From assembly GCF_048403405.1 (NCBI RefSeq), contig NZ_CP183129.1: a stretch of DNA of 64,000 nucleotides. The stretch is one strand, 5' to 3'. Of this stretch, positions 1-64,000 are shown piece after piece. Position 1 is the first letter of the stretch. Every line of letters begins with the position of its first letter. The notes under the pieces are model-generated. The model ran no database searches and was not told where the DNA came from. It saw only the letters and a program-made list of their open reading frames with translations. The translations under genes were made by a program, and so were the position numbers. Origin of the DNA: Escherichia coli. Its GTDB lineage: Bacteria > Pseudomonadota > Gammaproteobacteria > Enterobacterales > Enterobacteriaceae.

Positions 1-157
1 GAGGTTTTTGCGATATTTAGCTTTTGTCGTTGGAAAATTCGCTATTTTTTTGACTTAAGTTAAACAACATCCCTTATTGCTGGCAGGTTATTAAACTGTT
101 GAGCGAGGGTAAAGGATAGTGTCAAATAGCCATCATACTTCAATGAGAGGCAATGAC

Positions 158-1198
158 ATGAGCGACAACATCCGTGTTGGGTTGATTGGGTATGGTTATG
201 CGAGCAAAACCTTCCATGCGCCCCTGATTGCGGGCACGCCCGGGCTGGAACTGGCGGTAATCTCCAGCAGCGATGAAACAAAAGTAAAAGCCGACTGGCC
301 AACGGTTACGGTTGTCTCTGAGCCGAAGCATCTGTTTAACGATCCCAACATAGACCTGATTGTCATTCCTACACCCAACGATACCCATTTCCCGTTAGCC
401 AAAGCGGCGCTTGAGGCGGGTAAACATGTGGTCGTTGATAAACCCTTTACCGTGACACTGTCACAAGCGCGAGAGCTGGAAGCGCTGGCAAAAAGCCTGG
501 GGCGTGTGCTGTCTGTATTCCATAACCGTCGCTGGGATAGCGATTTCCTGACGCTAAAAGGTTTGCTCGCGGAAGGCGTACTGGGTGAAGTTGCTTACTT
601 TGAGTCTCATTTTGACCGCTTCCGTCCGCAGGTGCGCGATCGTTGGCGTGAACAGGGCGGCCCTGGCAGCGGTATCTGGTACGATTTAGCACCGCATCTT
701 CTTGATCAGGCCATTACGCTATTTGGTTTACCGGTTAGCATGACGGTAGATTTGGCACAGTTACGGCCCGGAGCGCAGTCGACTGATTATTTCCACGCCA
801 TCTTGTCCTATCCGCAGCGGCGAGTCATTTTACACGGCACCATGCTGGCAGCCGCTGAGTCAGCACGTTATATCGTGCATGGATCCCGAGGCAGTTATGT
901 GAAATATGGCCTCGATCCACAGGAAGAACGTCTGAAAAATGGCGAGCGTCTGCCGCAGGAAGACTGGGGCTACGATATGCGTGATGGCGTACTTACCCGC
1001 GTGGAAGGTGAGGAACGTGTCGAAGAAACGCTGTTGACAGTACCAGGGAATTATCCGGCTTACTATGCGGCTATTCGTGATGCGTTAAATGGCGATGGTG
1101 AAAATCCGGTTCCGGCAAGTCAGGCAATCCAGGTAATGGAGTTGATTGAGCTGGGCATCGAATCCGCCAAACATCGCGCGACGCTGTGCCTTGCGTGA
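158..1198 (+). CDS. ydgJ: Gfo/Idh/MocA-family oxidoreductase YdgJ
   Basis: ORF 119..1198. The internal ATG at 158 gives 346 aa starting MSDNIRVGLIGYGYASKTF (Rossmann N-terminus). Matches recalled K-12 YdgJ. Confidence 0.92.
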   Translation: MSDNIRVGLIGYGYASKTFHAPLIAGTPGLELAVISSSDETKVKADWPTVTVVSEPKHLFNDPNIDLIVIPTPNDTHFPLAKAALEAGKHVVVDKPFTVTLSQARELEALAKSLGRVLSVFHNRRWDSDFLTLKGLLAEGVLGEVAYFESHFDRFRPQVRDRWREQGGPGSGIWYDLAPHLLDQAITLFGLPVSMTVDLAQLRPGAQSTDYFHAILSYPQRRVILHGTMLAAAESARYIVHGSRGSYVKYGLDPQEERLKNGERLPQEDWGYDMRDGVLTRVEGEERVEETLLTVPGNYPAYYAAIRDALNGDGENPVPASQAIQVMELIELGIESAKHRATLCLA

Positions 1199-1203
1199 AA
1201 AGA

Positions 1204-1233
1204 GGATGGTGCAATTAGCACCATCCATTTTTG
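1204..1233. terminator. Bidirectional rho-independent terminator between convergent ydgJ and add
   Basis: Stem ggatggtgc (1204-1212), loop aatta, stem gcaccatcc (1218-1226), followed by atttttg. An A/T run also lies on the other side. Confidence 0.8.
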
Positions 1234-2235
1234 TTACTTCGCAGCGACTTTTTCTCGCAGTGCGCGTTTTTCCTCTGCGCTGAGGAAAGCCATTTCCAGA
1301 CCATTAATCTGCGCCTGGCGGATTTGCTCGCGGGATAACCCAGCAGCCGGCGCGGCAACGGTATATTCGTGAATGATATCCACTCCCTGTACGCCGGGAT
1401 CGTCAGTGTTAATGCTGGCACGAATGCCATGCTCAAGGAACGTTTTCAGCGGATGTGCCGCCAGCTCTGCCACGGTGCTGGTCTGAATATTGGAGGTCAG
1501 ACAGGATTCAATACCAATTTGCTGCTCGGCGAGAAAATCCATCAGCGCCCGATCTTCAATGGCTTTTACGCCATGTCCAATACGTTCCGCCCCCAGTTCA
1601 CGAATCGCCTGCCAGATGCTTTCCGGCCCGGCAGCTTCGCCTGCATGGACGGTAATATGCCAGCCCGCATCACGCGCGCGGTTGAAGTGAGAAAGGAACA
1701 GACTTCCCGGGAAACCAAGTTCATCACCGGCTAAATCAAGTGCGGTAATCTGGTCACGATGGGCTAAAAAGGCCTCCAGCTCTTGCTGACAGGCAGCTTC
1801 ACCGAAGGTCCGGCTCATAATGCCGATAAGCTTCGCCTGCACACCAAAGGTACGGCAACCTTCACATACGCCATCGATCACCGCTTCGACAACACCCGCT
1901 ACAGGCAGCTGATGAGCCATTGCCATGTAGCCCGGTGAAAAACGCAGCTCGACATAGTGCAGGCCGTTACGGGATGCATCTTCAATGTTTTCAAATGCCA
2001 CGCGGCGACAGGCATCAAGAGAGGCGAGAACTTTAACGCCCCAGTCAAGTTTGGTCAGAAAGCTCACCAGATCGGGTTCGTTGGCAATGACCTGAACGTG
2101 GGGAATCAGTGTTGCCAGGGATTGTGCAGGAAGCGAGATATTATACTGGCGGCCAAGTTCAAGAATGGTCTGGGGACGAATGTTGCCATCAAGGTGGCGA
2201 TGGATATCAGTTAATGGCAGGGTGGTATCAATCAT
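1234..2235 (-). CDS. add: Adenosine deaminase
   Basis: 333-aa ORF starting [21 protein letters not shown], with the HxHLDG metal motif and the C-terminal SINTDDP motif. Matches recalled K-12 Add. Confidence 0.96.
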
Positions 2236-2338
2236 GGTCGCACTCTTTTTCTGGATATAAAAGTGCGCACCATTATAAAAACAAAGCAGGGTAAAAATCC
2301 ACGATTGCGCAACGATTTTTTACGTTGCGCAATTGGGG

Positions 2339-3511
2339 TTAGCGAACAGCGCGGATGGCGTTAATTAATCCAGCCACACCTTTTTCCAGTTTCGAACGCG
2401 GGCACCCGGCATTGAGACGGACAAAACCACGACCTTCTTCACCGTAGGTATACCCCGGCATGATCGCGACCTTCTCTTGCTCGATAAGCGCTTTTTGCAA
2501 CGCGTTGTCGTCAATATTCAACGGACGTAGATCAATCCAGGCCAGATAAGTGGATTGCGGGATCTGCCAGTTGAGTTCAGGGAACGCGGCGTTCATTTTA
2601 TCTGCGATATACGTCAGGTTATCTTTCAGATAGACGCGTAAGGCATCCAGCCACGGCGCGCCTTGCTGATAGGCGGCGATATGGGCAGTTAACGCCAGTA
2701 CTGAAGGGGAAGAAAGGCCATCACGTCCTTTCAGTGCCGATAAATAGGCATCACGGCTGCTGCTATTTTCTATAATCCCGTAAGCACCGGTCAGGGCGGG
2801 AATATTGAAACTTTTCGATCCCGACGTTAGCAATGCCCAGTCTCCGCGCGCCACATTACTCCAGGGAATATGCGGCTGCTCGCCCCAAACCATATCCATA
2901 TGGATTTCATCGGAAATAACCCGCACACCATGACGCTCGCACAGGTCAGCCATGATCTCCAGCTCATCGCACGTCCACACTTTCCCGGTAGGATTCTGTG
3001 GGCTACACAGGAGCATAATTTTACATTCTGGTTTCGCCAACACGGCTTCCAGCTTGCCCATATCGCAAAACCAGCCGTCAGCCTGCTTCTCTAAAGCAAC
3101 GGGCATTACTGTGCGCTGGTTACCTTCAATGGCCTTGTAAAATGCGTCATAGGCGGGTGTGTGGATCACCACGCCTTCACCTGTTTCAGACCACTGACGA
3201 ATCAGTTCTGAAACCATATAGATAACAGAAGGGCCATACACCACCGATTGCGTATCAATTGCGGTGTAATGCTGGGTGGAAAACCAGTGGGCAATAGCCG
3301 CGAGAAACTCATCGTTTTTCCAGCGGCTGTAGCCAAACACGCCGTGCATCAGGCGCTGATTCAGCGCCTCGATAATGCAGGGGGCAGTGGCAAAATCCAT
3401 GTCTGAAATCGTGAACGGTAACAGGTCAGCAGTGCCGAAACGGTCAGCGACATAATCCCACTGCGTACACCATGTGCCATGACGATCCACGACCTTTGAA
3501 AAATCGAACAT
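2339..3511 (-). CDS. malY: PLP-dependent cystathionine beta-lyase / MalT-modulating protein MalY
   Basis: 390-aa ORF starting MFDFSKVVDRHGTWCTQWDY, an aminotransferase class I/II fold. Sits downstream of malX as in K-12. Confidence 0.95.
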   Translation of the reverse strand: MFDFSKVVDRHGTWCTQWDYVADRFGTADLLPFTISDMDFATAPCIIEALNQRLMHGVFGYSRWKNDEFLAAIAHWFSTQHYTAIDTQSVVYGPSVIYMVSELIRQWSETGEGVVIHTPAYDAFYKAIEGNQRTVMPVALEKQADGWFCDMGKLEAVLAKPECKIMLLCSPQNPTGKVWTCDELEIMADLCERHGVRVISDEIHMDMVWGEQPHIPWSNVARGDWALLTSGSKSFNIPALTGAYGIIENSSSRDAYLSALKGRDGLSSPSVLALTAHIAAYQQGAPWLDALRVYLKDNLTYIADKMNAAFPELNWQIPQSTYLAWIDLRPLNIDDNALQKALIEQEKVAIMPGYTYGEEGRGFVRLNAGCPRSKLEKGVAGLINAIRAVR

Positions 3512-3520
3512 ATCTTATCC

Positions 3521-6316
<2,796 letters not shown>

Positions 6317-6427
6317 CCCTCTCTTTATCTGCTATACCTGGTAGTGTCCTTTCCTCAAGGTTAATGATAAAAAATGTGGCACACAGGCGGTGCCTTTTAT
6401 TTTTACTGAAGTTCACAGGAGGTTTAT

Positions 6428-7195
6428 GTGTTTAATTCTGACAACCTGAGACTCGACGGAAAATGTGCCATCATCACAGGTGCCGGTGCAGGTATTGGTA
6501 AAGAAATTGCCATTACATTCGCGACAGCTGGCGCATCTGTGGTGGTCAGTGATATTAACGCCGATGCAGCTAATCATGTTGTAGATGAAATTCAACAACT
6601 GGGTGGTCAGGCATTTGCCTGGCGCTGCGATATTACTTCCGAACAGGAACTCTCTGCACTGGCAGACTTTGCCGTCAGTAAGCTGGGTAAAGTTGATATC
6701 CTGGTTAACAACGCCGGTGGCGGTGGGCCTAAACCGTTTGATATGCCAATGGCAGATTTTCGCCGCGCTTATGAACTGAATGTATTTTCTTTTTTCCATC
6801 TGTCACAACTTGTTGCGCCAGAAATGGAAAAAAATGGCGGTGGCGTTATTCTGACCATTACTTCTATGGCGGCAGAAAATAAAAATATAAACATGACCTC
6901 CTATGCATCATCTAAAGCTGCGGCCAGTCATCTGGTCAGAAACATGGCGTTTGACCTGGGTGAAAAAAATATTCGGGTGAATGGCATTGCGCCGGGGGCA
7001 ATATTAACCGATGCCCTGAAATCCGTTATTACACCTGAAATTGAACAAAAAATGTTACAGCACACACCGATTAGACGTCTGGGCCAACCGCAAGATATTG
7101 CTAACGCGGCGCTGTTCCTTTGCTCGCCTGCAGCCAGCTGGGTAAGCGGACAAATTCTCACCGTCTCCGGTGGTGGGGTACAGGAGCTCAATTAA
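6428..7195 (+). CDS. hdhA: 7-alpha-hydroxysteroid dehydrogenase (SDR family)
   Basis: 255 aa with a GTG start. TGAGAGIG cofactor motif, NNAG, and the YxxxK catalytic motif (YASSKAA). Confidence 0.94.
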   Translation: MFNSDNLRLDGKCAIITGAGAGIGKEIAITFATAGASVVVSDINADAANHVVDEIQQLGGQAFAWRCDITSEQELSALADFAVSKLGKVDILVNNAGGGGPKPFDMPMADFRRAYELNVFSFFHLSQLVAPEMEKNGGGVILTITSMAAENKNINMTSYASSKAAASHLVRNMAFDLGEKNIRVNGIAPGAILTDALKSVITPEIEQKMLQHTPIRRLGQPQDIANAALFLCSPAASWVSGQILTVSGGGVQELN

Positions 7196-7207
7196 TACAC
7201 TAACGGA

Positions 7208-7238
7208 CCGGTAAACAACCGTGCGTGTTGTTTACCGG
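7208..7238 (+). terminator. Perfect 12-bp stem hairpin downstream of hdhA (possible terminator, no T-tract)
   Basis: ccggtaaacaac (7208-7219) pairs with gttgtttaccgg (7227-7238). No U-run follows. Confidence 0.45.
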
Positions 7239-7415
7239 GATAAACTCATCAACGTCTCAGCTAAATAACTGGCAGCCAAATCACGGCTATTGGTTAACCA
7301 ATTTCCGAGTGAAAAGTATACGAATAGAGTGTGCCTTCGCACTATTCAACAGCAATGATAGGCGCTCACCTGACAACGCGGTAAACTAGTTATTCACGCT
7401 AACTATAATGGTTTA

Positions 7416-8006
7416 ATGATGGATAACATGCAGACTGAAGCACAACCGACACGGACCTGGATCCTCAATGCTGCCAGAGAGATTTTTTCAGAAAATGGAT
7501 TTCACAGTGCCTCGATGAAAGCCATCTGTAAATCTTGCGCCATTAGTCCCGGGACGCTCTATCACCATTTCATCTCCAAAGAAGCCCTGATTCAGGCGAT
7601 TATCTTACAGGACCAGGAGAGGGCGCTGGCCCGTTTCCGGGAACCGATTGAAGGGATTCATTTCGTTGACTATATGGTCAAGTCTATTGTCTCTCTCACC
7701 CATGAAGCCTTTGGACAACGGGCGCTGGTGGTCGAAATTATGGCGGAAGGGATGCGTAACCCACAGGTCGCCGCCATGCTTAAAAATAAGCATATGACGA
7801 TCACGGAATTTGTTGCCCAGCGGATGCGTGATGCCCAGCAAAAAGGCGAGATAAGCCCAGACATCAACACGGCAATGACTTCACGTTTACTGCTGGATCT
7901 GACCTACGGTGTACTGGCCGATATCGAAGCGGAAGATCTGGCGCGTGAAGCGTCGTTTGCTCAGGGATTACGCGCGATGATTGGCGGTATCTTAACCGCA
8001 TCCTGA
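7416..8006 (+). CDS. uidR: TetR-family repressor of the uid operon
   Basis: 196-aa ORF with a TetR N-terminal HTH (ILNAAREIFSENGFHSASMKAICKSCAISPGTLYHHF). Lies upstream of uidA. Confidence 0.94.
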   Translation: MMDNMQTEAQPTRTWILNAAREIFSENGFHSASMKAICKSCAISPGTLYHHFISKEALIQAIILQDQERALARFREPIEGIHFVDYMVKSIVSLTHEAFGQRALVVEIMAEGMRNPQVAAMLKNKHMTITEFVAQRMRDAQQKGEISPDINTAMTSRLLLDLTYGVLADIEAEDLAREASFAQGLRAMIGGILTAS

Positions 8007-8345
8007 TCCTCTCTCTCTTTCCGCGGGCTGGTGACAACTGAGCCCGCGTTTCATATCGTAATTTCTCTGTGCAAAAATTATCCTTCCCGGGTTCGGAGAA
8101 TTCCCCCCAAAATATTCACTGTAGCCATATGTCATGAGAGTTTATCGTTCCCAATATGCTCGAACGAACGTTCGATTGCTTATTTTGTGTCTTATGTCAA
8201 CGCTGTTTTAAAGATTAATGCGATCTATATCACGCTGTGGGTATTGCAGTTTTTGGTTTTTTGATCCCGGTGTCAGTTCTTTTTATTTCCATTTCTCTTC
8301 CATGGGTTTCTCACAGATAACTGTGTGCAACACAGAATTGGTTAA

Positions 8346-11578
<3,233 letters not shown>

Positions 11579-11616
11579 TATTCAATAAAAATAATCAGAA
11601 CATCAAAGGTGCAACT

Positions 11617-12882
11617 ATGAGAAAAATAGTGGCCATGGCCGTTATTTGCCTGACGGCTGCCTCTGGCCTTACCTCTGCTTACGCGGCGCAACTGGCTGAC
11701 GATGAAGCGGGACTACGCATCAGACTGAAAAACGAATTGCGCAGGGCTGATAAGCCCAGTGCTGGCGCGGGAAGAGATATTTACGCATGGGTACAGGGAG
11801 GATTGCTCGATTTCAATAGTGGTTATTATTCCAATATTATTGGCGTTGAAGGCGGAGCGTATTATGTTTATAAATTAGGTGCTCGTGCTGATATGAGTAC
11901 CCGGTGGTATCTTGATGGTGATAAAAGTTTTGGCTTTGCCCTGGGGGCAGTAAAAATAAAACCCAGTGAAAATAGTCTGCTTAAATTAGGTCGCTTCGGG
12001 ACGGATTATAGTTATGGTAGCTTACCTTATCGTATTCCGTTAATGGCTGGCAGTTCGCAACGTACATTACCGACAGTTTCTGAAGGAGCATTAGGTTATT
12101 GGGCTTTAACGCCAAATATTGATCTGTGGGGAATGTGGCGTTCACGAGTATTTTTATGGACCGATTCAACAACCGGTATTCGTGATGAAGGGGTGTATAA
12201 CAGCCAGACGGGAAAATACGATAAACACCGCGCACGTTCTTTTTTAGCCGCCAGTTGGCATGATGATACCAGTCGCTATTCTCTGGGGGCATCGGTACAG
12301 AAAGATGTATCCAATCAGATACAAAGTATTCTCGAGAAAAGCATACCGCTTGACCCGAATTATACGTTGAAAGGGGAGTTGCTCGGCTTTTACGCGCAAC
12401 TCGAAGGTTTAAGTCGTAATACCAGCCAGCCCAATGAAACGGCGTTGGTTAGTGGACAATTGACCTGGAATGCGCCGTGGGGAAGCGTATTTGGCAGTGG
12501 TGGTTATTTGCGCCATGCAATGAATGGTGCCGTGGTGGATACCGACATTGGCTATCCCTTTTCATTAAGTCTTGATCGTAACCGTGAAGGAATGCAGTCC
12601 TGGCAATTGGGTGTCAACTATCGTTTAACGCCGCAATTTACGCTGACATTTGCACCGATTGTGACTCGCGGCTATGAATCCAGTAAACGAGATGTGCGGA
12701 TTGAAGGCGCGGGTATCTTAGGTGGTATGAACTATCGGGTCAGCGAAGGGCCGTTACAAGGGATGAATTTCTTTCTTGCTGCCGATAAAGGACGGGAAAA
12801 ACGCGATGGCAGTGCGCTGGGCGATCGCCTGAATTACTGGGATGTGAAAATGAGTATTCAGTATGACTTTATGCTGAAGTAA
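11617..12882 (+). CDS. uidC: Outer-membrane porin facilitating glucuronide uptake
   Basis: 421 aa. Signal peptide is MRKIVAMAVICLTAASGLTSAYA, with a beta-barrel-like C-terminal aromatic end (YDFMLK). Confidence 0.92.
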   Translation: MRKIVAMAVICLTAASGLTSAYAAQLADDEAGLRIRLKNELRRADKPSAGAGRDIYAWVQGGLLDFNSGYYSNIIGVEGGAYYVYKLGARADMSTRWYLDGDKSFGFALGAVKIKPSENSLLKLGRFGTDYSYGSLPYRIPLMAGSSQRTLPTVSEGALGYWALTPNIDLWGMWRSRVFLWTDSTTGIRDEGVYNSQTGKYDKHRARSFLAASWHDDTSRYSLGASVQKDVSNQIQSILEKSIPLDPNYTLKGELLGFYAQLEGLSRNTSQPNETALVSGQLTWNAPWGSVFGSGGYLRHAMNGAVVDTDIGYPFSLSLDRNREGMQSWQLGVNYRLTPQFTLTFAPIVTRGYESSKRDVRIEGAGILGGMNYRVSEGPLQGMNFFLAADKGREKRDGSALGDRLNYWDVKMSIQYDFMLK

Positions 12883-12887
12883 CAAAT

Positions 12888-12919
12888 AACGCCGGAGAGA
12901 AAAATCTCCGGCGTTTTGG
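12888..12919 (+). terminator. Rho-independent terminator of the uid operon
   Basis: Stem aacgccggaga, loop gaaaaa, stem tctccggcgtt, followed by ttgg. Confidence 0.8.
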
Positions 12920-12926
12920 CTGTGAA

Positions 12927-14435
12927 TTACTGCTGCGGAATAGCGGGTACAGCCGGAACGTTTAATGCCGGCATTGCAAACATCCCAACAAAATCTTCCA
13001 GTGGCATTTTCTGCCCGTTTAACGTGATCTGACCGTTAGCATATTGCAGGCTGGTGGTGATGGTATTGTCCTGCAAGGTGGTCAGGCGGAACATCTGCCC
13101 CATTGCTGACGCACCTTCAACTTGCTGTTTCGCCAGTTTTTTTGCTTGATCTTCCTGATAACCTTCCAGCTTCGCTACCTGAGTCATAAACTCAGTTGCC
13201 ATATCCACCGGAATGGTCAGTTTCGCATCCAGAGATTTAACCGAGCGGTCTACTTCCTGCGCCAGCGTTTGCGGCGCTTCTTTAGTCGTTGCCGGATCTT
13301 TCAGGAACAGCGACAGATTCAGCGCACTTTCACCCTGACTGTTTTTCCAGCTTAGCGGCGCGATAGTAATCACCGGATCGCCTTTCAACATCAGCGGCAG
13401 GGCGCTAAAGAAGGCTTCCGTCACTTTCTCCTGATAAAGTTCGGGATTGTTGGCAATTTCTGGCTGTGCCAGCAGCGCCTGAGTTTGCGCGTTATATTGC
13501 TGGCTAAACTGATGCCAGGCTTCACCATCAATCTGGCCGACTTTTAAAGTCAGCTTGCCGCTGCCCAGATCCTGATTCTGTACCTTCAGGCTGTTTAGCG
13601 AGTAATCCAGTTGGCTATTGATCGTTTTACCGTCATTGACCAGATCCGATTTACCGCTGATCTCCATGCCTTCCAGCAGTGCCAGTTCTTTGCCTTCCAC
13701 TGAAATGGTCATTTTTTCCAGCGACAGTTTTTGATTTCCTACGCGCTCACCAAAACTTGCCAGCGTGCTGGAACCGTCGGTTTTCAGATTATTAAAGGTC
13801 AACTGTACTTTCTGGTTGTATTCGTTAACCGCGTCTATCCGACCACTTTGCGCCTCCCCGGAAAGGGAGATAGCTTTGCCGTCTCTGTCTGCATTTAACT
13901 GGAACTCGCCGCCGCTAAAGGCGACTTTTTCATCCTTTTGCTCGTAATTCAGTGGCTTGAGCGAAATATCGGAACTGGAATCACCTCTGTAACCAATGCG
14001 GGAGTTAATCTCAAAAGGCGTTTCACCTTTTGCCATATCAAACAGTGGCTTGCTAACTTCGTTATTAACCAGCGTGGTTTGAATTGATGCCATCGACGGG
14101 ATCAGGTTCAGTTTTTTTAGCTGGGCAAGGGGGAAGGGACCATGATCAACTGATTCGTTGAAGATGACGCTCTGACCGCTTTTAATCCACGGATTTTCTT
14201 TCCCGGCAATGGGTTTCACCAATAGTTGCAGCTGACTGCTGAATACGCCGCGATGATAGTTTTGATAACTCACTTCCAGGTTGGATTCAGGAGCGGTCAG
14301 TTTGAGTTGCGCGTTCGCCTGCGCGACCATGTCTTCGAGATGGGTTTCAATCTTCTTGCCTGTATACCATGCGCCGCCTGTCCAGACTACGCCTAGCGCA
14401 ACAATGACGCCTACCGCTACCAGCGATTTATTCAT
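12927..14435 (-). CDS. ydgA: DUF945-family membrane-anchored protein YdgA
   Basis: 502-aa ORF with an N-terminal anchor MNKSLVAVGVIVALGVVWTGGAWY. Position matches K-12. Confidence 0.9.
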   Translation of the reverse strand: MNKSLVAVGVIVALGVVWTGGAWYTGKKIETHLEDMVAQANAQLKLTAPESNLEVSYQNYHRGVFSSQLQLLVKPIAGKENPWIKSGQSVIFNESVDHGPFPLAQLKKLNLIPSMASIQTTLVNNEVSKPLFDMAKGETPFEINSRIGYRGDSSSDISLKPLNYEQKDEKVAFSGGEFQLNADRDGKAISLSGEAQSGRIDAVNEYNQKVQLTFNNLKTDGSSTLASFGERVGNQKLSLEKMTISVEGKELALLEGMEISGKSDLVNDGKTINSQLDYSLNSLKVQNQDLGSGKLTLKVGQIDGEAWHQFSQQYNAQTQALLAQPEIANNPELYQEKVTEAFFSALPLMLKGDPVITIAPLSWKNSQGESALNLSLFLKDPATTKEAPQTLAQEVDRSVKSLDAKLTIPVDMATEFMTQVAKLEGYQEDQAKKLAKQQVEGASAMGQMFRLTTLQDNTITTSLQYANGQITLNGQKMPLEDFVGMFAMPALNVPAVPAIPQQ

Positions 14436-14448
14436 AATGATTATCCAT

Positions 14449-14478
14449 AAAATGAAATCAGGCGGACTGGCCGCCTGA
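14449..14478 (-). terminator. Rho-independent terminator downstream of manA
   Basis: On the minus strand: stem tcaggcgg, loop, stem ccgcctga, followed by tttcatttt. Confidence 0.7.
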
Positions 14479-14535
14479 AGGTGTTATAAGCCTTTAATAA
14501 GCTTAGCAAGAGATGTTAATTTTTTCAGTAAGCTC

Positions 14536-15711
14536 TTACAGCTTGTTGTAAACACGCGCTAAACGGCCGTGGCCTTTGACAGTCACCGGTGATTCGTTGG
14601 CGGCAATAAACGCTGATTCACCCGGTTTAAGCTGTAACTGCTGAGAACCTTTCCACAGCGTTGCATCGCCTTCGACGCAGAACAAAATGGCGGCACTCTG
14701 CTGGCTGATGGTGGTTTCTTTATCACTAAGGTCATGCAGCGAGAAGGCAAAATCATCCACAGGAATCGGGAAGTCCAGTTCTGCACCTTGTTTCACCGGC
14801 TGGGTCAACAACTGGTTAGCCGGTTTGGCTTCGAACTTCACATTGGCAACCAGTTCCGGAATATCAATGTATTTAGGCGTCAGACCCGCACGCAGCACGT
14901 TATCGGAGTTCGCCATCACTTCCAGCGCCACGCCTTGCAGGTAAGCGTGCGGTGTTTCAGCGAACAGGAACATCGCTTCGCCAGGATTCAATTTCACCAC
15001 ATTCAGCAACAGCGGGGAGAACAGACCGCTGTCATCCGGGTAAAATTCAGAAATTAAACGAATTGTTTGCCACGGTTCACCCTGCTGGCTGTCAAGGGCC
15101 GATTTTAAAATCGCCAGCGCGCGGGATTTTTCTTCACCCTGCATATTCAACAGGCTGGCGAACAGTTCGCTTAAACGTTCGGCATCAGGCTGTTGTAAAA
15201 AGTGAGCAATCGCCGGATGTGCACCTGCGACCGGCTGGAGCAGGGAGACAATCTCGGAAAACTCACGAAACGCGTTCATCGCAAGGAAAGGCGTCAGCGC
15301 AAAAACCAGCTCCGGCTTGTGGTTAGGATCTTTATAGTTACGCTCGGCGGCATCCAACGGAATACCTGCGGCATTTTCTTTGGCAAAACCGATTTCAGAA
15401 TTGCGTTTGTTTGGATGAACCTGAATGGAGAGCGGCTGTGCTGCGCATAATACTTTGAACAGGAAAGGCAGTTCGCCAAAGCGTTTGGCAACGGCCTCTC
15501 CGAGCAGAGTCGATTTATCACTCTCAATCACATCACGCAGTGAAACGATATCTCCGGCGGCATTCTGCACTCGTGAACTGCTTTTCGGATGTGCGCCCAT
15601 CCACAGCTCGGCCATCGGCTGGCTGGACGGATTTTCCATACCATAAAGTTCAGTCAACGCCGTTTTGCTGCCCCAGGCATAGTTTTGCACTGAGTTAATG
15701 AGTTTTTGCAT
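14536..15711 (-). CDS. manA: Mannose-6-phosphate isomerase
   Basis: The ORF track extends to 15789. The ATG at 15711 gives 391 aa starting MQKLINSVQNYAWGSKTALTELYG. Zinc ligand context is QVHPNK. Confidence 0.95.
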   Translation of the reverse strand: MQKLINSVQNYAWGSKTALTELYGMENPSSQPMAELWMGAHPKSSSRVQNAAGDIVSLRDVIESDKSTLLGEAVAKRFGELPFLFKVLCAAQPLSIQVHPNKRNSEIGFAKENAAGIPLDAAERNYKDPNHKPELVFALTPFLAMNAFREFSEIVSLLQPVAGAHPAIAHFLQQPDAERLSELFASLLNMQGEEKSRALAILKSALDSQQGEPWQTIRLISEFYPDDSGLFSPLLLNVVKLNPGEAMFLFAETPHAYLQGVALEVMANSDNVLRAGLTPKYIDIPELVANVKFEAKPANQLLTQPVKQGAELDFPIPVDDFAFSLHDLSDKETTISQQSAAILFCVEGDATLWKGSQQLQLKPGESAFIAANESPVTVKGHGRLARVYNKL

Positions 15712-15909
15712 GATCAATCCCTGTTTTAATGTGGAAATTAATCCCGCTATTAAAGCAAGAATCCTACGGGAAGTAACCTGGAGCCGCAAAAAGTCGTACT
15801 AGTCTCAGTTTTTGTTAAAAAAGTGTGTAGGATATTGTTACTCGCTTTTAACAGGGCAACGGAACACCCGCCCAGAGCATAACCAAACCAGGCAGTAAGT
15901 GAGAGAACA

Positions 15910-17556
15910 ATGTCAAACAAACCCTTTCATTATCAGGCTCCTTTTCCACTCAAAAAAGATGATACTGAGTATTACCTGCTAACCAGCGAACACGTTAGCG
16001 TATCTGAATTTGAAGGGCAGGAGATTTTGAAAGTCGCACCCGAAGCGTTAACTTTGTTGGCGCGTCAGGCGTTTCATGATGCGTCATTTATGCTGCGTCC
16101 GGCTCACCAACAACAGGTGGCCGACATTCTGCGTGACCCGGAAGCCAGCGAAAATGATAAATATGTGGCGCTGCAATTCCTGCGCAACTCCGACATCGCC
16201 GCAAAAGGCGTTCTGCCAACCTGTCAGGATACCGGCACCGCGATTATTGTTGGTAAAAAAGGGCAGCGTGTATGGACCGGTGGCGGTGATGAAGCGGCGC
16301 TGGCACGCGGTGTCTATAACACTTATATCGAAGATAATCTGCGCTACTCGCAAAACGCGCCGCTGGATATGTATAAAGAGGTGAATACCGGCACCAATCT
16401 ACCAGCGCAGATCGATCTTTATGCCGTTGATGGCGACGAGTACAAATTCCTCTGTATCGCCAAAGGTGGCGGTTCGGCAAACAAGACGTATCTCTATCAG
16501 GAAACCAAAGCGTTACTGACGCCGGGGAAACTGAAAAATTACCTGGTTGAGAAGATGCGCACGCTGGGTACGGCGGCCTGTCCTCCGTATCATATTGCGT
16601 TCGTTATTGGTGGAACTTCTGCAGAAACGAACCTTAAAACGGTGAAACTGGCTTCCGCTAAATACTATGATGAACTGCCAACGGAAGGGAATGAGCACGG
16701 ACAGGCGTTCCGCGATGTGGAACTGGAAAAAGAATTGCTGATCGAAGCGCAAAATCTTGGTCTGGGTGCGCAGTTTGGCGGTAAATACTTCGCTCACGAC
16801 ATCCGCGTGATTCGCCTGCCACGTCACGGCGCATCCTGCCCGGTCGGTATGGGCGTCTCCTGTTCTGCTGACCGTAATATCAAAGCAAAGATCAACCGTC
16901 AGGGGATTTGGATCGAAAAACTGGAACATAATCCAGGCAAATATATCCCGGAAGAGCTGCGCAAAGCGGGAGAAGGCGAAGCGGTGCGCGTTGACCTTAA
17001 CCGTCCGATGAAAGAGATCCTCGCACAGTTGTCGCAGTATCCCGTTTCTACACGCTTATCGCTGAATGGCACGATTATCGTTGGTCGTGATATTGCTCAC
17101 GCCAAACTGAAAGAGCGGATGGATAACGGCGAAGGGCTGCCGCAGTATATTAAAGATCATCCGATTTACTACGCGGGTCCGGCCAAAACGCCGGAAGGTT
17201 ATGCCTCCGGTTCTCTTGGCCCAACGACCGCCGGACGGATGGATTCTTATGTCGATCAACTGCAAGCGCAGGGCGGAAGTATGATCATGCTGGCGAAAGG
17301 CAACCGCAGCCAGCAGGTGACGGATGCCTGTAAAAAACACGGCGGTTTCTACCTCGGTAGTATCGGTGGTCCGGCAGCTGTATTGGCGCAGGGAAGTATT
17401 AAGAGCCTGGAATGTGTTGAATATCCGGAACTGGGAATGGAAGCCATCTGGAAAATTGAAGTGGAAGATTTCCCGGCATTTATCCTTGTGGATGATAAAG
17501 GAAATGACTTCTTCCAGCAGATACAACTCACACAGTGCACCCGCTGTGTGAAATAA
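15910..17556 (+). CDS. fumA: Class I (Fe-S) fumarate hydratase
   Basis: 548 aa starting [22 protein letters not shown]. Matches recalled FumA. Confidence 0.96.
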
Positions 17557-17560
17557 ACAG

Positions 17561-17586
17561 AGCCGCCCTTCGGGGCGGTTTTTTTA
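17561..17586 (+). terminator. Rho-independent terminator after fumA
   Basis: Stem gccgccc, loop ttcg, stem gggcggt, followed by tttttttt. Confidence 0.85.
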
Positions 17587-17698
17587 CATGGCACGAAAGA
17601 CCAAACATTTGTTATCAAATAGTAAATAATAAGTGAGCTAAAAGTTGCTTAACGAAAGCAAAACAGAAAGAAAAAATTAATCAGGTGAGGAGCAGGCC

Positions 17699-21406
<3,708 letters not shown>

Positions 21407-21409
21407 CGC

Positions 21410-22129
21410 TTATTCCCATGCATGAGGCGCAAAAAGATAGCCTTTGTTACGCACAGTTTTAATGCGATAAGGTTCTGCGGCGTTATCGAGCAGTTTTTTT
21501 CTTAACCGCGAAATAGCCACGTCCACGCTACGATCCAGTCCGTCATAACTGACGCCACGTAAATTTTTCAGCAATGCATCGCGGTCCATGATTTGCCCAG
21601 CATGGGTAGCTAATTCCCACAATAATTCGAAATCAGCTGTCGAGAGCGAGATTTCAGTGTTAGCCAGGGTGACTACGCGGTTGATAGGATCGATGGTCAA
21701 CGTGCCGAAATGCAGGGCTTTGTAGGGAGTCAGAGACGTTTCCTGAAGACCTTTGCTCAGTGTGGCTTGCTCATTCTGACGCAAATGCAAACGTAAACGC
21801 GCTAACAAAACAGCAGGGGGCGTCGTTTTGAGAATATAGTCGCAGGCTCCCATTTCCAGTGCCAGGATGTGGTTCATATCGCTATCGAGAGAGGTTAGAA
21901 GAACAATTGGTCCGGACCACTTTGCGCGTAAATCACGACAAATGGTCATGCCGTCCTTGCCTGGTAGCATGATGTCGAGTAACACCAAATCCGGATTTTC
22001 TCGCAGAATAGTTTCTTCGGCCTGGTCGCCGCGCGGCTCTACGGTAACCTGCATATCATGTTTTGCCAGGTACGCGGCAATCAGTGAACCGACTTCCGCA
22101 TCATCTTCCACAAATACGATAGTGTTCAT
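21410..22129 (-). CDS. rstA: OmpR-family response regulator RstA
   Basis: The ORF track extends to 22189. The ATG at 22129 gives 239 aa starting MNTIVFVEDDAEVG, a receiver domain plus a winged-helix C-terminus. Confidence 0.94.
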   Translation of the reverse strand: MNTIVFVEDDAEVGSLIAAYLAKHDMQVTVEPRGDQAEETILRENPDLVLLDIMLPGKDGMTICRDLRAKWSGPIVLLTSLDSDMNHILALEMGACDYILKTTPPAVLLARLRLHLRQNEQATLSKGLQETSLTPYKALHFGTLTIDPINRVVTLANTEISLSTADFELLWELATHAGQIMDRDALLKNLRGVSYDGLDRSVDVAISRLRKKLLDNAAEPYRIKTVRNKGYLFAPHAWE

Positions 22130-22257
22130 ATTATTCACGGTAGATATAAAAACGTCACAATACACCGCGCTGTTTTTACTTACTATCAATCGTTTCTAAA
22201 CAAGTTTTCATCAGGTATTCTACTGATGACTTGTTATGGAAGTGTTAAGGTAAAAAG

Positions 22258-22593
22258 ATGGGGCTGGTAATCAAAGCCGCGCTCGGTGCGCTGGTAGTGC
22301 TGTTGATTGGTGTTTTAGCAAAAACGAAAAATTATTATATCGCCGGGCTGATCCCACTTTTCCCGACCTTTGCGCTCATCGCGCATTATATTGTTGCCAG
22401 CGAACGCGGCATTGAAGCCTTACGCGCAACCATCATTTTTAGCATGTGGTCGATTATTCCCTATTTTGTTTACCTGGCGTCGCTGTGGTATTTCACCGGA
22501 ATGATGCGCTTGCCCGCCGCTTTTGTTGGTTCTGTTGCGTGTTGGGGGATAAGCGCATGGGTGTTGATTATATGCTGGATAAAGCTGCATTAA
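22258..22593 (+). CDS. ydgC: GlpM-family inner-membrane protein YdgC
   Basis: 111-aa hydrophobic ORF. Position matches K-12. Confidence 0.88.
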   Translation: MGLVIKAALGALVVLLIGVLAKTKNYYIAGLIPLFPTFALIAHYIVASERGIEALRATIIFSMWSIIPYFVYLASLWYFTGMMRLPAAFVGSVACWGISAWVLIICWIKLH

Positions 22594-23312
22594 CGCAGAT
22601 GACGACCGCCATCAAGAGGGAAACTGCGTCCGGTGACAAAGCAGCTGGTAAGTAAGTAATCGACCAGGTCGATCACTTCTTTCTCGCCAGGCGCGGTTTT
22701 CATCAGTGATTTATTCAGCGCCTGTTGTCGATATTCGGCATCATCATGTTCATTAAACAGGATCAGCGATGGCGCAATAGAATTCACTTTCACTTCCGGT
22801 GCCAGCTTGCGGGCAAACGAGCGGGTCATATTATCCAGTGCCGCTTTGCTTGCAGCATACGCAACATGTTTGTCGCTACCGCGCTCCACCACATAATCGG
22901 TAAAGTGAATGATATCGCTGGCGGCGTGTCCGTGCCCACGCAGTAATCTTTCCAGCGCATGGTTGAGCAGGTATGGGGTATTAACGTGGATCTGCATCAT
23001 GCAAGCCAGTACGTCGGCCAGTGGTGTACCTGGTTTTTCTGCCATCCACGCACTGGCGTTATGCAAAATAGCACGCAGACCATGGGTGCTTTTTAGTACT
23101 TCATCGGCAAACGCCATCACACCGTCGTTGGTCGAAAAATCAGCCTGAATACACTGCGCACCTGCGTTAATCAGTCCATCAATGGCTGGATAGTGCGTCC
23201 GATAGCTGATAATCACCGGTTGCTTTTGATTAATGAAATGCCATGCGAGGGCGAGGCCGATGCGACGACCACCGCCAGTAATTAATATTGGCAAGGGCTG
23301 GGCTTTACCCAT
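22590..23312 (-). CDS. folM: Dihydromonapterin reductase (SDR family)
   Basis: 240 aa with a TGGGRRIG cofactor motif and YAASKAA catalytic motif. Confidence 0.92.
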   Translation of the reverse strand: MGKAQPLPILITGGGRRIGLALAWHFINQKQPVIISYRTHYPAIDGLINAGAQCIQADFSTNDGVMAFADEVLKSTHGLRAILHNASAWMAEKPGTPLADVLACMMQIHVNTPYLLNHALERLLRGHGHAASDIIHFTDYVVERGSDKHVAYAASKAALDNMTRSFARKLAPEVKVNSIAPSLILFNEHDDAEYRQQALNKSLMKTAPGEKEVIDLVDYLLTSCFVTGRSFPLDGGRHLR

Positions 23313-23348
23313 CGTTATCTCCTTTGCTATCCAACGATGGGATGAACG

Positions 23349-24731
23349 TTATCCCACCAGCATCCAGGTCGCCGGAACTGAGGCAATTAACAGCATGCCA
23401 ATCAGCACCATTTCCTGACGATTCAGTACATTATCATGGGTATGCGTTTTACGCGCGTACAGGAAAACCAGCAGCCCCGGTGCATACAGAACAACGGATA
23501 ACAGCAAGTGCATTGGACCAGAGGCGTACAATAACCATAAGCCATAAATGCAGGCACCGACACCTACCGCTTTATGCAGTGGACGGGTTGCGATTTTCAG
23601 CAAGAACGCGCCGACCAGGAAATAGGGCACCAGAATCATTTCTGAGGCGATGGTCAGCAACGTGTTGTAATCGGAACCGGTCAGCCAGATGAGTACCAGA
23701 CAAATTTGCACGCAGATGTTGGTCAACCACAGTGAGGCGGATGGCGCAGCTTGTGTGTTCTGGCGCGCAAAAATGCGCGGGAATGCTTTATGAGTGGCGG
23801 CCAGGAACGGAACTTCTGCCGCCATGATGGTCCAGCTTAAGTACGCGCCGCAAACGGAAACGATTAAACCGGCAGCGATGATGATTTCGCCCCATGGTCC
23901 CATCATTTCCACCATCAGACCGGCCATTGACGGGTTACGAATTTCAGCCAGTTCAGGACGTGCCACCACACCCAACGAAAGCAGCGTTACCAGCAAGTAA
24001 ACGCCCAGAGCGGAGAGAACCGCCAGCAGTGTCGCTTTGCCAACATCACGTTTATTACGCGCACGCGCAGAAACAACCACGGCACCTTCCACACCAATGA
24101 AAACCCACAGGGTGATCAGCATGGTGTTTTTCACCTGTTCCCAAACGGGTACGCCAAGTGCAAGTCCGGTGAAGTCGAGCTTGAAGGTATCCAGTTTGAA
24201 CATCATCATCGCCAACACAACAAACAGACCCAGCGGCAACAGTTTTGCCAGTGTTGCCACCAGGTTAATGCTGGCAGCGGTTTGCACCCCGCGCAGGATC
24301 AAAAAGTGAACAATCCACAATAAAGCCGATGCACCGACGATCGATTGCCAGGTATTACCATCGCCAAACAGGCGCAATTCCGGCGTGTCCGTAAAAAAGC
24401 TTAACGCGGAAAAAACGATCACCAGATAGGAGACGTTGGCGATGACCGCGCACAGCCAGTATCCCCATGCGGAACAAAAGCCGATTAGCTCGCCAAACCC
24501 TTCGCGGGCATAGGTAAAGATACCGCCGTCAAGTTCGGGACGAATGCGCGTGAGGATCAGCATGGCAAAGGCCAGCAATAAAATGCCAGCGCCAGTAATG
24601 CCCCAGCCGATGAGCAGTGCTGCCGGGCTGGCAACTGCTGCCATATTTTGCGGCAGACTGAAAACACCCGCGCCCAGCATTGAGCTTAATACCAGCGCGG
24701 TGAGTGCGCTCAGTCCCAGTTTCTTTTCCAT
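23349..24731 (-). CDS. ydgI: APC-family arginine:ornithine antiporter-like transporter
   Basis: 460-aa polytopic ORF starting MEKKLGLSALTALVLSSMLGAGVF. Confidence 0.92.
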   Translation of the reverse strand: MEKKLGLSALTALVLSSMLGAGVFSLPQNMAAVASPAALLIGWGITGAGILLLAFAMLILTRIRPELDGGIFTYAREGFGELIGFCSAWGYWLCAVIANVSYLVIVFSALSFFTDTPELRLFGDGNTWQSIVGASALLWIVHFLILRGVQTAASINLVATLAKLLPLGLFVVLAMMMFKLDTFKLDFTGLALGVPVWEQVKNTMLITLWVFIGVEGAVVVSARARNKRDVGKATLLAVLSALGVYLLVTLLSLGVVARPELAEIRNPSMAGLMVEMMGPWGEIIIAAGLIVSVCGAYLSWTIMAAEVPFLAATHKAFPRIFARQNTQAAPSASLWLTNICVQICLVLIWLTGSDYNTLLTIASEMILVPYFLVGAFLLKIATRPLHKAVGVGACIYGLWLLYASGPMHLLLSVVLYAPGLLVFLYARKTHTHDNVLNRQEMVLIGMLLIASVPATWMLVG

Positions 24732-24867
24732 CGATATCCAGTGATTAAAACGTGATAAGAAGAATAAATATTAGGGCAAAACGCATAAAAATGGAGTTTG
24801 CCACTGAAGCGCGGGATTTTACGAAGAGATGTGTCTGCATGCAATGGTCGCGGGGAAATTTGTGACT

Positions 24868-24898
24868 AAAAATGCGAAAGGCGGCATCAAGCCGCCTT
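24868..24898 (-). terminator. Rho-independent terminator downstream of ydgH
   Basis: On the minus strand: stem aaggcggc, loop, stem gccgcctt, then tcgcattttt. Confidence 0.7.
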
Positions 24899-24916
24899 AT
24901 AGGAGTAACTGAATAG

Positions 24917-25861
24917 TTATTTATACAGATCTGCGCTGACGGTCAGGTTATTACCACGTTCCTGCCACTGGCGGGTGATGTGGTAATATTTAGCACCTTT
25001 CTTCGCGGCACGTTTCGCAACCTGATAGGAGACTTCAGTCATGTTGCCGTAGTTGCCAGAGAATTTGATGCTGTCGAACGGGACCATCATCGCTGCGGTC
25101 GCTTTGTTCAGTTCTTCGACTTTAGTGCCGTCAGGAAGCGTGACAGTGTAACGCCCGCCTTTTGATGACTGGGTTTCAAAGAAGCGACCGACTTCAGAGC
25201 TTGGTGATGCGGTAGTCGCAACACCCGGAATCTCAACTTTCTTCGCGGCTTCGCCACCGGCAGCCAGAGCTGCACGTCCTGCTTCGGAATCTGCCGGGAT
25301 CACATCCGGGCTCTGGACGATACGTTTCTTCGCATCTTTTTTATAGATGAATGCAGTAATACGCTGGTTGCCGCCCTGGTTGGCATCGATTTGACGAACG
25401 ATGTAGAAAGAGTAGGCACCTTTCGCTTTTGCCGCTTTGGTGATGGCATCATTGACTTCTGGCTGGCTACGATAGAAGCCCTGGACGGTGACCGTGTCAA
25501 ACGGTTCAATCAGAACAGCCTGATCTTTCGGCAGTTCGACAACACCGTTAATTACGCGATTACTTGTTTCTTCTGCTTTTTCAGCATCGGCTTTATAGAG
25601 GTCAGCGACCACACGCCAGTTACCGCTGTTACCAAAATCAGAAGTGTCGACAACATAAAAAGAGGCGGCACCTTCTTTATCTGCGCGACGAGAAACGGCT
25701 TTCACCGCTTCGCCAATAGCATTAAAACGACCGGTAACCACTACACGGTCAAAAGGTTTAACCGCTGCCGCTTGCTCCGGTGTCAGTTCTGTTGCTGCGT
25801 TAACGGAGAATGCCGTAGCAGAAAGCAGTGCCGACGCCAGGAGGGTGTTCTTAAGCTTCAT
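24917..25861 (-). CDS. ydgH: Periplasmic DUF1471 (YdgH/BhsA/McbA-like repeat) protein
   Basis: 314 aa. Signal peptide is MKLKNTLLASALLSATAFSVNA, followed by three internally repeated about 90-aa modules. Confidence 0.9.
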   Translation of the reverse strand: MKLKNTLLASALLSATAFSVNAATELTPEQAAAVKPFDRVVVTGRFNAIGEAVKAVSRRADKEGAASFYVVDTSDFGNSGNWRVVADLYKADAEKAEETSNRVINGVVELPKDQAVLIEPFDTVTVQGFYRSQPEVNDAITKAAKAKGAYSFYIVRQIDANQGGNQRITAFIYKKDAKKRIVQSPDVIPADSEAGRAALAAGGEAAKKVEIPGVATTASPSSEVGRFFETQSSKGGRYTVTLPDGTKVEELNKATAAMMVPFDSIKFSGNYGNMTEVSYQVAKRAAKKGAKYYHITRQWQERGNNLTVSADLYK

Positions 25862-26321
25862 AAAAATAATCCTTCGCCTTGCGCAAACCAGGTACTGGTA
25901 TTGTTATTAACGAGAAACGTGGCTGATTATTGCATTTAAACGGTGTAACTGTCTGCGTCATTTTTCATATCACATTCCTTAAGCCAATTTTAATCCTGCT
26001 CAAATGACCGTCTATGCTTAAAAAACAGCCGTATCAGCATCAATACTACTGAAGCAACTGAATTGTATAAGTTAATTTAATGTTAAGTAGTGATTCGTGC
26101 CGGGGCGATGTCTCGTTTTACCTGACCGTCGAAGACAATTATCAGTCTTTATCCAACGTTCTAAGGTGTTTATCCCACTATCACGGCTGAATCGTTAATA
26201 TTTTGCGAGTTCACGCCGAAATACTGATTTTTGGCGCTAGATCACAGGCATAATTTTCAGTACGTTATAGGGCGTTTGTTACTAATTTATTTTAACGGAG
26301 TAACATTTAGCTCGTACATGA

Positions 26322-27917
<1,596 letters not shown>

Positions 27918-27924
27918 GGGGTAA

Positions 27925-29316
<1,392 letters not shown>

Positions 29317-29320
29317 CCCT

Positions 29321-29342
29321 GACGGCCTCTGCGGAGGCCGTC
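29321..29342. terminator. Hairpin between convergent pntB and tqsA
   Basis: Stem gacggcctc, loop tgcg, stem gaggccgtc, then actctttatt. Overlaps the tqsA stop. Confidence 0.6.
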
Positions 29343-30375
29343 ACTCTTTATTGAGATCGCTTAACAGAACGGCGATGCTTTGACCTCCCGCTGTTTGTTC
29401 AAGCGCAATTTTGACAATAATTGTCAACGGCACGGAAAGCAGCATACCCACCGGTCCTAACAACCATCCCCAAAAAATCAACGACAAAAATACCACCAAT
29501 GTGGAAAGCCCCAGCCCACGCCCCATGATGCGTGGCTCCAGAATATTGCCGAAGACCAGATTAATCAGCAGATATCCCGCCAGCACGAACAACGCTTCGT
29601 AGAAGCCATTAAACACCAGTACCTGAGCGATAGGGGGGATTGCCGCGAGAACTGAACCAATATTCGGGATGTAATTAAGCGCAAAGGCCAGCAATCCCCA
29701 GACAAAAGCGAAGCGAACATCGAGTGCGGCGAGCATCGCCCAGGCGACCAGGCCGGTGATGATGCTGATGGCTGTTTTCAGCACCAGATAATGAGACACA
29801 CTGTCAATCGCACGCTGAATCGCCGCCATCCCTTCAACCGGACGCGCCATCATTTGCTGAAATTTTCCGGGCAATTGTGGCACTTCGAGCAGCATAAACA
29901 GCACCGTCAGCAGCAATAAAAATATTGATGACATGGCATTAGATAACTGCGTCAATAAGTTGGTGAGCAACGTCATCGCCGCGTTCGGATCAATGTAATG
30001 CGCCAGCTGGTCAACTGAGACGTCAATCCCTACGCGTTGCAACAACGGTTCAAGCGCTTGCAGCGGCGTCATAATAGAGTTGCGATATTGCGGTAACGTC
30101 CGCGTCAACTCGTTGAGTGCGGAACCCAGATAAGCTAACAGCAACACCATCGCCATCACGATGATGGTCATCAAAATCGACACCGCCAGTACACGCGGCA
30201 CTCGCCAGCGGACCATGTGTTGCACCAGCGGGTTAAGAATAACAGCAATAAATAATGCGAGAATAAACGGCACGATGATCTCGGCGGCAAAACGGATACC
30301 GCAGAGAATAATGACCAGCATTCCCAACATAATGACGATTTTTAGGCCATTGAGCGTGATGATCGGCTTTGCCAT
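29341..30375 (-). CDS. tqsA: AI-2 exporter / PerM-family permease
   Basis: 344-aa polytopic ORF starting [20 protein letters not shown]. Confidence 0.92.
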
Positions 30376-30786
30376 GCTTGTCCCCGTTTTTTCTTCCTTT
30401 GCTAATAATAATGTCTTTTTCGCTCCGTCATCATAACGAAAATCAAACTGCTCAGGTAAAGAAGTGAAAATATTTTGAGTTAATTCTTAAGCTATGATAC
30501 AAATCAGGCGTGTTCAACTACCGAGGACAATTATCATCCGCGATGACGAGAAGCAACACTGCGGATAATTGTAATATTATGGACAATTTTTTCAGGACGT
30601 TATTTTCTACATTTACCCATCTTCGTACCTCATCCACTATCTTGCTCGTAGGTGAGCAGCACTGGCGCAACGCGCTTTAGTCCTTTCTTCTGCCTAAGCT
30701 TGCGCTATGCGCGGGGCTTGACCACTTTACTTTGGTTTCGCTGAAATAAGCGAAAATTAAAATAATTCTCTTGCAGGAGAAGGACA

Positions 30787-31152
30787 ATGTATATTTATTG
30801 GATTTTATTAGGCCTGGCTATTGCTACGGAAATTACCGGTACGCTGTCAATGAAATGGGCGAGCGTCAGTGAGGGAAATGGCGGCTTTATTTTAATGCTG
30901 GTGATGATTTCTCTGTCGTATATATTTCTCTCTTTCGCCGTTAAAAAAATCGCCTTAGGCGTGGCTTATGCGCTGTGGGAAGGTATCGGTATTTTATTTA
31001 TTACCTTGTTTAGCGTTTTGTTATTCGACGAAAGTTTATCGCTGATGAAAATTGCCGGGTTAACCACCCTGGTGGCCGGGATTGTATTGATCAAATCAGG
31101 TACCCGTAAAGCGCGTAAACCTGAACTGGAGGTGAACCATGGCGCAGTTTGA
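30787..31152 (+). CDS. mdtJ: SMR-family spermidine exporter subunit MdtJ
   Basis: 121 aa with 4 TM segments, starting [19 protein letters not shown]. Confidence 0.93.
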
Positions 31153-31468
31153 ATGGGTTCACGCCGCCTGGCTGGCATTGGCAATCGTGCTGGAAATCGT
31201 TGCTAACGTTTTTTTGAAATTTTCTGACGGCTTTCGTCGCAAAATATTTGGCTTGCTCTCCCTGGCGGCGGTGCTGGCTGCCTTTAGTGCGCTTTCTCAG
31301 GCCGTTAAAGGGATCGACTTGTCTGTCGCTTATGCATTGTGGGGCGGGTTTGGTATTGCCGCCACGTTAGCCGCAGGTTGGATCTTGTTTGGTCAACGGT
31401 TAAATCGTAAAGGCTGGATTGGCCTGGTCTTGCTGTTGGCTGGAATGATCATGGTGAAACTTGCCTGA
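31139..31468 (+). CDS. mdtI: SMR-family spermidine exporter subunit MdtI
   Basis: 109 aa starting [24 protein letters not shown]. Overlaps the mdtJ end by 14 nt. Confidence 0.93.
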
Positions 31469-31473
31469 TGAAC

Positions 31474-31503
31474 ACGCTGCCCGCACTGTCGGGCAGCGTT
31501 TGA
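31474..31503. terminator. Terminator hairpin between convergent mdtI and ydgD
   Basis: Stem acgctgcccg, 6-nt loop, stem cgggcagcgt, then ttga. Confidence 0.7.
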
Positions 31504-31506
31504 ACA

Positions 31507-32328
31507 TTATTTTTGCGACAGTTGATCCAGCTTGTCGCGAAAACCGGTAACAGAAATGGCCCGGTTATCGGCGCGCCAGCGATCTTTCGCGGCAGGAGCC
31601 GAACTTTGCACCCCAATTAATTGCCAGCCGTCATTGGTATGCAACATCAGAGGCGAACCGCTGTCACCCGGCAAGGTATCGCACTGATGTGACATCACCG
31701 ACGTTTGCGCCCAGCCAGTCACTTCACAGTTTTGATGACTGTACAACGTATCGAGATGATCTTCAGGGTATCCTGCCTGAGTCACTTTACGGCCAGCCGA
31801 TTTTAATGCGGCGGTAAGCGCGGCTTTATCTCCCTCAAATAACGGCAACGGTGTAATGCCAGAAGGGGGATTACGTAGCACAATCAAACCGAAGTCCCAC
31901 GGCGCAGCTGCGGGAGGAACAATCCAACCATCCCCATCTGCTTTTAACCGCTTTCCCAGTGTCGGATCAACGCGGCCTTCTATGTCGTGGATCTCATAGC
32001 GCCAAAGACCTTTATTTGACACGAAACGCAGCGCTACCGCTTTATCGGCTTTACCCTTTGGCGGCGTCAATAAACAGTGTCCTGCCGTTAATGCCAGATT
32101 GGGTGCAATCAGCGTCGCCGTACATAAATTGCCGCTGGCCGTTTCCAGTTGGCCAACCGCATCCCACGGTGATTGGGTCGTGTCATTCACTGGCACACGA
32201 TCATCATGACCAAAAAACAGGGTGCTGACCTCATCGTTTGCCGATTTGGCAACGTCTGGTTTATCTGCAAACACAAAAGCAGACGTCAAACTAATTGCAC
32301 CCAACACTACAGCAATGGTTGTACGCAT
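31507..32328 (-). CDS. ydgD: Secreted trypsin-like serine peptidase YdgD
   Basis: 273 aa with a signal peptide. Contains TAGHC (catalytic His context) and GDSGSPL (catalytic Ser context). Confidence 0.92.
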
Positions 32329-32427
32329 ATCACACTCTGGTGGGTAATTATGATTATTAAAAGCAAACCCTCATAAATACTATAGACGGGACGGGATGAA
32401 AGTGGGAGTAAAATCAGATAACTACGA

Positions 32428-32511
32428 TCAGGAAAGATAAAAACGGGCGGCAATCAGTGCGCATAAAATAAGGATGATAAGAATGAACTCAAAGCGATAA
32501 CGGCCCACCAT
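32428..32511 (-). CDS. ydgU: Small hydrophobic protein YdgU (27 aa)
   Basis: Not in the ORF track because it is under 60 aa. The minus strand reads MVGRYRFEFILIILILCALIAARFYLS then stop. Matches recalled K-12 YdgU between ydgD and asr. Confidence 0.75.
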   Translation of the reverse strand: MVGRYRFEFILIILILCALIAARFYLS

Positions 32512-32603
32512 ACTACCCTCCGCTAAAGGCGGTGCTAAACGTTATCCGCTTAGCACCGTAATTTTCAGGCGCGAGGGGGCGCGCCAGCATTACTATTGAT
32601 AAC

Positions 32604-32912
32604 TTACGCTGCGGGTTGTGCAGCAGGTTTTGCCGGTTGCTGATGGCTGTGTTTCTTGGCGTGTTTCTTCGCTGCCTGCGCTTTTTGTTCAGGAGCTTTC
32701 TGTTCAGCTTTGGCATTTTTATGATGCTTTTTAGCCGCCTGCGCTTTCTGGGCAGGTGCTGCTTTATGCTGTTTTTTATGATGTGTGGTTTTCGCCGGCG
32801 CTGCTTTGGTGGTCGTCGCAGTCGGAGCAGGTGTGGTCGCAGTCTCTGCAGCAAAGGCAGCAGAAGACAGACCCATAGCAGCGGCAACAACCAGAGCTAA
32901 TACTTTTTTCAT
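32604..32912 (-). CDS. asr: Acid shock periplasmic protein Asr
   Basis: The ORF track extends to 32939. The ATG at 32912 gives 102 aa starting [21 protein letters not shown], followed by a K/A/H/Q-rich repetitive body. Confidence 0.92.
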
Positions 32913-33335
32913 TGTCATACCCTCAATTTGTTTTTTCATTTAACCCCACTGCGGGGCCGTTGAAATAACTATATCCCTGGGAATGGCAGACTTCCGTGAG
33001 TGGTTGGTTTCAGCGTGTAACGATATGTACAAACGCTGAATAAATTACAGCGTTGATAATAACGTATTGTGACTTAAGGGAAATTTAGCTACCAATAATA
33101 GTAGTCTTGATCGGGTTAACTATTTTACTACTTACAAAGCGGTAGAATAACTGCGCATCAGTAATAAATGACACACAGCAAAATGAATCCGTTTATTTGG
33201 GTACTTATAATCCTGATGACACTAGATGCGCTGCGGGAATTGGCTGGCGCTTCGTCTATTTTAGGATGGCTATTAACGTTGGTTTGAGCAGACAATAAGT
33301 CCGGATGGGTATTTACCGCAGTCCGGACTTATTTT

Positions 33336-34589
33336 TCAGGCGTGCAGACGACGATGCAAACGCGTCCCGACCAGCAGAGCAATGACCAGCATCAGAGCAA
33401 TAAATGCGCCGACGCCGTTCCAGCCATAGTTATGCCAGAAAACACCACCCAGCGTCCCGGCAATACTCGACCCCAGATAGTAACTGAACAGATACAGCGA
33501 GGAGGCCTGGCCTTTAGCGCGTTTTGCTCGGGGGCCGATCCAGCTGCTGGCTACTGAGTGGGCTGCGAAGAATCCGGCTGAGAAGAGTAACATTCCGGCA
33601 AAGATCAGCCACAGCGAGCTAAATAAGGTCATCAGTAAACCAAACAGCATAACCCCCGTCGAAAACAACATCACCGGACCGCGCCCATAGCGGGTGGTCA
33701 TGGTTCCGGCTTTGGGTGAGCTCCATGTACCGGTCAAATAGGCCAGCGATAATAAGCCAACCACAGCCTGACTGACATGCCAGGGGGAGAGCATCAACCG
33801 ATAGCCGATGTAATTAAACAGCGTGACGAACGACCCCATCAGCAAAAAGCCTTCTGCGAACAATAACGGTAATCCCCGGTCACGCCAGTGCAGACGAAAG
33901 TTGATAAACAACGTCTTAGGTCGCAGCGAAGTCGGGCGAAAATGGCGTGATTCAGGGAGGATTTTCCAGAACATTAACGCCGAGGCCAGCGCGAAACAAC
34001 CGATTGCCGCCAGCGCAATTCGCCAGTTGAAAAAGTCCGTGAAGACACCGCTAATTAAGCGTCCGCTCATGCCGCCAATTGAGTTGCCGCTGATATACAA
34101 CCCCATCGAAAAGGCCACGAAACTGGGGTGGATTTCCTCACTAAGATAAGTCATGCCAACAGCTGCTACGCCACTTAACGAAAGCCCAATCAAGGCGCGC
34201 ATAATCAAAATGCCGTGCCAGCTGGTCATCATTGTTGAAAGTAATGTGCAAATGGAGGCCAACAGTAGCGCCGTTACCATCACTGGTTTGCGACCAATGG
34301 CATCGGATAGCGGGCCAGTAAACAGCAAACCGATAGCCAACATCGCCGTGGAAATGGACAGTGAAATACTACTGTTCGCGGGTGTTAAGCCAAACTCTTG
34401 TGAAAGCACCGGAAGGATAGGTTGCACACAATAGAGAAGTGCGAAGGTTGCCAGTCCGGCAGAGAACAGCGCCAGGGTGACGCGCATAAATTGCGGCGTA
34501 CCGCGTTTAATAAATTGATTTGGCTGAGAAATGCTTTGCTTGTCAGTGTCGCTTGCCGGAGCGCCATCAACAGTTGTAGTACGGCTCAC
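33336..34589 (-). CDS. ynfM: MFS transporter YnfM
   Basis: 417 aa with a 12-TM-like profile. Confidence 0.92.
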   Translation of the reverse strand: MSRTTTVDGAPASDTDKQSISQPNQFIKRGTPQFMRVTLALFSAGLATFALLYCVQPILPVLSQEFGLTPANSSISLSISTAMLAIGLLFTGPLSDAIGRKPVMVTALLLASICTLLSTMMTSWHGILIMRALIGLSLSGVAAVGMTYLSEEIHPSFVAFSMGLYISGNSIGGMSGRLISGVFTDFFNWRIALAAIGCFALASALMFWKILPESRHFRPTSLRPKTLFINFRLHWRDRGLPLLFAEGFLLMGSFVTLFNYIGYRLMLSPWHVSQAVVGLLSLAYLTGTWSSPKAGTMTTRYGRGPVMLFSTGVMLFGLLMTLFSSLWLIFAGMLLFSAGFFAAHSVASSWIGPRAKRAKGQASSLYLFSYYLGSSIAGTLGGVFWHNYGWNGVGAFIALMLVIALLVGTRLHRRLHA

Positions 34590-34695
34590 TTGAAATCCTT
34601 GCTAAATATGCCTGTGGATCAGGCTTATGAATAGATTAGGAAAATCGAATTGTTCTGTCTAATATATTAATAATCTCAAATAAGATGTTTTAAAT

Positions 34696-35589
34696 ATGAA
34701 TATTGAACTTCGTCATCTGCGTTACTTTGTTGCGGTTGCAGAAGAGCTGCATTTCGGGCGCGCCGCTGCCCGCCTGAATATTTCGCAACCACCGCTAAGT
34801 CAACAGATTCAGGCGCTGGAGCAACAAATTGGTGCCCGACTGCTGGCACGGACCAATCGCAGTGTATTGCTGACGGCAGCAGGAAAACAGTTTCTTGTAG
34901 ATAGTCGGCAAATCCTGTCTATGGTGGATGATGCTGCCGCTCGCGCTGAAAGACTGCATCAGGGTGAAGCGGGGGAGTTGCGCATTGGTTTTACTTCGTC
35001 CGCTCCTTTTATTCGGGCGGTGTCCGATACGTTATCGCTGTTTCGCCGTGATTATCCCGATGTCCATTTACAAACCCGCGAAATGAACACTCGCGAGCAA
35101 ATCGCTCCGCTCATTGAAGGAACGCTGGATATGGGATTGCTGCGTAACACAGCGTTACCGGAGACGCTTGAACACGCAGTCATCGTCCATGAACCGCTTA
35201 TGGCGATGATCCCGCACGATCATCCCCTGGCAAATAACCCGAGTGTAACGCTGGCTGAACTGGCGAAAGAACCCTTTGTCTTTTTTGATCCGCACGTAGG
35301 GACAGGGCTGTATGACGATATTCTCGGGCTGATGCGACGTTACAATTTGACGCCCGTCATCACTCAGGAGGTGGGTGAGGCAATGACCATCATCGGTCTG
35401 GTTTCCGCTGGTCTGGGTGTTTCAATTTTGCCTGCGTCATTTAAACGTGTTCAGCTCAACGAAATGCGCTGGGTGCCGATTGCTGAAGAGGATGCGGTTT
35501 CTGAAATGTGGTTGGTCTGGCCGAAACACCATGAACAAAGTCCGGCTGCGCGTAACTTTCGTATTCATCTGCTGAATGCTCTCAGGTGA
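34696..35589 (+). CDS. ynfL: LysR-family transcriptional regulator YnfL
   Basis: 297 aa with a LysR HTH (LRYFVAVAEELHFGRAAARLNISQPPLSQQI). Divergent from ynfM. Confidence 0.93.
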   Translation: MNIELRHLRYFVAVAEELHFGRAAARLNISQPPLSQQIQALEQQIGARLLARTNRSVLLTAAGKQFLVDSRQILSMVDDAAARAERLHQGEAGELRIGFTSSAPFIRAVSDTLSLFRRDYPDVHLQTREMNTREQIAPLIEGTLDMGLLRNTALPETLEHAVIVHEPLMAMIPHDHPLANNPSVTLAELAKEPFVFFDPHVGTGLYDDILGLMRRYNLTPVITQEVGEAMTIIGLVSAGLGVSILPASFKRVQLNEMRWVPIAEEDAVSEMWLVWPKHHEQSPAARNFRIHLLNALR

Positions 35590-35723
35590 GGGAAATTTCA
35601 GCGAAAAAGCCCGAAAAATGTGCTGTTAATCACATGCCTAAGTAAAAATTTGACGACACGTATTGAAGTGCTTCACCATAGCCTACAGATTATTTCGGAG
35701 CGCGAAAATATAGGGAGTATGCG

Positions 35724-36944
35724 GTGGTTGCTGAAAATCAGCCTGGGCACATTGATCAAATAAAGCAGACCAACGCGGGCGCGGTTTATCGCCTGATTGA
35801 TCAGCTTGGTCCAGTCTCGCGTATCGATCTTTCCCGTCTGGCGCAGCTGGCTCCTGCCAGTATCACTAAAATTGTCCGTGAGATGCTCGAAGCACACCTG
35901 GTGCAAGAGCTGGAAATCAAAGAAGCGGGGAACCGTGGCCGTCCGGCAGTGGGGCTGGTGGTTGAAACTGAAGCCTGGCACTATCTTTCTCTGCGCATTA
36001 GTCGCGGGGAGATTTTCCTTGCTTTGCGCGATCTGAGCAGCAAACTGGTAGTGGAGGAGTCGCAGGAACTGGCGTTAAAAGATGATTCGCCATTGCTGGA
36101 TCGTATCATTTCCCATATCGATCAGTTTTTTATCCGCCACCAGAAAAAACTTGAGCGTCTGACTTCGATTGCCATTACCTTGCCGGGAATTATTGATACG
36201 GAAAATGGTATTGTACATCGCATGCCGTTCTACGAGGATGTAAAAGAGATGCCGCTCGGCGAGGCGCTGGAGCAGCATACCGGCGTACCGGTTTATATTC
36301 AGCATGATATCAGCGCATGGACGATGGCTGAGGCCTTGTTTGGTGCCTCACGCGGGGCGCGCGATGTGATTCAGGTAGTTATCGATCACAACGTGGGGGC
36401 GGGCGTCATTACCGATGGTCATCTGCTACACGCAGGCAGCAGTAGCCTCGTGGAAATAGGTCACACGCAGGTCGACCCGTATGGGAAACGCTGTTATTGC
36501 GGGAATCACGGCTGCCTCGAAACCATCGCCAGTGTGGACAGTATTCTTGAGCTGGCACAGCTGCGTCTTAATCAATCCATGAGCTCGATGTTACATGGAC
36601 AGCCGTTAACCGTGGACTCATTGTGTCAGGCGGCATTGCGCGGCGATCTACTGGCAAAAGACATCATTACCGGGGTGGGCGCGCATGTCGGGCGCATTCT
36701 TGCCATCATGGTGAATTTATTTAACCCACAAAAAATACTGATTGGCTCACCGTTAAGTAAAGCGGCAGATATCCTCTTCCCGGTCATCTCGGACAGCATC
36801 CGTCAGCAGGCCCTTCCTGCGTATAGTCAGCACATTAGCGTTGAGAGTACTCAGTTTTCTAACCAGGGCACGATGGCAGGCGCTGCGCTGGTAAAAGACG
36901 CGATGTATAACGGTTCTTTGTTGATTCGTCTGTTGCAGGGTTAA
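35724..36944 (+). CDS. mlc: ROK-family global sugar regulator Mlc (DgsA)
   Basis: 406 aa with a GTG start, beginning MVAENQPGHIDQIKQTNAGAVYRL. ROK zinc motif is CYCGNHGC. Confidence 0.95.
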   Translation: MVAENQPGHIDQIKQTNAGAVYRLIDQLGPVSRIDLSRLAQLAPASITKIVREMLEAHLVQELEIKEAGNRGRPAVGLVVETEAWHYLSLRISRGEIFLALRDLSSKLVVEESQELALKDDSPLLDRIISHIDQFFIRHQKKLERLTSIAITLPGIIDTENGIVHRMPFYEDVKEMPLGEALEQHTGVPVYIQHDISAWTMAEALFGASRGARDVIQVVIDHNVGAGVITDGHLLHAGSSSLVEIGHTQVDPYGKRCYCGNHGCLETIASVDSILELAQLRLNQSMSSMLHGQPLTVDSLCQAALRGDLLAKDIITGVGAHVGRILAIMVNLFNPQKILIGSPLSKAADILFPVISDSIRQQALPAYSQHISVESTQFSNQGTMAGAALVKDAMYNGSLLIRLLQG

Positions 36945-37068
36945 CATTTTTTAACTGTTCTACCAAAATTTGCGCTATCTCAATTTGGGCCAGGAAAGCA
37001 TAACTTAGACTTTCAAGGTTAATTATTTTCCTGGTTTATATTTGTGAAGCATAACGGTGGAGTTAGTG

Positions 37069-37764
37069 ATGCTGAAGCGTTTCTTTATTACCGGTACAGA
37101 CACTTCTGTAGGGAAAACGGTGGTTTCCCGCGCATTGCTACAAGCGTTAGCCTCCCAGGGAAAAACGGTTGCGGGATATAAACCCGTAGCGAAGGGGAGC
37201 AAAGAGACACCCGAAGGGCTGCGTAATAAAGATGCCCTGGTGTTGCAGAGTGTTTCAACCATCGAACTGCCTTATGAAGCAGTGAATCCTATCGCGTTAA
37301 GCGAAGAAGAAAGTAGCGTGGCGCACAGTTGCCCAATCAATTACACCCTCATTTCAAACGGCCTGGCAAACCTGACCGATAAAGTCGATCATGTGGTGGT
37401 AGAAGGGACTGGCGGCTGGCGCAGTCTGATGAATGATTTGCGTCCGCTCTCTGAATGGGTGGTGCAGGAACAACTGCCGGTGTTGATGGTTGTCGGTATT
37501 CAGGAAGGTTGCATTAACCATGCACTGCTAACAGCTCAGGCGATCGCCAACGACGGGCTACCGCTCATTGGCTGGGTGGCTAACCGAATCAACCCAGGAC
37601 TTGCGCATTATGCGGAAATCATTGATGTGCTCGGTAAAAAACTTCCGGCACCGCTCATTGGTGAACTGCCTTATCTGCCGCGCGCCGAACAGCGTGAACT
37701 GGGGCAATACATCCGCTTAGCTATGCTTCGCAGTGTGCTGGCGGTAGATAGAGTCACGGTGTAA
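37069..37764 (+). CDS. ynfK: Dethiobiotin synthetase paralog
   Basis: The ATG at 37069 gives 231 aa starting [17 protein letters not shown] (P-loop). Confidence 0.92.
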
Positions 37765-38973
37765 CGTCCGCGAAATTACCGACGCAATTACGCAGGCAAT
37801 CAATAAACCGGGGAGTAGCTGATACTCCCCGGTCATTTCACATATCATCAACGTCGACATAATCGGCGCGTGCGTGGTTGCCGCCAACAGTGTCGCCATC
37901 CCGGTCAATCCGAGTAAAAGCGTAATTTCTTCGCCATCAGGGAACCATAATCCCAGGCTACGACCATACAACATGCCAATGGCAAGACCGATAAATAGCG
38001 TCGGTGTAAAGACACCACCGGGCGCGCCAGAACCACTACTCGCCAGCACGGCAAACAGTTTACAGAGGAAGATCCCGGCAATGATCATTAACAGTGGCGG
38101 AGCGGTTAAAAAGGATTGTACGGTGCTATAGCCGTTGCCCCACACTGCAGGTGTGAACAGGGAAAGCAGACCCACGATCAACCCGCCCAGTGCCAGTTGC
38201 CAGGGCGGCGCAAGCTTGAGACTTACAAATTCACGATGACAGGCGTTCATCAACGTTAACAACAGTGGTCCGCACAGACCTGCCAGCACACCTGTACTGA
38301 TAATCAGCGCATAGTCACGAGCCTGAACCGTCACTGAGAGTTGTACACTGTAGAGTAACGCGTCGCTATGATTAATCAGATTGCTAACCAGCAATGCCAC
38401 GACGGCGGAAATAATCACCGGGCCGAGAGAGGCCAACATCATAGTGCCAAACAGCACTTCGGCTATAAATAAACTGCCAGCAAGCGGGGCGCGATAGGCC
38501 GCAGCCATTCCCGCCGCAGCTCCACAGGCGATCCATAATTTCCACTCCTGGCGTGGCGTAAAACGTTGGGCAAAACAGGAGGCGGCAAGGGCAGCTAAAA
38601 GAATCATCGCACCTTCGCGACCAATTGCACTGCCGCTGGTTACTACCAGCAGAGAGGCAAGGGATTTAACCAGGCTTGCTGCGTAATCAAACTGCCCATC
38701 GGTTTGCAACGCTTCCATGTAATCGGTCGGCGCATGAGGGCGTTGCTGGGTAAATTTCTGCCAGCCCATCAGCAACAAACCCGCCGCCAGTCCGCCGAGC
38801 GCCGGAGTTAGCAGCCGTCGCCAGGGGGAAAGATTTGTCGCTGCATTGACCAGACTGCCCGAGTCATTATTGAGGAACAACCACTCCAGTAGCAGCATTG
38901 CATGACGAAACCCGGCAACGGCAAAGGCCGCAAGAATACCGACGACTGTTGCGATAAGCAGACGGCGGAACAT
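37717..38973 (-). CDS. clcB: ClC-family voltage-gated chloride channel/antiporter ClcB
   Basis: The ATG at 38973 gives 418 aa starting [17 protein letters not shown]. Contains the GREG and GxFxP ClC motifs. Confidence 0.93.
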
Positions 38974-39166
38974 AGTGCGCAGATCCGGATAGATGTGTAG
39001 ATGATGCATGAGCAGAAATGGGCAATGAAATACGGGCGACTATTTTGCGGCAAAAGAAGCCAGACGCAAAAGCAGTGCGTGCTTTAAGAGATAAAAAACG
39101 TGACACTGTAACCTATTATTGCCGAATTGCGCCTAATCGACACCATCCGGCAATATTACGGTGATC

Positions 39167-39781
39167 CTATCGAAAGAGTGGTTTAACCGCGACAGGAATT
39201 AACAGTTGTGATTGCCATTGCGCCAGCGTTAAGCGAGCCAGTTCACCCAGTGCACGGTAGAAAGGGTGTTCTGCTTTTTCGATAAAAACGTCAAGAAAAC
39301 GTGTTGACCACGGAAAAAGGTGCCATGCCAGCAATTCTTCGCATTCTGTCTGGCGACCATTCTCCGCCAACCACGCAGCCATCAACAGCAGTGAACCAAA
39401 ATGATCTTCCGGTTCGTTTTGCTTCATTTCAAACTGAATGCCTTTCTCGCGCATCCACTGACGAAGTGCCAATGTTGAATCGCCAAACAGCACAGATTCG
39501 CGATCCAGCCAGACCGACCCCCACGGCGGTGATGGCAGAGCCCACGGACCGACAAACAAACGCTGCCAGGCCTGGGCGCGAGTCTCTTCACTCTGTGCCT
39601 GAAAAGCCGTCACCAGCGGCGCTAATGACGCTTCTGGTAGAGGCCACTGAGTTTCCCAGCCGTCACGGGTGAGTACCGCAACCAGAGGTGCGGCTTCCGC
39701 ACTCTCTGGAGCGTAATAAAACAGCGCGCCCAACACGCGCGCCGCGACAGAAAAATTATCTTGCTGTGAAAAATGGGTCAT
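39167..39781 (-). CDS. dmsD: Tat proofreading chaperone DmsD
   Basis: The ATG at 39781 gives 204 aa starting MTHFSQQDNFSVAARVLG. Confidence 0.93.
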   Translation of the reverse strand: MTHFSQQDNFSVAARVLGALFYYAPESAEAAPLVAVLTRDGWETQWPLPEASLAPLVTAFQAQSEETRAQAWQRLFVGPWALPSPPWGSVWLDRESVLFGDSTLALRQWMREKGIQFEMKQNEPEDHFGSLLLMAAWLAENGRQTECEELLAWHLFPWSTRFLDVFIEKAEHPFYRALGELARLTLAQWQSQLLIPVAVKPLFR

Positions 39782-39823
39782 TCCTAACATCCTGAAATGT
39801 GCGGGTTGCCCCGCACCAATTTG

Positions 39824-40678
39824 TTAACCTGCAATAGCCATTCCTACCGTCATGTGCAGGCCATAAAAGAGCACACGCCCGATCATCTCACCGCCAAGTA
39901 TGAGGATTAGCCCCAGAACAAGTCCGGCAACGTGAGGTTCACGGCGACGAATGAGCGGACAAAGCCAGCATCCTAGACCTGCGCATAACAATACCACACG
40001 CCAGACCTGTAAGGAGGCGTAATCTGGTACCAGTGCGCTGGCTTGTTGTACGGATGAGTGAATAGACGCCAGAGACAAACCTTGCAGCACAATCACCCCG
40101 GCACAAGCGATCAGCGCCAGAACGCTAATGATGGCAAAGGGTGTGGTATTAAATGTAATGCGGGCTGCCCGCAGAATTGCGGCAGCAAGTATTGGACCGC
40201 TCAACAATACTGTCAGGAAGAAAGCCAGCGTAGTGTAACCGTTATGCCAGGTTGGCACTGTGTCGATTTGATACACGCAGGTCATCATCCAGACGAAAAT
40301 GACGCCGAGCGCCATGCTGACAAGTAACCAGAGTTTCCCCAACGCTTGCGGCATTTTACCGATGACTGCCACCAGCCACCATAATCCGCCAACGGCAAAA
40401 AATATTGAACCGGCAGCAATTTCGTTACTCAGACCAGAAGCACCGATTCGATTCAGCGAGTTAAACGCTCGCAGTGGCGATCCCAGGTGCATGACAGAGG
40501 CAATAAACCCGATGCCCATCAACAGCCAGAGGAAAAACATGCCACGGACAATACGCTGACGGTCTGCGTCATTATTGGCGGCGAACCAGCCAATTCCGCT
40601 AACAATCAGCGCGCCTACTACGCATTGACCCAATACGGTAAAGATAACCAGTGGCCATTCATGCCATCCATTTCCCAT
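39824..40678 (-). CDS. ynfH: DmsC-type membrane anchor subunit of the Ynf selenate/DMSO reductase
   Basis: The ORF track extends to 40918 across ynfG. The ATG at 40678 gives 284 aa starting MGNGWHEWPLVIFTVLGQC. Confidence 0.92.
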   Translation of the reverse strand: MGNGWHEWPLVIFTVLGQCVVGALIVSGIGWFAANNDADRQRIVRGMFFLWLLMGIGFIASVMHLGSPLRAFNSLNRIGASGLSNEIAAGSIFFAVGGLWWLVAVIGKMPQALGKLWLLVSMALGVIFVWMMTCVYQIDTVPTWHNGYTTLAFFLTVLLSGPILAAAILRAARITFNTTPFAIISVLALIACAGVIVLQGLSLASIHSSVQQASALVPDYASLQVWRVVLLCAGLGCWLCPLIRRREPHVAGLVLGLILILGGEMIGRVLFYGLHMTVGMAIAG

Positions 40679-40679
40679 T

Positions 40680-41297
40680 TTACACTTCCTCCGGATTAGC
40701 CAGATAACCAGTGGTATCGCCGGTCGGGCGGCTATTGGCGTTAGGTTTGATAACGATATTGGGTTTTGTGAAATGCGCGCGCGGCAGTGGCGCGACGGCA
40801 GCCAGAGTGCCGTGCTTCTGGCGCAGCTCTTCAATTGGACCGAACTCAAGTGCACGCAGCGGGCAGGATTCGACACATATGGGTTGTTTCCCCTCGGCGA
40901 CGCGCGAATAACAACCATCGCACTTCGTCATGTGCCCTTTTTCAGCATTGTACTGTGGCGCGCCGTACGGACAAGCCATGTGGCAGTAGCGGCAGCCGAT
41001 ACAAACATCTTCATCAACCACCACAAAGCCATCTTCACGCTTATGCATTGCGCCGCTGGGGCAGACTTTTGTACATGCGGGGTCATCGCAATGGTTACAG
41101 GAGATGGAGAGATAATAAGCGAACACGTTCTGGTGCCAGACGCCATTATCTTCCTGCCAGTCGCCGCCAGCATATTCATAAATACGGCGGAAACTGACTT
41201 CCGGGCCAAGATCTTTAAAATCTTTGCACGCCAGTTCGCAGGTTTTACAGCCAGTACAGCGGCTGGAATCGATAAAAAATCCATATTGTGTGGTCAT
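40680..41297 (-). CDS. ynfG: 4x[4Fe-4S] ferredoxin-type electron-transfer subunit
   Basis: 205 aa with four CxxCxxCxxxC(P) clusters visible. Confidence 0.95.
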   Translation of the reverse strand: MTTQYGFFIDSSRCTGCKTCELACKDFKDLGPEVSFRRIYEYAGGDWQEDNGVWHQNVFAYYLSISCNHCDDPACTKVCPSGAMHKREDGFVVVDEDVCIGCRYCHMACPYGAPQYNAEKGHMTKCDGCYSRVAEGKQPICVESCPLRALEFGPIEELRQKHGTLAAVAPLPRAHFTKPNIVIKPNANSRPTGDTTGYLANPEEV

Positions 41298-41307
41298 GGG
41301 CTACTCC

Positions 41308-43734
41308 TTAAACCTTTTCGATCTGGACAAGATTGCTGTGCGACGGGTTTCCCTTTGCCAGCGGTGAAGGGCGGTGAGAGGTCAGAATATTGATACTGCC
41401 GCCGTGATCGACCCGGTCACCAAACATATCCGCTTTAAGCCACGCACCTTGCCCGATGGCGGTAACGCCAGGCAGAATACGCGGAGTCACTTTTGCGGCA
41501 ATCAGCATTTCTCCATTATTGTTAAATACCCGCACGGTATCGCCATGACGGATACCGCGTGCCTGAGCATCAATAGGGTTGATCCACACCTCTTGTGGGC
41601 AGGCCTGCTGTAACACATCAATATTGCCGTAGCTGGAGTGGGTACGCGCTTTGTAGTGGAAGCCCGTTAGCTGCAGTGGATAGGTTTTCCGCAGGGGATC
41701 GTCCCAGCCATCAAAACCTGGGGTATACGCAGGAAGGGGATGAATAATTTCATCTTTTTTCAATTCCCAGGTATCCGCAATCGTCGCCAGTCGTTCAGAA
41801 TAAATTTCGATTTTCCCCGAAGGTGTTTTCAACGGGTTTGCCTGTGGATCTTCACGGAATGCGCGGAAAGCGACGTAGTGTTCTTCCGGGCATTTTTTCT
41901 TAAAGATCCCGGTCGTTTTCATCTCCTCGTAGTCGGGCATCTCAGGGTTACGTTCCTTCGTTTTCGCATGGAGATATTTGATCCATTCATGCTGACTGCG
42001 ACCTTCAGTAAAGGTTTGATAAACGTCTGGTCCTAAGCGTTTGGCGACTTCGCTCAGCATCCAGTAGATGGGTTTGCGTTCAAATTTTGCTGAGGTTGCG
42101 GGTTGGGCGAGGATCACATAGCCCATATTCCCGGCAGATTCGTGAGAGATAAGGTCTTCTTGCTCTGTTGGCATCAGGTCGGGCAACAGGATATCGCAAT
42201 ACTTAGCCGAGGCCGTCATGAAGTGGTCAATGCCAACAATCATCTCGCACTTGCTGTCATCCTGAAGCACCTCATGGGTGTGATTGATGTCGCCATGTTG
42301 ATTGATCAATGTGTTACTGGCGTAGCACCATAAAAACTTGATGGGGACATCCAGTTTTTCTTTTCCACGAACACCATCACGGGTCGCGGTCATTTCCGTA
42401 CCATGGTCGATGGCATCTGTCCATGTAAAGACGGAAATCTGCGTTTTAACAGGATTCTCAAGCATCGGGAACCATTCTACCCCCAGATCCCAGCTACCTT
42501 CGCGTACACCTGAGTTGCCGCCGTTTATGCCGACGTTACCGGTGAGAACGGAAAGCATGGCAATAGCGCGGGACGTTTGCTCGCCGTTGGAGTGTCGTTG
42601 TGGCCCCCAACCCTGACAAATATAAGCAGGTTTTGCTGAACCGATCTCTCGTGCCAACTGGATAATTTTTTCTGCCGGGATGCTGGTGATTTTTGCTGCC
42701 CATTCCGGCGTTTTAGCTATGCCGTCAGGCCCTTCGCCCAGAATATAGGCTTTATAATGCGCGTTACGTGGTGCGTTGGCGGGCAGCGTTTTTTCATCGT
42801 AACCAACACAATATTTGTCGAGAAATGGCTGATCGACCATGTTTTCAGTAATCAGTACCCAGGCAATCGCACAGGCCAGTGCGCCATCGGTGCCTGGGCG
42901 AATGGGCAGCCATTCATCTTCACGCCCGGCAGCAGTGTCGTTATAACGTGGATCGATGACGATCATGCGTGCGTTTGAACGTTCTCGGGCTTGCTCGACG
43001 TAGTAAGTGACACCACCGCCGCTCATCCGGGTTTCTGCCGGGTTATTTCCGAACATAACGACCAGTTTCGTATTGGCTATATCATCCGGGCTGTTGCCAT
43101 CATTGGCACCGAACATATAACTCATTGCGGCACTGATTTGAGCGGTACTGTAGCTGCCATAGCGACTGAGAAAACCACCGCAAGAGTTCATCAGACGGTA
43201 CGGGACGTTCGAGTTGGTGATGTTTCCGCCATCTACGCCTGTTCCGTACAGGACATGTACAGCCTCATTGCCGTATTCTTTCAGGATCCGCCGAAGATTA
43301 TCACTGATGGTATCCAGGGCTTCATCCCAACTTATCCGTTCAAATTTACCTTCACCGCGCTTGCCGACGCGCTTCATGGGATATTTCAACCTGTCAGGAT
43401 GATTCATCCGTCGGCGGATAGAGCGCCCGCGTAAACACGCCCGAACCTGATGATTACCGTAGACGTCGTCACCTGTCGTATCAGACTCCACCCAGTACAC
43501 GGTGTCATCTTTCACATGCAAACGTAACAGACAGCGGCTCCCGCAGTTAACGGTGCAGGAACTCCAGACCGCTTTCTCTTCTACCGGTGCCTCTGCCGCT
43601 CGGACCATTTGGGAAAATGGCAGAGTGAAAGCACTGCTTGCCAGCGCAAGACTGCCAAGTGCGGAGGTTTTCATCAGACTTCTACGGCTGATTTCAGCCT
43701 TCATGAGCGCCTCTGTGATATGGATTTTCATCAT
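41308..43734 (-). CDS. ynfF: Molybdopterin (bis-MGD) DMSO-reductase-family catalytic subunit YnfF
   Basis: 807/808 aa. Twin-arginine signal is SRRSLMKTSALGSLALA. Paralog of ynfE. Confidence 0.95.
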   Translation of the reverse strand: MMKIHITEALMKAEISRRSLMKTSALGSLALASSAFTLPFSQMVRAAEAPVEEKAVWSSCTVNCGSRCLLRLHVKDDTVYWVESDTTGDDVYGNHQVRACLRGRSIRRRMNHPDRLKYPMKRVGKRGEGKFERISWDEALDTISDNLRRILKEYGNEAVHVLYGTGVDGGNITNSNVPYRLMNSCGGFLSRYGSYSTAQISAAMSYMFGANDGNSPDDIANTKLVVMFGNNPAETRMSGGGVTYYVEQARERSNARMIVIDPRYNDTAAGREDEWLPIRPGTDGALACAIAWVLITENMVDQPFLDKYCVGYDEKTLPANAPRNAHYKAYILGEGPDGIAKTPEWAAKITSIPAEKIIQLAREIGSAKPAYICQGWGPQRHSNGEQTSRAIAMLSVLTGNVGINGGNSGVREGSWDLGVEWFPMLENPVKTQISVFTWTDAIDHGTEMTATRDGVRGKEKLDVPIKFLWCYASNTLINQHGDINHTHEVLQDDSKCEMIVGIDHFMTASAKYCDILLPDLMPTEQEDLISHESAGNMGYVILAQPATSAKFERKPIYWMLSEVAKRLGPDVYQTFTEGRSQHEWIKYLHAKTKERNPEMPDYEEMKTTGIFKKKCPEEHYVAFRAFREDPQANPLKTPSGKIEIYSERLATIADTWELKKDEIIHPLPAYTPGFDGWDDPLRKTYPLQLTGFHYKARTHSSYGNIDVLQQACPQEVWINPIDAQARGIRHGDTVRVFNNNGEMLIAAKVTPRILPGVTAIGQGAWLKADMFGDRVDHGGSINILTSHRPSPLAKGNPSHSNLVQIEKV

Positions 43735-43791
43735 TACTCACTTATTGCTTTTCAAACAAAATGTCATGTCAGAATTTATGGTTGTAGTGGG

Positions 43792-46218
43792 TTATATTTT
43801 TTCGATCTCGACCAGATTAGTGTGCTGCGGGTTTCCCTTCGCCAGTGGTGAAGGGCGCAGAGTGGTTAGCGTATTCACACAGCCGCCGTGGTCGATTTTA
43901 TCGCCAGACATATTGGCCTCGTGCCAGGCTCCCTGGCCCATAGCGCTAACCCCAGGGAGAATGCGTGGTGTTACTTTGGCTGGTAGCCGAACTTCGCCAC
44001 GATGGTTAAACACCCGCACCATATCGCCGTTGGCAATCCCACGTTTCTGTGCATCTATAGGGTTGATCCACACCTCCTGACGGCAGGCTGCCTTCAGGAC
44101 ATCAATATTGCCGTAGGTCGAGTGGGTACGGGATTTGTAATGGAAACCAAACAGTTGCAGTGGGAAGGTTCTACGTTCAGGGGAGTCCCAGCCTTCAAAG
44201 GTTGAGGCATAAACTGGCAGTGGGCTTATCACTTCATCTTTTTCCAGTTCCCAGGTACGGGCAATTTCCGCCAGCTTGCTGGAATAAATTTCAATCTTAC
44301 CGGAAGGCGTTTTAAGTGGATTTTCCTCGGGGTCGTCACGAAATGCTTTGTAGGCGACAAAATGACCATTGGGATCTTTACGCTTATAGATACCCATTTT
44401 TTTCAGTTCGTCGTAAGACGGTAACGCCGGATCTTTGGCAAGCATTTTGGCGTACAGATGTTGTAACCATTGTTCCTGCGTGCGACCTTCTGTGAACTTT
44501 TGATAGACGTCAGGTCCAAGACGTTTCGCGACCTCACTCAGGATCCAGTAAATCGGTTTGCGTTCGAATTTTTCGCTGGTGACTGGCTGGAGGAAAATGA
44601 GATATCCCATGTTACCGGCGTAGTCGTTAGGAATTATATCTTCCTGCTCAACGGTCATCAGGTCTGGCAGCAGAATGTCGGCATATTTTGCCGATGAGGT
44701 CATAAAGTTTTCGATGACCACAATCATTTCGCATTTCGATTCGTCCTGCAGAATTTCATGCGTTTTGTTGATGTCAGAATGCTGATTAACCAGGGTATTT
44801 CCCGCGTAGTTCCAGATGAACTTAATGGGCACATCCAGTTTATCTTTGCCCCGGACGCCGTCGCGGATTGCCGTCATTTGCGGGCCATGATCGATAGCAT
44901 CTGTCCAGCTGAAGCAGGAGATTGACGTTTTGACCGGATTATCCAGCACCGGTAGGCGTTCTATGGTAATGGTATAGGTCGATTCACGCGCGCCACTATT
45001 CCCGCCGCTGATGCCGACATTGCCCGTCAAAATAGGCAACATAGCAATAGCGCGTGCGGTCAGCTCACCGTTTGCCTGGCGTTGCGGCCCCCAACCCTGG
45101 CAGATATAAGCGGGTTTTGCTGTGCCAATTTCACGCGCCAGTTTGATGATACGGTCCACCGGGATACCGGTAATTTGCGAAGCCCACTGCGGCGTTTTCG
45201 CTGTTTTATCGTCACCTTCACCAAGAATATAGGCTTTATAGTGACCATTTTTTGGTGCATCTGCGGGTAAGGTTTTTTCGTCATAGCCGACGCAGTATTT
45301 ATCGAGAAAAGGTTGATCAACGAGATTTTCGTTAATCAATACCCAGGCAATACCCGCAACCAGCGCGGCATCGGTGCCCGGGCGAATAGGTAGCCATTCG
45401 TCTTCACGACCAGCAGCTGTATCGGTATATCGCGGATCGATAACAATCATTTTTGCGTTCGATTTCTCGCGCGCTTTTTCAAGAAGATAAGTGATGCCAC
45501 CGCCGCTCATGCGGGTTTCTGCCGGGTTGTTACCAAACATCACGACCAGCTTGCTGTTTTCAATATCCGTGGTGCTGTTGCCATCATTACTGCCGTAGGT
45601 GTAGGGCATGGCACAGGAAATTTGCGCGGTGCTGTAGGAGCCATACTGGTTGAGTGAACCGCCGTAGCAGTTCATCAGGCGTTTGACCGCCGAGGCGGAT
45701 GGCGAAGAGCGGGTCATATTGCCGCCAACGATCCCTGAAGAGTACTGAATATATACAGCCTCATTGCCATATTGTTCGACGGTTTTTTTCAGGCTACTGG
45801 CGATAGTATCCAGGGCTTCATCCCAGCTAATCCGTTCGAATTTGCCTTCGCCGCGTTTGCCCACGCGTTTCATTGGGTAATTCAAGCGATCGGGATGATT
45901 AATACGCCGACGGATGGAGCGACCGCGCAAACAGGCACGTACTTGATGATTGCCATACTCGTCGTTGCCGGTGTTGTCAGTTTCCACCCAGGTCACTTCA
46001 TTATCTTTAACATGCAGACGAAGTGCACAGCGGCTACCACAGTTGACGGAACAGGCACCCCAGACCACTTTCTCGCTGGCCTGCTGTACCGCTGCCGCTG
46101 CACTGCGCAGGGTGAACGGTAAAGAAAAACCGCCTGCAGCCAGCGCCAGAGAACCTATCGCGGTAGATTTAACGAGTGTTCTGCGGCTGATGCCCACCAT
46201 TTGTTCATTTTTGGACAT
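43792..46218 (-). CDS. ynfE: Molybdopterin DMSO-reductase-family catalytic subunit YnfE (selenate reductase)
   Basis: 808 aa. Twin-arginine signal is SRRTLVKSTAIGSLALA, with an N-terminal Cys cluster CSVNCGSRC. Confidence 0.95.
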   Translation of the reverse strand: MSKNEQMVGISRRTLVKSTAIGSLALAAGGFSLPFTLRSAAAAVQQASEKVVWGACSVNCGSRCALRLHVKDNEVTWVETDNTGNDEYGNHQVRACLRGRSIRRRINHPDRLNYPMKRVGKRGEGKFERISWDEALDTIASSLKKTVEQYGNEAVYIQYSSGIVGGNMTRSSPSASAVKRLMNCYGGSLNQYGSYSTAQISCAMPYTYGSNDGNSTTDIENSKLVVMFGNNPAETRMSGGGITYLLEKAREKSNAKMIVIDPRYTDTAAGREDEWLPIRPGTDAALVAGIAWVLINENLVDQPFLDKYCVGYDEKTLPADAPKNGHYKAYILGEGDDKTAKTPQWASQITGIPVDRIIKLAREIGTAKPAYICQGWGPQRQANGELTARAIAMLPILTGNVGISGGNSGARESTYTITIERLPVLDNPVKTSISCFSWTDAIDHGPQMTAIRDGVRGKDKLDVPIKFIWNYAGNTLVNQHSDINKTHEILQDESKCEMIVVIENFMTSSAKYADILLPDLMTVEQEDIIPNDYAGNMGYLIFLQPVTSEKFERKPIYWILSEVAKRLGPDVYQKFTEGRTQEQWLQHLYAKMLAKDPALPSYDELKKMGIYKRKDPNGHFVAYKAFRDDPEENPLKTPSGKIEIYSSKLAEIARTWELEKDEVISPLPVYASTFEGWDSPERRTFPLQLFGFHYKSRTHSTYGNIDVLKAACRQEVWINPIDAQKRGIANGDMVRVFNHRGEVRLPAKVTPRILPGVSAMGQGAWHEANMSGDKIDHGGCVNTLTTLRPSPLAKGNPQHTNLVEIEKI

Positions 46219-46416
46219 AACTCACTCCCTGTTCTTTATCGTTATATAAAAGTTTATATATTGAATATTTAGCGCGCTAACAATAGAGGGAGTCTACCTA
46301 TTTTGGGTTAAGAATTATTAATCCATATCAATAGAAGGGTATGAGTAATAAGGTGGGATTATGTTGTATGTTCAAATCGCCGGATGTGTCGTATCCGGCG
46401 TGCAGTCGATAATGTA

Positions 46417-46722
46417 TTACTGCGGTTCGGCAGGCGCGCCATCCTGGGTAGACTGCGCGGGAGCAGAGACGTTACCGCTGGTGGTGCGGGTGTAGAGAAT
46501 TTTATGCGTATCATTAGCGCAATGCCCGACGACCTGGGAATCAGGCTGATCAACCTGGTCATTGGGTACAATACTTAACGTGAAGCTGCTTTCGGGAACG
46601 CCATTATTGATAATGCGCTGTGATATATCGCTCTGTATGCGCTCACAGGATCCCGGCGCGGCGAGTACCGCGGGTGAGGCGAGGGCGAGCAGAAGCGCGG
46701 CACAGCAGGTTGAGAGTTTCAT
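46417..46722 (-). CDS. ynfD: Secreted DUF1161 protein YnfD
   Basis: The ATG at 46722 gives 101 aa starting MKLSTCCAALLLALASPAVLA. Confidence 0.88.
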   Translation of the reverse strand: MKLSTCCAALLLALASPAVLAAPGSCERIQSDISQRIINNGVPESSFTLSIVPNDQVDQPDSQVVGHCANDTHKILYTRTTSGNVSAPAQSTQDGAPAEPQ

Positions 46723-46829
46723 CATAAGCTCCTTACGCGAAGATAACTTCTTTAAGCATAGCATTTAACGTGTAAAGTACTGTATTTGCTACTATGATTG
46801 AGAATCATCTCTACTCTCTGGTGACTGTT

Positions 46830-47540
46830 GTGAAATACAAATTACTGCCATGCTTACTCGCGATATTCCTCACAGGATGTGACCGCACAGAGGTAACACT
46901 TTCATTTACCCCTGAGATGGCCAGTTTCTCTAATGAATTCGATTTTGATCCGCTGCGTGGTCCGGTAAAAGATTTCACTCAGACATTAATGGATGAGCAA
47001 GGTGAAGTGACGAAACGTGTTTCGGGGACTTTGTCGGAAGAAGGCTGTTTTGATTCACTCGAATTACTGGATCTGGAAAATAATACCGTGGTCGCTCTGG
47101 TACTGGACGCCAATTATTACCGTGATGCCCAGACACTGGAGAAAAGAGTTCGTTTGCAGGGAAAATGCCAGCTTGCTGAATTACCTTCTGCCGGGGTGAG
47201 CTGGGAAACCGATGATAATGGCTTTGTGATTAAAGCCAGCAGCAAACAGATGCAGATGGAATATCGCTATGATGATCAGGGGTATCCGCTGGGTAAAACC
47301 ACGAAAAGTAACGACAAAACATTATCTGTCAGCGCCACGCCATCAACGGATCCGATCAAAAAATTAGATTACACAGCGGTTACTTTACTGAATAATCAAC
47401 GGGTTGGTAATGTAAAACAGAGCTGCGAATATGACAGTCACGCCAATCCCGTGGACTGTCAGCTAATCATTGTTGATGAAGGAGTAAAACCCGCCGTCGA
47501 ACGGGTTTACACCATCAAAAATACTATCGATTATTATTAA
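46830..47540 (+). CDS. ynfC: Lipoprotein YnfC (UPF0257)
   Basis: The GTG at 46830 gives 236 aa. Lipobox is LAIFLTGC. Confidence 0.88.
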   Translation: MKYKLLPCLLAIFLTGCDRTEVTLSFTPEMASFSNEFDFDPLRGPVKDFTQTLMDEQGEVTKRVSGTLSEEGCFDSLELLDLENNTVVALVLDANYYRDAQTLEKRVRLQGKCQLAELPSAGVSWETDDNGFVIKASSKQMQMEYRYDDQGYPLGKTTKSNDKTLSVSATPSTDPIKKLDYTAVTLLNNQRVGNVKQSCEYDSHANPVDCQLIIVDEGVKPAVERVYTIKNTIDYY

Positions 47541-47542
47541 TG

Positions 47543-48103
47543 CTATTGTGCGGTCGGCTTCAGTAGAGTCTGACCCGGTGTTTTGTGCTCTGCCAGATAC
47601 TGATGCTGGAATATGCACATGCGAATGGCATTACGATATTGACCATTAATAAAGAACTCGTGCATCAATTCACCTTCAACCGTAAAGCCAAGCTTGCGGT
47701 AAATGTGAATCGCTTTTTCATTCTCTTTATCGACGATCAGATACAGCTTATAGAGATTAAGAACGGTGAAGCCATAGTCCATTGCTAATTTTGCGGCACG
47801 CGTTGCCAGACCTTTCCCCTGATATTCCGGGGAGATAATTATCTGAAATTCTGCGCGGCGATGAACATGGTTAATTTCCACCAGCTCCACCAGACCGGCT
47901 TTTTCGCCGTCACATTCCACCACAAAGCGCCGTTCGCTCTGATCGTGAATATGCTTATCGTACAGATCAGAGAGTTCAACAAAGGCTTCGTAGGGTTCCT
48001 CAAACCAGTAACGCATCACACTGGCGTTATTGTCGAGTTGATGTACATAGCGTAAATCTTCACGCTCCAGCGGGCGTAGCTTAACACTGTGGGCGCTTGG
48101 CAT
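47543..48103 (-). CDS. speG: Spermidine N1-acetyltransferase (GNAT)
   Basis: 186 aa starting [23 protein letters not shown]. Confidence 0.95.
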
Positions 48104-48137
48104 AACGTGTCCTTACATTCCTTAAATCAATAACAGG

Positions 48138-48479
48138 TTAGGGGGTAATAACGCGGCCAGTTCGACGGTCCAGGCAGCGCAAAGTATTTGGCTCCCAGTA
48201 GGCATTGATGTTGGCGCTTTGCTCACATTTATCGCGGTTATCAAAAGCGGCGTCGGCTTTATCCCACTCTTTTTCAGTGCGTTTATTCACTTTCTGGCGC
48301 AGATTGCGCGTGTCATTCCATTGCTCTTTTTCCATAGCGGCGTGCTGGCGGCTTTGTGCACTGTCGCCAGACTCAATCACCAGTTTGTTAGTTTCGGCAT
48401 GAACAGTTGTGCTCAATGCCAGTGTGCAAGGCAGCAGAAAAGCGAGCAGGCCAATTCGTTTGCTGAGAGTAATTTTCAT
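48138..48479 (-). CDS. ynfB: Secreted DUF1283 protein YnfB
   Basis: 113 aa with a signal peptide. Confidence 0.88.
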
Positions 48480-48613
48480 AATTCATTCCCTATGTGAATG
48501 ATTAAAGGTGATTCTACACCATCCACTGCGAACGCAAAACGTACCAGGAGGATGTTTATATTGATGATATTATGTCGTCCTATAACTATACATGATGTCA
48601 ATAAGTGACAAAG

Positions 48614-48940
48614 ATGATTAAAACAACGTTACTATTTTTTGCTACTGCGCTGTGTGAAATTATTGGATGCTTTCTGCCCTGGTTGTGGTTAAAACGAAAC
48701 GCCAGTATCTGGCTGTTGCTTCCGGCGGGGATTTCTCTGGCACTGTTTGTCTGGTTGTTAACGTTGCATCCTGCGGCGAGTGGGCGTGTTTACGCGGCTT
48801 ATGGTGGCGTTTATGTCTGCACGGCGTTGATTTGGCTGCGCGTTGTGGATGGCGTGAAACTGAGTCTTTATGACTGGACGGGGGCGTTGATTGCGCTTTG
48901 CGGCATGTTGATCATTGTTGCGGGCTGGGGGCGCGCGTAA
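48614..48940 (+). CDS. ynfA: UPF0060 small membrane protein YnfA
   Basis: The ATG at 48614 gives 108 aa starting [19 protein letters not shown], with 4 TM segments. Confidence 0.88.
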
Positions 48941-49145
48941 GGACATAAATCCATTTTATCAATAAGATACGAGGAAGTGTCAGCTGACAAAAGGTATTCT
49001 ATTTCATCTTTTGTCAACCATTCACGGCGTAAATATACGCCTTTTTTTGTGATCACTCCGGCTTTTTTTGATCTTCATACTTGTATGGTAGTAGCTCAGT
49101 TGCGTAGATTTCATGCATCACGACAAGCGATGCAAGGAATCGAAC

Positions 49146-50360
49146 ATGAAGATCGTAAAGGCTGAAGTTTTTGTTACCTGTCCGGGGCGTAATTTCGTCA
49201 CATTAAAAATCACCACTGAGGACGGTATTACGGGCCTTGGGGATGCCACCCTCAATGGACGTGAGCTTTCCGTGGCCTCTTATTTGCAGGATCACCTTTG
49301 TCCGCAGCTTATTGGTCGCGATGCACACCGTATCGAAGATATCTGGCAGTTTTTCTATAAAGGAGCTTACTGGCGTCGCGGCCCGGTGACGATGTCGGCC
49401 ATTTCAGCGGTTGATATGGCGCTGTGGGATATTAAAGCCAAAGCTGCCAACATGCCGCTTTACCAGTTACTCGGCGGCGCGTCTCGTGAAGGGGTGATGG
49501 TTTATTGCCATACCACCGGTCACAGTATTGATGAAGCTCTGGATGATTATGCTCGTCATCAGGAGCTGGGATTCAAAGCCATCCGCGTGCAGTGCGGAAT
49601 CCCTGGTATGAAAACCACCTACGGCATGTCGAAAGGTAAAGGTCTGGCTTATGAACCCGCAACCAAAGGACAGTGGCCGGAAGAGCAGCTGTGGTCGACG
49701 GAGAAATACCTCGATTTCATGCCGAAATTGTTTGACGCGGTACGTAACAAGTTTGGTTTTAATGAACATTTGCTGCATGACATGCACCATCGCTTAACGC
49801 CTATTGAAGCGGCGCGCTTTGGTAAAAGCATTGAAGATTATCGCATGTTCTGGATGGAAGACCCGACGCCTGCGGAAAACCAGGAATGCTTCCGTCTCAT
49901 TCGCCAACATACCGTCACACCCATCGCGGTGGGTGAAGTCTTCAACAGCATCTGGGACTGCAAGCAACTGATTGAAGAGCAACTTATCGATTATATCCGC
50001 ACCACGCTGACCCATGCAGGCGGAATTACCGGTATGCGCCGGATTGCCGATTTTGCTTCGTTGTATCAGGTACGTACTGGCTCACACGGTCCTTCCGATT
50101 TGTCACCAGTCTGCATGGCTGCGGCGCTGCACTTTGATCTGTGGGTCCCCAATTTCGGTGTTCAGGAGTACATGGGTTATTCCGAACAAATGCTTGAAGT
50201 CTTCCCGCACAACTGGACTTTCGATAACGGCTATATGCATCCGGGAGACAAACCGGGTCTTGGCATCGAATTCGATGAAAAGCTGGCGGCGAAATATCCC
50301 TATGAACCTGCTTATCTGCCAGTCGCACGTCTGGAAGATGGCACGCTGTGGAACTGGTAA
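49146..50360 (+). CDS. rspA: Enolase-superfamily starvation-sensing protein RspA (mannonate dehydratase-like)
   Basis: The ATG at 49146 gives 404 aa starting [22 protein letters not shown]. Confidence 0.94.
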
Positions 50361-50371
50361 GGAGTAAGATA

Positions 50372-51391
50372 ATGAAAAGCATTTTAATTGAAAAACCGAA
50401 TCAACTGGCAATTATCGAACGCGAAATACCCACCCCGTCAGCGGATGAAGTACGAGTAAAAGTGAAACTTGCCGGAATTTGTGGTTCGGATAGCCATATT
50501 TATCGTGGGCATAATCCTTTTGCGAAATATCCGCGCGTCATTGGTCATGAATTCTTTGGCGTCATTGATGCAGTGGGTGAAGGCGTGGAAAGCGCCAGAG
50601 TCGGTGAACGCGTTGCTGTCGATCCGGTGGTCAGCTGTGGGCATTGCTATCCGTGCTCTATAGGTAAGCCGAACGTTTGTACAACACTGGCTGTATTAGG
50701 TGTGCACGCTGACGGTGGTTTCAGTGAATATGCCGTGGTTCCGGCAAAAAATGCGTGGAAAATTCCTGAAGCAGTGGCCGATCAATATGCGGTGATGATC
50801 GAACCTTTTACCATTGCGGCGAACGTAACCGGTCATGGTCAACCGACTGAAAATGATACCGTTCTGGTTTACGGTGCCGGTCCAATCGGCCTGACGATCG
50901 TTCAGGTATTAAAAGGCGTCTATAACGTTAAAAATGTGATTGTTGCCGATCGCATTGATGAACGACTGGAAAAAGCGAAAGAGAGCGGGGCTGACTGGGC
51001 GATTAATAACAGCCAGACACCGCTTGGCGAGATTTTCGCTGAAAAAGGCATAAAGCCGACATTAATTATCGATGCGGCTTGCCATCCTTCAATCCTGAAA
51101 GAAGCCGTAACGCTGGCTTCTCCGGCGGCACGTATTGTATTGATGGGCTTCTCCAGTGAACCGTCTGAAGTGATTCAGCAAGGAATTACCGGAAAAGAAC
51201 TCTCTATTTTCTCTTCACGCTTAAATGCAAATAAATTCCCGGTCGTTATCGACTGGTTAAGTAAAGGGTTAATTAAACCAGAAAAATTAATTACCCATAC
51301 GTTTGATTTCCAGCATGTTGCTGATGCCATTAGTTTATTTGAACAGGATCAAAAACATTGCTGCAAAGTCTTACTCACTTTTTCTGAATAA
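50372..51391 (+). CDS. rspB: Zn-dependent alcohol-dehydrogenase-like protein RspB
   Basis: The ATG at 50372 gives 339 aa. Contains the GICGSDSH and GHEFFG zinc motifs. Confidence 0.94.
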   Translation: MKSILIEKPNQLAIIEREIPTPSADEVRVKVKLAGICGSDSHIYRGHNPFAKYPRVIGHEFFGVIDAVGEGVESARVGERVAVDPVVSCGHCYPCSIGKPNVCTTLAVLGVHADGGFSEYAVVPAKNAWKIPEAVADQYAVMIEPFTIAANVTGHGQPTENDTVLVYGAGPIGLTIVQVLKGVYNVKNVIVADRIDERLEKAKESGADWAINNSQTPLGEIFAEKGIKPTLIIDAACHPSILKEAVTLASPAARIVLMGFSSEPSEVIQQGITGKELSIFSSRLNANKFPVVIDWLSKGLIKPEKLITHTFDFQHVADAISLFEQDQKHCCKVLLTFSE

Positions 51392-51448
51392 TACCAATAA
51401 CGGCGAGTAAGTAGTACGCATCTTACCTCTTTTTTAGAGATAACCATT

Positions 51449-51559
51449 ATGACAATAGAAAAACACGAAAGAAGCACTAAGGATTTGGTGAAAGCAGCAG
51501 TATCGGGATGGCTGGGCACAGCGCTTGAATTTATGGATTTCAAGAGTCATGCGTGTTAA
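51449..51559 (+). pseudogene. ydfJ: 5-prime fragment of MFS transporter gene ydfJ, truncated by prophage insertion
   Basis: Reads MTIEKHERSTKDLVKAAVSGWLGTALEFMDF, which is the recalled YdfJ N-terminus. It then diverges (KSHAC, stop), and the integrase gene follows immediately. Confidence 0.75.
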
Positions 51560-51578
51560 CTGTTTGATAAATATTAAA

Positions 51579-52874
51579 TTAATTTTTCATTGCTTCGTTA
51601 TGGGGCATGGTTGGGGCAAACTCGCTTAACTGTGTATTTAACAAAGCTACCTGTGCATTATTGTTTTCAGACATCCATTTTCCGTATACCTGAAATACCA
51701 TTTGCGCATCTGCATGGCCCATCTGGTTTGCTATAAATGCCGGGTTAGCACCAGCTGTCAGCGACCAGCAGGCATAAGTATGTCTCGACTGATATGATTT
51801 TCGATGGCGGAGTCCGGCACGTTTTATCGCTGCGTCCCACATCTGCCTTATTGAGTCAACGGTAAAATGGTCACCATAATTTTTTACTCTCGCTGACACT
51901 TCAGGTTGAAAAACAAAGGTGCATTTTTGTTTTTCTGTTCTGCCATACTCTCTGAGGTGAACATCAATGATATGCTCTTTGCTCAGTCTCGTTAATGTCA
52001 TCTGACTCCGGAGAGCGTCGATTGCTGGCTTAATAAGATGAATGACCCGATTGGTTCCCGCCTGTGTTTTTGGTACCGTGAAACGGTCTTTTGCTAAATT
52101 TCTCCTGATCATCATTGTTCCATTTTTCAGATCTATGTCCTCCCATCCAAGTGCACACAGCTCACCAGGGCGAACGCCAGTATAAACAGAAACACACCAT
52201 AAATTTTTGGCTTGCTGATTTCTGCACGCATCGATAAGACGGATGAATTCCTCCCGCGAAAGAGGATCCGGAATGGTTCTTGATTCCTTTAATGGCGAGA
52301 TCCCCTTAAACGGATTATCTGCCAGGTAACCGTTATCAACACCAAACTGGAACACGGCGTTAAGATTTGTCATGTAATTATTTACAGTTACAGCCGATCT
52401 CCCTGGTTGTGTAACAATATAGTTACTTTTGGGGATCTGGTATCCAGTCAGTAGCTCTTTACGAACCTCCAGTAATTTTTCTTTATTAATCGATGAGGCA
52501 AGATTTTTTTCACCGATTATGCTCAGGATATTTTTGATGACGGCACGGTATGTGTTGAGTGATGTTTTGGCGACTTCAGTTTCTTTCAGTGCCAGAAATT
52601 TTTCAGCCAGTTCTTTTATGGTTAAATCTTGTCGGGCCTCACCAAATTTTTCCAGATTGCGTGAGGAGGGAAACTGTTTTGCATAGTCGAAAACACCAGT
52701 TTTTATTGCGTAACAAACAGAGGAGCGTAGTTCACCTGCAACGCGCCTGTTTTTTGCTGTGTCAGGAACCCCCAGATTTTCCCTGACTCTTACGCCTTTA
52801 TAAACAAACCAGATACGTAATTTCCCTCCATGGTTTTCCACGCCTGTCGGATATTTCATTTCAACTTCTCTCAT
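51579..52874 (-). CDS. intQ: Tyrosine recombinase (phage integrase)
   Basis: 431-aa ORF, or 426 aa from the alternative ATG at 52859 (MKYPTGVENHGGKLRIWF). The C-terminal catalytic region is SYQSRHTYACWSL..GHADAQMVFQVYGKW (R, HxxR, Y). Confidence 0.9.
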   Translation of the reverse strand: MREVEMKYPTGVENHGGKLRIWFVYKGVRVRENLGVPDTAKNRRVAGELRSSVCYAIKTGVFDYAKQFPSSRNLEKFGEARQDLTIKELAEKFLALKETEVAKTSLNTYRAVIKNILSIIGEKNLASSINKEKLLEVRKELLTGYQIPKSNYIVTQPGRSAVTVNNYMTNLNAVFQFGVDNGYLADNPFKGISPLKESRTIPDPLSREEFIRLIDACRNQQAKNLWCVSVYTGVRPGELCALGWEDIDLKNGTMMIRRNLAKDRFTVPKTQAGTNRVIHLIKPAIDALRSQMTLTRLSKEHIIDVHLREYGRTEKQKCTFVFQPEVSARVKNYGDHFTVDSIRQMWDAAIKRAGLRHRKSYQSRHTYACWSLTAGANPAFIANQMGHADAQMVFQVYGKWMSENNNAQVALLNTQLSEFAPTMPHNEAMKN

Positions 52875-52893
52875 TAGTTAGTGTGGCTTTTAG

Positions 52894-53145
52894 TCAAGTA
52901 AGATGACGTCTTGGTCTCGCTGATGCCTGGCGCTCAATCCAGCGATCAATTTCTTCCAGGTTGTAAAAGCATGGACTGTTATCCCATGGCATACCGTCAT
53001 GAGCGACATGCTTATATTCCCTTCCTTCCATAAACGATTTTTCCCGGGCCTTTTTTAACGTACCTTTTTTTATTCCTTTCAGCGCAATTAACTGCTCTTC
53101 GGATACCCATTTGCCGGGAGAGACAATCATGATTACTTCGCTCAT
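52894..53145 (-). CDS. Excisionase-like DNA-binding protein
   Basis: 83-aa ORF directly upstream of int on the same strand. The W..G..K..REY pattern (MEGREYKHV) resembles lambda-type Xis. Confidence 0.7.
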   Translation of the reverse strand: MSEVIMIVSPGKWVSEEQLIALKGIKKGTLKKAREKSFMEGREYKHVAHDGMPWDNSPCFYNLEEIDRWIERQASARPRRHLT

Positions 53146-53217
53146 CGATTTCTTTATCTCTTACATCAGACGAGCGCCGGTTGCAGAATACCAGTCACAA
53201 CCGGCGACAGTTGAACA

Positions 53218-55689
53218 TTAAGAATCAGCCTGACTCGGGATCAGTTTTTGCCAGATAACTGAAACGTATTTTGCCTGGTAACGGGCGTCATCAAGTGCAT
53301 TATGGCGCTCACCTTCGAATGGAATAGCCGTTCTGGCATCGAAGTCTATGGCTTTCCCCAGCTCAACGATTGTGCGTACATCGCGATCGTTGTAGTAACG
53401 CCACGGGCAGGGGATCCCCTGCCGTTCGTATGAACGGCGCAAAATCGTGTTGTCGAAGTTGGCTCCATTTCCCCAAACCTGAACAAAAAATTCACCGGAG
53501 TTTTCGTCGATAAATTCCCGCAATTGTAACAGTGCATCATCTAACGGGATTTCATCGGTCATAATGGCAGATTGCGCTTCGCGTGATTGCTTAAGCCACC
53601 ATTTAATGGTGTCCCGATCAATGACTCCGCCAGCAGTTTCCAGATCGATAGTCTTACTAAATTCCGGTCCCATATCTCCGGTTTGCGGATCGAAAAATAT
53701 TGCACCTATTGAGATGATCGGGGCATCAGGATTTTTTCCCATGGTTTCAAGGTCGATCATTAGATGGTCACACGTCCTGCTGGTGGATGTGATTTCGTGA
53801 TGACCGTTCACCTTAATTGGGTGATCTGCCGTCTCGCCAGTTTCATTATCGCTATTGTGATGCTGATTGCCGCCAGTGTTCTCCTTGTGTGGATGTTCAG
53901 CGCCTTCCATTTCCTCCGGATCATCTTCCTGAACTTCAACCTGATACTCTTCATCGAATGTTTCTTGGTATGTTGCGTCGCCCATCACCGCGCCACAATC
54001 AGGGCAGTTGCCGCCGCCGGTCTGACCGCAGGCGGTGCAGGCTTTTTCCACTTCCTGTTGCGCCACTGGTTCAGGCTGTTTCGTTTCTGGCTCGTTTTGT
54101 AACGCATTTGGACTGTTTTGTTCCGCTTTTTGGTAGTTCCGTTCCGATTCATGCTGGTTCTGGTTCACAGAATCGCGGGTCTGGATCCCCTTAACCCATT
54201 TCGGATCATTCGGGTCACTAATCCCTTCAACAAATTCACCACGTGATGCAGCAAGCAACTTATCGGCGTCAGGCTGGCTGATATTGGCTGCCTGCATAAT
54301 TTTGTTTACTTCGTCAGCGGTAACTTTTATCGGCTCTGGTTGTTCTGAATCTTCAGCGGTATCTACATTTTGCGGTAAGCCCGTGTATGTGCCATTTTTT
54401 CGGGCAAAATATTCTTCTTTTGTGATTTCAGTGGCGCCAGCAGCCAGTGCCTTATCCAGACCAGAAAGTTTGTTTGCGCGACCGTATTTTTCTCCGTCCT
54501 TATCTGCGAAGAGGAAATAGAACGGCCCCTCACGCTCTACAGATGGTTCAGTTTCCGGCGCGGTTTCATTTTTTGGGATATCAGATACCTCAGTTTCCAC
54601 TGCATCAGTTTGTGTTTCTGATGACTGGAGAACAGCAACAGTGCCCAGGTCTGTTTCTTCATTCTCAAACACGCCCTTTGTCGTCAGGTATTCGCAGATA
54701 TATTTGTTCAGTGCTACGGGATCTTTGTGAATGTCGATCGGACGCTCACGGACAAGGCCAAAAATAGTTTGGCGGTCGTAGCGAAGGGCATCAGGCTGTT
54801 TGCGTATTGATGCCGAGATACGCTTCCAGTCTTCGCGGTCGTTGTCGATAACTTCTTTTTTTGCCCAGCGATGGATGCTGCCGTCAATGTTTCCGGCATC
54901 CACATCACCAGGCCAGAGAGCGTAGGCCAGTTCGTCATCCAGTGTTTTCCATGTCTGCTTGTATTCGCGATGAATGGCAGCAATGACCGAGCTGATTTTT
55001 CCTGTTGAATTTTCAGTGTACTGTTGATTGGCTCTGGCGCGGGCGAGATCAACAACAGACGTGTATTTTCCGGTTTCCTTGCGTTCACCTTCGCGACGTT
55101 TTTTCCAGATGCGCATCTCTGCCTGAATTTCGGGCCATTTAGCACCAGGAATACATTTATGCTTAACCCACCCAATGGCGTGCAACTTAAGCTCCGGATA
55201 CATGGCGTTAACTTCTGGCATTTTCATCAACGCTTCAACGATATGTCCGTCGAATGTTGCCATGTCTTCCTGCAACAATTCCTGTGCGCTAATAACCATA
55301 TCAACGGTGATGTTTTCACATGTGTCGAACTTAACCATGACAGCGTTCTGTACTTCAGGGGCCAGCTTGTCAAAAGTGACGTTCATCGGATCGGATTCAG
55401 TCTCAACCGGGACAAAAGAAGCAGACTCCTCATCCCAGCGGTTTTCCTGCATATATTCAGCATCCCATGAATCGAGGGCAGGGCGGGGTATGCCAGGTTT
55501 ATCCTCGCAGACAATAAATTTATAAGCGCAGTCCTGAGCAGCCGGATAATGTTCCAGGAATTGCCAGTGAAATTTTGCTCGAGCACGGCGTTCGTCGCCA
55601 GCTTCAATGGCTGTGGCTACAGCCACAGCGCCTTCTTCCCTTGTTGCCAGTTCGTCAGGAATAGCGGCGCAAATAAAGACTTTACTCAT
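53218..55689 (-). CDS. ydfE: Large phage early protein with C-terminal DEDDh (DnaQ-like) 3-5 exonuclease domain (intact YdfE / exodeoxyribonuclease VIII-like)
   Basis: 823 aa. The N-terminus MSKVFICAAIPDELATREEG matches recalled K-12 YdfE (a fragment there). The C-terminus carries Exo I (MIDLETMG), Exo II (GNGANFDNTIL) and Exo III (HNALDDARYQA). The middle has an acidic low-complexity tract and a CTACG..CPDCG zinc-ribbon-like motif. Confidence 0.85.
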   Translation of the reverse strand: MSKVFICAAIPDELATREEGAVAVATAIEAGDERRARAKFHWQFLEHYPAAQDCAYKFIVCEDKPGIPRPALDSWDAEYMQENRWDEESASFVPVETESDPMNVTFDKLAPEVQNAVMVKFDTCENITVDMVISAQELLQEDMATFDGHIVEALMKMPEVNAMYPELKLHAIGWVKHKCIPGAKWPEIQAEMRIWKKRREGERKETGKYTSVVDLARARANQQYTENSTGKISSVIAAIHREYKQTWKTLDDELAYALWPGDVDAGNIDGSIHRWAKKEVIDNDREDWKRISASIRKQPDALRYDRQTIFGLVRERPIDIHKDPVALNKYICEYLTTKGVFENEETDLGTVAVLQSSETQTDAVETEVSDIPKNETAPETEPSVEREGPFYFLFADKDGEKYGRANKLSGLDKALAAGATEITKEEYFARKNGTYTGLPQNVDTAEDSEQPEPIKVTADEVNKIMQAANISQPDADKLLAASRGEFVEGISDPNDPKWVKGIQTRDSVNQNQHESERNYQKAEQNSPNALQNEPETKQPEPVAQQEVEKACTACGQTGGGNCPDCGAVMGDATYQETFDEEYQVEVQEDDPEEMEGAEHPHKENTGGNQHHNSDNETGETADHPIKVNGHHEITSTSRTCDHLMIDLETMGKNPDAPIISIGAIFFDPQTGDMGPEFSKTIDLETAGGVIDRDTIKWWLKQSREAQSAIMTDEIPLDDALLQLREFIDENSGEFFVQVWGNGANFDNTILRRSYERQGIPCPWRYYNDRDVRTIVELGKAIDFDARTAIPFEGERHNALDDARYQAKYVSVIWQKLIPSQADS

Positions 55690-55782
55690 TTTGTTTTAAC
55701 CTCATGACAGATTTAAGGATGAACAAATCCCTGCCATTGCTGGAATATAAGAATGAAACCGGATATTTATTACGGAACTGTT

Positions 55783-55974
55783 TTAAAGACCTGCCGGGAT
55801 TTCGATATTATCCTGGTGAATAACTTTATCGACCGGGTAACAGTTACCGGGAATTTTCTGTTCGGTTGCTGCAGTCATACACTCCTGCATTGTCCTGTGA
55901 ACACTGACTGCAATATCAACTGGCACTCCGGAAACAAGAAAAACTGTCAGAACAAGCGCAAATGCTGAATTCAT
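55783..55974 (-). CDS. ydfD: Small membrane lysis protein YdfD
   Basis: The ATG at 55974 gives 63 aa starting MNSAFALVLTVFLVSG. Overlaps the dicB stop as ATGA. Confidence 0.85.
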   Translation of the reverse strand: MNSAFALVLTVFLVSGVPVDIAVSVHRTMQECMTAATEQKIPGNCYPVDKVIHQDNIEIPAGL

Positions 55975-56159
55975 TGTGCACATCCTTTTGGCATCAGACG
56001 TAAACGAGCCAGCATTGAAACAATGCATATTTTATTTAATAGCTCCCGTTCTTGTTTTCTCTTGTTAATGGCATCTTCAGTAAATACAGGGTTACTGATA
56101 GTGACACCAATTTCAAAACAACCTTCAGACGTATTAACGTTTGGTAATAACGTTTTCAT
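55971..56159 (-). CDS. dicB: Cell-division inhibitor DicB
   Basis: The ATG at 56159 gives 62 aa starting MKTLLPNVNTSEGCFEIGVTISNPVF and ending MPKGCAQ. Matches recalled DicB. Confidence 0.92.
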   Translation of the reverse strand: MKTLLPNVNTSEGCFEIGVTISNPVFTEDAINKRKQERELLNKICIVSMLARLRLMPKGCAQ

Positions 56160-56328
56160 TATCGCGTCCTCAACAATGAATTTTGTGATGCAGTGCCTGG
56201 TGCCTCCAGGTGACGTTAACCAGTTAACAATTAACGTCGGATACAGAGAATCCACCCATAACACTGTTTTTGGTTTTAACTGTTCCGCGTGCGCTTAGCC
56301 GCATTCACCGCATCACAAAATTCACTTT

Positions 56329-56386
56329 AAAAACGGCGGCAGAGCAGTCACGGAGTAAAACTGATACCGCCAAACGTCACCAGAAA
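56329..56386 (-). ncRNA. dicF: DicF small regulatory RNA (anti-ftsZ sRNA)
   Basis: The minus strand reads tttctggtgacgtttggcggtatcagttttactccgtgactgctctgccgccgttttt. This matches the recalled DicF sequence including its terminator stem and U-tail. Lies just upstream of dicB. Confidence 0.92.
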
Positions 56387-56645
56387 ATTGATAACAGAGG
56401 GCGTTGCAGCGGGGTTGTCACTTAAGCGTATGGTCAACCTGACAACTCGGTGTCCTCAACGGGGAAGGAATAACCCCGCCATACTTACCGCCGCGCCATT
56501 TTGCGGGTTGCCACAACCGGAAGCGCACGGTCGAATTAAATTTAACGACACCGTACAGTGAGACGAACTTCGCCGTGCGCTTTCGTGTTGTGTGCCTGCT
56601 TTTAACCACGTCAGGCGAGGTGGTATCCTTAAAATCACCACAGTT

Positions 56646-57221
56646 TTAAGGATTCATTAAGCAATGTCGCAACCACCAATAAATCCGCTTAAGAACATGA
56701 AAATTGATTACTGGTATAAAGCGCTTACAGTTGTTGGCGCTGCGTTGTTTGTCTTTAATGGAACGTCTTTTTTTGACAGATATCCCGTTGTTCCATTGGG
56801 TTTTTTGTCCTCCGGCATCTTTTTTATTGGTTTGGGGGAGTGGATTAATCACCCTCTCAAAGTGAGATTTATTGGTCCTGGAGTTTGGACTCGTGGATAT
56901 AATCGTTCTTCGTGCGCACTCGGTATCATCTTCGACATACTTGGTTGTTTCCTGATTGTTACAGGAGTCGTCAAGTTCTTCTGATGTAAAACCGCAAATG
57001 GGGCACGTAACGGGAATTTTGAAAAGCGTTTCTCCGGGTTCCAGAACAAAATTTTCTGCGGTCTGATTTTGCTTCTCATATTTGTGCTCCGCGTCATTGT
57101 GAGAGCACATTCTTATTCTGAGTGCCTGTTTAAACTCACTGAAGCTGAGAGCTTCTTCGCCTTCGGCAAGGCCTTCGAAGTATTCTTCGTAAGCCTTTTC
57201 CATGATTGTGTCGAAATCCAT
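56646..57221 (-). CDS. ydfB: YdfB-like acidic protein, extended form (C-terminal half doubtful)
   Basis: The ATG at 57221, directly after the ydfA stop, gives MDFDTIMEKAYEEYFEGLAEGEEALSFSEFKQAL, which is the recalled YdfB N-terminus. The reading frame stays open for 191 aa, but the part 3-prime of about 56984 is fully antisense to a hydrophobic ORF. Confidence 0.55.
   Translation of the reverse strand: MDFDTIMEKAYEEYFEGLAEGEEALSFSEFKQALRIRMCSHNDAEHKYEKQNQTAENFVLEPGETLFKIPVTCPICGFTSEELDDSCNNQETTKYVEDDTECARRTIISTSPNSRTNKSHFERVINPLPQTNKKDAGGQKTQWNNGISVKKRRSIKDKQRSANNCKRFIPVINFHVLKRIYWWLRHCLMNP
56664..56984 (+). CDS. Candidate 3-TM small membrane protein, antisense within the dicB operon
   Basis: 106-aa ORF with three clear hydrophobic spans (ALTVVGAALFVF, VVPLGFLSSGIFFIGLG, ALGIIFDILGCFLIVTGVV). 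aagga lies 12 nt upstream of the ATG. Confidence 0.45.
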   Translation: MSQPPINPLKNMKIDYWYKALTVVGAALFVFNGTSFFDRYPVVPLGFLSSGIFFIGLGEWINHPLKVRFIGPGVWTRGYNRSSCALGIIFDILGCFLIVTGVVKFF

Positions 57222-57222
57222 A

Positions 57223-57378
57223 TCACTCACCTGAGTTTCTTTCCAGCCAGCGACGGGCACCATTTTCGGTTTTAAACGTTTTGCTTTTGGTATACGTCAT
57301 CGCGGTGAACGTGCCGTCCTGGTTGGGGAACACGCCACATACCAGAGATTCGCTGTTGCCAAGATCGATAGTATCCAT
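57223..57378 (-). CDS. ydfA: Small prophage protein YdfA
   Basis: The ATG at 57378 gives 51 aa, MDTIDLGNSESLVCGVFPNQDGTFTAMTYTKSKTFKTENGARRWLERNSGE. Confidence 0.88.
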   Translation of the reverse strand: MDTIDLGNSESLVCGVFPNQDGTFTAMTYTKSKTFKTENGARRWLERNSGE

Positions 57379-57458
57379 GCTGACCTCATTTCCCCTTAAC
57401 GCCGGGGTCGCGGAACTGTTTGCTGAGAACACCGTGCGGTGTCTTGATGGAAAGTAAT

Positions 57459-57473
57459 TTAGAATAACCTAAC
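57459..57473. promoter_or_regulatory. Operator-like inverted repeat (ttagaataacctaac) in the dicA-ydfA spacer
   Basis: GTTAG/CTAA half-sites shared with three other sites in the immunity region. Confidence 0.5.
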
Positions 57474-57491
57474 ATGAGAGGCAAGTGTTTT

Positions 57492-57511
57492 TTGTTAGAT
57501 TGATCTAACAA
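57492..57511. promoter_or_regulatory. Operator palindrome ttgttagat-tg-atctaacaa (dicB-operon operator candidate)
   Basis: 9-bp arms, near-perfect, between the repressor gene and ydfA. Confidence 0.6.
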
Positions 57512-57546
57512 AAAGAGTGGGCGCAACTAATCACTTGAAAAGAATG

Positions 57547-57954
57547 TTATTTTATTGATTTATTTTTACGCGCTTTAAGCATTTCTTCGAAGAGTTTGTT
57601 GAAGTTTTCTACTCTTGCGCGCATTTCAGACAGCAAGGCTTCCTGCTCGGAAGATGGAAGAGCATCGAATAATTCGATCAATTCTTTGTGGTTGGGAGTT
57701 AGCTCTGTTTCCACATGAAGTTCTTGTGCAGGCACTGGTGCCTTGTCTTCGTCACCAAACATTAGCCATGTAGGTGAGCACTTCAGAGCATCCGCTAAAG
57801 CAAACAATCGTTTTCCGACTGGCTGGGTTTCGTCTCTTTCCCATTGTGAAATTGTGACGTGAGCAACTCCAGCGAGGCGCGCAGCTTCTCGTTGTGTTAA
57901 GCGTAATTCTTTTCGTCGCGCCAGAACTCGCTGGCCTAGGGTTCTTGTATCCAT
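57547..57954 (-). CDS. dicA: XRE/cI-type prophage repressor (DicA homolog)
   Basis: 135 aa. HTH is LTQREAARLAGVAHVTISQWERDETQP. The C-terminal half (SEMRARVENFNKLFEEMLKARK) resembles recalled DicA. Confidence 0.88.
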   Translation of the reverse strand: MDTRTLGQRVLARRKELRLTQREAARLAGVAHVTISQWERDETQPVGKRLFALADALKCSPTWLMFGDEDKAPVPAQELHVETELTPNHKELIELFDALPSSEQEALLSEMRARVENFNKLFEEMLKARKNKSIK

Positions 57955-57955
57955 A

Positions 57956-57971
57956 GTTAGGTAATTCTAAT
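57956..57971. promoter_or_regulatory. Operator-like repeat gttaggtaattctaat
   Basis: In the divergent dicA/dicC intergenic region, with the same half-sites. Confidence 0.5.
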
Positions 57972-57976
57972 TTTTC

Positions 57977-58006
57977 TTGACTTAGGTATCCCGCGCACAA
58001 TAATGT
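57977..58006 (+). promoter_or_regulatory. Candidate rightward early promoter (TTGACT-18-TAATGT)
   Basis: -35 ttgact at 57977-57982 and -10 taatgt at 58001-58006. Overlapped by the operator at 58005-58020. Confidence 0.5.
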
Positions 58007-58020
58007 TAGAAAAGTCTAAC
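58005..58020. promoter_or_regulatory. Operator palindrome gttagaaaagtctaac
   Basis: GTTAG-N6-CTAAC perfect half-sites overlapping the -10 of the rightward promoter. Confidence 0.6.
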
Positions 58021-58034
58021 AAGAGGGGGCTTTG

Positions 58035-58262
58035 ATGCTTAAAGTTGACGCAATTACTTTTTTTGGCAGCAAAACAAAGCTTGCCAATGCCGCAGGAGTG
58101 AGACTGGCAAGTGTTGCTGCTTGGGGGATACTGGTTCCTGAAGGTCGCGCGATGCGTCTACAGGAGGCATCTGGCGGGGAGCTTCAGTATGATCCCAAAG
58201 TTTATGACGAATATCGTAAGACGAAGCGGGCGGGGCGGTTGAACAATGAAAATCACTCCTGA
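58035..58262 (+). CDS. dicC: Cro-like regulator DicC
   Basis: 75 aa from the ATG at 58035 (the ORF track begins at a TTG at 58032). The C-terminus EGRAMRLQEASGGELQYDPKVYDEYRKTKRAGRLNNENHS matches recalled DicC. Confidence 0.85.
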   Translation: MLKVDAITFFGSKTKLANAAGVRLASVAAWGILVPEGRAMRLQEASGGELQYDPKVYDEYRKTKRAGRLNNENHS

Positions 58263-58767
58263 ACAGGCTCGTGAGGCTCTGGATGCCTGGATATGTCGAC
58301 CAGGAATGACACAGGAGCAGGCGACGATATTAATCACTGAAGCATTCTGGGCTTTGAAAGAGCGCCCGAACATCGATGTTCAGCGTGTCACATATGAAGG
58401 TGGCGCGGTTGATCAGCGAGCGCTTAGCGTTAATCGAGTGAAGATATTCGAACGCTGGAAGGCTATCGACACCAGGGATAAGCGTGAAAAGTTCACAGCG
58501 CTAGTGCCTGCAATTATGGAGGCTATCCGGATTAGTGATTTCAGGTTGTATCGTGAGATCAGTGATGGAAAAAGTATTACGTACATGATCGCCGGGTTAA
58601 ATAAAGAATATGGCGATGTGGTGGAATCCGGACTGCTTTTTGCAGATCCTGCCGTTGTAGATCGTGAAACTGACGAACTTATAGAAAAAGCAATTGCTTT
58701 CAAGCTTGCGTATCGACAGCAATACCAACAAAAAGCTGGATGGAATTATGAGTCTTCTTTTTGCTGA
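58246..58767 (+). CDS. YdaT-family (CII-position) phage regulatory protein
   Basis: 173 aa. The start overlaps the dicC end. The segment KREKFTALVPAIMEAI resembles recalled Rac YdaT (QREKIQKLIPAILAIL). The functional call is tentative. Confidence 0.6.
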   Translation: MKITPEQAREALDAWICRPGMTQEQATILITEAFWALKERPNIDVQRVTYEGGAVDQRALSVNRVKIFERWKAIDTRDKREKFTALVPAIMEAIRISDFRLYREISDGKSITYMIAGLNKEYGDVVESGLLFADPAVVDRETDELIEKAIAFKLAYRQQYQQKAGWNYESSFC

Positions 58768-59713
58768 ACGCCCACTGGTTATAAACACGCAGCTGGCAAT
58801 GAAAATCGGCTTAAACGAAGCCATTGTTTTGCAACAACTGCACTACTGGTTGAGAGATACCAACTCCGGTATGGAATGTGATGGTGTTCGCTGGATTTAT
58901 AACACAACGGAACAATGGCTGGAACAGTTCCCATTCTGGTCAGAGTCAACGTTAAAGCGCGCGTTTGCAAGTCTGAAAACGCTGGGGCTTTTGCGTTGTG
59001 AAAAGCTCAATAAATCAAAGCGCGATATGACCAATTTCTACACGATCAACTATGGGAGCGAGCTTTTAGATGGTGGCAAATTGAACGAATCCATCGGTTC
59101 AAAATGCGCCGCTCCATCAGGTCAAAATGACACGATGGAAGAGGTCAAAATGAAACGCTCCATTGGTTCAAAACGACCCAATGTCATCGGGTCAAAATGG
59201 CCTGATGATCTTACAGAGAATACAACAGAGATTACTACAGAGAATAAAAACACTTTTCGTCCGGAAGCTTCGCAACCGGACCCGCAGACGACTGAACAGG
59301 ATTTTTTAACCCGGAACCCCGACGCGGTTGTGTTTAGTGTGAAAAAACGCCAGTGGGGTAGCAGGGAGGATTTGGCGTGTGCGCAGTGGATTTGGGGGCG
59401 GATCGTGAACCTTTACGAACAGGCTGCCAGCGACGATGGAGAGATCATGCGACCAAAAGAGCCTAACTGGACAGCCTGGGCCAATGACGTGCGCACAATG
59501 CGGATGCTGGATGGCAGAAGCCACAGACAAATTTGCGAAATGTTTGGTCGGGTACAGCGGGATCCATTCTGGGTAAAAAACATCATGAGCCCGTCAAAAC
59601 TCCGCGAAAAATGGGACGAACTGGTCATCCGCCTGGGACGTTCACCTGTACAGCGTTGTGTTAATCATATTTCTGAACCGGATACAGAAATTCCGCCTGG
59701 TTTCAGGGGATAA
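58748..59713 (+). CDS. Replication initiator / replisome-organizer (lambda O-position) protein
   Basis: The ATG at 58748 (MSLLFAERPLVINTQLAMKIGLNEAIVLQQLHYWL) gives 321 aa. Has a winged-helix-like N-terminus and contains an iteron array in its middle, as lambda O does. Confidence 0.7.
   Translation: MSLLFAERPLVINTQLAMKIGLNEAIVLQQLHYWLRDTNSGMECDGVRWIYNTTEQWLEQFPFWSESTLKRAFASLKTLGLLRCEKLNKSKRDMTNFYTINYGSELLDGGKLNESIGSKCAAPSGQNDTMEEVKMKRSIGSKRPNVIGSKWPDDLTENTTEITTENKNTFRPEASQPDPQTTEQDFLTRNPDAVVFSVKKRQWGSREDLACAQWIWGRIVNLYEQAASDDGEIMRPKEPNWTAWANDVRTMRMLDGRSHRQICEMFGRVQRDPFWVKNIMSPSKLREKWDELVIRLGRSPVQRCVNHISEPDTEIPPGFRG
59090..59199 (+). repeat. Five direct iterons (consensus tCCATCgGtTCAAAATG) at 23-bp spacing: candidate prophage ori
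   Basis: Copies at 59090, 59113, 59136, 59159 and 59183. Each encodes an (S)IGSK-like peptide repeat. Confidence 0.75.
59211..59250 (+). repeat. A/T-rich tract with three ACAGAGA repeats at 12-bp spacing, adjacent to the iterons
   Basis: acagaga at 59213, 59225 and 59237, followed by ataaaaaca. Analogous in position to the lambda ori AT-rich unwinding region. Confidence 0.55.
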
Positions 59714-59753
59714 GTGTTGATTTCAGGTCATGAGATAATTTTAAGGGGGACTT

Positions 59754-60155
59754 GTGGCAAAAGTTTTTACACAAGAAGAGCGGGAAAAAATTAAAGGGCA
59801 GGTTGTTGAACTCGTACGCCGGAGTGGGCGTGAGACGTTACGGCAACTGGAAGTCAAGACAGGTGCGACAAGATATCTGATGAGCGTTCTCGCAAGAGAG
59901 CTGGTTGCCAGCGGCGATGTATACAACTCTGGTTACGGGTTATTCCCGTCTGAACAGGCGCGTAAGGACTGGCAAAATGCCCGTAAAAAGCTCTCAAGGG
60001 CAAAGCTGAAGAAACCATCTGCGGTTGATCCGGACCTTATCTGGTCATTACCTGACGGAGAAATACGTCGCTACGACAGGCGTCAGAACATAATCTGCCG
60101 CGAGTGCCGGAAGAGTGAAGTTATGCAGCGCATACTGGCATTTTATCAGGGATAA
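59754..60155 (+). CDS. Hypothetical phage protein (possible winged-helix; lambda P-position)
   Basis: 133 aa with a GTG start preceded by aaggggga. No recognisable helicase-loader motifs. Confidence 0.6.
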   Translation: MAKVFTQEEREKIKGQVVELVRRSGRETLRQLEVKTGATRYLMSVLARELVASGDVYNSGYGLFPSEQARKDWQNARKKLSRAKLKKPSAVDPDLIWSLPDGEIRRYDRRQNIICRECRKSEVMQRILAFYQG

Positions 60156-60636
60156 TGTTAGGTATTTTAGACGTTACTAGATTAAAAAGCATTAGTTCAG
60201 GAGTGAATTGACATTCTCATTTTTCATGGCACAGGGTAGATCTGGCGTGGTTGTCCGCTTTGTGCCAACAGCGGACGTTACTAACGAAACTGTGAGTTAA
60301 AAACGGGAGCTGGTCACCTCCATCCCGCGAAATGGAATTCAAAAATGCCCTCATGTACGGTACTTCTAGTCTGATGTGAGCATTTTCGTGGATTTTTTCG
60401 AGCCACTCCAACGAATGATTACATTCAGTTTCGGGCACTAAAACGTCATAAATCCGCAAGTTGAGGAGTAGCGATCAGCCAATTGGTTAAAAAACAGCTT
60501 TAATTCCCTTTTTCAAGCAGGCTCCTTGTCGCACGTCTGGTGCATCCAATTCATTTCAGTTACCCTGATGCCATACTGGCACGGACTAGCTCTCTTAATT
60601 GGCGCTGGTTTGTTAACCTTGTCCGCTGTCGGGTCT

Positions 60637-60664
60637 TTGTAAGTTGTAATTCCTAAACTAGCAT
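60637..60664 (+). promoter_or_regulatory. Candidate promoter for the RSH gene (TTGTAA-16-TAGCAT)
   Basis: Read by eye. aagg lies 9 nt upstream of the ATG at 60689. Confidence 0.3.
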
Positions 60665-60688
60665 AATTTTATTATAAGGCCTCTTACT

Positions 60689-61714
60689 ATGCACATTTTA
60701 TCTGTTTCAAAAAAGGAAGTTGGAAGAGCTGGGGATAGATTAGTTTCTCAGTTTGGTACAGGTGAAAAATATAAAGAGGAAGATGTACAAATTCTTCATG
60801 AGTGGAGGATGTTGCATTTATATCCTTTAAGTAAAATACAATTTTATATGGAAAGAGAGGCTATTTCCTTAAACAAAAATGCGTTACTATCCTCTAGAAT
60901 TAAGAGGATGCCTTCCATTGTTACTAAGCTTTCTAGATTTCCTGATATGAAGTTAAATAAGATGCAGGATCTTGGTGGGTGCCGGGCTATTTTAAATAAT
61001 CTGGATCAAGTGTATGATTTAGTTAATAAAATAAAATCATCTAAATTCTCACATGAACTAGTTAGAATGGATGATTACATGATAGACGTGAAAGATTCTG
61101 GTTATAGAAGCTTTCATATGGTCTATTCATTCCAAAATAAAAAATTTCCATCTTTAAATGGGTTGCGCATTGAAATGCAAATAAGAACAGCTATTCAACA
61201 TAGCTGGGCTACAGCAGTTGAAATGGTTGGTTTGTTTCGAAAGGAATCATTGAAATCTGGTTTTGGTGATGCAAGATGGCTTAGGTTTTTTGAATTGGTA
61301 TCAGAGCTTTTTTATAAACTTGAGTATGAAAAAGAACCATCTGGGAGTTATATAAAAATATCAGAAGAATTAAGTTATTTATCCGTCGAGTTGAATGTTT
61401 TCGATATATTAGCTGCTTACAATGCCGTAGTTAGCCATATTGAGGGTAGCAAAAAATATGATAAAGGACTTTGCATAATTGTTGTTGATACCATAAAGCG
61501 GAATATAAATATAAAGAGCTTCGAAAATCACAATCATGCGAAGGCGGCAGAAGCTTATGTCGAGTCTGAAAAATACTGCGCGGAAAATAAAGGCTGTGAA
61601 GTGGCTATGGTTTCTGTTAGTTCAATTAGTGAATTAAAAAATGCATATCCTGCTTACTTTTTAGATACGAAAACTTTTTTAAATTATCTCAGTAGGTATG
61701 TTTTTATAAAATAA
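60689..61714 (+). CDS. RelA/SpoT-homolog synthetase-domain protein: toxSAS / CapRel-like fused toxin-antitoxin candidate
   Basis: 341 aa. Motifs in canonical order are R70-I-K-R-M-P-S-I-V-T-K80 (RxKxxxSxxxK), D94-L-G-G-C-R99 (DxxGxR), G138-Y-R-S-F-H143 (GYRSxH) and E162-M-Q-I-R-T-A-I-Q-H-S-W-A174 (ExQxRTxxxHxWA). The C-terminal residues from about 216 to 341 have no motif I recognise. The gene is strongly AT-rich relative to its flanks and has no adjacent partner ORF. Confidence 0.85.
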   Translation: MHILSVSKKEVGRAGDRLVSQFGTGEKYKEEDVQILHEWRMLHLYPLSKIQFYMEREAISLNKNALLSSRIKRMPSIVTKLSRFPDMKLNKMQDLGGCRAILNNLDQVYDLVNKIKSSKFSHELVRMDDYMIDVKDSGYRSFHMVYSFQNKKFPSLNGLRIEMQIRTAIQHSWATAVEMVGLFRKESLKSGFGDARWLRFFELVSELFYKLEYEKEPSGSYIKISEELSYLSVELNVFDILAAYNAVVSHIEGSKKYDKGLCIIVVDTIKRNINIKSFENHNHAKAAEAYVESEKYCAENKGCEVAMVSVSSISELKNAYPAYFLDTKTFLNYLSRYVFIK

Positions 61715-62147
61715 AAAATGTTATCTGGAGTGGTCTGAATTCTACTAACTTAGTTTTTTCAGACCGCTTCTGACCACAATGGCCTGTGAGGTTCTGCTGC
61801 TAGTCAACATAAAATAACAAAGCCGGCAGGTGGTGGTTGTTGTAAAGTTATTCAATGACATTCATGGAGGCTTAAGCGAATTATTTGTCCCTGGTCGGTA
61901 TGGTGGCAACAGCTTGTTGCGAGAATTTGGCTAATTTGGACTGACTTCCGCTCCTTGCTCAAAGCGGACTAGAAGGTTAGCTTGTGTCGGACTTTGCGTA
62001 TTAAAAGAAGTGCTGGTGGTGACTAGTGGTTGAGCCCCATTTCCACAGAAAAAATCAGAGAAACTATACCCAATAGTTGTATTGAATCACTGACGAGACA
62101 GCCTCATATTCATCAGGACTGGTGTACGTCCAATACAGGAGGTTGTG

Positions 62148-62237
62148 GTGCTGGTTCTCAAATGTGCGCTGGCTATTACGGCTGTAATGGCGATTTATTG
62201 TCTTGCTATTGTTCTTATGGATCGCCTTTCTGACTGA
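62148..62237 (+). CDS. Candidate 29-aa hydrophobic peptide (type I toxin-like)
   Basis: AGGAGG at 62137-62142, a 5-nt spacer, then a GTG at 62148. The product is MLVLKCALAITAVMAIYCLAIVLMDRLSD then stop. Not in the ORF track because it is under 60 aa. Confidence 0.4.
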   Translation: MLVLKCALAITAVMAIYCLAIVLMDRLSD

Positions 62238-62277
62238 TTTCATATTGGCGAGGTAAAGGTAGTTAAGTAGAATGGCT

Positions 62278-62291
62278 GCGGGTGCTTGAGG
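62278..62291 (+). promoter_or_regulatory. hok mRNA 5-prime element (tac-like) complementary to the 3-prime fbi-like element
   Basis: gcgggtgcttgagg pairs with cctcaacgcacccgc at 62654-62668, with one bulge. Confidence 0.6.
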
Positions 62292-62334
62292 CTATCTGCC
62301 TCGGGCATGAACACCAAAGGCAGATAGAGAAAAG

Positions 62335-62400
62335 CCCCAGTTAACATTACGCGTCCTGCAAGACGCTTAACATTAATCTGAGGCCAATTTCATGCTAGAC
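62335..62400 (-). ncRNA. sokD: Putative Sok-type antisense RNA
   Basis: A minus-strand promoter-like TTGCCT (62435-62430), 17-nt spacer, TAACCT (62412-62407) would start an antisense transcript across the hok leader. The extent is a guess. Confidence 0.3.
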
Positions 62401-62448
62401 ACATGTAGGTTAGCCTCTTACGTGCCGGAAGGCAAGGAGAAGCAGGCT

Positions 62449-62604
62449 ATGAAGCAGCAAAAGGCGATGTTAATCGCCCTGATCGTCATCTGTTTAACCG
62501 TCATAGTGACGGCACTGGTAACGAGGAAAGACCTCTGCGAGGTACGAATCCGAACCGGCCAGACGGAGGTCGCTGTCTTCACAGCTTACGAACCTGAGGA
62601 GTAA
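62449..62604 (+). CDS. hokD: Hok-family type I toxin (HokD/RelF)
   Basis: The ATG at 62449 gives 51 aa, MKQQKAMLIALIVICLTVIVTALVTRKDLCEVRIRTGQTEVAVFTAYEPEE, which matches recalled HokD. The ORF track shows an in-frame upstream ATG at 62392 (70 aa). Confidence 0.9.
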   Translation: MKQQKAMLIALIVICLTVIVTALVTRKDLCEVRIRTGQTEVAVFTAYEPEE

Positions 62605-62653
62605 GAGACCCGGCGAGGGAGAAATCCCTCGCCACCTCTGATGTGGCAGGCAT

Positions 62654-62668
62654 CCTCAACGCACCCGC
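62654..62668 (+). promoter_or_regulatory. hok mRNA 3-prime fold-back (fbi-like) element
   Basis: Complementary to 62278-62291. Confidence 0.6.
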
Positions 62669-62673
62669 ACTTA

Positions 62674-62699
62674 ACCCGCTTCGGCGGGTTTTTGTTTTT
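62674..62699 (+). terminator. Rho-independent terminator of hok mRNA
   Basis: Stem acccgc, loop ttcg, stem gcgggt, followed by ttttgttttt. Confidence 0.85.
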
Positions 62700-62820
62700 A
62701 TTTTCAACGCGTTTGAAGTTCTGGACGGTGCCGGAATAGAATCAAAAATACTTAAGTAGCGCGCAGGGATAAGAGGGATGGTCCCTTAAAGGGGAGAGCT
62801 AATTATCCGGAAGAATTCTG

Positions 62821-63072
62821 ATGATGAACATCGAAGAACTGCGTAAAATTTTTTGTGAAGATGGCCTCTATGCTGTGTGCGTTGAAAATGGAAATCTTGT
62901 TAGTCATTACCGCATTATGTGTTTGCGAAAGAATGGGGCTGCGTTAATTAATTTTGTGGATGGTCGAGTGACAGACGGATTTATCTTGCGCGAAGGTGAG
63001 TTTGTCACTTCATTACAGGCACTGAAAGAGATCGGAATAAAAGCAGGCTTTTCAGCTTTTGCAGAAGAATAA
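62821..63072 (+). CDS. rem: Qin prophage protein Rem
   Basis: 83 aa starting MMNIEELRKIFCEDGLYAVCVENG. Matches recalled Rem, downstream of hokD as in K-12. Confidence 0.85.
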   Translation: MMNIEELRKIFCEDGLYAVCVENGNLVSHYRIMCLRKNGAALINFVDGRVTDGFILREGEFVTSLQALKEIGIKAGFSAFAEE

Positions 63073-63138
63073 ACTCATCTACAATCTTGCGCGGGGCTGA
63101 ACTCCCGCTGAGTAACACCGTGCCACCGGAGAAAACCG

Positions 63139-63417
63139 ATGGCACGCAACGTAAAATATTACAATTCTGATAATTCGCCCGTTCTTGCCTGCACGCACGG
63201 GCGGTATTCTCACGCATTCAAGTCTGAATGGTTCCAGCACCCTCCATGCACTGCAGAACAGGCCGAATGGCTGATTCATTCTTACCGCAGGCGCGGGTTC
63301 GAGGTTAAGAAAGCTCTCAGTCTCGACTATCGGCACTGGATAATCTCTGTCAGGCTGCCTTATTCCGAACGCCCACCACGTGCGTCCCGCACTTTCCAGC
63401 AACGGATCTGGAGGTAA
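63139..63417 (+). CDS. Hypothetical 92-aa protein, possibly translationally coupled to ydfU
   Basis: ORF ending in taa at 63415-63417, with GGAGG at 63410-63414 serving the downstream GTG. No function recognised. Confidence 0.4.
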   Translation: MARNVKYYNSDNSPVLACTHGRYSHAFKSEWFQHPPCTAEQAEWLIHSYRRRGFEVKKALSLDYRHWIISVRLPYSERPPRASRTFQQRIWR

Positions 63418-63418
63418 C

Positions 63419-64000
63419 GTGCGGGTATTACTTAGACCTGTTCTGGTGCCTGAGCTTGGGCTGGTGGTCCTTAAGCCGGGCCGTGAATCCATACAGATAT
63501 TTCATAATCCTCGAGTGCTGGTGGAACCGGAACCAAAAAGCATGCGTAATCTGCCATCCGGAGTCGTTCCTGCCGTTCGCCAGCCGCTGGCGGAAGACAA
63601 AACATTGCTGCCGTTTTTTAGTAACGAACGGGTGATTCGTGCTGCTGGCGGCGTTGGCGCATTGTCTGACTGGCTATTACGTCATGTTACATCCTGCCAG
63701 TGGCCTAATGGCGATTACCATCACACTGAAACAGTCATTCACCGTTATGGTACCGGCGCAATGGTGTTGTGCTGGCACTGCGACAACCAACTGCGTGACC
63801 AGACATCGGAATCACTGGAGCTGCTTGCTCAACAAAATCTGACAGCATGGGTGATTGACGTCATCCGTCACGCAATAAGCGGTACGCAGGAGCGGGAATT
63901 ATCTTTGGCTGAATTATCCTGGTGGGCGGTCTGCAATCAGGTGGTGGATGCACTACCTGAGGCTGTATCGCGTCGTTCGCTGGGATTACCAGCGGAAAAA
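63419..64000 (+). CDS. ydfU: DUF968 prophage protein YdfU (5-prime partial, runs off the window)
   Basis: Not in the ORF track because there is no stop within the window. The GTG at 63419 is followed by RVLLRPVLVPELGLVVLKPGRESIQIFHNPRVLVEPEPK and later CQWPNGDYHHTETVIHRYGTGAMVLCWHCDNQL. The frame is open for 194 codons to position 64000. Confidence 0.8.
   Translation, partial: MRVLLRPVLVPELGLVVLKPGRESIQIFHNPRVLVEPEPKSMRNLPSGVVPAVRQPLAEDKTLLPFFSNERVIRAAGGVGALSDWLLRHVTSCQWPNGDYHHTETVIHRYGTGAMVLCWHCDNQLRDQTSESLELLAQQNLTAWVIDVIRHAISGTQERELSLAELSWWAVCNQVVDALPEAVSRRSLGLPAEK

Follow-up and report, generated by a model that had tools for sequence, protein, structure and literature searches.

CapRelSJ46 of Salmonella phage SJ46 is a fused toxin-antitoxin whose catalytic and autoinhibitory residues are the G-loop Y155, R79, R116, Y352 and Y355 (PMC9712102), and whose trigger in the studied case is a major capsid protein. 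Defence genes also accumulate at phage hotspots of the P2/P4 kind, in which two conserved anchor genes enclose a short interval occupied by one of many alternative, often AT-rich, defence systems, typically a single system (Rousset et al. 2022, PMC9122126). For the Escherichia coli K-12 prophage Qin, it has already been published that integration of relBE truncated the ancestral hokD/mokD frame (PMC6379469).

We analysed a 64,000-nucleotide stretch of an E. coli genome (the window; contig NZ_CP183129.1). We consider it likely that the interval upstream of its hokD gene is an accessory-gene slot of Qin/mEp460-type lambdoid prophages, which here holds a 1.7-kb CapRel-family fused toxin-antitoxin cassette and, by homology, a phage-triggered defence.

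Variable cargo between a Ren-like gene and hok/sok

The left anchor, which closes the replication module as the last gene before the slot (59754-60155, plus strand), encodes a DUF977/Ren-like protein (Pfam DUF977, 3.8e-29; PHROG phrog_142 'Ren-like exclusion protein', 6.5e-45; annotated as DUF977 in RefSeq). Downstream of its stop at 60155, a conserved left flank (60156-60252), delimited by blastn homology in 16 loci and then in 77 slots, leads to a 1.66-kb AT-rich insert (60282-61944) whose only gene is an RSH open reading frame (ORF) of 341 aa (60689-61714, plus strand). The insert has a GC content of 0.364 and the RSH coding sequence 0.326, against a window mean of 0.492 (s.d. 0.032 for windows of insert length). 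No stretch of this size elsewhere in the window has a GC content as low, and the 0.16% of same-size windows that reach it all overlap the insert itself, so the AT-rich character proposed by a sequence-only reading of this DNA is real and far beyond chance. An ORF check of the window also found every feature where that reading had placed it. The slot that it drew from 60160 to 62270 does contain a variable interval, but of smaller extent: only 60282-61944 is cargo-specific, and 60156-60281 and 61945-62279 are conserved flanks common to prophages with other cargo.

Among related prophages and phages, we distinguished 35 cargo types in 77 slots; the RefSeq part of this sample was chosen for diversity and only the IMG/VR subset is unbiased, in which 60 unselected slots held 26 cargo types. 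Slot lengths range from 51-5812 bp, between flanks that are 84-99% identical. The cargo of the window occurs in 40 of 5,426 complete E. coli genomes, as a block that is at least 99.8% identical among those 40, and a near-empty slot occurs in one (A20), still with 225 bp between the edge palindromes described below. Genes annotated by RefSeq in the slots include AIPR, a KwaB-like gene, SMODS with SLATT, an NgoMIV restriction-modification system (type II), an Sll1717 ATPase and a zeta toxin, and PADLOC matches include Tmn, Lit, NsnABC and PD-T7-1; RES is a further known system among the cargo. Non-defence cargo is also present, such as a BCCT transporter with DUF2254 (L065) and, frequently, QueH. 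Members of the Qin/mEp460-type group carry differing, mostly AT-rich, horizontally acquired cargo, much of it recognisable anti-phage defence, with conserved phage genes flanking many alternative cargo sets. This upholds the proposal, made in the sequence-only reading, of a hotspot at which toxin and defence cargo is exchanged. Neither observation that it had named as counting against a hotspot was made, because gene content is far from invariant across related prophages and the GC profile of the insert differs sharply from that of its flanks.

Homology to other slots ends at 60263-60285 on the left (39 slots, 16 cargo types) and starts again at 61944-61976 on the right (39 slots, 15 cargo types), with breakpoints clustered within about 20-30 nt per side. 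These breakpoints bear on a different account, under which the interval varies through cryptic prophage decay (random deletions, IS insertions and leftovers) and not through cargo exchange. Decay has left its traces: several slots contain IS elements and pseudogenes, in BL21 a simple deletion reaches from within DUF977 to 62125, and K-12 Qin is heavily rearranged. As an explanation of the interval we nevertheless judge it very improbable, given that the breakpoints of 15-16 independent cargo types fall within a shared 20-30 nt at each side, that most cargo genes are intact, that the same layout is found in the isolated phages HannyBb, Tritos, mEp460_ev081 and Evi, and that the cassette of the window, its left end identical, is found again in three contexts outside phages. 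The slot is a small and readily anchored place to search, in prophages that are very common in E. coli. Many cargo genes, corresponding to about half of the scanned cargo proteins, have no PADLOC match and are thus candidates for new defence systems. Searching the literature on the slot, on DUF977 and PDC-S33, and on the sequence of the palindrome returned nothing relevant, and we found no paper in the searched library that describes the slot.

The right anchor is a hok/sok/mok type I toxin-antitoxin locus (62280-62700, plus strand) with a Hok toxin ORF, an overlapping mok frame and a Sok antisense/leader RNA element. mokD (62392-62604) has 70 codons, and hokD (62449-62604) is nested within it. 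Rfam sok RF01794 matches at full length (62280-62454, 117 bits), Pfam HOK_GEF matches at 3e-23 and RefSeq uses the name hokD; a promoter-like site lies upstream of the locus (62245-62273), and a terminator scan placed the hok terminator at 62673-62690. The hok locus, which the sequence-only reading had placed at the end of the slot, is complete here and truncated in K-12.

The K-12 order relB-relE-hokD, as given in the sequence-only reading, is correct as gene order, but its placement of relBE in the same slot does not hold. The K-12-type block consists of ydfW-flxA-ydfV-relB-relE, accompanied in its fuller versions by IS remnants. It joins hokD at 62435, within the hok leader/mokD and about 490 bp beyond the right slot edge, and it can coexist with genuine slot cargo. 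It does so in two loci (L006 and L007), one with the Sll1717 ATPase and the other with QueH and a KwaB-like gene. At this position, the window has no homology to the K-12 relBE segment, with matches to locus L002 resuming only at 62435, and the identical RefSeq locus has no relB or relE annotation. The window and K-12 Qin share a prophage lineage and the right-hand genes hokD, rem and ydfU, and in both a toxin-type module precedes hokD. They differ in that the K-12 relBE block (relBEF) lies inside the hok leader, where it removes sok/mok, and not between two palindromes. K-12 has also lost DUF977, the O-like gene and the YdaT C-terminus (leaving ydfX as a stump), so that Qin is without the left anchor altogether.

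A CapRel-family gene as cargo

The 341-aa protein has a RelA/SpoT-type (toxSYNTH) nucleotidyltransferase domain at its N-terminus (Pfam RelA_SpoT, 4e-18, residues 69-175) and, as predicted by alignment, AF2 and Foldseek, a C-terminal pseudo-zinc-finger antitoxin domain in the same polypeptide; neither the ORF list nor the RefSeq annotation contains an antitoxin-size neighbour gene at the locus. The PADLOC candidate model PDC-S33 matches the protein at 5e-119, and CapRelSJ46 (PDB 7ZTB/9ERV) aligns at an E value of 2.6e-34, residues 6-338 against 15-370. In the AF2 model (pLDDT 89.3, pTM 0.86), residue 249 is followed by a three-strand sheet (260-267, 272-278 and 303-310) with a connecting helix (283-299) between its strands and a C-terminal helix (328-338). 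The top Foldseek matches in the PDB are the two CapRelSJ46 entries, at full length over about 350 columns, and small alarmone synthetases match the N-terminal half only.

The catalytic Tyr, the ATP-coordinating Arg pair and the YXXY motif all have counterparts: Y155, R79, R116, Y352 and Y355 of CapRelSJ46 correspond to Y139, R70, R99, Y320 and Y323, and its A351-Y352-P353-N354-Y355-F356 aligns with A319-Y320-P321-A322-Y323-F324. In a 48-sequence homologue alignment R70, R99, G138, Y139 and P321 are invariant, and conservation reaches 90% or more at A319, Y320 and F324. Judged by sequence and predicted fold, the protein is a full-length CapRelSJ46 relative of the fused toxin-antitoxin family; by analogy, it would have tRNA pyrophosphokinase activity, a phage trigger and a defence phenotype, to which the PDC-S33 match lends indirect support.

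The two proteins share full-length domain order, G-loop Tyr, both Arg residues, C-terminal domain and YxxY motif, and each is encoded by a single gene in a variable region of a temperate phage, a P1-like phage for CapRelSJ46 and a lambdoid slot here. The gene thus adds a divergent prophage-borne relative, 27-29% identical to the studied protein, 32 residues shorter, without a counterpart of the 83-107 insertion, and with three interface residues changed (A77 to S, V338 to A/L339 to M, and A341 to S). Its C-terminal sensor region has diverged, and its trigger therefore probably differs from that of CapRelSJ46; a sensor domain that probably recognises a different phage protein is useful for mapping the diversification of one-protein immune sensors. 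Other relatives stand in defence contexts: next to AbiEii in Pectobacterium, next to dCTP-deaminase-like genes in Serratia, adjacent to pif on a plasmid of Raoultella and, in a different E. coli prophage, within the Q-holin moron slot.

Taking the mechanism from CapRelSJ46 by homology, we infer the following course. In the uninfected lysogen the protein, presumably expressed from the repressed prophage, would have its C-terminal pseudo-zinc-finger-like domain folded back on the N-terminal toxSAS domain, with the Y320-P-A-Y323 motif blocking the R70/R99 ATP site. A protein of a superinfecting phage would bind the C-terminal domain and open the enzyme, which would then move pyrophosphate from ATP onto tRNA 3' CCA ends; translation would stop and the infection would abort.

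Two other functions could be read from the same gene. Some toxSAS families make alarmones, and the N-terminal domain matches RelQ, RelP and YjbM at about 4e-10, as well as Pfam RelA_SpoT, so the protein might be a small alarmone synthetase or a (p)ppGpp/(p)ppApp toxin that alters host physiology, and not a tRNA-modifying phage sensor. This is unlikely, because the closest whole-length relative by both sequence and fold is CapRelSJ46, for which tRNA is the demonstrated substrate (PMC9712102), and because neither RelQ nor RelP has anything corresponding to the C-terminal 95 residues and the YxxY motif. The fused toxin-antitoxin architecture, and the position of the gene next to hok/sok, where K-12 relatives carry relBE, would also suit a module that, like hok/sok, mainly stabilises the prophage segment by addiction and is not an anti-phage defence. 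One fused polypeptide does not, however, provide two products of differing stability and so should not support post-segregational killing; close CapRel family members protect against phage in experiments (PMC9712102), other alleles of the slot carry bona fide defence systems, and we find addiction quite unlikely as the main role. Phage-triggered defence remains our preferred function for the cassette.

Non-coding DNA and small open reading frames

The cassette begins with a specific 5' non-coding stretch (60277-60688, plus strand; GC about 0.43) that is about 100% conserved in the 40 cassette-carrying E. coli genomes and 87-96% identical in the cassettes of Citrobacter, Enterobacter and Raoultella; in relatives whose protein is 65-85% identical, the similarity is limited to the coding sequence. 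The RSH promoter presumably lies within it, although a promoter scan upstream of the RSH gene found no sigma-70 promoter at 9/12 or better and a site count equal to the shuffle expectation. A TTG-initiated ORF of 80 aa (60217-60459, minus strand) is present, as the sequence-only reading had reported, but its suggestion of a gene remnant is not supported: the ORF straddles the joint between flank and cargo, its first 58 codons being cargo-specific DNA and its last 22 belonging to the conserved left flank. In tblastn searches of other slots only residues 59-80 match and the cargo-specific part matches nothing. We rejected it as a gene because it spans a recombination joint, and on sequence it appears to cross the slot junction by chance.

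The region of about 300 bp downstream of the RSH gene (61715-62030), read earlier as an ORF-free spacer with a possible sRNA or regulatory element, indeed contains no ORF of at least 60 aa, only three of 34-38 aa, and is a composite. It consists of a stem-loop right after the RSH stop (61719-61778, plus strand), about 165 bp of non-coding, cargo-specific cassette tail (61779-61945, part of the block conserved in the 40 genomes, with other-slot homology resuming at its end) and the start of the conserved right flank. The stem-loop folds at -25.1 kcal/mol, where shuffled sequences give -10.8 +/- 2.7 (z -5.2) and none of 200 reached its stability; it has no U-tract and is probably a 3' terminator or stabiliser. 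The fold of the whole spacer is mildly stable (z -1.76), and an Rfam scan over 59500-63200 at E up to 1 matched sok only, with nothing at the spacer or the palindromes.

The conserved right flank (61970-62279, plus strand; 26 distinct flanks compared) carries a short ORF followed by the hok promoter region. The dual-frame coding patch proposed here does have both of its overlapping ORFs (62030-62233, plus strand, and 62064-62243, minus strand), but neither is conserved: the 67-aa plus frame is intact in only 3 of the 26 distinct flanks and the 59-aa minus frame in only 8, and we rejected both. A third frame (62148-62237), which encodes a hydrophobic 29-aa peptide from a GTG start, is intact in all 26. 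Preceded by an AGGAGG Shine-Dalgarno sequence (62137-62142), it is the most conserved part of the flank, with 13% variable sites and 7 synonymous and 7 non-synonymous changes, and its exact peptide sequence has been deposited as 'hypothetical/membrane protein'. The peptide has no match in Pfam or PHROGs and so is not recognisably Hok-like.

Edge palindromes and known cassette systems

Unexpectedly, each edge of the slot is a copy of the same 24-nt palindrome, located by pattern match and homology breakpoints: an L-type copy at the left edge (GTCCGCT-TTGTGCCAAC-AGCGGAC, 60253-60276) and an R-type copy at the right edge (TTCCGCT-CCTTGCTCAA-AGCGGAC, 61946-61969), with the consensus TGTCCGCT-N10-AGCGGACA. 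The pattern TCCGCT-N10-AGCGGA has only two matches in 64 kb, both at the slot edges, with 0.01 expected by chance. The same cassette is found on one Citrobacter and one Enterobacter chromosome and on an IncFII plasmid of Raoultella, and in all three its homology starts at 60252/60253, the left palindrome. In the Citrobacter locus (L114) an R-type palindrome closes a two-cassette array, and multi-cassette arrays with palindromes between units occur in L061, L110 and L114.

With its loop unchanged, the palindrome turns up in Alpha-, Beta- and Gammaproteobacteria. The genome-wide scan has a high chance background (about 277 matches expected, by our own estimate), and for this reason we counted only matches that also had the unspecified 5' arm. 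The number of places occupied in an E. coli genome is low (median 1, maximum 4), and at loci of alphaproteobacterial MAGs the palindromes are multicopy and tandem-paired between housekeeping genes. Taken alone, the boundary palindromes have modest RNA fold stability (z -0.6 to -2.2).

We tentatively suggest, as a possibility that we hold to be rather doubtful, that the edge palindromes could serve as handles for cassette exchange, by which defence genes would pass among lambdoid phages, conjugative plasmids and chromosomes. The exchange may be carried out in trans by a recombinase or transposase dedicated to recognising hairpins, or by phage enzymes of the Red/RecET type through short homologies at these sites. 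If the palindromes are recombination handles, they would help to explain how single defence genes hop between phage, plasmid and chromosome without mobility genes of their own. An integron-like circular cassette was considered and rejected, since the end complementarity predicted for a circular intermediate (left 3' arm against right 5' arm) was not significant (P 0.21). A 200-aa tyrosine recombinase was likewise set aside as a recurrent slot component; it is confined to one slot type and the Enterobacter islet and therefore has no general link to the slot.

The cassettes resemble those of integrons in being promoter-poor, gene-sized units bounded by short hairpin-forming repeats and in forming arrays with palindromes between units. 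They differ from an integron cassette array in that attC sites are 60-140 nt long with R''/L''/L'/R' boxes, whereas the slot palindromes are 24-26 nt with 7-9-bp arms and no GTTRRRY core, and the slot of the window has no integrase. The alphaproteobacterial palindromes behave like multicopy intergenic REP elements; the palindrome of E. coli differs from REP/BIME in its low copy number and in having no RAYT nearby. In organisation the slot resembles the P2/P4 hotspots, with which it shares conserved anchors around a short interval of alternative cargo, and from which it differs in being lambdoid, in lying between a Ren-like gene and hok/sok, and in having edges that coincide with a 24-nt palindrome.

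Layout of the interval and its anchors

The ORF map agrees with the gene layout given in the sequence-only reading. It comprises a DUF977 gene (59754-60155, + strand), a TTG-initiated 80-aa ORF (60217-60459, - strand), a 341-aa RelA/SpoT-domain ORF (60689-61714, + strand; the RSH gene), 61715-62030 with no ORF of at least 60 aa, overlapping ORFs at 62030-62233 (+) and 62064-62243 (-), and mokD/hokD (62392-62604). The AT-richness ascribed to the interval was borne out by a GC profile, with 60600-61800 at 0.31-0.35 versus 0.43-0.55 on both sides. GC is 0.326 in the RSH coding sequence and 0.364 in the insert 60282-61944 (window mean, 0.492), the latter being the minimum for its length anywhere in the 64 kb. 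Positions 60100-62700 were found at 100% identity in 40 of 5,426 complete E. coli genomes, all with a Qin-like prophage gene order (dicB ... HTH repressor, dicC, ydaT-like, O-like, DUF977, RelA/SpoT, hokD, rem, ydfU, ydfT).

Two anchors bound the variable interval, here called the slot. On the left, the DUF977 protein matches PHROG 142 'Ren-like exclusion protein', so that the lambda equivalent of the slot is the ren/nin junction; the gene, previously taken as the last of the replication module, may be an exclusion or moron-type gene. On the right, the hok locus is complete, with the Rfam sok model matched full length (117 bits, 62280-62454) and Pfam HOK_GEF at 3e-23. A weak Rfam isrK match at 62613-62694, across the 3' end of hok and its terminator region, stays below threshold (25.7 bits; gathering score, 50) and probably reflects terminator similarity only.

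The supposed non-coding spacer at 61715-62030 does lack long frames, but it is not a single unexplained unit: a strong stem-loop after the stop codon is followed by ~165 bp of cassette tail, then by the right palindrome and the first part of the conserved flank. The spacer matches no Rfam family. The stem-loop (61719-61778) lies directly after the RSH stop codon and is unusually stable by prediction (-25.1 kcal/mol, z -5.2), more so on the + than the - strand; it lacks a U-tract. The region's strongest sigma-70-like site (TTGCCA-18-AATAAT, 10/12, 61880-61909, - strand) faces left from the cassette tail towards the RSH 3' end and could drive an antisense transcript. Further right, both long frames of a proposed dual-frame coding patch are disrupted in most relatives. 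A 29-aa hydrophobic frame in the same region (MLVLKCALAITAVMAIYCLAIVLMDRLSD; GTG at 62148, end at 62237, AGGAGG Shine-Dalgarno at 62137-62142), just upstream of the hok promoter, is intact in 26 of 26 distinct flanks. No other stretch of the flank is as well conserved, and within this frame 7 changes are synonymous and 7 non-synonymous. The peptide has no family match in Pfam or PHROG, and RefSeq leaves the ORF unannotated in the window; database entries with the exact sequence are labelled 'hypothetical' or 'membrane protein', and translation of the ORF is putative.

The RelA/SpoT-domain cargo gene

Residues 6-338 of the 341-aa RSH protein align to CapRelSJ46, the fused toxin-antitoxin tRNA pyrophosphokinase of phage SJ46 studied in anti-phage defence (PDB 7ZTB/9ERV, E 2.6e-34); small alarmone synthetases align to residues 67-180 only. 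In CapRel, the key features are the G-loop Y155, two ATP-coordinating residues (R79 and R116), a pseudo-zinc-finger domain at the C terminus and a YXXY motif (Y352, Y355) plugging the ATP site (PMC9712102). Counterparts in the RSH protein are Y139, R70, R99 and Y320-P-A-Y323. Across a 48-sequence alignment (34-86% identity), R70, R99, G138-Y139 and P321 are invariant, and Y320 and F324 are conserved in at least 90%. An AlphaFold model (pLDDT 89.3, pTM 0.86) contains the expected three strands, connecting helix and C-terminal helix, and its top PDB fold matches are CapRelSJ46 chains (~350 columns, TM 0.69, 27-29% identity). The protein also matches the PADLOC candidate model PDC-S33 (5e-119) and PHROG 4773, of unknown function (5e-134), and neither the ORF map nor the RefSeq locus places an antitoxin-size gene next to it. 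On the near-full-length alignment, key residues, fold, PDC-S33 match and lack of an adjacent antitoxin, we file the RSH protein with CapRel, of which it is, by sequence and predicted fold, a new, divergent member; its activity, trigger and phenotype we infer.

Palindromic edges and the cassette outside the slot

Homology to slots with other cargo stops on the left at 60263-60285 (39 slots, 16 cargo types) and restarts on the right at 61944-61976 (39 slots, 15 cargo types). Both breakpoints fall at matches to TCCGCT-N10-AGCGGA (60254-60275 and 61947-61968), of which the window has just these two (chance expectation, 0.01). This is the core of a 24-26-nt palindrome, TGTCCGCT-N10-AGCGGACA, at both slot edges (60253-60276 and 61946-61969). 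The motif occurs 22 times across slot representatives versus 1.5 expected, including an internal right-type/left-type pair between two cassettes of one E. coli slot (L061). The left palindrome varies with the cargo in its 3' arm only, its 5' arm and loop being constant; the right palindrome shows the reverse. These patterns place the joints inside the palindromes or at their inner edge. The 80-aa ORF, earlier read as a probable gene remnant, crosses the left joint, and only its last 22 codons, in the conserved flank, match other slots. Complementarity of the two cassette ends, an integron-like prediction, was not significant (P 0.21).

The ~1.7-kb cassette carrying the RSH gene also occurs elsewhere. 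Relatives with at least 90% identity to the RSH protein were found in Enterobacter, Citrobacter and Klebsiella, and cassette DNA was seen in three non-phage settings. A Citrobacter freundii-complex chromosome, in an interval flanked by efflux and TonB receptor genes, matches 60253-61943 at 96% identity, a second Citrobacter strain having an additional cassette with the right palindrome at its end. In Enterobacter hormaechei the match begins at 60253 (87% identity); the RSH gene is followed by a right-type palindrome in degenerate form, and the neighbouring cassette has another left-type palindrome in front of it. A Raoultella terrigena IncFII plasmid matches 60252-61931 at 93% identity beside the pif locus. 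The palindrome delimits the cassette in each of these three settings. On Klebsiella IncN plasmids, the palindrome and the initial ~35 nt of the cassette adjoin a type ISP restriction gene. A 200-aa tyrosine-recombinase-like protein, catalytic domain only, adjoins the Enterobacter cassette (L110, 5194-5796), and one E. coli slot contains a copy 95% identical to it, next to PD-T7-1 (L061, 9384-9986).

More distant RSH relatives sit in other defence settings and have the coding sequence alone in common with the cassette. The Serratia homologue adjoins dCTP-deaminase-like genes, and that of Pectobacterium adjoins AbiEii in an integrase-bearing island. A 65%-identical allele in another E. coli lambdoid prophage (L017-L021, 5001-6017) lies in opposite orientation between the Q antiterminator and holin genes, a different moron slot.

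A palindrome scan of one genome per species specified only the loop and 3' arm; the 5' arm, though left out of the pattern, was present in 54 of the 87 matches listed. Many Enterobacterales are represented among these, as are Alpha-, Beta- and other Gammaproteobacteria, with neither DUF977 nor Hok nearby among the matches listed. The same-loop palindrome recurs across the three classes; loci with the palindrome, those of the non-phage cassettes included, are L113/L114, L110, L235, L236 and L115-L194. The alphaproteobacterial copies, multicopy and often in tandem pairs between housekeeping genes, are much like REP elements in being multicopy and intergenic. E. coli genomes have few copies of the motif (median, one place per genome); plasmids account for 111 places.

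Cargo exchange between DUF977 and hok

The slot had been proposed as an exchange hotspot, and comparison across prophages bears this out. The sample comprised 16 E. coli loci from a spread genome sample, with varied annotated genes between DUF977 and hokD, 2 isolated phages and 80 IMG/VR loci picked by DUF977 similarity alone; slots with hok after DUF977 were counted. The 77 slots hold 35 cargo types, 26 of which are present among the 60 IMG/VR slots, and range from 51 to 5812 bp, with interior GC mostly 0.32-0.48. RefSeq annotations of cargo include AIPR, a KwaB-like protein, SMODS+SLATT, NgoMIV-type R-M, Sll1717 P-loop ATPase, zeta toxin, FRG, DUF4209/DUF7380, SMEK with a methyltransferase, and QueH; PADLOC adds Tmn, Lit, NsnABC and PD-T7-1, and Pfam adds RES/HEPN-RES. 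Some cargo is not defence-related, for example a BCCT transporter (Pfam). The sole near-empty slot in 5,426 genomes is that of E. coli strain A20 (L104, 1748-2025): its two palindromes, the right one mutated in its 5' arm, are ~225 bp apart with no long ORF between them.

The K-12 gene order used for comparison, relB-relE-hokD, is correct, and relBE does lie upstream of hokD, but not in the same slot. K-12 homology to the window does not restart before 62435, a short way upstream of the hok start codon, consistent with the report that relBE integration shortened an ancestral 70-codon frame (PMC6379469). Two E. coli prophages (L006 and L007) carry their own slot cargo, then a separate hok leader copy (to 62449), an IS remnant, ydfW-flxA-ydfV-relBE, and hokD from 62435. 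This order and the 62435 restart place relBE at a neighbouring insertion point. The split leader (L006, 4601-4849 and 8151-9716; L007, 5695-5878 and 9152-10717) leaves a 15-bp overlap (window 62435-62449) over the hok ribosome-binding site, an arrangement consistent with the relBE block having inserted into the hok/sok leader. Overall, the original observation of the interval is correct and its interpretation mostly so.

The identical layout in phages HannyBb, Tritos, mEp460_ev081 and Evi makes the slot a property of functional phages and not of decayed prophages alone. No description of the DUF977-hok slot was found in the literature searched. In behaviour it resembles the defence hotspots of P2 and P4 (PMC9122126), and it lies in a different phage family.

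Follow-up and report, generated by a model that had tools for sequence, protein, structure and literature searches.

A conserved 29-codon open reading frame bordering hok in Qin-like prophages of Escherichia coli, predicted to encode a single-pass membrane peptide

Introduction

Tiny hydrophobic peptides with a transmembrane helix and a charged tail are familiar from bacterial type I toxins, among them Hok/Gef, Ldr, Ibs, TisB, ShoB, DinQ and ZorO. A second set of small membrane proteins, such as MgtS, AcrZ, PmrR and YohP, is encoded by core genes of the chromosome or by members of regulons, and for these proteins a partner or an inducing signal is known. Genes for small inner-membrane proteins are usually missed by annotation pipelines and come to be recognized through conservation of their reading frame. 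Lambdoid phages and prophages add accessory genes of their own, from the morons bor and lom of lambda to the Qin small proteins YnfR, YmcF/YnfQ and DicB.

The locus analyzed here invites comparison with each of these. It lies near the right end of a 64,000-nucleotide stretch of Escherichia coli contig NZ_CP183129.1 (assembly GCF_048403405.1; hereafter the window), in a Qin-like lambdoid prophage, where two overlapping open reading frames (ORFs) compete for interpretation as coding sequence. A preliminary description of the window had called this a dual-frame coding patch, preferred a 29-codon frame over a Cys/Gly-rich frame of 67 codons, and likened the short product to type I toxins. In architecture the 29-residue peptide does resemble those toxins; in the conservation of its frame, Shine-Dalgarno sequence and start codon it resembles the small membrane proteins, and our account follows the latter likeness.

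Results

Re-reading the sequence placed the Shine-Dalgarno sequence, start codon and short ORF exactly at the coordinates first described, and confirmed both the overlapping TTG-initiated frame as it had been quoted and the location of the pair between a RelA/SpoT-domain gene and hok. The features referred to below are:

60689-61714: RelA/SpoT-domain gene (Pfam RelA_SpoT; PADLOC candidate defense gene PDC-S33, E = 5e-119)
61945-62250: conserved module of ~300 nt whose last third is the 29-codon ORF; fixed right flank of a variable cargo slot
62030-62233, plus strand: 67-codon ORF with a TTG start and a Cys/Gly-rich product, regarded here as a by-product of the short ORF and not as a gene
62082-62110, plus strand: candidate sigma-70 promoter (-35 TTGAAT at 62082-62087, 17-nt spacer, -10 CATATT at 62105-62110)
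62125-62130, plus strand: invariant TACGTC block in the predicted leader, just upstream of the Shine-Dalgarno sequence
62137-62142, plus strand: Shine-Dalgarno sequence AGGAGG, 5 nt before GTG 62148
62148-62237, plus strand: 29-codon ORF with a GTG start and a TGA stop (62235-62237), encoding MLVLKCALAITAVMAIYCLAIVLMDRLSD, a predicted single-pass membrane peptide
62245-62273: hok promoter-like site, downstream of the 29-codon ORF
62280-62454: sok/hok-leader (Rfam match, 117 bits)
62449-62604: HokD coding sequence

Two GTG codons lie downstream of the AGGAGG, at 62145 and 62148, and the second opens the 29-codon ORF. Across both strands of the 64-kb window AGGAGG occurs at 12 sites, 3 of which have a start codon 4-9 nt downstream, and among these 3 only the site at 62137-62142 combines a 5-nt spacing with a hydrophobic product. 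This pattern of AGGAGG, GTG and hydrophobic ORF exceeds chance; beyond the pattern, the decisive evidence for the ORF is conservation in its own frame. The predicted product (GRAVY 1.74) reaches a Kyte-Doolittle average of 2.58 in its best 19-residue stretch, residues 6-24, which bears out the earlier reading of one strongly hydrophobic predicted helix with a short charged tail.

Database searches returned no match to the peptide in Pfam, NCBIfam or PHROGs (E up to 10) or in PADLOC (E up to 0.01). Against 1.84 billion representative proteins, phmmer gave no hit with less than 83% identity, and phmmer together with tblastn on plasmids found no relatives beyond ~72% identity. The peptide family is young and narrow, and part of its conservation therefore reflects recent common descent. 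Neither of two variants of the peptide, nor the accession WP_000960667, was found in the papers and supplements covered by the search; in particular, there was no peptide match in the covered text of a CFT073 small-protein preprint, a BL21 Ribo-RET preprint (10.1101/520783), the MetaRibo-Seq paper or a paper on overlooked genes of Shigella.

The DNA itself is common. Of 5426 complete E. coli genomes, 1973 carry the segment 61990-62250, at 2276 places in all; it is nearly always unannotated, and identity exceeds 90% for most copies. When one genome per species was scanned with a pattern, the 29-codon ORF turned up only in E. albertii, E. ruysiae and S. flexneri and in three MAG contigs labeled as other genera. 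Annotation by PGAP/RefSeq in strain ET826 names the product hypothetical protein WP_000960667.1, a sequence that exact look-up places on 650 contigs, and several variants are publicly recorded as "hypothetical protein" or "putative membrane protein". K-12 does not carry the ORF, since homology between its Qin prophage and the window begins only at 62435. In that prophage relBE replaces everything upstream of hokD, an insertion described by Ramisetty and Sudhakari (PMC6379469). The absence from K-12 explains why the peptide is missing from small-protein surveys of that strain.

The most diverged copy that we used lies on the Shigella and enteroinvasive E. coli (EIEC) virulence plasmid, pINV, where tblastn against plasmids identified a 72%-identical version on 135 plasmids; in pWR100 of S. 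flexneri M90T it sits ~260 nt upstream of icsP, at 90911-90997 on the minus strand. The plasmid copy reads MLVLKGTLAIAAVMTIYCLIVVLMERFSD, likewise 29 codons, and begins with ATG where the window has GTG; AGGAGG stands 5 nt before this start and is itself preceded by TTGAGT-17-CATATT. Homology to the window spans ~62036-62330 and does not extend beyond, so that hok itself has been lost, and no long ORF overlaps the plasmid copy. Residue Cys6 is not kept on pINV; in viral contigs, a degenerate pattern scan found no variants without it.

To decide which frame codes, we compared substitutions by codon position in two oppositely anchored sets of loci: 120 viral-contig loci recovered with a degenerate DNA pattern in the C-terminal half of the 29-codon ORF, and 91 metagenome loci recovered with a pattern in the Shine-Dalgarno sequence and the N-terminal codons, so that each half of the ORF could be judged on a sample not shaped by the search pattern. 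The ORF was intact in 121 of 123 viral-contig copies of the C-terminally anchored set; in the N-terminally anchored set, 94 of 97 copies had all 29 codons and the same stop position, a count not biased by the pattern. Pooling viral and metagenome contigs gave ~215 intact copies out of 220.

Within codons 2-14, variable sites fell 4/1/11 on the first, second and third codon positions, against 17/19/14 by phase in the 66 nt upstream of the ORF, where there is no codon periodicity. The pattern-free part of the N-terminal half held 13 synonymous and 5 non-synonymous alleles (codons 2-14; binomial P = 1.4e-4), and that of the C-terminal half 11 and 14 (codons 10-29, with 24% synonymous sites; P = 0.025), P values that overstate independence because the sequences are related and whose power is limited by the shortness of the ORF. 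The C-terminal half is under weaker constraint. Among homologues, pN/pS was 0.24 in the 29-codon frame and 1.72 in the 67-codon frame, and it lay between 0.9 and 1.7 in all other frames open across the 29-codon ORF. Between the window and the 77%-identical pINV copy the corresponding values were 0.28 for the short frame and 4.9 for the long one.

Two minus-strand candidates were also considered and rejected. A 59-codon ORF at 62064-62243, annotated in phage HannyBb, has a pN/pS of 0.89. The antisense frame that has its wobble positions in common with the short ORF gives 0.32; the region is not open in that frame, which holds merely a 24-codon ORF (62087-62161).

These values support the 29-codon frame, and not the 67-codon frame, as the probable real coding frame. 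They uphold the initial preference for the short peptide, and leave the idea of dual-frame coding unconfirmed, as coding constraint is seen in one of the two frames alone. The converse reading takes the 67-codon Cys/Gly-rich ORF for a genuine bacteriocin-like gene, either by itself or sharing its DNA with a coding short ORF. It could appeal to a frame that stays open for 36-137 codons in many loci and to a product that older pipelines called a hypothetical protein (467 contigs by exact look-up). That openness is explained by the codon composition of the short ORF: the third codon positions of the long frame are the second positions of the short one, which are mostly T or C, and therefore no stop codons arise over the overlap. 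The same register accounts for the Cys/Gly/Ser/Tyr richness of the long product, which had been correctly suspected to be hydrophobic codons read out of frame.

A bacteriocin precursor would be expected to show purifying selection on its frame and a conserved start, and the 67-codon ORF shows neither. Upstream of the overlap it has no codon periodicity; allele groups differ by a 1-nt indel that displaces its N-terminus; it is shortened to 27 codons or fewer at ~13 diverged loci and is absent on pINV; and no Shine-Dalgarno sequence is conserved. The product has no family match except a weak one in PHROG (E = 0.019). Current RefSeq annotation lacks the 67-residue ORF, and locus_tag numbering skips one tag at that point, which suggests that an earlier call was withdrawn. 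We regard a bacteriocin-like gene here as already close to refuted.

Conservation of the translation signals follows the short frame. Among the intact lineages compared, AGGAG(G/A), GGGAGG or AGGGGG is kept in all but two, the exceptions being AGAAGA in lineage L026 and one further cluster. The codon at 62145 reads TCG, CCG, ATC or ATT elsewhere and is no start codon in most lineages, so that 62148 is the sole start position conserved across lineages, in agreement with its original assignment. Taken together, the sequence comparison shows purifying selection on the ORF and conservation of its frame, Shine-Dalgarno sequence and start, the features by which small membrane proteins are recognized.

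Upstream of these signals we infer a sigma-70 promoter at 62082-62110, with transcription probably starting near 62117 and a leader of ~30 nt. TTGAAT-17-CATATT matches consensus at only 8 of 12 positions, which is why a default promoter scan missed it. Of 19 sequence lineages, 16 have a promoter-like site at this place. Diverged lineages (L004, L008, L120, HannyBb and pINV) have TTGAA(T/G), TTGATT or TTGAGT, exactly 17 nt, and CATATT, with the spacer itself differing at 7-9 of its 17 positions, and the -10 CATATT is invariant across 46 distinct sequences. The TACGTC block in the predicted leader is likewise present in nearly all lineages, including BL21 and pINV.

One decayed copy, that of L060/L093, has a 2-nt deletion that shifts the 29-codon frame, and in it AGGAGG has become AGAAAG, CATATT has become TGTATT and TTGAAT has become TCTCAT, a joint loss that would be expected if all these elements belong to a single gene.

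Some alleles with an intact ORF are promoter-deficient. The -35 is replaced by TCTCAT in the L017/L018 type, and a recombination junction falls within the spacer in L049 and in O55:H7. In BL21 the whole promoter is missing: a deletion fuses a DUF977 gene to the module, and homology begins only ~20 nt upstream of the Shine-Dalgarno sequence. In that strain the GTG lies at ~1560689 on the minus strand of NZ_CP010816.1, and the ORF overlaps the 3' end of the DUF977 gene, as annotated, in another frame. At promoter-deficient loci read-through transcription from the early-right operon must contribute. These alleles, together with the orientation of the ORF, which always follows that of the early-right genes and places it between the replication genes and rem-ydfU-Q, are what would be expected of a real gene that acts in the lytic cycle, is expressed mainly by read-through from pR (the early-right promoter) and serves phage development or lysis timing rather than the lysogen. 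Its carriers include inducible phages such as mEp460 and Tritos. Set against this are the conservation of the promoter hexamers in most lineages and the purifying selection seen both in Qin-like prophages, which are widespread, and on pINV, a setting without phage development, and we give the lytic-cycle reading only a slim chance.

The 29-codon ORF forms the end of a module with a sharp left edge. BLAST matches begin on the left within 61940-61959 at 105 of 130 loci; on the right they stop at 62240-62260 where hok is lacking (19 loci) and elsewhere continue through it. To the left of the module the DNA is highly variable, with 49 different clusters of nearest upstream ORF in 152 loci, and the cargo includes defense genes recognized by PADLOC, namely a retron-type RT-Toprim, a dCTP deaminase, an Old/AriA-like ATPase-nuclease, SIR2-like genes (a SIR2 gene occupies the slot in O55:H7) and the PDC-S33 gene of the window. 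The ORF, usually together with hok, therefore marks the constant right border of a defense-gene hotspot, downstream of which follow rem, ydfU and the Q antiterminator gene.

The two border genes are separable. At the 19 hok-less loci the ORF adjoins a convergent TehB-like gene, pINV carries the ORF without hok, and K-12 carries hokD without the ORF.

This arrangement bears on whether the ORF might be fortuitous, with the DNA conserved as an upstream regulatory region of hok, as a flank for recombinational cargo exchange or simply through recent common descent. The module is a fixed border of a recombining slot, ~200 nt of DNA without an ORF upstream of the 29 codons are conserved as well, and identities above 90% in most copies fit non-coding conservation. 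Periodic substitutions, however, are confined to the ORF and its frame and are not seen in the flanking DNA. The Shine-Dalgarno sequence at optimal spacing, the start codon (GTG, replaced by ATG on pINV) and the stop position are all kept, and the ORF persists in loci without hok. We therefore consider a fortuitous frame very unlikely and retain the reading of the ORF as a gene.

We then turned to the assignment of the peptide to type I toxins of the Fst, Ibs or Zor-like kind, which the data leave unsupported. In size and topology the peptide would qualify: it has 29 residues (below the 60 of type I toxins), a single predicted transmembrane helix and a charged tail. Searches of Pfam, NCBIfam, PHROGs and PADLOC assign it to no known toxin family; in particular there is no Pfam Hok_Gef match, and the sok/hok-leader begins at 62280, downstream of the ORF. 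Rfam searches on both strands of 62000-62280 gave no match, the nearest being that same sok/hok element at 62280-62454. The predicted leader of ~30 nt is neither long nor stably folded: folding on both strands was no better than for shuffled sequence, with z-scores of 0.11 for 62117-62260 and 0.41 for the whole module.

Candidate antisense promoters were found in some alleles. A divergent minus-strand site (GTGATT or CTGACT, 16 nt, TATAGT, with the -10 spanning 62068 to 62063) whose -35 overlaps that of the ORF promoter is present in 10 of 19 lineages, and the same motif can be read in pINV; it is absent from the L004, L008 and L120 types, and sequence downstream of it is conserved for only ~20 nt. 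A cis-antisense site on the minus strand just past the stop codon, TTAACT-18-TAAAAT, is confined to 3 of 19 lineages; the window, pINV and the hok-less loci lack it.

Four further sequence elements were examined and set aside. In an 11-nt inverted repeat (62096-62106 / 62287-62297), the left arm precedes the predicted transcription start. A stem rich in G-U pairs that covers the start codon lacks conservation, and one of its pairs would be lost through a G-to-C change frequent among other alleles. A terminator-like hairpin within the ORF (62172-62191) is not kept in the M114 lineage, and an 8-nt match, GTGCTGGT, between ~62012 and 62148 is no more than chance would give and is missing in diverged lineages.

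These observations weigh on the possibility that the peptide is the lethal toxin of a new type I system whose translation is blocked by an unrecognized antisense or divergent small RNA. Its architecture, its place beside hok at the edge of a slot rich in defense and toxin-antitoxin genes, the divergent promoter-like site in about half of the lineages and, in some alleles, the site after the stop codon that would yield a cis-antisense RNA are all in keeping with such a system. Against it, neither minus-strand site is conserved across lineages, no small-RNA body is conserved beyond the short stretch downstream of the divergent site, and no repeat of at least 9 nt offers complementarity in trans. 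The module also ends ~15 nt past the stop codon, which leaves no room for an antisense promoter of its own, the leader is short and unremarkable in its folding, and on pINV the ORF has outlasted its flanks. We consider a new type I system unlikely, and the suggestion of a third toxin within 2 kb stays conjecture, because no toxin family, conserved antisense RNA or unusual leader was found for the peptide. The peptide may nonetheless act like a membrane toxin.

Discussion

We favor an account in which the 29-codon ORF is genuinely translated and constitutes an accessory gene of Qin-like lambdoid prophages that stands on its own and encodes a single-pass inner-membrane peptide. Taken as a whole we regard it as probable, and we hold its core, that the gene is real, with greater confidence than the full account. 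Under this account the weak sigma-70 promoter TTGAAT-17-CATATT would start an mRNA with a leader of ~30 nt, on which the consensus Shine-Dalgarno sequence, 5 nt before GTG, would drive translation of the 29-residue peptide. The peptide would span the inner membrane once, through residues 6-24, between a short Lys-containing N-terminus and a D/E-R-x-S-D tail, and would serve there in an accessory or regulatory capacity, or at most perturb the membrane mildly. The weak promoter and the non-AUG start, rather than a dedicated antisense RNA, would presumably determine how much peptide is made, and its function would be independent of hok.

A bolder reading is that the peptide is the first member of a new family of toxins or effectors that act on the membrane under non-classical control (for example, H-NS silencing or activation only upon infection), and that together with hok it forms an "executioner" border or a retention module that stabilizes the cargo. 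We treat this as speculation with rather low odds of being right. Were the peptide toxic or related to defense, it would represent a new family with unusual regulation.

In practical terms, about one third of complete E. coli genomes, as well as the Shigella/EIEC virulence plasmid, carry a conserved gene that RefSeq nearly always omits, and the short list of prophage-encoded small membrane proteins gains a candidate. Together with hok, the ORF offers a convenient landmark for mining the anti-phage defense-gene slot. The analysis also illustrates that substitutions sorted by codon position can decide between two overlapping candidate ORFs. For a specialist the result is useful for annotation and not surprising.

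Among described systems, the likeness to type I toxins lies in a tiny hydrophobic peptide that has a single predicted transmembrane helix and a charged tail and is encoded on a mobile element directly beside a genuine hok/sok locus. Unlike those toxins, the peptide has no sequence match to them, and neither a conserved antitoxin RNA, a long structured leader nor a sequestered ribosome-binding site was found; unlike Hok, its gene has no overlapping mok-type frame and no fold-back elements. With MgtS, AcrZ, PmrR and YohP it has in common a length of at most 50 residues, one (predicted) transmembrane helix, a Shine-Dalgarno sequence and start of its own and the apparent lack of an antisense partner, whereas those proteins belong to the chromosomal core or to regulons, and the 29-residue peptide is confined to prophages and one plasmid, in Escherichia and Shigella only. 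It is unrelated in sequence to bor, lom, YnfR, YmcF/YnfQ and DicB, and in K-12 Qin relBE stands in its place. Like the morons bor and lom, it nevertheless appears to be an accessory gene with its own promoter, and like the small proteins of Qin it lies in the early-right region of a Qin-like prophage and is retained in defective prophages.

Exchangeable cargo upstream of the small-ORF module

The slot immediately 5' of the small-ORF module, the conserved segment that carries the 29-codon membrane-peptide gene, is a hotspot for exchangeable cargo across related loci (L005-L211). In the window, the slot, its fixed border and its occupant lie as follows:

about 60200-61945: cargo slot
61945-62250: fixed border of the slot
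60689-61714, plus strand: RelA/SpoT-domain gene (341 aa), upstream of the small ORF

Among 152 loci, the nearest upstream large ORF fell into 49 clusters. The slot is occupied, for instance, by relBE in K-12, a SIR2 gene in O55:H7 and QueH in M114. PADLOC matches to slot cargo included a retron-type RT-Toprim I-C (E = 3e-221), a dCTP deaminase (E = 8e-169), an Old/AriA/GajA-like ATPase-nuclease (E = 1e-55) and SIR2-like proteins. In the window itself, PADLOC PDC-S33, a candidate single-gene defence system in that resource, matched along the full length of the RelA/SpoT-domain protein (E = 5e-119), which is also matched by Pfam RelA_SpoT.

The left edge of the module carries two hairpins that overlap each other:

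61947-61968: hairpin 1, TCCGCT...AGCGGA
61962-61983: hairpin 2, AAGCGGAC...GTTAGCTT

Some alleles show paired changes in these hairpins, such as AAGCCAAC...GTTGGCTT in one related locus (L073). Neither hairpin is followed by a T-run, and they are therefore not obvious terminators; they might instead mark a recombination boundary.

A different junction was observed in BL21 (NZ_CP010816.1), where a deletion has fused the DUF977 gene with the module at a point about 20 nt 5' of the Shine-Dalgarno sequence (BL21 locus L003, 1204-1563). As a result of this junction, the C-terminal residues of the annotated DUF977 protein come from a third frame of the small-ORF region, with the small ORF overlapping the 3' end of the DUF977 gene out of frame.

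Right-hand neighbours and minus-strand promoter-like sites

At two loci, we found that one RefSeq locus_tag is skipped between the cargo gene and hokD, from RS16595 to RS16605 in strain 104 and from RS09615 to RS09625 in O55:H7 DEC5D, suggesting that an ORF call at this position was dropped on re-annotation. At loci that lack hok, such as that of M114 (L004, 1660-1730) and about 18 similar ones, the small ORF is adjoined by a convergent TehB-like gene, whose intrinsic terminator, formed on the minus strand by a stem with T8 directly after it, lies about 12 nt 3' of the small-ORF stop codon. Read-through past this terminator would be antisense to the small ORF.

We also identified a leader block and two promoter-like sites:

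62125-62130: TACGTC block, 3' of the candidate -10 and 5' of the Shine-Dalgarno sequence
62063-62090, minus strand: divergent promoter-like site, GTGATT-16-TATAGT
62237-62266, minus strand: antisense promoter-like site, confined to alleles whose base corresponding to 62241 is T

Nearly every lineage retains TACGTC, BL21 and the Shigella/EIEC virulence plasmid (pINV) among them, though adjacent bases vary. The divergent site, whose -35 overlaps that of the candidate ORF promoter, was present in 10 of 19 lineages and is readable in the plasmid sequence as CTGACT-16-TATAGT; no conserved transcript body was found downstream of it. The antisense site arises in some alleles from TGATTTTATATTGG after the stop codon, which creates TTAACT-18-TAAAAT (9/12 match) on the minus strand. 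It occurs in 3 of the 19 lineages and is absent from the window allele; an RNA initiated at this site would run antisense across the entire small ORF.

A relic of the module upstream of icsP

Finally, the pINV region immediately 5' of the virulence gene icsP is a relic of the small-ORF prophage module, as seen in S. flexneri M90T pWR100:

L225 2900-3350 (NZ_CP037924.1, about 90650-91100): pINV relic
L225 3098-3128: hok-type promoter remnant, TTGGCG-17-TAGAAT, pointing toward icsP

The hok gene itself is gone, while the relic contains the small ORF, the promoter remnant and the first ~50 nt of the hok leader. Two promoters have reportedly been published for icsP.
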